Virus record (IMG/VR): IMGVR_UViG_3300011855_000001
Span: 62,001 to 95,548 of that record
Direction: 5' to 3' (one strand)
Length of the DNA stretch: 33,548 bases
Origin: an uncultured virus (IMG/VR IMGVR_UViG_3300011855_000001)
Lineage: Duplodnaviria > Heunggongvirae > Uroviricota > Caudoviricetes
In this document: positions 1 to 33,548 of the stretch, piece by piece
How the letters are laid out: the number at the start of each line of letters is the position of its first letter
Position numbering within the stretch: position 1 is the first letter of the stretch
Program-made: the position numbers and the translations under genes
The notes under the pieces: model-generated
What the model was told of the DNA's origin: nothing
Databases searched by the model: none
The model's input: the letters and a program-made list of their open reading frames with translations, nothing else

Positions 1-142
1 CGGGCTTGAGCTCCTGCTTGGTGGATTGCATCACCTCCAGTGCAAGATCAGCGTCTACCTCAGTCGCATGGTAGCCAGCCTGCCACGTATACCAGCCATT
101 CGCGCCAGCTGCGCGGATATGGTTTTTAATTGAGTTGATCAT
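1..142 (-). CDS. Hypothetical phage protein, 5' part only (runs off the window)
   Basis: ATG at 142 after AAGGA RBS; open frame MINSIKNHIRAAGANGWYTWQAG... to the window edge; not in the ORF track. Confidence 0.65.
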   Translation of the reverse strand, partial: MINSIKNHIRAAGANGWYTWQAGYHATEVDADLALEVMQSTKQELKP

Positions 143-180
143 GGGTTGGTTCCTTAAATGCCGCATCCATGCGGCCTGCG

Positions 181-786
181 TTACGCTGCGATACCGCGCT
201 GCCCGGTTGCGATAGCCAGACGCGCCTTGCGGTCATAGTGCCCGATCAGGCCCATGGTGATCAGGATCCCCGCCGCCAGAGAAATGATGACGAGCAGAAT
301 CACCAGCTGCGCCTGCTTACTGTCTTTGCTGTCTCCGCCCTTGAATAGCTTGCTAACGCTATCCCACGCGCCGGACACGCCACCATTAGCAGCATTGTAG
401 ATGTTATGGGCGCTGGCGAAGGTGTTCCATGCTGCCGTCCCCATGTTGGCCCAGTTGCGTTCCCGGTACGCCACGATCCAGCTATGCACAGTGATAAGCA
501 GCCCTGTACCGATAGCAGGGATAATGATGCCCAGATACCAGAGGCTGATTGCCGCCTGCGCATATTTCTCGTCGAGGTGCCCGGTAAGGTACGCCACATA
601 TACTTCAATGAAGATAATCACGCTGGAAAAGCCGATTGCGGCCTGAATAGCTCCGCACCAGACCAGCACCCGGATCCAGCCGCCAAGGCGTTTGGACTCG
701 GCCCACATCGTCCCGCAGGTTTTACAGTTGAACCAGCTGATCAGCAGGTTGAGGGCCAGAATTCCCCACAGCAGTAACATTCCCAT
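181..786 (-). CDS. Multi-pass membrane protein (~201 aa)
   Basis: About four hydrophobic segments; start moved to MGMLLLW (ATG 786, AAGGA RBS) to remove the overlap with the upstream gene. Confidence 0.75.
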   Translation of the reverse strand: MGMLLLWGILALNLLISWFNCKTCGTMWAESKRLGGWIRVLVWCGAIQAAIGFSSVIIFIEVYVAYLTGHLDEKYAQAAISLWYLGIIIPAIGTGLLITVHSWIVAYRERNWANMGTAAWNTFASAHNIYNAANGGVSGAWDSVSKLFKGGDSKDSKQAQLVILLVIISLAAGILITMGLIGHYDRKARLAIATGQRGIAA

Positions 787-829
787 TTTGTTTCCTTTGA
801 AAAGTGCCGGGAGCCGCCCGGCGCGGTTG

Positions 830-1048
830 TTATTTATCTTTCTCGCGGTTGTAGCGCTCATGGGTTAGCAGATCCCATGTATCGCCGTTATCCCGGCTCA
901 GTAAACGCCAGCGGATGCCGACCTTTAACGAGATACCACCGCTGCGCTTGAGGTGGGTTATTGCTGCCTCTCCGCGCTGCCACATTTCCAGAATCTGCCC
1001 GGCTTTTATCAGCGCCTGAGCGGGAATTCCTTTCATTGCCTTGAACAT
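830..1048 (-). CDS. Small ParE/RelE-like toxin-fold protein
   Basis: Motif SLKVGIRWRLLSRDNG..W.LLTHERYN resembles small prophage ParE-like proteins (recognised by eye); own promoter and GGTGAGG RBS. Confidence 0.55.
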   Translation of the reverse strand: MFKAMKGIPAQALIKAGQILEMWQRGEAAITHLKRSGGISLKVGIRWRLLSRDNGDTWDLLTHERYNREKDK

Positions 1049-1078
1049 AATATAGCCTCACCTTGGGTTGGTGAGGCT

Positions 1079-1107
1079 ATATTATTACGTCATGGGTGAC
1101 GTGTCAA
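1079..1107 (-). promoter_or_regulatory. Sigma70 promoter with CGTCA-N4-TGACG palindrome in the spacer
   Basis: TTGACA(1107-1102)-17 bp-TAATAT(1084-1079); palindrome at 1088-1101. Confidence 0.8.
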
Positions 1108-1469
1108 CGGGTCGGCACCACTTCTACACCACCGTTGTAGTAGTCGCAGCGCACCCACATCTGAACATCCGGCCTGAACCGCGTCGGGCGCTGGGTTCGC
1201 CATCCCTGCCACGCCCCTGACTCACCTTTTGCGTAAATTTCCAGCTGCCCTACTTCAACCGTTGGCAGGTCACAGGCACGCATCCAGCGATAGTGTGGTT
1301 TGGTGCGACGAAGTGCCGGGCCGACCGCAGTATGCCAGTGGCGCAGCTGTGCCTCTGTCAGATGCTCAGGCCAGCGTGGCAAATCGGAATTCAGATGCTG
1401 AGGGTCAATCTGGAACAGGTACGCGTTATACGCTGCCTCGCCCAGAGTCATCGCTTTAGCTCGGCTCAT
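1104..1469 (-). CDS. Hypothetical phage protein
   Basis: Start set at MSRAKAM, directly after the upstream stop. Confidence 0.65.
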   Translation of the reverse strand: MSRAKAMTLGEAAYNAYLFQIDPQHLNSDLPRWPEHLTEAQLRHWHTAVGPALRRTKPHYRWMRACDLPTVEVGQLEIYAKGESGAWQGWRTQRPTRFRPDVQMWVRCDYYNGGVEVVPTR

Positions 1470-1470
1470 A

Positions 1471-1779
1471 TCAGTACGTCCTGAATCCGTTGCAGTTGCG
1501 CAGGAAGTCCACAAAGTCGGCCTTAAACTCTTTGGCCCGGTCGGCTTCGGAACTAAACCAGCCCGGCGTCGGCTCCCACGCTTCGATGATGTCAGCCATC
1601 TTGCCAGTAGTGCGCGGAGAGACCACCCACGGGTCAGTCGTTTTACGCTGCTCTACCTGCGGCAGCTTCGCCATGCCCGGCAGAAATACCAGCGTCCACC
1701 ATGTACCGTTGGCAATGTCATAGCCCGGCAGACGGTTCTCGTCGCCTTTACGGCGGCGGTCTTCGATAGAAATGGTCAT
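1471..1779 (-). CDS. Hypothetical phage protein
   Basis: 102-aa ORF with GGGGGA RBS. Confidence 0.7.
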   Translation of the reverse strand: MTISIEDRRRKGDENRLPGYDIANGTWWTLVFLPGMAKLPQVEQRKTTDPWVVSPRTTGKMADIIEAWEPTPGWFSSEADRAKEFKADFVDFLRNCNGFRTY

Positions 1780-1917
1780 ACAGATTTATCCCCCGTGTAA
1801 TCAGCCACTACCTTCCCGTTTTTGAAACAATCACAGGCCATCAGGAATCCTTTTAGGGTTGGTTAAATAACCCGTAACGCACCGCGCTACGGGGCCTTAT
1901 TGCTTGATGCGTGGTTG

Positions 1918-1945
1918 ATGATACGTTATGTGTGCCGTAATGCAA
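1918..1945 (-). promoter_or_regulatory. Putative sigma70 promoter with degenerate operator
   Basis: TTGCAT-16 bp-TATCAT; CGTTA-TGTG-TGCCG at 1924-1937. Confidence 0.5.
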
Positions 1946-1948
1946 GCA

Positions 1949-2242
1949 TTATTTACGCTGCTGCTGACGTCCCAGCTCGAACCAGCGCCATGCGGTCGGG
2001 TTGATCGTGCCTCCGCAGTGAATGCACTTATATTTGAGGTGCCGCACCACAGGGCTGTCAGGGTTGGACAAATCCGGGTTAATGGCAAACTCATGATACT
2101 GGCAGCGCTCCAGCCTGAGGTTATTGGCTTTGATGTTCTCCATGGTTGCGCTGATCTCGGCCTCGCTCAGGCCGCTAATTTCTGATAGCGCACTGACTCC
2201 GTTATAGGTGCCGTTCGGGTTTTGATGGTCTTTAAGGCTCAT
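1949..2242 (-). CDS. Hypothetical protein with probable Zn-binding motif
   Basis: GGAGG RBS; CxxH...CxxC (CQYH, CIHCGG). Confidence 0.7.
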   Translation of the reverse strand: MSLKDHQNPNGTYNGVSALSEISGLSEAEISATMENIKANNLRLERCQYHEFAINPDLSNPDSPVVRHLKYKCIHCGGTINPTAWRWFELGRQQQRK

Positions 2243-2255
2243 AGATACCTCCACG

Positions 2256-2277
2256 AAAAAAGGCCCCGCAGGGCCTT
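2256..2277 (-). terminator. Intrinsic terminator
   Basis: AAGGCCC/GGGCCTT stem followed by a T-run on the minus strand. Confidence 0.7.
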
Positions 2278-2363
2278 CGGTTATTTACTGTAAACGGGGC
2301 TCAGACCATGATCTGAGTGCCCGTGTCCTGCTCCCCCGGTCGGGGCATTCCATACCGGGGCTT

Positions 2364-3785
2364 TCACTTTGGGGCAGTGGTAGGCTTCGGCTCAACTGAC
2401 GCTGGTTTGCCTGGCTGATTGCGGATCGTGGTAGCCAGTGCGCCCGGTCGCGTCGCAAAGTAGGTATAACGCCATTTTCCGGTCTGGGTCTCCCAGTATT
2501 TCACGCGCCATCCTGAGTCCTGATCCTCCCACTCCTCAGAGTAATACGCGGGCTTGGCATCGTTATCAGCATTACGCTGCGCGATAGCTGCGGCCTCTCC
2601 GGTCGGCTTCCAGCCGTGCAGGTTGATCTCATCACCTCCACGGTTCTGGATGTGGCGCTGGTATTCAGCGAGAAGGGTGTCCTCAATCTTCGCCAGCTCA
2701 GCAGTTGCCTTACGGCCTGCTGCCGTGCAGTAGAAGTGTGTCAGCTGCTCATAGCGATCAAAGCCGTTTGTCATGTTCAGGAACACGCGGGCCTTTTTGT
2801 CGTACATCAGCTGGAGGTGCGGCTCCATCCATCCCTGCGTCGGGCGTTCTTTCAGGTGGATGTGATACTCAGCCATTTCTGTCCGGTCATGCGGGATCAC
2901 ATCCAGACGGTACAGATAGCCCTGACGCCAGCAGCGCTTGTCAGTGCGCAGGGTACCATCGCTCAGCTCCTCCTCCGCGAGCTCCAGACGCTTCTCGCTG
3001 CCCGGCTTCACATCTGACAGGCCCAGCGAAACACGGCGGTGGACTTCCGCGATCATGCGCTGCGTCGTGTAATGGGGTTGCAGGGTGATGACCAGACCGC
3101 TGATTTTGGCACGCAGCGGGGCCAGCGGGTGCAAGCGCTTCACCACGTCCTCAATGGTTTCATCGCGCTGCTGCAAATGCAGCTGCCCGGACTCCAGCGG
3201 CTCGTAATCATCAGGGGCGGCGTGATCCAGCGTCAGCGCATCGACGGTCTTACCTTGCATCATACGCATCCCATGGCCCAGCTGCGGGGCGCGTACCTCC
3301 TGCACCAAATCCATGACTTCTTTCTGGCGTTCTGTCAGCTCAGGCTCCTCAACAGCGCGGGCCATCAGCTTTTGCAGATCTGGCGTTGGGTCTGCTGGCG
3401 AGTTCAGCACTTCCTGAGGCACGACCGGACGCGTACCACGGCCCGCTAATTGCACCCAAGGCTCACCGCCAGCAGGGAATCGGTCATTCAGATTGAGCAC
3501 GTACTCAGCGTGGGCGAAGGCATCAGCCAGAGTCATTACCGGATCGATGTGGATGGTCTTGCCGTCATAAATCAGGTCAATGGGTTGGTTTTCGGCGACG
3601 GCACGGCCTACGGCATTCAGGAGCGCTTCACCTTCTTCGGCATGGAGTTGAGGCACTTCTTGCTGCTGGGCTTTTACCATTTCCAGACAGGACATAAACG
3701 ACTCAGCTTTTGCCTCAGTAAACTTCTCATTGTGCAGGGCGTTAAATACAGCAACAGCGCGGGCAATAACGGATAATTTCGACAT
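2364..3785 (-). CDS. Large hypothetical phage protein (473 aa)
   Basis: Long ORF with AAGGA RBS; the N-terminal ~45 aa loosely recall DUF6378-like phage domains (weak). Confidence 0.8.
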   Translation of the reverse strand: MSKLSVIARAVAVFNALHNEKFTEAKAESFMSCLEMVKAQQQEVPQLHAEEGEALLNAVGRAVAENQPIDLIYDGKTIHIDPVMTLADAFAHAEYVLNLNDRFPAGGEPWVQLAGRGTRPVVPQEVLNSPADPTPDLQKLMARAVEEPELTERQKEVMDLVQEVRAPQLGHGMRMMQGKTVDALTLDHAAPDDYEPLESGQLHLQQRDETIEDVVKRLHPLAPLRAKISGLVITLQPHYTTQRMIAEVHRRVSLGLSDVKPGSEKRLELAEEELSDGTLRTDKRCWRQGYLYRLDVIPHDRTEMAEYHIHLKERPTQGWMEPHLQLMYDKKARVFLNMTNGFDRYEQLTHFYCTAAGRKATAELAKIEDTLLAEYQRHIQNRGGDEINLHGWKPTGEAAAIAQRNADNDAKPAYYSEEWEDQDSGWRVKYWETQTGKWRYTYFATRPGALATTIRNQPGKPASVEPKPTTAPK

Positions 3786-3804
3786 TAAAGCATCCTTTGT
3801 TCAA

Positions 3805-4206
3805 TTAATTTTCTTGAAACAGCTTGTTGATTTCCAGCATTGCGGTACGGATAAAATCGCAATGCGCTTTATTTCTTACCAGACTGACGTTATTTTGACG
3901 CTCTAACTTTTTGGCTACCTCCATCACTAATTTCAGGCTTTCAACGTTTGCGTTAATCTCGCATTCACGTTCTGCTGTGATCTCTGCCCACTTCTGGCCT
4001 ACCGGGCGAACATGACGGCGCTCATAACGGTTTCCGCCCTCATACTCCCCGTTATGTTTGTAAAACTTCACGCCAGCCACAACGAACGTGTTTTTATAGA
4101 CACGATCAACGGTTATTTTGCGGTACACGTTGAATGTGTGTGAGCCGGGAACATCCACGCGCTCAGTAATTAAAACAACATCACCTTTCTTAACATTCTC
4201 GAACAT
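3805..4206 (-). CDS. Hypothetical phage protein (SH3-like beta-rich N-terminus)
   Basis: 133-aa AT-richer ORF, GGAGG RBS, VKKGDVVLI start. Confidence 0.75.
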   Translation of the reverse strand: MFENVKKGDVVLITERVDVPGSHTFNVYRKITVDRVYKNTFVVAGVKFYKHNGEYEGGNRYERRHVRPVGQKWAEITAERECEINANVESLKLVMEVAKKLERQNNVSLVRNKAHCDFIRTAMLEINKLFQEN

Positions 4207-4238
4207 AAAAAAAGTCCTCCACTTGTGGGGAGGACTTT
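4207..4238 (-). terminator. Intrinsic terminator overlapping the RBS of the next gene
   Basis: 10-bp stem AAAGTCCTCC/GGAGGACTTT then a T-run ending at the ATG at 4206. Confidence 0.6.
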
Positions 4239-4274
4239 AGCGCGTTATCTTTTTTGACGCAAGAATTATTTACG

Positions 4275-4511
4275 TCATTCGTGACGTATCATTGCAACGT
4301 GCCGATAGCTGTTAATATCAATGGCTCTCTCCGGCGATGGCAAAGCCGTGATATCACTAATCGGGGTCTGATCGGGTAATTCCAGCTCCATCAGGGCCGG
4401 AAGTGGCTTAACTCCACGGGAGCGCACAATGCCATCACCAACGTAAGTAAACTCAGTTGAGCCGATACTAATAATCGCGCCTTCCGGCAGCTTGAATTCA
4501 TATTTCATCAA
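4275..4511 (-). CDS. Hypothetical protein
   Basis: 78-aa ORF coupled to the methyltransferase stop. Confidence 0.6.
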   Translation of the reverse strand: MMKYEFKLPEGAIISIGSTEFTYVGDGIVRSRGVKPLPALMELELPDQTPISDITALPSPERAIDINSYRHVAMIRHE

Positions 4512-6019
4512 AACGCATCCTCATCTTCATCAGGATCCGGCAGGTGCCGATCCTCGGTCTCCTCCGGGAATTCCTCCCCGGTGTAGAAGTGGACAGCCTT
4601 GCGCCCGGTCAGGTTCTGCCAGCGACGAATCGCCACATCAGCAAAGCCCAAATCGAGCTCCATCACGCGTGCGCATACGCCCATTCGCTCGGCGGCCACC
4701 AGTGAAGTACCAGAGCCGGAGAAGGGATCCACCATGATGTCATTGAGGCGCACAGTGTTCTTCATCATGCGCTCCCACAGCTCCACGGGCTTCTGCGTCG
4801 GGTGCAGGTCGCTGCGGTCAGGGCGCGGCACGCTGACCACGCTGCCCAGCATTGACTCCACCTTGGCGTCGCCTTCCACCCGCATGATGAGATCGCCGTA
4901 CTGGAAATACCAGTTACCTTCGGCATCCTGTTTGAACGGGCTGGAGTCGCCAAACTCCGCAACGGTCGTTTGCTTCCTGCCACCATGCCAGCGGTGCTTG
5001 GCACCCTTGCGCCAGCCGTACAGGATAGGCTCATGGATGCTTTGGAAGTCAGCCATGCCCAGTGTCATGCTGTTCTTCTTCCAGATGACATTCTGGGAGA
5101 AGTGGAAACCGACCTTTTCAAACGCCCAGCGCAGGCCATGGGCCATCTTGTCGGAGTGGCTGATATAGGTCACGCCGCCCGGCTGCATCGCGTCATAGGC
5201 GCAGCTCAGGACATTGACGAGGAACTGATTAAAGTCCTCCTCGTTTTTCCAGTCGTTAGCGATCCCGCCAGTGCGCGAGCGCTCGCCTCCGATGGCCTTA
5301 TCCATGCGCTTATTCTTCTTGCCCACATCGACGTTATACGGGGGATCGGTCAGCATCATGTTGGCCTTCTCGCCCTGCATCAGCGCCAGCCAGCTTTCCG
5401 GCTGCTCAGCATCGCCAACATACAGGCGATGAGCGCCCAGCACCCACAAGTCTCCCGGACGGCTCTTTGGCTCGTCAGGCAGCGGTGGCGCATCATCAGG
5501 ATCGCTGTCACCTCCTCCTCCCTCCATTGGCGGCAGCTTCATGATCTCGTCCAGCTGCTCAGGGTCGAAGCCGATAACATCCAGATCGTAGTCCAGATCA
5601 GCCAGGGCATTCATTTCGATGCGCAGCATGTCCATGTTCCACTCGGACGCGCGGCCCAGCTGGTTATCCGCGATGATGTACGCCCGGCGCTTGGCCTCAT
5701 CCCAGCCAGTGCAGTCCAGCGTCGGTACCATGCCAATGGGGATCGGTGTGCCATCCGGGAAGGCAATCTGTTTGCCCTCGCTATACAGCTTCATCGCTGC
5801 CAGCTGGCGTCCATGGCCTGCCACAATCCCCTGCTCATCGACGAGGATGGCATTAGTCCACCCGAATTCAAGCATCGACGCGGCGACCTTCTGGACGTGC
5901 GCCGGACTATGGTCGTTTGAGTTGTTCACGTAGGGGATCAGGTTGTCTACCGGACGCAGCCGGATCATCGGGGGGATCACGTCCAGCCCCAGCATCTTGT
6001 TAAAATCTTTATCAGCCAC
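4508..6019 (-). CDS. ParB/Srx-like N-domain fused to N6/N4 DNA methyltransferase (beta order)
   Basis: LIPYVNNSNDHS...FGWTNAILVD..IVAGHGR (ParB-like); catalytic TDPPY precedes HPTQKP and SAM motif DPFSGSGT. Confidence 0.92.
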   Translation of the reverse strand: MADKDFNKMLGLDVIPPMIRLRPVDNLIPYVNNSNDHSPAHVQKVAASMLEFGWTNAILVDEQGIVAGHGRQLAAMKLYSEGKQIAFPDGTPIPIGMVPTLDCTGWDEAKRRAYIIADNQLGRASEWNMDMLRIEMNALADLDYDLDVIGFDPEQLDEIMKLPPMEGGGGDSDPDDAPPLPDEPKSRPGDLWVLGAHRLYVGDAEQPESWLALMQGEKANMMLTDPPYNVDVGKKNKRMDKAIGGERSRTGGIANDWKNEEDFNQFLVNVLSCAYDAMQPGGVTYISHSDKMAHGLRWAFEKVGFHFSQNVIWKKNSMTLGMADFQSIHEPILYGWRKGAKHRWHGGRKQTTVAEFGDSSPFKQDAEGNWYFQYGDLIMRVEGDAKVESMLGSVVSVPRPDRSDLHPTQKPVELWERMMKNTVRLNDIMVDPFSGSGTSLVAAERMGVCARVMELDLGFADVAIRRWQNLTGRKAVHFYTGEEFPEETEDRHLPDPDEDEDAF

Positions 6020-6554
6020 GTTCGATCACCACTCTAATGTTGGTTTCATTGCCATTGCCCTTATCCAGCCCCCACGCCTTACGCTCCCCGTTCTGGGTAT
6101 TGGTCAGCGTTTCGGAGGTGATTTTGGCGAGTTTAGCCAGATCAAAGTTTTTGTCTTTGATGGCCTGATAGGCTAGGGTGCGCGGGTAGTCCCATTCCTT
6201 CTGGTGCTTCTCCAGCAGGTTGGCGCGGGCCAGTGCAGCGAACTCGGCGGTAATCTCATCCGCCAGCGCATTGAGCTCGTCCTCAGTGACTACGCCCAGT
6301 TTGGCCCGGCGCTTCTTGAACTCCTCCAGCGCCTCTTTGCTCATCCCGCTCAGGTTGGGATCCTGCTTGCGCCAGCCCTCCACACGGACTTTTCCAGAAA
6401 TGGTGTCAGGCGCTACGTTAAATTCCTTGGCGAGAAGGGACGGCGTGGCTTCCGGGTCACTCTCGTAACGAATCCGCAGCGCCGTCCATGCCTCTGCCGA
6501 CAGCTTGACGCGAGGCTTACGCCCCGTGGCTTTTGTCTTGCGTGGCGTCACCAT
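6012..6554 (-). CDS. Putative terminase small subunit / HTH DNA-binding protein
   Basis: W..LR.RYE......LLAKEFNV...TI......EGW HTH and C-terminal Q.GERKAWGLD, typical of TerS-like proteins. Confidence 0.65.
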   Translation of the reverse strand: MVTPRKTKATGRKPRVKLSAEAWTALRIRYESDPEATPSLLAKEFNVAPDTISGKVRVEGWRKQDPNLSGMSKEALEEFKKRRAKLGVVTEDELNALADEITAEFAALARANLLEKHQKEWDYPRTLAYQAIKDKNFDLAKLAKITSETLTNTQNGERKAWGLDKGNGNETNIRVVIERG

Positions 6555-6589
6555 AATTTCCTCCTTTAGCGCCGTCCTTGGCGCGGGTG

Positions 6590-6835
6590 TTAATGACTGG
6601 GTTCCTGACGTTTCTTTTCCTCTGCGGTGCAGAGCTCAAGCAGCGTCTGCGAGTGGGCAGCGAAAGACTGCGCCAGCGTTGAGAGGCTGTTTCTCAGGTT
6701 GTGCATGTTGCGATCATCGGCCTGCACGGCTACATGCGTCAGATGAGCAGCGGTGTTTGCACTGTCCTTTGCCAGCTCCAGCAGGCTTGGGATCGGTGTG
6801 AACAGCGAACAATTCAGCGTCGAGGTTTCGGACAT
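6590..6835 (-). CDS. Hypothetical helical protein
   Basis: AAGGAG RBS; overlaps the 3' end of the upstream ORF by ~120 nt. Confidence 0.55.
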   Translation of the reverse strand: MSETSTLNCSLFTPIPSLLELAKDSANTAAHLTHVAVQADDRNMHNLRNSLSTLAQSFAAHSQTLLELCTAEEKKRQEPSH

Positions 6836-7118
6836 TTGGGGTCTCCTTGCGGACGAATAACTGGTGGAAACGTGCGGGCTGCAACAGGAGCGTGCCGCCT
6901 CGCGGTGCGGTAACGAGGTATTGCCCGGCCTGCGGGCGCATCAGGTTGGCCCACTCAGGATTCACTACCAGCGGCGCGATATCCTCATGGAACACGATGA
7001 CCATGCCTGCGGTCGGGTGCAATTTCATATCCCGGATGCGGTGCGCTGTCACCATGGGCAGCTGGTACGGCACGCGGGGGCGATAATGGCTCAGGCCAAA
7101 CGGGCTATTCTTCTGCAT
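6714..7118 (-). CDS. Hypothetical phage protein
   Basis: ORF coupled to upstream gene; RPQAGQYLV motif. Confidence 0.55.
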   Translation of the reverse strand: MQKNSPFGLSHYRPRVPYQLPMVTAHRIRDMKLHPTAGMVIVFHEDIAPLVVNPEWANLMRPQAGQYLVTAPRGGTLLLQPARFHQLFVRKETPNVRNLDAELFAVHTDPKPAGAGKGQCKHRCSSDACSRAGR

Positions 7119-7506
7119 GACTTCCTACCCATCCAAACGGGGTTTTCACATAGCCAGCCGCAATCATGGAGGCGTCTGACAGCTCTTTGAGGCGAGCGTA
7201 CAGCTCCGGCGCTTTCCCATTGGCGTTTTTCAGCTCCCGCTCGTACATGATGCAGAGGTCTTCCCACTCCTCGATATACGGCGCGAGGCGAGGGCAATTT
7301 GCCACCATAGTGGGGAAGTAACCGCGCAGCTCAGGCACGGCCTGAATCAGGCGATAGCAGCGACCGAAGTCTGACGGGTCGTGCGGGATGTCGCCGCCTT
7401 TCAGTGGGCGCAGTGCTGCACGCAGCATGGTTTTGGATGACGCGCCAGTGTCGCGGCCCAGAGCCCATTCCAGCATTTTAAACATCACATCGACGGGCAT
7501 GGTCAT
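7105..7506 (-). CDS. Conserved phage hypothetical protein
   Basis: W...RDTGASSKTM...PHDPSDFGRCYRL..VPE pattern seen in phage hypotheticals. Confidence 0.75.
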   Translation of the reverse strand: MTMPVDVMFKMLEWALGRDTGASSKTMLRAALRPLKGGDIPHDPSDFGRCYRLIQAVPELRGYFPTMVANCPRLAPYIEEWEDLCIMYERELKNANGKAPELYARLKELSDASMIAAGYVKTPFGWVGSHAEE

Positions 7507-7799
7507 GCGCCGGGCCCTCCAGCGATGTGCTTTGAATCACCAGTTTCAGGCCATCCGCCATCGACGGGCGCTGGAATGGCTTTCGGGTATTGTACGGTGT
7601 CATTGTCATCGCGCAGGCAGGAGATCGCCCGGTTGTTCGCTGTCCAGCAGGTTACGCCCAGCTCGCTGTCATGCACGCGGGAGACTACGCCTGTGATTTT
7701 GGTTTCCTTCGCCGGGTAATTTGCGGTCGGGGCTGGATCATCGCAGGAGGCGACCAGAAACGGCACCAGTGCGGCGATCAGCAGTTTGGCCTTCATCAT
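7503..7799 (-). CDS. Putative lipoprotein
   Basis: Signal peptide MMKAKLLIAALVPFLVAS-C with lipobox. Confidence 0.7.
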   Translation of the reverse strand: MMKAKLLIAALVPFLVASCDDPAPTANYPAKETKITGVVSRVHDSELGVTCWTANNRAISCLRDDNDTVQYPKAIPAPVDGGWPETGDSKHIAGGPGA

Positions 7800-7814
7800 T
7801 GGGTTGTCCTTGTT

Positions 7815-7842
7815 AAAAAGCGCTCAGAGAGCGTCTGAGCGC
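7815..7842 (-). terminator. Intrinsic terminator
   Basis: GCGCTCAGA/TCTGAGCGC stem and TTTTT on the minus strand. Confidence 0.6.
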
Positions 7843-7870
7843 ATTATATGGATTCTATTCTTTTTTGCGA

Positions 7871-8743
7871 CTACTCGCCAGAGCTAGGGCAGACGTGAAC
7901 CGAATCACTGGCGTAGCACAGCAGGCATTTCGGGCAGTGCATCACATGGGATGTCTTATGGCTAACCAATGGCACCGCGCAGGTGTGAGGTGTCCCTGCT
8001 TGGTAAACAGATCCACAGTGCTTGCATCTTTCTGTGTGAACTGATCCCACCCAGTGTTGCAGGTTGTTGTTCGGGTTCCACGGGCTCTTGGGATCCTTCC
8101 AGTCGAATGGGGTAACGAACTCGCCGGGGCGCAGCTCAACAGCGTTTTTCGGTGCCTGATTTCCCCAGCTGTCCCAGCCCGGATAGGCGTCGCGCGCGAA
8201 AAGCTCAATGCGTGGCACATCGCCGTACAGCTCCTCGATGCGGTGGAAAATCTCTTTCGGCTTCTGGGAGTGCTCGCCCAGACAGGAGAAGATGATCTGG
8301 CGCACGCTGGCGCTCAGGCGCTCGACGCCTTTACCACGCACGGCGATCAGGCAGTCTTCGGAGTTGGCGCGGGTGTAGTTGCCACCGTTGATTTTCACCT
8401 CATCGTTCAGGAAGTCGAGCATATCCTCCCAGTCGAAGAACTCCGACCGCTCCAGCTTCTTGTTGAATCGGTCAGGTGCGCCCTTGTTGAACTTCACCCA
8501 CGTAAAACCCTTCATGGTGCGTACATCGAAGCCCCACGCCTCAGCCAGCGCCACAGCCTCCTCGGCGTGCGTGGAGGTGTACCACATAACCAGCACGGCA
8601 TCATCATCAGCCAGCGTCCAGACCGGGAGGCGCTTAATGTCCTCTTTCTTCATGGTCAGGTAGTGGTTTTCAGCGGCACCGTTGCTGATTGTGTTGTCGT
8701 AGTGCCATGGCGGATCAGCCAGGATAACTTTGTACTTACCCAC
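7871..8743 (-). CDS. MT-A70 family adenine methyltransferase
   Basis: KYKVILADPPWHY, AWGF, HSQKP, RIELFAR..PGWDSWGNQ; extra Cys/His-rich C-terminal tail. Confidence 0.92.
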   Translation of the reverse strand: MGKYKVILADPPWHYDNTISNGAAENHYLTMKKEDIKRLPVWTLADDDAVLVMWYTSTHAEEAVALAEAWGFDVRTMKGFTWVKFNKGAPDRFNKKLERSEFFDWEDMLDFLNDEVKINGGNYTRANSEDCLIAVRGKGVERLSASVRQIIFSCLGEHSQKPKEIFHRIEELYGDVPRIELFARDAYPGWDSWGNQAPKNAVELRPGEFVTPFDWKDPKSPWNPNNNLQHWVGSVHTERCKHCGSVYQAGTPHTCAVPLVSHKTSHVMHCPKCLLCYASDSVHVCPSSGE

Positions 8744-8930
8744 GGTTGCCCCCTTTGATACGGGCCAGCTTATCGGCGGTGTTCTCGGTCGGCTGATACT
8801 TGGCGTTTGGGAATACCTTTGCCAGTACCTCGGAGTTATTCACCTGATCAATGGCCTCGCACATGCAGGTATAGCCAGCAGGCAGCTGGTCGAGGTCAGG
8901 GATCTTTCCACACTTGCACGGTCTAGCCAT
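8736..8930 (-). CDS. Small Cys-containing hypothetical protein
   Basis: Coupled overlaps on both sides; CxC...CxC. Confidence 0.6.
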   Translation of the reverse strand: MARPCKCGKIPDLDQLPAGYTCMCEAIDQVNNSEVLAKVFPNAKYQPTENTADKLARIKGGNRG

Positions 8931-9486
8931 GAGGCTTCTCCTGATTGGTGGCGTCCAGCGCGATTTCCAGCGCTGCCATTGTTTCTTGCTTGGTCATATC
9001 CCCACGCTTCCCGGTGAAGACGGCAAGCACGTTATGCGCAGCCTCGCGCAGGTTATCGACGTATGTCACCAGCGAGCCCCCCTCAGGGATGCCGCACTCC
9101 TCGACCAGCTGATAATAAATATCACCAGCGGCGCGGTAAGCTGTTTGCCCGGTGCCCGGCTTAATCAGCAGCTCCTCACGCAGAGCATCGCGCTCGCGGC
9201 TGGTTCTGCCCAGCACGGCGATCAGGCGGGCCAGCTCTTTATCCTTCTCGGACAGCTTCACTTCCTGCTGTTCCAGCAGCGTGGTCAGCTCAGCATTGGC
9301 GTCGCGCTGGCTGTCCACTTCGCCGGGGCTCATTCTGCCCAGCTGGGAGAGCAGGCCAGCGACCTCGCCACGGGTGAGCACCAAACAGTTAACATTGGCG
9401 TTATGCAGTCGCACCAGTGATTTGAACTGCTGGAGCAGGGTTTTGTAATCGCCTGCTGGTTCAGGGTTAAATTCGACGATAGCCAT
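8923..9486 (-). CDS. Hypothetical coiled-coil phage protein
   Basis: 187 aa, heptad-rich centre, AAGGA RBS. Confidence 0.75.
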   Translation of the reverse strand: MAIVEFNPEPAGDYKTLLQQFKSLVRLHNANVNCLVLTRGEVAGLLSQLGRMSPGEVDSQRDANAELTTLLEQQEVKLSEKDKELARLIAVLGRTSRERDALREELLIKPGTGQTAYRAAGDIYYQLVEECGIPEGGSLVTYVDNLREAAHNVLAVFTGKRGDMTKQETMAALEIALDATNQEKPHG

Positions 9487-9488
9487 GG

Positions 9489-9965
9489 TTAATCCTTGAA
9501 AAAAGTTACCCAGTGGGTGTTGGCCCGGATGCCGGACGGATGACCAAAGGCGGGCTTCATTTCCGCCAGTTTAAGCAGCTCGCGGGTTGGCACATGCAGC
9601 TCATTCCACTTGAAGATCAGCGTGCCGTGTGGCTTGAGCACGCGCCATGCCTCAGCGAATCCGGCGCGGATGTCCTCGCGCCATGTCTTTTTGTTCAGGA
9701 TGCCGTACTTCTTGCCCTGCCAGCCATTAGGGCCGCACTTGAGCAGATGAGGCGGGTCGAACACGATGAGGCTAAACGTGGCGTCGGCAAACGGCAGCGC
9801 CCGGAAGTCAGCCACGATGTCGGGATGGATTTTCAGCTCCCGGTCATCGCATAAGATATGCTCCTCGTCCCTGATATCCATGAAGACGACGCGAGGATCC
9901 TCCCGGTCGAACCAAAACATGCGCGAACCGCAGCACATGTCGAGAATGGGTTTGTTAGTGGTCAT
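9489..9965 (-). CDS. Small class I SAM-dependent (probable DNA adenine) methyltransferase
   Basis: ILDMCCGSRMFWFD SAM motif, FDPPH catalytic motif, RVLKPHGTLIFKW. Confidence 0.88.
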   Translation of the reverse strand: MTTNKPILDMCCGSRMFWFDREDPRVVFMDIRDEEHILCDDRELKIHPDIVADFRALPFADATFSLIVFDPPHLLKCGPNGWQGKKYGILNKKTWREDIRAGFAEAWRVLKPHGTLIFKWNELHVPTRELLKLAEMKPAFGHPSGIRANTHWVTFFKD

Positions 9966-10198
9966 GCGGCCTTCTTTTTGGTTTTGTGGTACACGGCCCA
10001 GCTCAGGGCGTTCAGCTTATCCATCCCTTTGCGGTCATACATGAAGATGGTCGGTACGCCGCGCTCAGTCAGGCGTCCATCCTCGTTGCGCGGGTTGGCG
10101 TGCTCCTCTTTGACCTGCCGCTCCAGCTCGGCAAGGTCATCGAAAGAGTGCTGGGCCAGCAAGTGCGCTTTCCAGCCGTAATTACGAATTTTCGCCAT
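9962..10198 (-). CDS. Hypothetical phage protein
   Basis: Coupled 78-aa ORF. Confidence 0.65.
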   Translation of the reverse strand: MAKIRNYGWKAHLLAQHSFDDLAELERQVKEEHANPRNEDGRLTERGVPTIFMYDRKGMDKLNALSWAVYHKTKKKAA

Positions 10199-10616
10199 CT
10201 TCCGGCTCCACGTACTTGAATACGCGATAGCGAAGCATATTCACGCCATCAGCTTGGAAGCGGCTGGACTGAGAGCCCAGATATGGATCCACGTACCAGC
10301 CCGGTTCCTGACAGTTGTCCAGCAGCCATTGCTCCAGCTGCTCACGGTTCAGATAGCCATCCGGCTCAGCAACGCGACGATCCTCGCATACGCGATGCTT
10401 CCCAACGTGGGCCAGCCCGCGAACGGTAAAGGTGCAGTCGATACGGGCCTGCCCGCTAATCGCGCGGGTGAAGTCTTCCAGCGACAGCTCCACTTCTAAA
10501 AACTGCCCTTTGCTCGCATCATCAATCATCGTGATGGTCATGCACTCTTTGCCGTCGCCGCGCGAAGGGCGTCCCATGGTAATTTTGCCTTTATGCTTCA
10601 CGTTCTCTCTCCTCAT
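10182..10616 (-). CDS. Hypothetical phage protein
   Basis: ORF in operon; true start may be the GTG a few codons downstream. Confidence 0.7.
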   Translation of the reverse strand: MRRENVKHKGKITMGRPSRGDGKECMTITMIDDASKGQFLEVELSLEDFTRAISGQARIDCTFTVRGLAHVGKHRVCEDRRVAEPDGYLNREQLEQWLLDNCQEPGWYVDPYLGSQSSRFQADGVNMLRYRVFKYVEPEDGENS

Positions 10617-11004
10617 GCGCTACGCCGGAATCGCGCAGCAGCTCGGTCGCATCATCGACAGTGGTCACGATCACCCATGAATCGGGGTTCATCATGTCTT
10701 CCATCGTGCGCCCGTTGGTTGCCAGCTTGCGGGCCAGCTTCTTCTCCATCTGGTGATTTTCGTCCTCGATCACCTTGATGAAAGACTCAGGGAAAAAGCT
10801 GGTCGCCATCTGCTCCAGCGTCCTGCGCAGGCGCGGGGATTCAACAGAGCGCAGGCGGTAGCGGGCGCAGCCATTCAGCGCTTGTCGCACGCTGCGCTTG
10901 TCATACTTAGCGGCGGCACGGCACAAATTGAGGATGTCCAGCGTGTCCGGGAATTCAGCGTACTGGCTGAGGCGGATCATCTGCTGGACGGGGCTCAGTT
11001 TCAT
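10591..11004 (-). CDS. Hypothetical phage protein
   Basis: Start set at MKLSPVQ (AAGGA RBS). Confidence 0.7.
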   Translation of the reverse strand: MKLSPVQQMIRLSQYAEFPDTLDILNLCRAAAKYDKRSVRQALNGCARYRLRSVESPRLRRTLEQMATSFFPESFIKVIEDENHQMEKKLARKLATNGRTMEDMMNPDSWVIVTTVDDATELLRDSGVAHEEREREA

Positions 11005-11026
11005 GGGTCGGTTATCCTTGCGTTGG

Positions 11027-11224
11027 TTATTCTTCGAGCTCAGCAGCCAGCTTCTTCCTGGCTTCTTTGATTTGTTGAGCATACATCCAGTCAGTGCCCC
11101 CGTACTCGCGGCGAATGGTGATATCGACAGTCCGCCCGCAGTCGAGGCGGCGGCGCAGGTAATACCCGCCATACGGGAAATGCTCATCGGCTGGAATGGG
11201 CATATTGGTGATTTTCTTAGACAT
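11027..11224 (-). CDS. Hypothetical phage protein
   Basis: Start set at MSKKIT (GAGAGG RBS). Confidence 0.6.
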   Translation of the reverse strand: MSKKITNMPIPADEHFPYGGYYLRRRLDCGRTVDITIRREYGGTDWMYAQQIKEARKKLAAELEE

Positions 11225-11474
11225 TGCGGGCCTCTCTCTCTTTGGTGGCAAAATGCAGTTGCATTACACGGTCGTGTAAATCCATTCTGGCATCACGGCC
11301 TCGCTTTTTCTCGATGCCATCCAGCAGCGCGTAACGATCTGCCTTGGTTGGCAGATTCAGCACATACCGGGCTTCGCATTCGAGCAGCCACTCGCGGGAA
11401 TCGCTTGGCACCTGCCGACCATCCACCAGCTCCACCAGTGGGGCCTTCCAGCTGCACGCGTTTCTCGTTTCCAT
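11217..11474 (-). CDS. Conserved phage hypothetical protein
   Basis: S.EW..ECEARYVL.LP...R...L..IE.KRG motif; AAGGAG RBS. Confidence 0.7.
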   Translation of the reverse strand: METRNACSWKAPLVELVDGRQVPSDSREWLLECEARYVLNLPTKADRYALLDGIEKKRGRDARMDLHDRVMQLHFATKEREARNV

Positions 11475-11534
11475 CGCTCACTCCTTACGTCATCAACGCC
11501 GTTGATAATACATCATTTAAGCAGCGGCGCAAAC

Positions 11535-11562
11535 AAAAAAGCCCCTTTATAAGGGGCTTTTT
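11535..11562. terminator. Bidirectional intrinsic terminator
   Basis: AAAAAGCCCCTT-TAT-AAGGGGCTTTTT. Confidence 0.8.
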
Positions 11563-11575
11563 GGCGATCATCAAG

Positions 11576-11887
11576 TTACAGGTGAGTATCAAGCCCGGTC
11601 AGGTGGGTGAAGGTCTCAGCCAGCTCCGGCGCGTGGACGCCATCGGTCACGGAGATTTCTTTCACGTTCATGCCCCGGATTTTGTAAGCGGTGATTTTGT
11701 ATTCATCCATCGGGGTGAGGACGATGTGCAGGCGGCTGATACCGTCTTTCACGAAATGCGGGGTTTTCGGTAGGTCGAGTTGCAGGCCCTGATTGATAGC
11801 GACAAAGTTTTTCGCGCCAGTCATGGTGATGAAGCGACGGCCTCCGATCTGGCTCAGGATGGTTTCTGCTACTTCTTTGTTGGTCAT
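11576..11887 (-). CDS. Conserved phage hypothetical protein
   Basis: VAETILSQIGGRRF..MTGAK...F...TGL.T.L family pattern; own promoter and terminator. Confidence 0.8.
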   Translation of the reverse strand: MTNKEVAETILSQIGGRRFITMTGAKNFVAINQGLQLDLPKTPHFVKDGISRLHIVLTPMDEYKITAYKIRGMNVKEISVTDGVHAPELAETFTHLTGLDTHL

Positions 11888-11931
11888 GGGTAGTTCCTCA
11901 GGTTGCGGGCTGCGTGTCAGCCGATGAATGT

Positions 11932-11960
11932 ATATTACGTCATGCGTGACGTAATAGCAA
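11932..11960 (-). promoter_or_regulatory. Sigma70 promoter overlapped by a palindromic operator
   Basis: TTGCTA-17 bp-TAATAT; TATTACGTCA-TGCG-TGACGTAATA at 11933-11956. Confidence 0.8.
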
Positions 11961-11971
11961 CAGGAGGATGT

Positions 11972-11994
11972 AAAAAAGCCCCATCACTGGGGCC
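11972..11994 (-). terminator. Intrinsic terminator
   Basis: GCCCCA/TGGGGC stem plus T6 on the minus strand. Confidence 0.7.
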
Positions 11995-12001
11995 TTAATT
12001 A

Positions 12002-12487
12002 TTATCGGACAGTGTGGATGGTCGCGCCCGCGCTGTTCATGATGAATACCGAATCGCCGGGGTAGACGAACTGGTAGAACGTGCCGCGTGTCCATTTGCT
12101 ATCGTTCAGCGCTCCACGCTCAGGGCTTTCGGCATCCAGAATCAGAATGGCGATGGCCTGATTGAGCCAGAATTTGCCGCGCCGGGATTCAATCATTTCC
12201 TCAGGGAAACGAATCTGAGTGGCGTCGGCATCGTCAAACAGCTGCGGATGAACTTCGAGATAGTCATACCCGCCCAGCTCATGCCAGTCTCCGGTTTTGG
12301 CGTAGCACGCTTTGCCGTGCGACTCCTCCAGCGGCAGCGCCTTGAGGTAATCGTGTTCGCGGTTGTTGCACTCCACCAGTCGCTCCACGACCTGATCCCA
12401 CGTTTCGGAACCGGGCAGCGCTACCAGTGGGGTTTCAACCTCATGGATCACCACAACGTTGTCGATAATGGTCTTAATGGTAAACAT
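12002..12487 (-). CDS. Hypothetical phage protein
   Basis: Start set at MFTIKT (AGGAG RBS); C-terminal YPGDSVFIMNSAGATI. Confidence 0.75.
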   Translation of the reverse strand: MFTIKTIIDNVVVIHEVETPLVALPGSETWDQVVERLVECNNREHDYLKALPLEESHGKACYAKTGDWHELGGYDYLEVHPQLFDDADATQIRFPEEMIESRRGKFWLNQAIAILILDAESPERGALNDSKWTRGTFYQFVYPGDSVFIMNSAGATIHTVR

Positions 12488-12554
12488 GTCTTTCTCCTGA
12501 TTTCTTCGGCTTCGGGTTGAATTGCCGCATCGCTGCGACCTCAGGAGAATACGG

Positions 12555-12809
12555 TCACTCGTTTGGCGGCGCAAGGGGATGATCCTCGTTTATTCCGACT
12601 TTCAGGGTTTTGGCCCCGTTCAGGATTTTGTCATGGTACACGATGGCTGCGGCCTTCTCTTTGATAATGGCCCGGCGAAAACTGCCCTTGTTAATCAGCC
12701 TTGTCGCTGGGTAACGGTCAGCCAGCTCCATCATTCCATGCAGGCGATTCAGCGAGACATAATCCTGATTCAGCGACAGGAGCGCGAGAATGACGCGGGG
12801 CAGGTTCAT
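12555..12809 (-). CDS. Hypothetical protein
   Basis: ATGA-coupled 84-aa ORF. Confidence 0.6.
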   Translation of the reverse strand: MNLPRVILALLSLNQDYVSLNRLHGMMELADRYPATRLINKGSFRRAIIKEKAAAIVYHDKILNGAKTLKVGINEDHPLAPPNE

Positions 12810-13114
12810 CGCTTCCCCCTCGCCAGCCAGAGAAGTTCAGCCGCCAAGCAAAGGCGGTCAGCCGTAGACTCAGGCATCTTGAGGCTGGCCTGCATAGGCA
12901 CTTTGCGCGTCCAGATGTCTTGTGGCTGCGTAGCCCAGCGGCGAATCGAATCGACCGGGACGCCAGTCATTTCGCTGATAGCCTCAACGTCATGCCCGGC
13001 CTGAAACAGCTTGCGGCAGATAGCGATGACCGCAGACGGGTATTGGTCATGCCTGACGGCACGCCCTCCGGTCAGCTCCGCGATCCGCTTGTAGAGCGGG
13101 GTGCGGCGTTTCAT
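12806..13114 (-). CDS. HTH DNA-binding protein
   Basis: GHDVEAISEMTGVPVDSIRRWA helix-turn-helix. Confidence 0.7.
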   Translation of the reverse strand: MKRRTPLYKRIAELTGGRAVRHDQYPSAVIAICRKLFQAGHDVEAISEMTGVPVDSIRRWATQPQDIWTRKVPMQASLKMPESTADRLCLAAELLWLARGKR

Positions 13115-13302
13115 TCCCCTGCACCTTTGACAACCTCGCGCAACAGCGGGACAAGCGTCTTGAGACCGCCCTGCTCGACGATCTTTTTCAAATGGTCGTT
13201 ATCCAGACCCTCGCAGATTTTAAGGGCCAGATACTGCCGCTCAGCGATGAATGTCACCACTTCTTCGGTAACAGGTTGGTCTGGGCCACCTTTAAGCACC
13301 AT
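13111..13302 (-). CDS. Hypothetical protein
   Basis: Start set at MVLKGG (AAGGA RBS). Confidence 0.6.
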   Translation of the reverse strand: MVLKGGPDQPVTEEVVTFIAERQYLALKICEGLDNDHLKKIVEQGGLKTLVPLLREVVKGAGE

Positions 13303-13528
13303 GGGTTGATTCCTTGCGTAATAGCCGGACGTAATAGACCAGCCATGATTTCGGGGTGATGGTGCCGGGCAACATAGCCGGAAGTTGGGCCACATGCTTA
13401 TCCAGCACCTCAGTGATTATGGCGTCCCGCGAAGCGGCGGGATCAGCCTCAATGCGTTGCAGCATTTCATCCAGGCATAACCGGGCGCGTTGCCGCAGCG
13501 CATTTTTCAGCTCCTGCGGCAGTGCCAT
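13292..13528 (-). CDS. Hypothetical protein
   Basis: TAATG-coupled 78-aa ORF. Confidence 0.65.
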   Translation of the reverse strand: MALPQELKNALRQRARLCLDEMLQRIEADPAASRDAIITEVLDKHVAQLPAMLPGTITPKSWLVYYVRLLRKESTHGA

Positions 13529-14073
13529 TATTGCGCCGGGGCCTGCGCGTCACCATCAAGCGGGTGCGCAGCAGGATCAGCGGTCGCGCCAGCTCCTACC
13601 AGCTCGTTTTCCGGCCCAGCCACTTCCGGCTTTGGGGTGGCAACATCTGCCGGGTTAGCCTGCCAGCGACGATAGAGATCCATCGCTTTGGCCTGCTCCT
13701 CTGCACGCTTCTGGAAATGCTCGCCAAACTCGCGCGGGTAGAACCAGACATCATCGATCAGGTTGCCGATGCCAATAATCTGATTCCCCTGAATGGCGAT
13801 ACGGCACGCCTGACCATTCAGTGCTTCCCACGTAGCCACTCCAACGGTGCTCAGCACGCGACCGATGTACGAGATACCGAAAGCAGTCTCCTGGTCTTCC
13901 TGCTCCATTGACTGCGCATCAGCGTGCAGGATGTAGCCGCCAAAGTTAACGCCCAGATTAGCCGCTTTCAGCTGAATGGACGAATTCATGGTAGAGCCAT
14001 CCCAGCCCAGCTGGGTGTTAACGATACGGGCGTTGAGCACCTCAACCGGGCGCTGTTCAGTGGTTTGTTCCAT
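13528..14073 (-). CDS. Conserved phage hypothetical protein
   Basis: NARI..T.LG...FGGY...VGV.TWE.L.G pattern; AAGGA RBS. Confidence 0.75.
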   Translation of the reverse strand: MEQTTEQRPVEVLNARIVNTQLGWDGSTMNSSIQLKAANLGVNFGGYILHADAQSMEQEDQETAFGISYIGRVLSTVGVATWEALNGQACRIAIQGNQIIGIGNLIDDVWFYPREFGEHFQKRAEEQAKAMDLYRRWQANPADVATPKPEVAGPENELVGAGATADPAAHPLDGDAQAPAQ

Positions 14074-14082
14074 GGTAAATCC

Positions 14083-14445
14083 TTATCGGGTTTGTTTTGA
14101 ATGGTCGAGCTCGGCAAGCGCCTCACTCATCTTTTCGAGCGCTTCAATCATCTGCCCGCTGGCTGACAGAGGGCCGCGCGTGCTGGCCTGCTTGGTCAGC
14201 AGTCGGCTCGCGTCCACGACCTTCCTGATAGCTGGCAGGGAGCCCATAGACAGCATCTGCATGAAATAGAACTCCCCCGGCATGATGGTTGACAGCATTT
14301 CGCCGCTGCCTGCCGGATCTCTGCGGCCTTCCTCCTTACGCTGGTAATTGCGAAGGGTATGGCCCAGCAGGTCAGCCATTGCCTGCTGCGTCATGCCTGC
14401 GGCAATGCGGGCCTCACGTACTTCTGCCCCGGTGATTTTAATCAT
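14083..14445 (-). CDS. XRE/Cro-family HTH transcriptional regulator
   Basis: EVREARIAAGMTQQAMADLLGHTLRNYQRKEEGRR; CGTCA-TCAC-TGACG palindrome upstream at 14487-14500. Confidence 0.85.
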   Translation of the reverse strand: MIKITGAEVREARIAAGMTQQAMADLLGHTLRNYQRKEEGRRDPAGSGEMLSTIMPGEFYFMQMLSMGSLPAIRKVVDASRLLTKQASTRGPLSASGQMIEALEKMSEALAELDHSKQTR

Positions 14446-14491
14446 TGATGTTTCCTGCTTAGTTCAAAGGTACGGCAAGTGTAGCACGTCA

Positions 14492-14962
14492 TCACTGACG
14501 CAATCCAGCATTCTGGTAGCTGGCATATCTGGCGTCGGTCGCCATTTCATCCAGCATCGCCCGCAGGCCGTTGACGCCGTGACGCATGATCCCAAAGTGA
14601 AGGGCGGCGTGCAGGAATACATCGGCGTTGTTGTCTCCTTGGCGATTGACGCGGGGGATGATGGTTCTGCTGGTGCTGATCCCGGTGTCCACAGGGATGA
14701 TGACCTGCCCAGCCAGTTGGGGAGCACGCTCGCCCGGCAGCATGTCGCGCAGCCAGCGCTTACACGCAATGGCCTGCTCCAGCGCCTTTTCAGCCGTGCG
14801 GTGCTCGCTGACAGTGGCGGCGTGGCACAGTGCCCCGTTAACCATGCCGGACAGGATGACGCGACGGCCTTTGGTCGCCACAATCAGATCCGCGTAGCCT
14901 TCGGCCTTAGCCTGCTTCACGCACGCGGCGAGGTGGTGTTTGCTGGGTGCGCTCTTAGCCAT
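14492..14962 (-). CDS. Hypothetical protein
   Basis: 156-aa ORF coupled to upstream gene. Confidence 0.65.
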   Translation of the reverse strand: MAKSAPSKHHLAACVKQAKAEGYADLIVATKGRRVILSGMVNGALCHAATVSEHRTAEKALEQAIACKRWLRDMLPGERAPQLAGQVIIPVDTGISTSRTIIPRVNRQGDNNADVFLHAALHFGIMRHGVNGLRAMLDEMATDARYASYQNAGLRQ

Positions 14963-15242
14963 TCTCGCGGTCTCCTCGCATTGCCAGAATCATATCGTGT
15001 GCGAACTCGGCACCTTCCAGCGTCTTGAGATATTTCTCAGCTTTTTCCTGGTCGAATTCATCAAATACCTTATCGCGGTTGCCTTCGCCCACTTCCCCCT
15101 CAGGGAATGAGAAACCCATATCCAGCTCAGCATCCTGAGCCATAACAATCAGGGACAGCTTTGGGCGGTCGTCATCATCGAATGACTTCTTAACGAGCAA
15201 CTGGCGACCGTGCGCCTCGAATACTTTTGCAAAACGTTCCAT
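14955..15242 (-). CDS. Conserved acidic phage hypothetical protein
   Basis: FAKVFE..GRQLLVKK start; AAGGA RBS. Confidence 0.75.
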   Translation of the reverse strand: MERFAKVFEAHGRQLLVKKSFDDDDRPKLSLIVMAQDAELDMGFSFPEGEVGEGNRDKVFDEFDQEKAEKYLKTLEGAEFAHDMILAMRGDRENG

Positions 15243-15267
15243 GGGATGATCCTTGCGTTAGATGGAA

Positions 15268-15293
15268 TAAAGGCCCCGATGGTGAGGCCTTTT
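15268..15293. terminator. Probable bidirectional terminator downstream of the YadA-like gene
   Basis: AAAGGCC/GGCCTTT stem with A/T runs on both sides. Confidence 0.55.
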
Positions 15294-15317
15294 GATTGTA
15301 GCGCGATTGTTTACGTC

Positions 15318-16655
15318 TTACCAGCCGTAAGATACGCCAGCGCCGATCACAAAGTTATGCTGGGTGTCGTTGGACACGGACGCCTTCACAACGGTGTTCT
15401 GAGAGGCTCGGGCAGAGAAGCCCACAGCCAGCGCAGACTCACCATCAGTGTTACCAGCACCAGCGCCGATAGCAAAGGTCTGGTGCTCCAGTACCTGCGG
15501 GATGTTAGCCATGGCGGCGACGCCTGCGATACCAGCCGACGCACGTTTGCGGTTGTCATCGATCTGTTTGTTCAGGTCGGCAAACTTGCTATTGGTCTGC
15601 GATTCCAGCCCCTGAATGCGCTGCTCATGGTTGGCAATATCGGCGGTGTTCTGGGCTACGCGCTTATTGGTCGCATCCAGAGCCTGACGGTTAGCCTCAG
15701 AGTGGGCATACGCCGCATCAGCGCGAGACTGCGCATACGCGCCAGTGTCCTGCGCCTGTTTCACGCCAGCGCTCAGCGTGGTGAACTGGCTTGAGCGGGT
15801 GGAGGTCTCAGCCGCCATAGCAGCATCCTGACGCTGCTGGTCTACAGCAAAATCAGCCTGGTTGACTTTGGTCGCCAGAGCATTGGTATTGCTGGTAATG
15901 CGCAGGTCATGGTCAGCCAGTGCCGCATCATGCTGCTGGTCGGCAGCTTTGCGGTCATTGGTCTCATTGGTAAGAGCCACGCCGTTACCCACTACGCCAG
16001 CCAGAGCCGCATCGGATTTGGTGTTGCTTTCAGTGATCGCGGTGTCCTGACGGGCCTGATCCGCTACAAAGTCAGTAGCATTGACTTTGGTCGCCAGACC
16101 AGCATCCAGCTCCGGCTTGGTGGCAAAGGTTCCAGCCTTAGTTTGCAGGTCGATGATGGCAGAGCCATTGGTGGCTACGCCTGCCAGTGCGGCATCCGCT
16201 TTATCACTATTCGTGGAGATCAGTGCATCCTGATCGTTGTCGCGGATACCCTGCGCGGCCTTATCGGCATCATACGCGGTCTGGTCTACCTTACCAGTCA
16301 GACCATTCAATGCCGCCTGCGCATCGGTCTTGGCAGAGCCTGCCAGATTCAAAGCAGAGCTCGCTTCCTGCTGTGCGGCGTCCGCTTTCTGGTCAACGGC
16401 GATCACACCCAGCTTGGTGCTTTGCAGGTCGGCATCCACACTGGTGATGTGGTCGCCCAGTTGAGTATCGCGGGTTTCAGAGTCCAGCTTGTTCTGGGTG
16501 ATTTGGTTCTGGTGATCGTTGATCCGGTCGCTGGTTACATTTGCGCGGGCGTCCTGAATGCGGTCATATGCAGACGGGGACGGATTCGGAGAAGCAATCG
16601 CTGCGGAGGTGGTAGCAGTAAAAGTCAGAGCGATAGCCAGCTTGGTCAGTTTCAT
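15318..16655 (-). CDS. Trimeric autotransporter adhesin (YadA-type C-terminal anchor)
   Basis: Sec signal peptide; repetitive coiled-coil stalk (KV.Q..F..DQ.RQD, H..RI..LE); ASAGIAGVAAMANIPQ linker and four-strand barrel ending GAGVSYGW. Confidence 0.92.
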   Translation of the reverse strand: MKLTKLAIALTFTATTSAAIASPNPSPSAYDRIQDARANVTSDRINDHQNQITQNKLDSETRDTQLGDHITSVDADLQSTKLGVIAVDQKADAAQQEASSALNLAGSAKTDAQAALNGLTGKVDQTAYDADKAAQGIRDNDQDALISTNSDKADAALAGVATNGSAIIDLQTKAGTFATKPELDAGLATKVNATDFVADQARQDTAITESNTKSDAALAGVVGNGVALTNETNDRKAADQQHDAALADHDLRITSNTNALATKVNQADFAVDQQRQDAAMAAETSTRSSQFTTLSAGVKQAQDTGAYAQSRADAAYAHSEANRQALDATNKRVAQNTADIANHEQRIQGLESQTNSKFADLNKQIDDNRKRASAGIAGVAAMANIPQVLEHQTFAIGAGAGNTDGESALAVGFSARASQNTVVKASVSNDTQHNFVIGAGVSYGW

Positions 16656-16709
16656 TTAAAGCCTCATTATTAGGTGGTTTATTGGGTGTTTCCCGTGTTG
16701 ACGAGGAGA

Positions 16710-16738
16710 ACTATACGGCACGCATGACGCGTCCGCAA
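16710..16738 (-). promoter_or_regulatory. Sigma70 promoter of the adhesin gene with operator-like site
   Basis: TTGCGG-17 bp-TATAGT; CGGCA-CGCA-TGACG at 16716-16729. Confidence 0.7.
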
Positions 16739-16809
16739 TAGCGCAATGATAAATTTTCCGTATTATTTCGCTGGAATGATTCAGGGGACTGATTGGAAAG
16801 GAGATTTAT

Positions 16810-16836
16810 TTTAGCCCCCGTGGGCTGGGGGCTAAA
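16810..16836. terminator. Hairpin / terminator
   Basis: TTTAGCCCC/GGGGCTAAA inverted repeat in an intergenic gap. Confidence 0.5.
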
Positions 16837-16838
16837 GA

Positions 16839-17054
16839 TTAGCGCGGGATGAATGGCTTCTGGGTGAAGACCTCAGCCTGAGGGAAGTCAAAAGAGACCT
16901 CCGGTGCCATTGCCTGAGAAGGCAGTGACTTGATGTGCTGGGAGCCATCTGGCAGAAATACGCCAGCAAGGTAACGCGGCACCTGAATGACGTTTGCAGC
17001 CAGTGCATAGCCCGGTGGTGCTGCGGGATTAACGGTATCGTCGATTGTAGCCAT
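16839..17054 (-). CDS. Hypothetical protein
   Basis: 71-aa ORF, GAGGG RBS. Confidence 0.6.
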   Translation of the reverse strand: MATIDDTVNPAAPPGYALAANVIQVPRYLAGVFLPDGSQHIKSLPSQAMAPEVSFDFPQAEVFTQKPFIPR

Positions 17055-17099
17055 GGGTAAAAAGCCCTCGTTGTGTCTGAGGGCTACAGTATGCCGTCA

Positions 17100-17321
17100 C
17101 TACCTCCGGCGATTAATCTCATGGTACAGCGCAGCCATAAAAATACCGATGGCGACGGGCCAGCACAGCATGACCATCAGCAGCGTCTGGGGTGGCATCT
17201 TCTTCCCGGCGATCCCCATTTTGTCTGAGATGAAGTCAATCATGATAACTGCTGCGCCTATCAGCAGCGCGACAGCACCGTACACTTGCAGCTTCTCCAG
17301 CCAGAATTCACTCACTGCCAT
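17100..17321 (-). CDS. Small two-TM membrane protein
   Basis: Two hydrophobic helices, WP motif; GAGGAG RBS. Confidence 0.65.
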   Translation of the reverse strand: MAVSEFWLEKLQVYGAVALLIGAAVIMIDFISDKMGIAGKKMPPQTLLMVMLCWPVAIGIFMAALYHEINRRR

Positions 17322-17509
17322 GGCTCCTCATACCAGGTGGAAAGCGCCACATATGCGGTGACGGGCCAGAGCACCGCCTGAATGAGCAGGAAGCCCACGG
17401 CCTTACGCTTCGGGTGCATACGCGGCACCCATTTGCGCAGGCCCAGCAGCAGCACCACTAAAAAGCCAGCCCAGTACAGGGCCAGCGATACGATGATTTC
17501 AGTCTGCAT
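17312..17509 (-). CDS. Small two-TM membrane protein
   Basis: Two hydrophobic helices, LWP motif. Confidence 0.65.
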   Translation of the reverse strand: MQTEIIVSLALYWAGFLVVLLLGLRKWVPRMHPKRKAVGFLLIQAVLWPVTAYVALSTWYEEPWQ

Positions 17510-17786
17510 TGTGCAATGCCTTCCCGATCCGCTCGATGCCTTTCAGCGCCTGCTCCAGATTGTCAAAGCCTGCGGCCTTCACCATCTGGTCGATGCGCTC
17601 AACGGCGTCTGTCATCTGGTTGCCCATGTCCAGCAGCAGGATAACCAGCTCAGGCCGGACGATATCGACAAATTTCCGCACCGCAGCACGCCCGGCTAAC
17701 GTGTCCTGCCAGTCTCCGTGGATGGATGACAGCACGGTGGCCGCCACGCGCATCTTCACCTCATGCTCCGGCGTGATGTCGGTCAT
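17499..17786 (-). CDS. Ead/Ea22-like protein (tentative)
   Basis: MTDIT start and PELVILLLD motif; ATGA coupling. Confidence 0.55.
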   Translation of the reverse strand: MTDITPEHEVKMRVAATVLSSIHGDWQDTLAGRAAVRKFVDIVRPELVILLLDMGNQMTDAVERIDQMVKAAGFDNLEQALKGIERIGKALHNAD

Positions 17787-18280
17787 CGGCGCACGGGGTT
17801 CAGCTTTGTGAATCGGTCGCGCGGCTTCGCGTTGTCCACGATGTCCAAAACCTTTTGCGCGGCCCGCTTGACTGGATCCCCGCCCTCTCCCCGTTCTCTG
17901 AATTGTTCGCAAAGCAGCTCCTCCATGTGTTTCATAAGCAGATCACGCTGGGCTTCCAGCAGGTCGATTTTGTCTTGTTGTTTCTGGTGGCGCTGGTACG
18001 AGTGCCAGTTACCGCCTTGGCGCATACTCAGCTGGATATCCCGCACCTCATCCGGCGTCAGCACAGTCAGCGGCTGCGCCGGGGTGAGGATCATGCAGTT
18101 GTTTTCCCAGTCCATGCCGCGCATCAGGGCTTGAGCCTCGACGTGCGGGATTGGGCCCATCGTGCTGTCACGCGGGATGACAGGGATGATCAGGCGCTCA
18201 GCAGGGTGAGGGCTGCGGGAATTGCCCGCCAGTGCTTCGAGGGCTTTGGCGGCGGTAATCGGTTCAAGCGGTCGGGCCAT
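17783..18280 (-). CDS. Hypothetical phage protein
   Basis: Start set at MARPLEP (GGAG RBS). Confidence 0.7.
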   Translation of the reverse strand: MARPLEPITAAKALEALAGNSRSPHPAERLIIPVIPRDSTMGPIPHVEAQALMRGMDWENNCMILTPAQPLTVLTPDEVRDIQLSMRQGGNWHSYQRHQKQQDKIDLLEAQRDLLMKHMEELLCEQFRERGEGGDPVKRAAQKVLDIVDNAKPRDRFTKLNPVRR

Positions 18281-18647
18281 TGGGTTTCTCCGGTTGATAG
18301 ATAACTGATTCAATCCAGTGGGCATCATCCCCCATGCAGTGACATTTGCTCTCCAGCGGTTCATCCAGCCCCTCAGCCTCGCAGGAGGAGCAGGTGAACA
18401 GCTTGCGCTGGTTGCCTAACGTTGCGTGCTGCATTCTCATGGCGACGCGCATACGCTGGTTTTCTTCCTGCGTCTCTTTCAGCTCATCCAGCAGGGACTT
18501 GATACGCTCGGCGTTCCATTCCTCATCGGTCTGGTCGTACAGCTTGCACGCGCCCATGTAGTCGCCGGGGCTGTTTTTCTTGTGCTCGATGATCTCCACG
18601 GCGAGGTCATACATGCGCTGCTTGTCAGCCTGGCTGATTCTGCTCAT
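18264..18647 (-). CDS. Hypothetical phage protein (Ead-like SLLDEL coiled coil, Cys tail)
   Basis: Operon position; CxxC...CxC. Confidence 0.65.
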   Translation of the reverse strand: MSRISQADKQRMYDLAVEIIEHKKNSPGDYMGACKLYDQTDEEWNAERIKSLLDELKETQEENQRMRVAMRMQHATLGNQRKLFTCSSCEAEGLDEPLESKCHCMGDDAHWIESVIYQPEKPNGPTA

Positions 18648-19122
18648 CGGCATAGCTCCAGTACATTACGTGATTTGAGTCGAAACGAACGCCATCGAAC
18701 ACTAGTGCCACCCCCGTGGCCTTATCCTCGACGGTAGATCCCACTCCCAGATAATCATCTTTGTGATCCCAGATGCGGACGCTGCGTCCGGGCAGCGGGC
18801 GAACGACCGGGAATTTATCGCGCTTGATGGCGTCGGGCAGGTAATCCTCTCCTGTGTCACGGTGAACCAGATTTCCCCGATTGTCCGTGACATACATACC
18901 CAGCGGCAGGAACATACGCGGGAACAGGCCATGCCATTTCCCCTCGGTGATGGTCGGTTTCCCGCCAGCGAGGCGAACAGGGCCGCAGACGCTGCAAAGG
19001 CGCTTGCCTTTCAGCTCCGGCGCATAGCTCCAGTCAAACGAGCTCGGCGCGTGGTAGAACATGCCGACGCCGCAGGCTGTGTTTTCAGCGCAGCCGCAGC
19101 GCTCACATTGGAAGATGCTCAC
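18625..19122 (-). CDS. Conserved phage Zn-binding hypothetical protein
   Basis: MSIFQCERCGCAENTA...LCSVC..GKWHG.F. Confidence 0.75.
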   Translation of the reverse strand: MSIFQCERCGCAENTACGVGMFYHAPSSFDWSYAPELKGKRLCSVCGPVRLAGGKPTITEGKWHGLFPRMFLPLGMYVTDNRGNLVHRDTGEDYLPDAIKRDKFPVVRPLPGRSVRIWDHKDDYLGVGSTVEDKATGVALVFDGVRFDSNHVMYWSYADEQNQPG

Positions 19123-19403
19123 AGTAATTTCTCCAGCTTAGCCCCCTGACGGCGCTCCCACTTCCCGCGTTTCAGTTTGGAAATAGCGGAACAGGCTTCC
19201 AGCGTGCCGCTGCGAAACGGACAGTCTTTGCTATCACGGGACTTGTTAAACTCGCGCTCCATGATGCGACGGCAGGCTTTTCCGCGTGGCTCGAAGTCCT
19301 TCGCGGTGTAACGCTGATCGGCGTCGATAGGGCATTTGTTGGAACAAACAGCCTGGATAAAGTAGCTCATCACCAGCTGCTTGAGATTTGATGCTTTACT
19401 CAT
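19119..19403 (-). CDS. Hypothetical basic protein
   Basis: Start set at MSKASN, TGATG-coupled. Confidence 0.6.
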   Translation of the reverse strand: MSKASNLKQLVMSYFIQAVCSNKCPIDADQRYTAKDFEPRGKACRRIMEREFNKSRDSKDCPFRSGTLEACSAISKLKRGKWERRQGAKLEKLL

Positions 19404-19597
19404 CAGTAAACTCCCAGAATCAAAATCGGTCGCAGCTTCGCCAGCACGGCAAAGCCGATAATCAGATATGCCAGCAGCCAGCGGACATCTGCCCAGCTGA
19501 TTGAATTCCGCCCGGCGACGTGCCAGCGGTGAGCCTGCCAGACAGGCAGCGCAACAAAGCAGATGATCAGCGCCAGCATGACGCTTTGGCCTGTCAT
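19403..19597 (-). CDS. Small membrane protein
   Basis: Two hydrophobic segments; coupled overlaps. Confidence 0.6.
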   Translation of the reverse strand: MTGQSVMLALIICFVALPVWQAHRWHVAGRNSISWADVRWLLAYLIIGFAVLAKLRPILILGVY

Positions 19598-19959
19598 CGC
19601 GCTTTCTCCTCCTCCAGAATTTCCTCAATGATGCGCCCGGCTACCCAGTTGCTCAGGTTCTTGCGGGACGGAAGTCGCTTATAGCGGCCTTTGCGCCCGT
19701 TACGCTGCCCGCGCTGGGAATTCCATCGGCGCAGGGTTGGCGCGTTGATTTTGGGCGGCAGCTTGGTCGGTTGAAGGGCCAGCTGTAATGCGGCGAGATA
19801 CTGCACGCAGCTCTCATCGACGTTAGCGTCTGGGCCGATGTTAAGCCCGGTCTCGTTATTGAGCACCTTGCGCACCAGCTCCAGCGGCATGTTGGCGATG
19901 CGTGCCGCCAGCTCCGGTTGGTGCTCATTGAGCCATGCGGTCAGCAGTTGGCGGCTCAT
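19594..19959 (-). CDS. Hypothetical protein
   Basis: 121-aa ORF, GGAG RBS. Confidence 0.7.
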   Translation of the reverse strand: MSRQLLTAWLNEHQPELAARIANMPLELVRKVLNNETGLNIGPDANVDESCVQYLAALQLALQPTKLPPKINAPTLRRWNSQRGQRNGRKGRYKRLPSRKNLSNWVAGRIIEEILEEEKAR

Positions 19960-20070
19960 AAGACTACTCCAGCAGAAATGGTCATCGTTGGAATCCTTGG
20001 GTAATGTGCCGGGCGGTGTGCCCGGCCTTGATGAGACAATAGCGGATTATTTACGTCTTGTACAGCGTAA

Positions 20071-20478
20071 TTATTTGGCGCGTGTCAAAACTGCGCTGTA
20101 AGTGGTCATCGGGTGGATCTCGTAGCAGCCATTGCAGAGCAGGTGATTGTTAGTCATATGCAGGTGCCCGCAGCCATCACAGCGATAAACTGTCTGCGTC
20201 AGCGCATTGGTGCCACCCTCGCGCAGCCAGAGCGGTACGGCGGCGATCCGGTTGTGCGGCTCGCCAGCCTCCTCGCAGCACTCGTTGTGCGCCATCGCCT
20301 CATTGCGCATGTCTTCCTCGGAACCAACGCAACTCTCGGAGTAGTAAACCTTTCCGGTGTCCACGTACATCAGGCCCCACGTAAACGGCTCGCCCTTGTC
20401 GGCAGCAGTGCAGCGAGCCGCAAGCGCCTCGGCTTCCTCGGCAATGCGCTCGGCGTTGCGCAGGTGCTCGGATTTCAT
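20071..20478 (-). CDS. Hypothetical protein with C-terminal Zn ribbon
   Basis: CDGCG...CNGC; ATGA coupling. Confidence 0.7.
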   Translation of the reverse strand: MKSEHLRNAERIAEEAEALAARCTAADKGEPFTWGLMYVDTGKVYYSESCVGSEEDMRNEAMAHNECCEEAGEPHNRIAAVPLWLREGGTNALTQTVYRCDGCGHLHMTNNHLLCNGCYEIHPMTTYSAVLTRAK

Positions 20479-21818
20479 GGCTTGGCCCTCAGTTGGTTGA
20501 TAACCTCCAGCACATCCTCCAGCGCGATGTGTGAAGTGGTGTACTTCTGCGGCAGCGCCTTGAGGTTCGAGATCAGGCGATTCACCTCGATCACATCCGA
20601 CTCAGGCGCGAGGCGGCACATCACCTCAGGCAGCTTGCAGTTGATCGGCTCGCCAGCGAATAGCGGAAGGACGTACAGCCCGCCAGTCTCGTTGCAATGC
20701 TTCACCGCGTCCTCCTCGCTCCACAGGAGATAGGTCTGGTACCCGTGGACATCTACCCAGAAGCGCGGGCGTGGGCGCAGGGCTTCGGCAATGGCGCGGA
20801 TCAGGCAGATGGCGTTGTCCTCGGTCGTGTCGCCCATCAGATTCTGGATGGCGTCGTGAACATCGGGGAGGTCGCTGATCCCCTTGTAGTCCTGCCAGCT
20901 CAGGCCAGTGTTGATGGGTAGCTGCTGAGTCCGGCGCTCGATTCCATCCAGCGCGATACGCATCGCTTGGATTGCCGCTTGCCCGTCTGGCAGCGTGCCG
21001 TAACGTTCGAAACAGTCCAGGTGATTTCGCATGAATTGCGGCGTCAGGGTTTTATAAGCGTGCTCCAGCGGGCCAGTGATCGGCTTGCCGTTTTTGTACA
21101 TCACGCGGGAGTAGTAATCCTCCCATACCTCAGGCTTATCAGGATCAGCCGCTTTCTTGGGCTGGTTGTAGGCGTAGTGCTTGAGCAGCCCGATGGTTGT
21201 GGGGGCAGCGTGAGCAGGGTGATTAATCGCCCCCAGAGCAGCGCCCAGCAATCCACGCGGGATAACAATCGGGTCGTTGTCATCCTCCAGAGACTGCACA
21301 GCAGAGGCGATCACCTTCTCGTCAGCCTCAGTCTCAGGGCGCGATGTCTTCCAGCCGTGATAGTGCATAAACGCGGCATAGGCCATCACATCGCGCGGGT
21401 CGCCTTTCTGGATGTGGTGCATCATATCGGCGCGGCAATAGTCCTCCCAGTCGTTGCGCATCCAGCCTACCGGGTCGGCCTTGCGCTTGTTCTGCGCGGC
21501 GAGCAGCTTATTGCCCAGCGCCTGCGCGGTATCGACGATCAGATACTGCGTCGAGCGGGCCAGCCCATCAGGCAGTTTGACGGTGAAGTGCTCCATGCCA
21601 TCCGGCCCCATGGCTGGCTCGGCTTTGCGGTTGGCATCGCGCAGCTGGTCGATCAGCTTACGGATCAGCTCAGGATAGCCGCCCGGCGCGATCTGGAATA
21701 CGACTTCATCCAGCGCAAAGGTCTCGTCTTTGTAGGCATCCTCGCGCTTCTCCTCGGTTTCAGCTGATACAGCCTGCTGGTACAGGTCAGCCAGTTGTTG
21801 CTCGGTGTAGGTGCTCAT
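20475..21818 (-). CDS. Mosaic phage protein (447 aa)
   Basis: Contains the GW..DW...C...MMHHI.KGDPRDV..YAAFM.YHGW module seen in enterobacterial phage mosaic proteins. Confidence 0.8.
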   Translation of the reverse strand: MSTYTEQQLADLYQQAVSAETEEKREDAYKDETFALDEVVFQIAPGGYPELIRKLIDQLRDANRKAEPAMGPDGMEHFTVKLPDGLARSTQYLIVDTAQALGNKLLAAQNKRKADPVGWMRNDWEDYCRADMMHHIQKGDPRDVMAYAAFMHYHGWKTSRPETEADEKVIASAVQSLEDDNDPIVIPRGLLGAALGAINHPAHAAPTTIGLLKHYAYNQPKKAADPDKPEVWEDYYSRVMYKNGKPITGPLEHAYKTLTPQFMRNHLDCFERYGTLPDGQAAIQAMRIALDGIERRTQQLPINTGLSWQDYKGISDLPDVHDAIQNLMGDTTEDNAICLIRAIAEALRPRPRFWVDVHGYQTYLLWSEEDAVKHCNETGGLYVLPLFAGEPINCKLPEVMCRLAPESDVIEVNRLISNLKALPQKYTTSHIALEDVLEVINQLRAKP

Positions 21819-22123
21819 TCGGTTCGATCCTTGGTCAGTTTGAGAATCATCAGCCCGGTATCGGTCAGACCAACGTAGTAGAACTTGGTCGGCTCTTGGC
21901 CCCGGTCGATGTTGAACTTAATCAGGCCCAGCCGGAACAGCACGGGGATGCTGGGCGCATTGATTGGCGTCGTGGTGCGGAATACATACCCGCGACGATT
22001 GCCAAAGTCGGGGCGGTTCTCAATCCCCTTCTTGCGGTCGCCGCGCAGGCTATACCGGGTGCCGGACGCCATGCGGCGCAGGGTGTAAACCTGCGCCATG
22101 GTCAGCTTTGGAGGCTTAACCAT
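21815..22123 (-). CDS. Hypothetical basic protein (possible winged helix)
   Basis: Start set at MVKPPK; L..LGLI...Y..LT..G ending. Confidence 0.65.
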   Translation of the reverse strand: MVKPPKLTMAQVYTLRRMASGTRYSLRGDRKKGIENRPDFGNRRGYVFRTTTPINAPSIPVLFRLGLIKFNIDRGQEPTKFYYVGLTDTGLMILKLTKDRTE

Positions 22124-23741
22124 TGGTCTTCTCTTTCGCGTAGATAGCGTTGATATGCGACTGCACAAGCGCACGGATAGCCGCCATGACAGGAACAGGC
22201 GGACGGTTCAGCTTATCGCCGCACAGGTCATCAATCGCGCCGATGATAGCCCGGTCGGCGTTGCGCTCGGTCATCACGGTGCGCAGCAGCTCGTCATGTT
22301 TGTGCTGGGCAACGGACAGGCCCTTGAGGAACGTGTACAGCTCAGTCACGTTTTCGCGCCAGTCGTCTTTGACTTCCAGCTCATAGTTGCCGATCAGCGT
22401 GGCGATTGCGTTGCGCGGCGCGTAGAACTTTTCTTCCAGACGGTCAGCCAGCGCATCCCATGGGAAATGGGCGTAAGGCTCGGCGTCTGTAGCCATCAGG
22501 TCGCTTTCGGTCAGTTGGCAGATGCGGTCATGCAGGATCATCGCGCCGCCGCGATAGCGGGTCATGGTGTCCACATAGTCGCGGATGCCGATCAGCAGCT
22601 CAGGCAGTGACGGCAGCATGGACGGGCTGGACGGTTCGATCATGCAGAGCGCCATCACTTCGCGCTTGAATGGGTCAAGTGTAGTCTGCGATGACCGGAC
22701 GCTGGTCAGGTCGTTAGCCAGCTTGGTGACGAGTGCCGGAAGCTCTTTCGGTTCAGCGGTCACGCCCAGCACGCGCTGAATGTCTTTGAGGTAGCGGTAC
22801 GCCTCGTCACGGTCGCCGCGTGCGGTAGCCAGCTCCTGATCGGCCTTAGCCAGCTGGCCTGCGGTCTCTTTGTTGGCGTCGCGGGACTGTCTCAGATTGT
22901 CGAACAGCTCCGCCGTAATGGCTGGCAGGTCGCCGTATTCATAATCCGGGTCAACCTCCAGCGAGGTGCGGATGTCGTGCAGGATGGTTTTATAGTCAGC
23001 CAGCTCCACGGTGGCATTTGCCAGCGCATTGGTGCGCTCGGTAAGCAGGTCGGCGTTCTCTTTGAAGTTGCGGACGTATACCAGCAGGCCGCTTGGTTCA
23101 GCATGAGGCGTGCCAGTAATACTGCGCAGCTCGTTGATGATTTTGGCGTGCTCGCTGGCAATCTTGGCGCTTTCGTCAGCTTTGACCTTAACCGCCATGA
23201 CAGCAGCCACCGGGCCGCTGCTGGTCGGGATCATGAAGTGCTCGCGCAGCTGGCTGATTGCTTCGCTGTGCTCATTCAGTGCGTGATCTGCCTGGCTGAA
23301 TTTGGCTTGCAGCGCCGCGTGCTCATCCACGACTACGCTGGCAATCATCTGCGGATCGGATGACTTGATGCCGAACTTTTTGCCGATGACGTTAAGCGCA
23401 GCACGCAGCGAGTCGCAGGTGTTGCTCAGGTCTTTCTCGCGGTCGGTCATTTCAGCAGGGGCTACGGCTTCGCTGAATGTTTGCAGCTTGAGTTGAGCGC
23501 CTTTGATAAACAGGTCTTCGGTGTCGATGTGCGCAGCCATGTTCAGCAGTGCGCAGACGCGCCGGGCGATCACTTCCTCAGACGGTGGCACGCCGCTGTT
23601 TTCTGGGATGGTGATGATTGACTCGATGGTATCACCGCCGCCCTGTGCATGGGGCATACGGATAGCGATGTCGTGGGTACCGCCGATGAGGCGCGTGGTG
23701 AACATCGGGGCAGATGGGTCGGGTTTGATAAGCATTGCCAT
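22116..23741 (-). CDS. Long coiled-coil protein (541 aa)
   Basis: Repeating helical segments; AGGAG RBS. Confidence 0.8.
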   Translation of the reverse strand: MAMLIKPDPSAPMFTTRLIGGTHDIAIRMPHAQGGGDTIESIITIPENSGVPPSEEVIARRVCALLNMAAHIDTEDLFIKGAQLKLQTFSEAVAPAEMTDREKDLSNTCDSLRAALNVIGKKFGIKSSDPQMIASVVVDEHAALQAKFSQADHALNEHSEAISQLREHFMIPTSSGPVAAVMAVKVKADESAKIASEHAKIINELRSITGTPHAEPSGLLVYVRNFKENADLLTERTNALANATVELADYKTILHDIRTSLEVDPDYEYGDLPAITAELFDNLRQSRDANKETAGQLAKADQELATARGDRDEAYRYLKDIQRVLGVTAEPKELPALVTKLANDLTSVRSSQTTLDPFKREVMALCMIEPSSPSMLPSLPELLIGIRDYVDTMTRYRGGAMILHDRICQLTESDLMATDAEPYAHFPWDALADRLEEKFYAPRNAIATLIGNYELEVKDDWRENVTELYTFLKGLSVAQHKHDELLRTVMTERNADRAIIGAIDDLCGDKLNRPPVPVMAAIRALVQSHINAIYAKEKTNG

Positions 23742-23824
23742 GATGGGCTCCTTTTGAATGAGCCCCCACGATACAGCGTCTTACGGTTAATCGCAACGCA
23801 TTTTTGCGGCAATCAGGACGTAAG

Positions 23825-24166
23825 TCACTTCGGCAGCTCGGTGGCCACAATCTCAGCCGGGAAGTCAGGCGACGGGTGCGGATTCACCACGCAGCGGATC
23901 CCCATGTTAACCGGGGCGGCTGATTTGGCACGGTTGCGGGGCTTGCCCATGATACCGCAGCAGCAGAGCACGCTGGCGTCGCGTCCGTATGCCACAGCGC
24001 CGCAGTGTGTGCAGCGGTAGTTCCGGTCTTTTTCCTCTCCCTCAGAGCTCACGATGCGCCCAAAGCACTTCTTGCAGATGTGGGGTTCAAGCGCCCACAG
24101 GTCGGAGGTCTTTTTTTTATGTTGCGAGTCGGTTAGTGGCTCGCTGTTTTTGGTTGATGCGCACAT
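23825..24166 (-). CDS. Cys-rich putative Zn-binding protein
   Basis: HICKKCFGR..CTHCG..LCCCG; TAATG-coupled. Confidence 0.7.
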   Translation of the reverse strand: MCASTKNSEPLTDSQHKKKTSDLWALEPHICKKCFGRIVSSEGEEKDRNYRCTHCGAVAYGRDASVLCCCGIMGKPRNRAKSAAPVNMGIRCVVNPHPSPDFPAEIVATELPK

Positions 24167-24711
24167 TAAAACAATTCTCCTTGCACTGGTACGACTCCGT
24201 AGCCATCTGGTCTGACCACTCGAAGCCCAAAATATACCTGCCGCGTGTTGTCCCGTAGTGCGCCAATAATCAGCTCATCGACTGACACAGCGCGTTGCTT
24301 ACGAACCGTCACCACGTTCCCCCCGGTCATGACCGTAACGGCATGAGGCACCAGAGGTGGATGGTTGAGGGGCTTGCGACCACGGGCATTCTTGCCGATG
24401 ACGCATTCCCTCTCACGGTTCCAGCAGCTAACGCAGATGTCGTGCCCGATGAGCCTGAGGCCAGTACGTTGACAGCGGGAGCAGATGGGGATTCCGCACA
24501 GTGAAGACTGGGCAATATCACCCTCCCCGGCGTGATGGGCACCGATGGGGCATGATTTGCACAGCTGGGAGCATTCAGGAGACTTGTTGTTATTGGTTTG
24601 AGTCCAAAGGGCGGCACAGGACGCTACCTGCAATGAGGCGCTGCGTCTGGTGCAATGAAACATCGGTTTACCGGGTAGTTCCGGCACTGTGAAGTATTCG
24701 ATTGGCTCCAT
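24166..24711 (-). CDS. Cys-rich putative Zn-finger protein
   Basis: CxxxC, CxxC..HAG, CxRC, ICVSCWNR; ends QGELF (clamp-motif-like). Confidence 0.75.
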   Translation of the reverse strand: MEPIEYFTVPELPGKPMFHCTRRSASLQVASCAALWTQTNNNKSPECSQLCKSCPIGAHHAGEGDIAQSSLCGIPICSRCQRTGLRLIGHDICVSCWNRERECVIGKNARGRKPLNHPPLVPHAVTVMTGGNVVTVRKQRAVSVDELIIGALRDNTRQVYFGLRVVRPDGYGVVPVQGELF

Positions 24712-24786
24712 GAGAAAAATCTCACCCGTTCGGCTTAGTCGAGCAGAGTATAACGCTTTTTTGCGGTGACTCCAGTAAATCGCTAA

Positions 24787-25154
24787 CCGTTCCAGCGTTC
24801 CGTGGCTGCGGAACGGTCTGCGGAACGGTTTTTACCCCCTAAAATGGCACCACAAATAATAAATAATAATAATAATATCAATAGATTAGTAAGTAGTAGT
24901 AGTAAGTAGTATATGTCACCGTTCCACCGTTCCGCACTTTGCGGTGTCATATACATAGCGCAAGGAAATGTCGATTATTCTGTAATGTATCTATTACTAT
25001 CATATTCATTACACTGTATGTCTGTTTCTTTATTCCTATATATCTCTCGCGCCAAAATAGCGGAACGGTGGAACGGTAGCGCTTTTCTTATGGTTATCAA
25101 ATAGATAACCGTTCCGCTACCCGTTCCGCAGTGTTCCACCGTTCCACGGAACGG
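24787..25154. repeat. Iteron cluster with AT-rich core: putative replication origin
   Basis: 11 perfect CCGTTCC/GGAACGG copies in both orientations; perfect 18-bp inverted repeat (24918-24935, 25060-25077) around an AT-rich stretch; largest non-coding gap in the window. Confidence 0.75.
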
Positions 25155-25166
25155 CTGCGAGTGGAC

Positions 25167-25192
25167 AAAAAAAAGCCAGCTATGCGCTGGCT
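25167..25192 (-). terminator. Intrinsic terminator insulating the origin
   Basis: AGCCAGC/GCTGGCT stem plus T8. Confidence 0.8.
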
Positions 25193-25217
25193 GATTTATT
25201 ACGGTGTAATTAATTCG

Positions 25218-25643
25218 TTAGAAATATCCATCAGCATCAGGGCGGACGGCGAGGCGGATTTTTTCGAGGGCGTCGGTGGCGATGTGTAACTGATTAATTA
25301 CGTCATCACGAATCTCTTTCACCTTACCCGGCTGCACATCATCCATCATGCTGAACATGGCGAAAGCGCCGCGCACAAATTTATCGGTGTAACCCTTCTC
25401 GTCTTTATCCAGCGGAATGGACTTATTGAGCGCCGTCACGGTGCGCTCAAAGTCCTCATAAATATCAGCGCGTGGCGTTTCAGGTGCCGGAATGGGGCGG
25501 GAGCTCGTCACCAGTTTGCCGCCAATGATCTCGGCGTCGCCATTAATCCACTGGTGAACCTGCGGGGCGTGGACGCCCATAGCGGTGGCGAAAGCGGTCT
25601 TATTGCCCGCGTAATACAGCTCAATATAGGTGACTAATTTCAT
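25218..25643 (-). CDS. Protein with N-terminal Cro-like HTH
   Basis: YYAGNKTAFATAMGVHAPQVHQWING. Confidence 0.7.
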   Translation of the reverse strand: MKLVTYIELYYAGNKTAFATAMGVHAPQVHQWINGDAEIIGGKLVTSSRPIPAPETPRADIYEDFERTVTALNKSIPLDKDEKGYTDKFVRGAFAMFSMMDDVQPGKVKEIRDDVINQLHIATDALEKIRLAVRPDADGYF

Positions 25644-25644
25644 T

Positions 25645-25845
25645 TCACTTCCTCAGAATAAACGCCCGGAACACGGGCCAAAACAGAATGTCGAACAGCA
25701 GCCAGAACAGGGCCAGCCCCACACCCAGCCACCACAGATCGCGCTGCTGGCTGGCATCGAAAATCATAAACGCCGGGATAAAGAGCAGTCCGAAGCAAAT
25801 CAGCACGCTCAGCAGCTCACAGGCGCGGTTGATACGGGCCATCAT
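25645..25845 (-). CDS. Small two-TM membrane protein
   Basis: Two hydrophobic helices. Confidence 0.65.
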   Translation of the reverse strand: MMARINRACELLSVLICFGLLFIPAFMIFDASQQRDLWWLGVGLALFWLLFDILFWPVFRAFILRK

Positions 25846-26243
25846 CCGAATTTACTCCCCGTGTATTCGCTGCCCGGAGGCAGAATTGTGCATTCCTCCG
25901 TCTTGTAGCTATGCACGCTGCGGTCGTAATGCGGAATGCTGGCGGTCAGCTTGGCGCACTCGCGCTCGGCGTCGGCGGGATCCGTGAACACTGCCAGCAG
26001 GGTGTCGCACGCATCGTCATTACCGTAGTCCGTGTGGAAATATAGCGCGGTGGCCGGAATGACTTCTGCCATGATTGCCGGGCGTGCAGCCGCCAGAAGG
26101 CGCAGGCAATCCGGGCAGGTCACTTCACCTTCTTCCACCTCATGCTTGGCGCGGAATGACTTCCAGCCGCACAGGGTCACAGTAGTGCCCATTCCCTCGG
26201 TGTAGAGGTGATTGAGGTCGTTGGTCATCTGGATGACTTTCAT
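25842..26243 (-). CDS. Hypothetical phage protein
   Basis: H...TLCG...VTCPDC Zn-like motif; ATGA coupling. Confidence 0.7.
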   Translation of the reverse strand: MKVIQMTNDLNHLYTEGMGTTVTLCGWKSFRAKHEVEEGEVTCPDCLRLLAAARPAIMAEVIPATALYFHTDYGNDDACDTLLAVFTDPADAERECAKLTASIPHYDRSVHSYKTEECTILPPGSEYTGSKFG

Positions 26244-26458
26244 GATTTCATGCCTTTCAGGTTATCGCGCAGGCCAAGAGCAGCACCCAGCGTCAGACCA
26301 AACAGGACGGCGAACAGAGCGCCGACCATTACCATTCCCGGCGCGGAATCGCTGCCATCGTACCCGGTAGCGCCTACCCAGAAGCCGCCCATAGCCAGCA
26401 CCGCAAACAACGCAGTAAAGAAGCGGGCCATGCTGTAAAGCTCACGAATTCTTTCCAC
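26240..26458 (-). CDS. Small two-TM membrane protein
   Basis: GTG start after AGGAG; two hydrophobic helices. Confidence 0.65.
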   Translation of the reverse strand: MERIRELYSMARFFTALFAVLAMGGFWVGATGYDGSDSAPGMVMVGALFAVLFGLTLGAALGLRDNLKGMKS

Positions 26459-26459
26459 G

Positions 26460-27080
26460 TTATTCTCCTTTATAAAACTCGTTAATCACATCAATTTTGC
26501 AGTGCTGCTCTACCTCGCGCAGCTGCTGCTTGTAGCGTGCAGGCATCCCGTCTTTCATGCGGTGCCATTTCAGGTCGGTGAGCAGGCTGTACCACTGCCC
26601 GCCGCACTCGACGAATTGCCCGGCATCGCACGCATAGCGGGTGCCTTCAATCAGGTAATACTGCGGCGTTTTCTCGCCTTTCGCCGGGTCGCCCAGCTTG
26701 GTGGCCCGTGCAGGCGATTTGCCGTAGCCTACCGCCGCAATGCAGCGTCGGGTCAGGTGCTCAGCGGCAGGATACCAGTACCCGTCATCGTGCAGTTTCA
26801 GCGGGTGCGCCTCAGAGTCATCCGGGATCAGGAAGGCATCACCGTGATAGTTGTACATCGTGCCGAAAACGGCAGGCTTGGTCGGCTCACGGTCGGCAAT
26901 GAAGCGCTTAACCTTGAAGCCTTCCATCACGTCAGGCGTAACACCGTGGCGTGCGCAGATGTCAGCCAGTGCGGCCTCAGCCTCAGCGCGGAATGATTCA
27001 AACGCGGCATCCGGCAGGCGTACCATTGTCCAGTCGATAGCCTCAGCAGCCGGGCCAGTGAGCAGGGTGTATTTGGACAT
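26460..27080 (-). CDS. Hypothetical phage protein
   Basis: 206-aa ORF, AGGAGG RBS. Confidence 0.8.
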   Translation of the reverse strand: MSKYTLLTGPAAEAIDWTMVRLPDAAFESFRAEAEAALADICARHGVTPDVMEGFKVKRFIADREPTKPAVFGTMYNYHGDAFLIPDDSEAHPLKLHDDGYWYPAAEHLTRRCIAAVGYGKSPARATKLGDPAKGEKTPQYYLIEGTRYACDAGQFVECGGQWYSLLTDLKWHRMKDGMPARYKQQLREVEQHCKIDVINEFYKGE

Positions 27081-27082
27081 AA

Positions 27083-27361
27083 TTAAAATCCTCCTGGTGC
27101 ATTAGCAACGCGTTTCAGATGGTCGCGGTATTGCGCTTTGGTTTCGGTCATCAGCTCAGCCGGAACCTTACGGATCAGGGTGAATTGCTCGCCTGCGAGG
27201 TTATAGCAGATGAAGCCGATCCCGTGGGAGCCGTCGCCAAACTGGCGACCGGACACGCGAACATTGATAGCCCCAGAGCCTTTCCCATTGGTGGCTTGCG
27301 CCACCGCTTTTTTGAGGATATCAGCGAAGGCTTGCGCCTCCGCACCTGATAAAGTTTTCAT
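27083..27361 (-). CDS. Hypothetical protein
   Basis: TAATG-coupled 92-aa ORF. Confidence 0.7.
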   Translation of the reverse strand: MKTLSGAEAQAFADILKKAVAQATNGKGSGAINVRVSGRQFGDGSHGIGFICYNLAGEQFTLIRKVPAELMTETKAQYRDHLKRVANAPGGF

Positions 27362-27822
27362 TAGCGATCCCCCTCATGGGTAGCATCTTCAATCTCGCGG
27401 ATGCTTTTGCCTTCCGCCATCGCTTTGGCCTGCCAGTAGTCGAGGCATCCCATACGCGCTTCCATTTCGTCTTGCAGCGCCTGATCCTGCCAGCCTGCAT
27501 TCTCCAGATGGCGCTCATATGCCGCGTCCGGGTTGCCATGGTCAGCGAACTGCTCATACAGGTGGTCTTCGGTCTCTTTCTTCCACTCAGTGAAAGAGGC
27601 CAGCGCGGCGTTGAGCATTACCGGAGAGTTGGAGAAGAACAGCGCCTTTTTCTCGGTGCGCTCAGCGCTGCCAGTCAGGGCCCAGCGCAGCACAACCACT
27701 TTGCCCTCGCCGCCGATTTCGACGCTCAGGTTATGAGCCGGGGAAACCATGATCAGCTCGGTTAACAGCAGCTCAAATTCGGCCTTGGTCATGCGCGGTG
27801 CTGTGCGTTTTATGTTGTTCAT
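27361..27822 (-). CDS. Hypothetical protein
   Basis: First gene after the promoter at 27857-27885. Confidence 0.75.
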   Translation of the reverse strand: MNNIKRTAPRMTKAEFELLLTELIMVSPAHNLSVEIGGEGKVVVLRWALTGSAERTEKKALFFSNSPVMLNAALASFTEWKKETEDHLYEQFADHGNPDAAYERHLENAGWQDQALQDEMEARMGCLDYWQAKAMAEGKSIREIEDATHEGDR

Positions 27823-27856
27823 TTCGTTTATCTCGTTACCTTGGGTTGGTGAGATA

Positions 27857-27885
27857 AATATACGTCATGGGTGACGGGTGCGCAA
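27857..27885 (-). promoter_or_regulatory. Sigma70 promoter with CGTCA-TGGG-TGACG operator
   Basis: TTGCGC-17 bp-TATATT; operator and leader nearly identical to those at 1060-1101. Confidence 0.8.
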
Positions 27886-27951
27886 GGAGAAAATTACACA
27901 ATAACGAAAATATTATTGTTTGTTTGGCCCCATGGTTAGGGGCCGGAGAGA

Positions 27952-28290
27952 TTAGTTACAGCGAACGGTGCCAAACGAATCGCGTCGGCAGGTGCTGCCA
28001 TCGCTTCCCCGCGTCGTGCCGAAGCTGTCAGTGCGCCAGCTGTTTCCGTGGTTGTCACGGGTGGTGCCGAAGCTGTCCGTGCGGTACACGGAGCCATCGC
28101 TGCCGCGCGTGGTACCAAACGAATCGGTGCGCCAGCTATTGCCATGGTTATCGCGCGTTGTCCCGAAGGAGTCCGTGCGGTAGGTGGTGCCGTCATCACA
28201 GCGCGTGGTACCGAAGGAGTCAGATCGGCAGGTCAGCGCTGCGGCGTTAAAGCTGGCGGTGAGCGCCAGCAGGAGGATCAGTTTTTTCAT
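27952..28290 (-). CDS. Exported protein made of six 16-aa RxDSFGT repeats (112 aa)
   Basis: Signal peptide MKKLILLLALTASFNAAA; (Y/W/C)RxDSFGTTR..G repeats; true start 28290, not 28365. Confidence 0.85.
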   Translation of the reverse strand: MKKLILLLALTASFNAAALTCRSDSFGTTRCDDGTTYRTDSFGTTRDNHGNSWRTDSFGTTRGSDGSVYRTDSFGTTRDNHGNSWRTDSFGTTRGSDGSTCRRDSFGTVRCN

Positions 28291-28323
28291 AATTAACTCT
28301 CTTAATAAAAATTGGCACATTGC

Positions 28324-28713
28324 CCCATACCTTACCCGTCCGCACCGCACCCTACCCGACCCCACCCAACTTCACCCTGCCTCAACTTTACTTCGCTATG
28401 CGCCCAAATCAGACGCATAACGCTGTATTAGCCCTTGCCTTACCCAGCCTCACCGTACCCCACCGAACCATACCACTCGATGCCACAGATTTACTTCGCT
28501 ATACGCCCGAAGTCAGACGTATAACGCTGTATTAGCCCTTACCCATCCGGGCCGCACCTTGCCTTGCCCCAACATACCAAGCCCTAGCGAGCCTTAACTT
28601 TACTTCGCTTTACCCCCGCGAACAGAGGTAAAACGCTGTATTAGCCCTAGCCTCACCCCTCCATACCGTGCCGTGCCTGACCGAACCGGGCCTTACCTCG
28701 ACTTTATTTCGCT
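28324..28713 (-). ncRNA. Four-unit putative guide-RNA array of phased GGY-NN pentamer tracts with conserved hairpin linkers (VIPR-like, not a canonical CRISPR)
   Basis: Tracts 28648-28702 (11x5), 28539-28598 (12x5), 28435-28489 (11x5), 28327-28386 (12x5); 35 of 42 internal triplets are GGT/GGC on the minus strand; directly downstream of a RAMP-like operon. Confidence 0.88.
28387..28647 (-). repeat. Three copies of a 48-49 nt linker (28387-28434, 28490-28538, 28599-28647) plus a partial copy at 28703-28713
   Basis: Minus strand GGGCTAATACAGCGT-[10-bp hairpin]-GCGAAGTAAA; flanks invariant, stem covaries. Confidence 0.95.
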
Positions 28714-28729
28714 TTCAAATTTAATATAA

Positions 28730-29239
28730 TTACGAACCAAAGACTGCATCTCGAATGTCTTTAATTTTCTTTTTATTCCCGCCTTCATCCAGCTTCATCT
28801 TGGCGTCGGCTAACCTGTTTTTTTCATGGTTAGTCATGCTGTCATCACGCAGGTTATTGAGCCGCAGACGAGCCTTTTTATATCCACGCTTAATGGTCTT
28901 CTGCAATTCATCTACAGCAACACTAATGGCATCGGCAGCAGATATTTGCTGATAACCAATCCCGATAACCGCCCGAAATTGGATTTTATGCTTTTCAGCC
29001 ATATGACGGAAAAACTCAGTGCGCCTTTTAAGGAAGGTTACTTCCCATTGTTGGTGATCTTTTCTTTCACCCGACGAAGGGTAGTCAGGAATTTCAAGAG
29101 CACATTCAAACCAACTGGTCGGAGTTACATCGCCGTCTTTATGCTCATCAGCAATATATTTAGCAGCTGCTCTTTCTGCAAATCCAGACTGATTCCCATC
29201 TTCATCGAGAGAAACCTCGATATCGTCAATATCAATCAT
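28730..29239 (-). CDS. Accessory protein of the RAMP/array cassette (169 aa, function unknown)
   Basis: ATG at 29239 right after the RAMP-like stop (GAGGTGG RBS); same AT-rich codon usage; acidic N-terminus, basic helical C-terminus. Confidence 0.8.
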   Translation of the reverse strand: MIDIDDIEVSLDEDGNQSGFAERAAAKYIADEHKDGDVTPTSWFECALEIPDYPSSGERKDHQQWEVTFLKRRTEFFRHMAEKHKIQFRAVIGIGYQQISAADAISVAVDELQKTIKRGYKKARLRLNNLRDDSMTNHEKNRLADAKMKLDEGGNKKKIKDIRDAVFGS

Positions 29240-29240
29240 T

Positions 29241-29819
29241 TCATTCCACCTCGTCTGCGTAGACCACATCAAACCGCCCGAATTTCGGCCTGTAATCGCA
29301 AATTCCGATTTGAGTGCCAGCTTCGATGAGCGCTTTCTTAACATCATGTACGTCGATGTTTTTTTCATCGAACTGGATAATAAATTCCAGCGACCACTCA
29401 TTAAATCGCGGCCTGTAGCGCATAATTTTAGCCGCCCCGACCTTTACGCTTCTAGCGTCATAAAACTTTTTATCCCACAGGCCATCAATATCTTTAGGGC
29501 CATTGTAAATAAGTGGAATTTCAAGACCCACCACCTCAACGGAACGTTTAAAAAGCGTCCCTAACTTTGACAGCTTGGCAGCACCAATAAGCGATGCCTC
29601 GATGATAGTCGTTGGAATAATAACCACATTATCGCCGGAGAGATAAAGGGATGACCGCCACTCGCTTTTTGCTATTTCAATATGATCGTCATCGGTTTTT
29701 TTCCGTTTCGCTGTCAGCAGTTTATGCCGCTTTGTCAGCTCGTTAAGCGGATCTGCAAATACATCAGCGTGCATGAGAAGTGGGCGAGAACCTTCGATTT
29801 TGCATTTAATAAAGCTCAT
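29241..29819 (-). CDS. Stand-alone RAMP/Cas7-like RNA-binding protein (Vipr-like)
   Basis: N-terminal strand IEG.RPLLMH, IP...IEASL..AA helix, RPRF.EW...F.I strand and C-terminal Gly-rich loop AG..IGICDYRPKFGRFDV, the RAMP signature order; no other cas genes in the window. Confidence 0.8.
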   Translation of the reverse strand: MSFIKCKIEGSRPLLMHADVFADPLNELTKRHKLLTAKRKKTDDDHIEIAKSEWRSSLYLSGDNVVIIPTTIIEASLIGAAKLSKLGTLFKRSVEVVGLEIPLIYNGPKDIDGLWDKKFYDARSVKVGAAKIMRYRPRFNEWSLEFIIQFDEKNIDVHDVKKALIEAGTQIGICDYRPKFGRFDVVYADEVE

Positions 29820-29851
29820 ATCTCTTACCTTGCCTTGGTTTGTGAGTGGTA

Positions 29852-29880
29852 ATTATCTGTATAAATAAATTTGTGGTCAA
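29852..29880 (-). promoter_or_regulatory. Sigma70 promoter of the RAMP/array operon
   Basis: TTGACC-17 bp-GATAAT; AT-rich spacer without the CGTCA-N4-TGACG site. Confidence 0.7.
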
Positions 29881-29903
29881 GTCTTTTTTGATGCTGAATT
29901 AGC

Positions 29904-29928
29904 AAAAAAGCCCCATTTAATGGGGCTT
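29904..29928 (-). terminator. Intrinsic terminator upstream of the cassette
   Basis: AAGCCCCA/TGGGGCTT stem plus T-run. Confidence 0.75.
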
Positions 29929-29932
29929 AATT

Positions 29933-30451
29933 TCATTTCGTCAGCAGCAGGTCAATCTGCCGTTTCAGCGCGGCGATCTCCCAGTCCTTTTCCTCAATCG
30001 CTTTATTCTTCTCGCCCAGCATCTGACGACACATATCATTCAGTTTCAGGACATCCTGCCGGACGCCTTCGATTCTGGCGTCGCGCTCGGCTACCTTGCA
30101 GCGTTCGAGGTGCAGCGCCTCGCAGGTTTTGCTGTGCGCATCAATCTCAGCTTTATAGGCCAGCTTGGTGATTTGGTGATCTTCCTCTGATTTGGTCAGG
30201 GCCAGCCGCAGGCGCATCAATTCCAGCGCGTCATTACCGCCGAAACTAAACGGATCCTGATAGGTGCGCTGCGTGCGGCGATACTCGCGCCGCTCAGGCT
30301 CAGTCTTTGCGCCCGGCACATTGATAGTGCGCAGGTCGATCCCGGCCTGATTGGCATAAGCCACGGCACGACCGAAAGCCGTTGCGGCTTCCTCTTTGTT
30401 CGTGGTGCCGTAGGCCAGTGCCAGCAGCTTTTCAATTTTCGCCCTACTCAT
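29933..30451 (-). CDS. DUF2786-like N-domain plus coiled coil
   Basis: KIEKLLALA....N.EEAATA motif; GAGG RBS. Confidence 0.7.
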   Translation of the reverse strand: MSRAKIEKLLALAYGTTNKEEAATAFGRAVAYANQAGIDLRTINVPGAKTEPERREYRRTQRTYQDPFSFGGNDALELMRLRLALTKSEEDHQITKLAYKAEIDAHSKTCEALHLERCKVAERDARIEGVRQDVLKLNDMCRQMLGEKNKAIEEKDWEIAALKRQIDLLLTK

Positions 30452-30493
30452 AAAAACTTCCTCAGGTTGTATCTTGGGTTGTTGCGCCGGATT

Positions 30494-30762
30494 ATAATCA
30501 AAAAAGAGGAGATTGGAAGCATATGAAAAAACATTATTCCGAAATAAGCCCCCATGAGGAGGACTTTCTTTATCGTCGCCTCGCTGCTGTCTGCCCGGTC
30601 ACACAGAACGGCAGAAACATGGATATCGCGCTCCAGTGTGACGGCGACACGCAGAGCGTTACCAGCGTCGCCTATGGTTATGGCCCGGTGATTGGCAAAT
30701 GGGACACGCCAGAACTCAGCGACGGACGGGTGAAGATTCCGCGCTCATAATCAAAAAAGAGG
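30494..30762 (+). repeat. 16-bp direct repeat ATAATCAAAAAAGAGG bracketing one gene
   Basis: Exact copies at 30494-30509 and 30747-30762. Confidence 0.9.
30523..30750 (+). CDS. Hypothetical protein (75 aa)
   Basis: ORF fills the interval between the direct repeats; its stop lies inside the second copy. Confidence 0.65.
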   Translation: MKKHYSEISPHEEDFLYRRLAAVCPVTQNGRNMDIALQCDGDTQSVTSVAYGYGPVIGKWDTPELSDGRVKIPRS

Positions 30763-30791
30763 TTGCGCCACGTATGCCGTAAGGCTATTAT
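30763..30791 (+). promoter_or_regulatory. Rightward sigma70 promoter with degenerate operator
   Basis: TTGCGC-17 bp-TATTAT; CGCCA-CGTA-TGCCG at 30766-30779. Confidence 0.7.
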
Positions 30792-30818
30792 TCAGCCATC
30801 TACTAAGAGGGACGGAAT

Positions 30819-31160
30819 ATGAAAAAGGTACTCATCGCGGCGCTGCTGGTTTCAGCCAGCGCGGCAGCAACAGAAACACCCGCAATGTCGTTTATCTGCC
30901 CGATGAGCGACGGCTCTCAGATGGTGATGCGCGTCTATGGCAATGACACCATTGACCTCTTTGAGGAGGGCACTGAACCGGGCGACCGTAAGATGCTGGT
31001 TAAGGTCAGCGAAACGCCTCAGGATTTGATGCTGCAAGTGTTTGACCGCAGATCTCACCAGCTGGTTGGTACCGTCGCGGTTATCAACGGTAAAACCTCC
31101 CTGCTGGCTAACGACGCGGACGGCGATTGCAACATTACTCAGCGCCGGGGCTCACAATGA
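30819..31160 (+). CDS. Exported protein
   Basis: Signal peptide MKKVLIAALLVSASAAA; two Cys. Confidence 0.75.
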   Translation: MKKVLIAALLVSASAAATETPAMSFICPMSDGSQMVMRVYGNDTIDLFEEGTEPGDRKMLVKVSETPQDLMLQVFDRRSHQLVGTVAVINGKTSLLANDADGDCNITQRRGSQ

Positions 31161-31528
31161 AAACTGTAGCAGCCATTGCGCTGATCATGCTCTCCGGCGC
31201 TGTGCAGGCCAAAAGCACCGCAGGCGAGCAGCATTACCCGAAGGGGATCTACCATTGCGTTGATGAAAAAGCAGGTAACTACCTGCTGCAAATCGGCCCC
31301 GGCAACGTGGCGGCGATGGTTGACGCTGAGGATATTGGCGAGCTCCGGCTGGCGTACATTACCGCCCGCGACAAGATCAATAACTTCACCGCTACAATGA
31401 ACGTTGAAGGCGATTACATTGGCAAAGTCAACGTAACACCGACGACCGCGCTGATTTCTTTCCCTGATAACACCGTGGCGAAGTGCGACAATAAGCGCCC
31501 GGTCAATGCAGAGGAGTACCCGGAATGA
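31157..31528 (+). CDS. Exported protein
   Basis: Start set at MKTVAAIALIMLSGAVQA (ATGA-coupled); two Cys. Confidence 0.75.
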   Translation: MKTVAAIALIMLSGAVQAKSTAGEQHYPKGIYHCVDEKAGNYLLQIGPGNVAAMVDAEDIGELRLAYITARDKINNFTATMNVEGDYIGKVNVTPTTALISFPDNTVAKCDNKRPVNAEEYPE

Positions 31529-31695
31529 AAGTATTAGTGACGCACGATCACCCATCAGCGCAGTCCGCAGCTAATCACTGCTGGACGCTGGTACAGGGCG
31601 GCTGGCAGGCGCGGACAGTGCAGCGCAATGGGCAGCATTTTGTTGAAGTAGGCGCATGGGCGGGCTTTCGTGAAAACAAAACAGCAGGTCATTGA
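31525..31695 (+). CDS. Small hypothetical protein (56 aa, not in ORF track)
   Basis: ATGA-coupled, GAGGAG RBS; MKVLVTHDHPSAQSAANHCW... Confidence 0.55.
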   Translation: MKVLVTHDHPSAQSAANHCWTLVQGGWQARTVQRNGQHFVEVGAWAGFRENKTAGH

Positions 31696-31921
31696 GGAGG
31701 CCATTGAGGCCATCAAATGCGCGGAGGCTGGTAAGCCACACCCGCGCCTGATTAACTACGCAGAGCGCGGCATAGCTGAGAGGTTACGCCGCGCTTCTTT
31801 ACAACCAACGCGTGCCCCGGTCGTTATCGACGAGGCGCATCACCCAGTTACCCCCGGCGAGTTTGATCCCTATGCTGGCTATCAGAGCCACGGGCCGGGC
31901 GGCGCTAAAAGGAGCGATTGA
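31670..31921 (+). CDS. Hypothetical protein
   Basis: GTG start, operon position. Confidence 0.6.
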   Translation: MKTKQQVIEEAIEAIKCAEAGKPHPRLINYAERGIAERLRRASLQPTRAPVVIDEAHHPVTPGEFDPYAGYQSHGPGGAKRSD

Positions 31922-32127
31922 TGACCGACAAAGTAGAAGGGATGACCGCAGAGGAGATCGTGCGTTTCCTCAAAGCGACTATCCAGAAGCATTGCGGCGA
32001 ACTGCCGAACTGTATAGAAGATTGCAGCCAGACCGATAATTTCCTGATCCAGTCTCACGTTATCGTTGGCGACATCTGCGAGAAATTTGGCCTGTTCGCG
32101 GCCCCTGACGAGGACTGGAAAGACTAA
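31918..32127 (+). CDS. Hypothetical protein
   Basis: AGGAG RBS; coupled. Confidence 0.65.
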   Translation: MMTDKVEGMTAEEIVRFLKATIQKHCGELPNCIEDCSQTDNFLIQSHVIVGDICEKFGLFAAPDEDWKD

Positions 32128-32483
32128 TGGCAATGCGAGTCACTGAACCAAATACCAACGGGCGCGGAGGTAAACGCGCTCAGTATAACAAGCTGGAATC
32201 GCGGCAGCGTGCCATTGAGAATGGCGATAACACTTACTGGTCGCCGTACCCGTGCAAGCGGGCGGGCCATATTGGCCTGCGTCGTACCAGTAGCGGCAAG
32301 TGCATCGAGTGTGAGCGTGCGCGTACCAAAGAGCGCAAAGATAAACGCCACGCCGACTTCCGCGCCAGCATCACCCCAGCACCGCGCAGCCTTGGCGCTT
32401 ATGCGCTTATGCGTGCCACCGACTTAACCCCGAACACAAAAAAAATGGAGCCACAATGTCAGCCAAAGACGAAAAACAAGTGA
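32127..32483 (+). CDS. Putative Zn-finger DNA-binding protein
   Basis: R..A...G...Y....PCKRAGH...R.TSSG.CIEC, a module often N-terminal to phage HNH nucleases; no HNH motif here. Confidence 0.65.
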   Translation: MAMRVTEPNTNGRGGKRAQYNKLESRQRAIENGDNTYWSPYPCKRAGHIGLRRTSSGKCIECERARTKERKDKRHADFRASITPAPRSLGAYALMRATDLTPNTKKMEPQCQPKTKNK

Positions 32484-32743
32484 TCACCGAAGGTGCCGAA
32501 GGCCAGATCAATCCGGTCACAGGCCAGAAGGTGAAATTATTCGTTGACGGTCAGGAGATTCAGCCGATGACCGCCGATAGCCTCAGTGTCGAGCTCAGCG
32601 CCGAACCAGCCAAGCCGACCGATCCGCTGCCGGGCGAGACCAAAAGTAAGCACTTTATCCGCCTGTTCCGTGGCGCATTCTTCGGGCCAAACGCCATGCG
32701 TAACCACTCCGGCCTCAAGTTGAAGAAAGGGAAGCGGAAATGA
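32456..32743 (+). CDS. Hypothetical protein
   Basis: GGAG RBS; 95 aa. Confidence 0.65.
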   Translation: MSAKDEKQVITEGAEGQINPVTGQKVKLFVDGQEIQPMTADSLSVELSAEPAKPTDPLPGETKSKHFIRLFRGAFFGPNAMRNHSGLKLKKGKRK

Positions 32744-33018
32744 GCGACAAATGCCAGGTAAACGGGAGGCACCTGACGCCCTGTGATCCCCTCGCAAAGT
32801 CATTGATGGGCCGCAATCCTACGCATCGATCCATGGGCCTGTTTATGCCGTCGCGCGTTAACCTGACCACCCATGAGCCCGGAACAGATATCGTGCAGAT
32901 GCACTCAGGCCAGTACCTTGGGCGCGGCGTCGCCCTGAACTTCTGCCCGTTTTGCGGGACGAGCATCAAGACGTGGGAAGCGCAGGACAGTGCCGTGAAG
33001 GTGAACTATGAAGATTGA
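32740..33018 (+). CDS. Hypothetical protein with FCPFCG Zn motif
   Basis: ATGA-coupled; LNFCPFCG. Confidence 0.7.
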   Translation: MSDKCQVNGRHLTPCDPLAKSLMGRNPTHRSMGLFMPSRVNLTTHEPGTDIVQMHSGQYLGRGVALNFCPFCGTSIKTWEAQDSAVKVNYED

Positions 33019-33548
33019 AGACACCACCACCCGCACCATCAAGATCTGGGATCTGCCGGAATACTTCGACATCATCCTGGTGAATCTCAGCAACACTTAT
33101 CCCGGTGCCGGGCGTCTGACGCTCACCGCCGACAGCGACAGCTGGAGCCACTACTGGAGTGCTATGGGTGAGGATCGCCCGCTGGAGCAATTCCTGCTGG
33201 ACACCAACGTGGATTACATCGTCATGAAGCTGGGGAACGGAATCAGCAGCACGCTGGATGAGCGCGACGATGAGCAGTGCGCCAAAGCCATCCAGCGGGC
33301 GATCCTCAAAGCTCGTCGTCGTGGAGACATCACGGCGGCAGAAGCTCATCAGGCTTACTTCGACATCGAAGGTTGCGAGAATATTTATAATCGCTGGATG
33401 TATACCAATGATTTTTATGCCTGTGGTCGCGTTGACGATGACGATATCAAATGGCCTGAGCCACCATCTAACCCGGCATATGAGCGTCTGGAGTATGCCG
33501 TCACCAAAATGCGCGAAGCGCTTACCCAGTTGAAGGAGAAAACCGATG
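33008..33548 (+). CDS. Conserved phage hypothetical protein, truncated at the window end (not in ORF track)
   Basis: Open frame MKIEDTTTRTIKI...GAGRLTL....WSHYWSAMG...F....VDYI..KL with no stop before 33548. Confidence 0.75.
   Translation, partial: MKIEDTTTRTIKIWDLPEYFDIILVNLSNTYPGAGRLTLTADSDSWSHYWSAMGEDRPLEQFLLDTNVDYIVMKLGNGISSTLDERDDEQCAKAIQRAILKARRRGDITAAEAHQAYFDIEGCENIYNRWMYTNDFYACGRVDDDDIKWPEPPSNPAYERLEYAVTKMREALTQLKEKTD

Follow-up and report, generated by a model that had tools for sequence, protein, structure and literature searches.

The stretch of DNA analysed here (the window, 33,548 nucleotides) sits within the complete 95,548-base record of an enterobacterial phage, which over a test stretch is 94% identical to Enterobacter phage phiT5282EW and 88% identical to Escherichia phage ECML-606-1. 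The minus strand of the window carries a cassette consisting of vipr, encoding a RAMP protein, a vap1-type accessory gene and an array of four guides (Table 1); in both of the phages just named, a single unrelated ORF takes the place of this cassette. The GC content of the cassette genes is 43-45%, compared with 56% for the window, and the ORF found in place of the cassette in two relatives (L188:1573-1983 and L189:1843-2253) has a weak match to PHROG 32956. The candidate promoter is a consensus match only, the scan having returned two sites against 2.3 expected in shuffled sequences. Directly downstream of the array is a 112-aa ORF (27952-28290, minus strand) with a signal-peptide-like start and approximately six D-S-F-G-T-T/V-R repeats; Pfam and PHROG searches with it gave no match, and it is also found in cassette-free relatives and Pantoea phages.

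Comparison of the vipr product with PDB entry 36pp_D, 'SUSP1 Vipr', by phmmer gave an E value of 2.8e-41, at an identity of 41.7%, and PHROG 4652 is common to both genes; a Pfam search on vipr returned no family. The predicted model of the protein has a RAMP fold that matches Csm3 and Cmr RAMPs. Residues H17, K33, R39, K82, G87, R136, D175, Y176 and R177 align with functional residues of the SUSP1 protein, for which the set compared was H17, K33, R39, K82, R138, D177, W178 and R179, and K88 of SUSP1 Vipr is replaced by T88. The vap1-type gene, queried with four extra upstream codons, matched PHROG 5926, the family of the gene that follows vipr in SUSP1 (E 1.9e-16); the likeness is through this shared PHROG only, as BLAST gave no direct pairwise alignment to the SUSP1 gene. 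The locus has the type II VIPR layout of vipr, vap1 and four GGY/NN guides, the assignment to type II resting on vap1 and the arrangement of the array. The SUSP1 clade is defined by a pseudoknot tail and a Vipr identity above 90%, and the window, with its lower identity and different tail, lies outside it. The sequence-only reading had left the system unnamed; it is the published type II VIPR system of phage SUSP1, as set out in the available text of three preprints (10.64898/2026.04.26.720920, 10.64898/2026.04.26.720927, 10.64898/2026.10.15.759431), and the locus is ordinary for its family. As the system is already published, the value of the present analysis lies in mechanism rather than in the locus.

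Guides of VIPR systems consist of 9-16 GGY/NN pentamers followed by a structured, conserved 3' tail (10.64898/2026.04.26.720920). The four tracts in the window have 10-12 units each, 8-9 of them canonical per tract, and the structured tail is supplied by a linker containing two elements, here termed P1 and P2. Three hairpins form the linkers between guides 1 and 2, 2 and 3, and 3 and 4; ahead of guide 1, the A/T-rich sequence that follows the vap1 stop codon (28698-28760, minus strand) holds only a short, weak rod remnant. When the array (28322-28697) is compared with that of the nearest relative, L004 (L004:3618-3998; Vipr 94% identical), guide 1 and linker 1 are unchanged, three guides differ and the third hairpin of the window stands second, which suggests a modular reshuffling of linkers and guides that spares the guide nearest the promoter. 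The linker also adjoins other guides in contigs from four of at least 20 listed sequencing runs, mostly from wastewater. Of 312 tracts in the relatives listed, 255 have AA, AT or AG as the last NN preceding the terminal unit, a bias that is probably structural and not target-specifying.

Table 1. Features of the VIPR cassette in the window; a slash between two positions marks a predicted cut, and roles of P1 and P2 are those proposed from sequence comparison.
Feature	Position	Strand	Remarks
Whole VIPR cassette	28291..29903	-	variable slot; two close phage relatives hold one unrelated 136-aa ORF there
Candidate sigma-70 promoter of the vipr-vap1-array transcript	29852..29880	-	10/12 consensus matches
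vipr	29241..29819	-	192-aa RAMP protein; phmmer match to PDB 36pp_D, PHROG 4652
vap1-type accessory gene	28730..29239	-	~169 aa; PHROG 5926
Leader of guide 1	28698..28712	-	resembles 3' flank of linkers; no full hairpin in front
Guide 1	28643..28697	-	10 pentamer units (9 GGY) and terminal GGG unit
P1 of linker 1	28635..28645	-	weak 3-bp stem starting at third base of terminal unit; proposed 3' cap, inferred from relatives
P2 hairpin 1	28607..28634	-	predicted RNase III cuts 28633/28632 and 28607/28606; 3/6 canonical positions, scored on the identical copy in L004
8-nt invariant leader and guide 2	28534..28606	-	12 units, 8 GGY
P1 of linker 2	28526..28536	-	weak 3-bp stem
P2 hairpin 2	28498..28525	-	predicted cuts 28524/28523 and 28498/28497; 4/6 canonical positions
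8-nt leader and guide 3	28430..28497	-	11 units, 9 GGY
P1 of linker 3	28422..28432	-	weak 3-bp stem
P2 hairpin 3	28395..28421	-	predicted cuts 28420/28419 and 28395/28394; 5/6 canonical positions
8-nt leader and guide 4	28322..28394	-	12 units, 9 GGY
Terminal P1	28307..28324	-	4 bp, different sequence, then U run; no P2 after last guide

A covarying hairpin in these linkers had been proposed from the letters of the sequence, and its stems, loops and flanks do lie on the minus strand within 28387-28647, an interval that runs exactly from linker 3 to linker 1. Folding of the minus-strand linkers gave energies of -20.1 to -20.6 kcal/mol (z -4.1 to -4.6), equalled by 0, 0 and 1 of 200 shuffles, compared with -8 to -10.1 kcal/mol (z -0.8 to -1.9) for the plus strand. 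As had been claimed, pairs 2, 4 and 6 are altered in both bases (UA>AU, AU>GC, CG>GC). The two U-G wobbles described as common to all copies pair on the minus strand and are invariant in the window, where a third invariant U·G is found near the stem base, but one of these three wobbles is lost from a variant in L004. At 12 pairs, with a C-G pair below them, the stem exceeds the length first proposed; G·A and A·A mismatches follow, and then a further UAC/GUA helix of three pairs. The variant in L004, the fourth of this hairpin, adds double changes, which brings them to 5 of 16 pairs over four copies. The element is a real structured RNA on the minus strand. No Rfam family scored above its gathering threshold (one chance match, E 2.2), the linker DNA had no match in E. 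coli genomes and plasmids, and a scan of viral contigs for the exact 16-base flank returned seven loci, of which six were unrelated chance matches and one a known relative. A possible pseudoknot joining the P1 loop to the 3' flank was set aside, as both pairings compete for neighbouring bases.

The composition of the linker becomes clearer in the relatives of this locus, which comprised 15 and 80 viral loci, 80 metagenome loci, the single locus returned by a scan of genome contigs with one protein, and three named phages; some contigs recur, and the two large scans represent the best 80 of 278 and the best 80 of 489 matches. Among the matches listed, 393 distinct repeat tracts were found, and their common linker has three parts. 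The first, P1, is a stem of at least 4 pairs that starts at the third base of the terminal GG-purine unit; it is present in 250 of the 314 listed tracts with such a unit (shuffled mean 58, maximum 78), with many compensatory variants. The second, P2, corresponds to the hairpin of the sequence-only reading, and its 5' arm is 13 nt long in 119 of 158 internal hairpins of the listed relatives. The third, P3, is a short hairpin immediately after P2 in 51 of 77 representative linkers. Pseudomonas phages LESphi2 and Medea1 and the environmental relatives share the GG, P1 and P2 linker with the window, in which, by contrast, P1 is a weak stem of 3 pairs, P2 is one pair shorter and the 8-nt leader replaces P3.

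Two further arrangements were seen among the relatives. P1 and P3 seem, by eye only, to covary in L043:1639-1700, L130:1636-1697 and L144:3103-3164, and these joint changes leave both a two-hairpin and a rod pairing possible. Where the array lies upstream of vipr, as in L005:2425-2500 and similar loci, the last guide is followed by P2, P3 and a ribosome binding site, an order in which the vipr mRNA would also, after a cut, start with a stem-loop. The loci of distant Vipr proteins (L174:3065-3434, L177, L155, L157, L176 and L184) have short A/U-rich or other linkers without P2, implying that a route through P2 is not universal and pointing to another processing route there.

The pattern of variation within P2 was compared with the requirements of E. 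coli RNase III. In the available text of Pertzev and Nicholson (PMC1540722), the enzyme's substrate is defined by six favoured pairs in an 11-bp helix; with a minimal substrate, one pair fewer entails a 50-fold loss and any change in the distal box costs over about 5-fold. The available part of a review describes in vivo sites as having no strong consensus (PMC8708148). From 306 tracts with room on both sides, 193 P1-anchored hairpins were picked blind to pair identity, the other 113 having no P1 or no stem or belonging to the window or L004; the 193, none of which come from the window or L004, represent 98 loci and were reduced to 77 representatives by removing copies more than 80% alike. When the cut is set two bases downstream of P1, these representatives match a mean of 3.18 of the six canonical positions, against 0.87, 0.71 and 1.13 for registers shifted by -2, -1 and +1, 1.1 for a strand-swapped control, and a mean of 1.22 (maximum 1.60 in 2000) when the order of pairs is shuffled. 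Fifty-five of the 77 were then aligned on sequence only, the set being limited to a span of 28-30 and excluding the named phages and one outlier. In this alignment the distal box carries U·G in 51 linkers and U-A in 54, position 2 of the proximal box is G-C or C-G in just one of 55 and position 4 is less strict (17/55); as many as 32 double changes occur at neighbouring and middle pairs. The relatives' stems are free to vary except where E. coli RNase III reads its substrate. These counts overstate independence, since related sequences share ancestry, and the register was chosen after the likeness to the R1.1 site of phage T7 had been noticed. An alternative register through the other apex wobble was rejected, as it puts G-C beside the cut and its wobble is lost in the L004 variant. 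A covariance model built from the 55 linkers, with the structure described here, ranks the three linkers of the window top in the window, with weak scores (17.7, 16.0 and 13.3 bits; E 0.008-0.12).

The same register was applied to two phages with published information on their RNAs. On T7 DNA it predicts 3' cuts at 890, 3138 and 5887, the first two of which we take to be those of R0.3 and R1. The third is the cut given for R1.1 in the accessible part of the review (5887; PMC8708148). Two of the T7 hairpins, those taken to be R0.3 and R1, have the same 10-bp geometry as P2 of the window; no RNase III annotation was found in the T7 sequence records. The model built from VIPR linkers only also picks up R1.1 of T7, along with four hairpins of SUSP1, at weak scores of 11-14 bits. 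In SUSP1, hairpins matching 5-6 of the six canonical positions stand before each of the four guides and after guide 1, apart from the pseudoknot, whose first helix, like P1, begins at base 3 of the terminal unit. Cuts in these hairpins would leave tails of 40, 41 and 41 nt, consistent with the ~40-nt tail of published SUSP1 guide RNAs, and RNAs of 105, 121 and 116 nt, somewhat above the ~100 nt published (10.64898/2026.04.26.720920).

The interpretation to which we attach a probability of roughly 0.7 is that P2 acts as a cis-encoded substrate of host RNase III separating the guides of a type II VIPR array, and that P1 acts as a separate cap. From the observed structure, strand, family membership, conservation pattern and separation of P1 from P2, we infer the following steps. 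The vipr and vap1 genes and the four guides would be transcribed together from the minus strand, each linker folding into a rod of ~20 bp equivalents. RNase III would then make two cuts offset by 2 nt, one following the invariant 5' flank (which ends CAGCGU) and one preceding the invariant 8-nt 3' flank, so releasing the variable top of the hairpin; the predicted cuts lie at the inner ends of the flanks that had been reported as invariant. The freed 3' end would refold into the short P1 stem at the pyrimidine position of the last repeat unit, ending the Vipr filament there. Mature guides of 78-87 nt (guide 2 at 28606-28524, 83 nt; guide 3 at 28497-28420, 78 nt) would load Vipr, which would silence the DNA of competing elements through the published one-base-skip code. 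Two cuts are somewhat favoured over a cut in the 3' arm only, which would leave P2 on guide RNAs of 103-109 nt. Comparison gives good support to the proposal that the hairpin is a processing signal cut by a host RNase, and allows the candidate enzyme to be narrowed down to RNase III, with cut sites predicted; the accompanying suggestion of capping or limiting filament length probably belongs to P1, which had been counted as part of the invariant flank.

This division of roles is suggested by hairpins that precede the first guide of an array. Among the listed relatives, an RNase III-like hairpin lies 25-65 nt upstream of 36 of 107 first guides, and in two of these cases the hairpin probably comes after a guide that escaped detection; the figure for control windows is 1 of 106. 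P1 is present in only 7 of 33 leader hairpins but in 169 of 177 hairpins after a guide, while the lower stem persists in both sets (28 of 33 and 145 of 177), each set having been selected on the distal U·G. The absence of P1 from most leader hairpins, with the lower stem kept, points to P1 as the guide end and P2 as the cut. The expectation that last guides lack P2 held only partly: downstream of vipr, P2 comes after 20 of 50 last guides and 37 of 65 internal ones, and upstream of vipr after 35 of 70 and 93 of 121 respectively (listed relatives). P1 in the window has a pairing probability of 0 in the uncut precursor and on its own is worth only -1.7 kcal/mol. The pyrimidine pocket of Vipr excludes purines, according to the available text on its cryo-EM structure (10.64898/2026.04.26.720927), such that a paired purine at this position would be a plausible filament stop. 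The rival that survives best, although we consider it unlikely, holds that P2 is only a retained 3' tail, blocking exonucleases or capping the filament as a counterpart of the SUSP1 pseudoknot, and that RNase E or another nuclease separates the guides in the flank. A conserved structured tail after the repeats has been described (10.64898/2026.04.26.720920), P2 does follow many last guides, and the flank is A-rich and single-stranded. However, P2 also precedes first guides, where there is no guide to cap, and is missing after the last guide of the window, which has P1 without it; SUSP1 has a pseudoknot in addition to a separate P2-like hairpin; and a cap leaves the fixed arm length and the distal U·G and U-A unexplained.

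Cas6-processed class 1 CRISPR systems have a hairpin between guides, an 8-nt 5' tag and a RAMP filament, and the window resembles them in its inter-guide hairpin, its 8 nt and its RAMP protein. It differs in its long, variable stem, its non-contiguous guide code and the lack of a match to Cas6e or Csy4 in searches of the phage genome, which for these two Cas6 families bears out the statement that no Cas6-like gene is present; a search for the RNase III family in the phage genome likewise gave no match. A CRISPR array processed by Cas6 was rejected on the grounds that the linker stems vary, the spacers are pentamer repeats and neither Cas6 family is matched. A related and rather improbable explanation is that Vipr or Vap1 processes the array itself, in the manner of Cas6 or Cas5d, at the 3' base of the hairpin, which would remain as a 3' handle while the following guide received an 8-nt 5' tag. 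Vipr has the RAMP fold, the predicted 3' cut at the base of P2 leaves exactly 8 invariant nucleotides in the window, and SUSP1 guides arise in E. coli carrying vipr alone on a plasmid (10.64898/2026.04.26.720920). Against this, the stem sequence is free to vary and, as with RNase III substrates, the constrained pairs are 9-10 bp away from the cut, the relatives show a P3 hairpin after the cut in 51 of 77 cases in place of an 8-nt tag, and the ~40-nt tails of SUSP1 also require a cut in the 5' arm.

The P2 copies of the window are predicted to be suboptimal as RNase III sites. They match 3, 4 and 5 of the six canonical positions, their distal position 1 is G-C, G-C and G·U and not U-A, and the helix between cut and loop is 10 bp, compared with mostly 11 in the relatives and a criterion of at least 11. 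Position 2 of the distal box is nevertheless U·G in all three copies and in the L004 variant, and positions 2 and 4 of the proximal box are both U-A in all window copies. It is conceivable, with a slightly lower probability than self-processing, that in this lineage P2 is bound but poorly cut, so that multi-guide RNAs persist and the hairpin merely spaces Vipr filaments. In favour of this reading, all four copies of the lineage have a 10-bp upper helix and a distal position 1 that departs from the canonical pair, and a proper hairpin is absent before guide 1. Set against these points, proximal positions 2 and 4 stay A-U or U-A in all four copies, the distal U·G is retained in four of four even where the other apex wobble is lost, and T7 hairpins of identical geometry exist. 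That the hairpins are DNA elements or terminators reflecting array recombination is scarcely credible: linkers and guides are indeed reshuffled across strains, but G·U pairs function on one strand only, no U run follows P2 and a terminator scan does not call it.

The RNase III substrate proposed here would share features with several known systems. The window and SUSP1 are alike in having vipr, vap1 and a GGY/NN array in a phage, in most of their RNA- and DNA-contact residues and in the long RNase III-like hairpins that flank the guides. Unlike SUSP1, the window has no pseudoknot tail, combines its proposed cap (P1) and proposed processing stem (P2) in a single 45-nt linker and carries all four guides downstream of the genes, and its Vipr is 42% identical. 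As far as the available text of PMC1540722 and PMC8708148 goes, T7 R1.1 is also a hairpin acting in cis, with a U·G nine pairs from the cut and an A-U proximal box in the same register; T7 sites, however, separate mRNAs and an internal loop limits cutting to one strand, whereas the stems of the window are fully paired at the predicted cut. Type II CRISPR RNAs, as described in the accessible part of PMC12045711, are matured by host RNase III, as predicted for the window, but their duplex needs a trans-encoded tracrRNA, whereas that of the window is encoded in cis in the linker.

Searches for guide targets under the one-base-skip rule covered viral contigs, the phage's own genome, VIPR loci and, for guide 1 only, E. 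coli K-12, and gave no match above chance. Exact scans of viral contigs, five in all, returned 5, 30, 66, 77 and 19 loci, with best totals of 18/22, 19/24, 19/22 and 19/24, which is about chance for a forced seed of 15-16 bases; allowing three mismatches, guide 1 matched in 0 of 5 records, and all guides against 734,572 bases of the relatives' loci did no better than shuffled guides.

Maturation by RNase III, the most likely role of the hairpin, is a testable addition to the known VIPR family. In their available text the three VIPR preprints report small guide RNAs without a maturation route for type II arrays, and neither RNase III nor another route is stated there, although figures, supplements or journal versions may show cut sites; literature searches pairing VIPR with RNase III found nothing. 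We regard it as an even chance that the type II VIPR arrays of Proteobacteria, that of SUSP1 included, generally use host RNase III on T7-like cis hairpins, without tracrRNA or Cas6, the linker having two states, a precursor rod and then a P1 filament stop. Should P2 prove to be an RNase III site, a host factor could be named for guide biogenesis, together with cut predictions at the level of the base that existing SUSP1 small-RNA data could check at once. It would also provide a design rule for multi-guide VIPR constructs, a distinction between processing stem and filament cap, and an example of an array matured by RNase III without tracrRNA.
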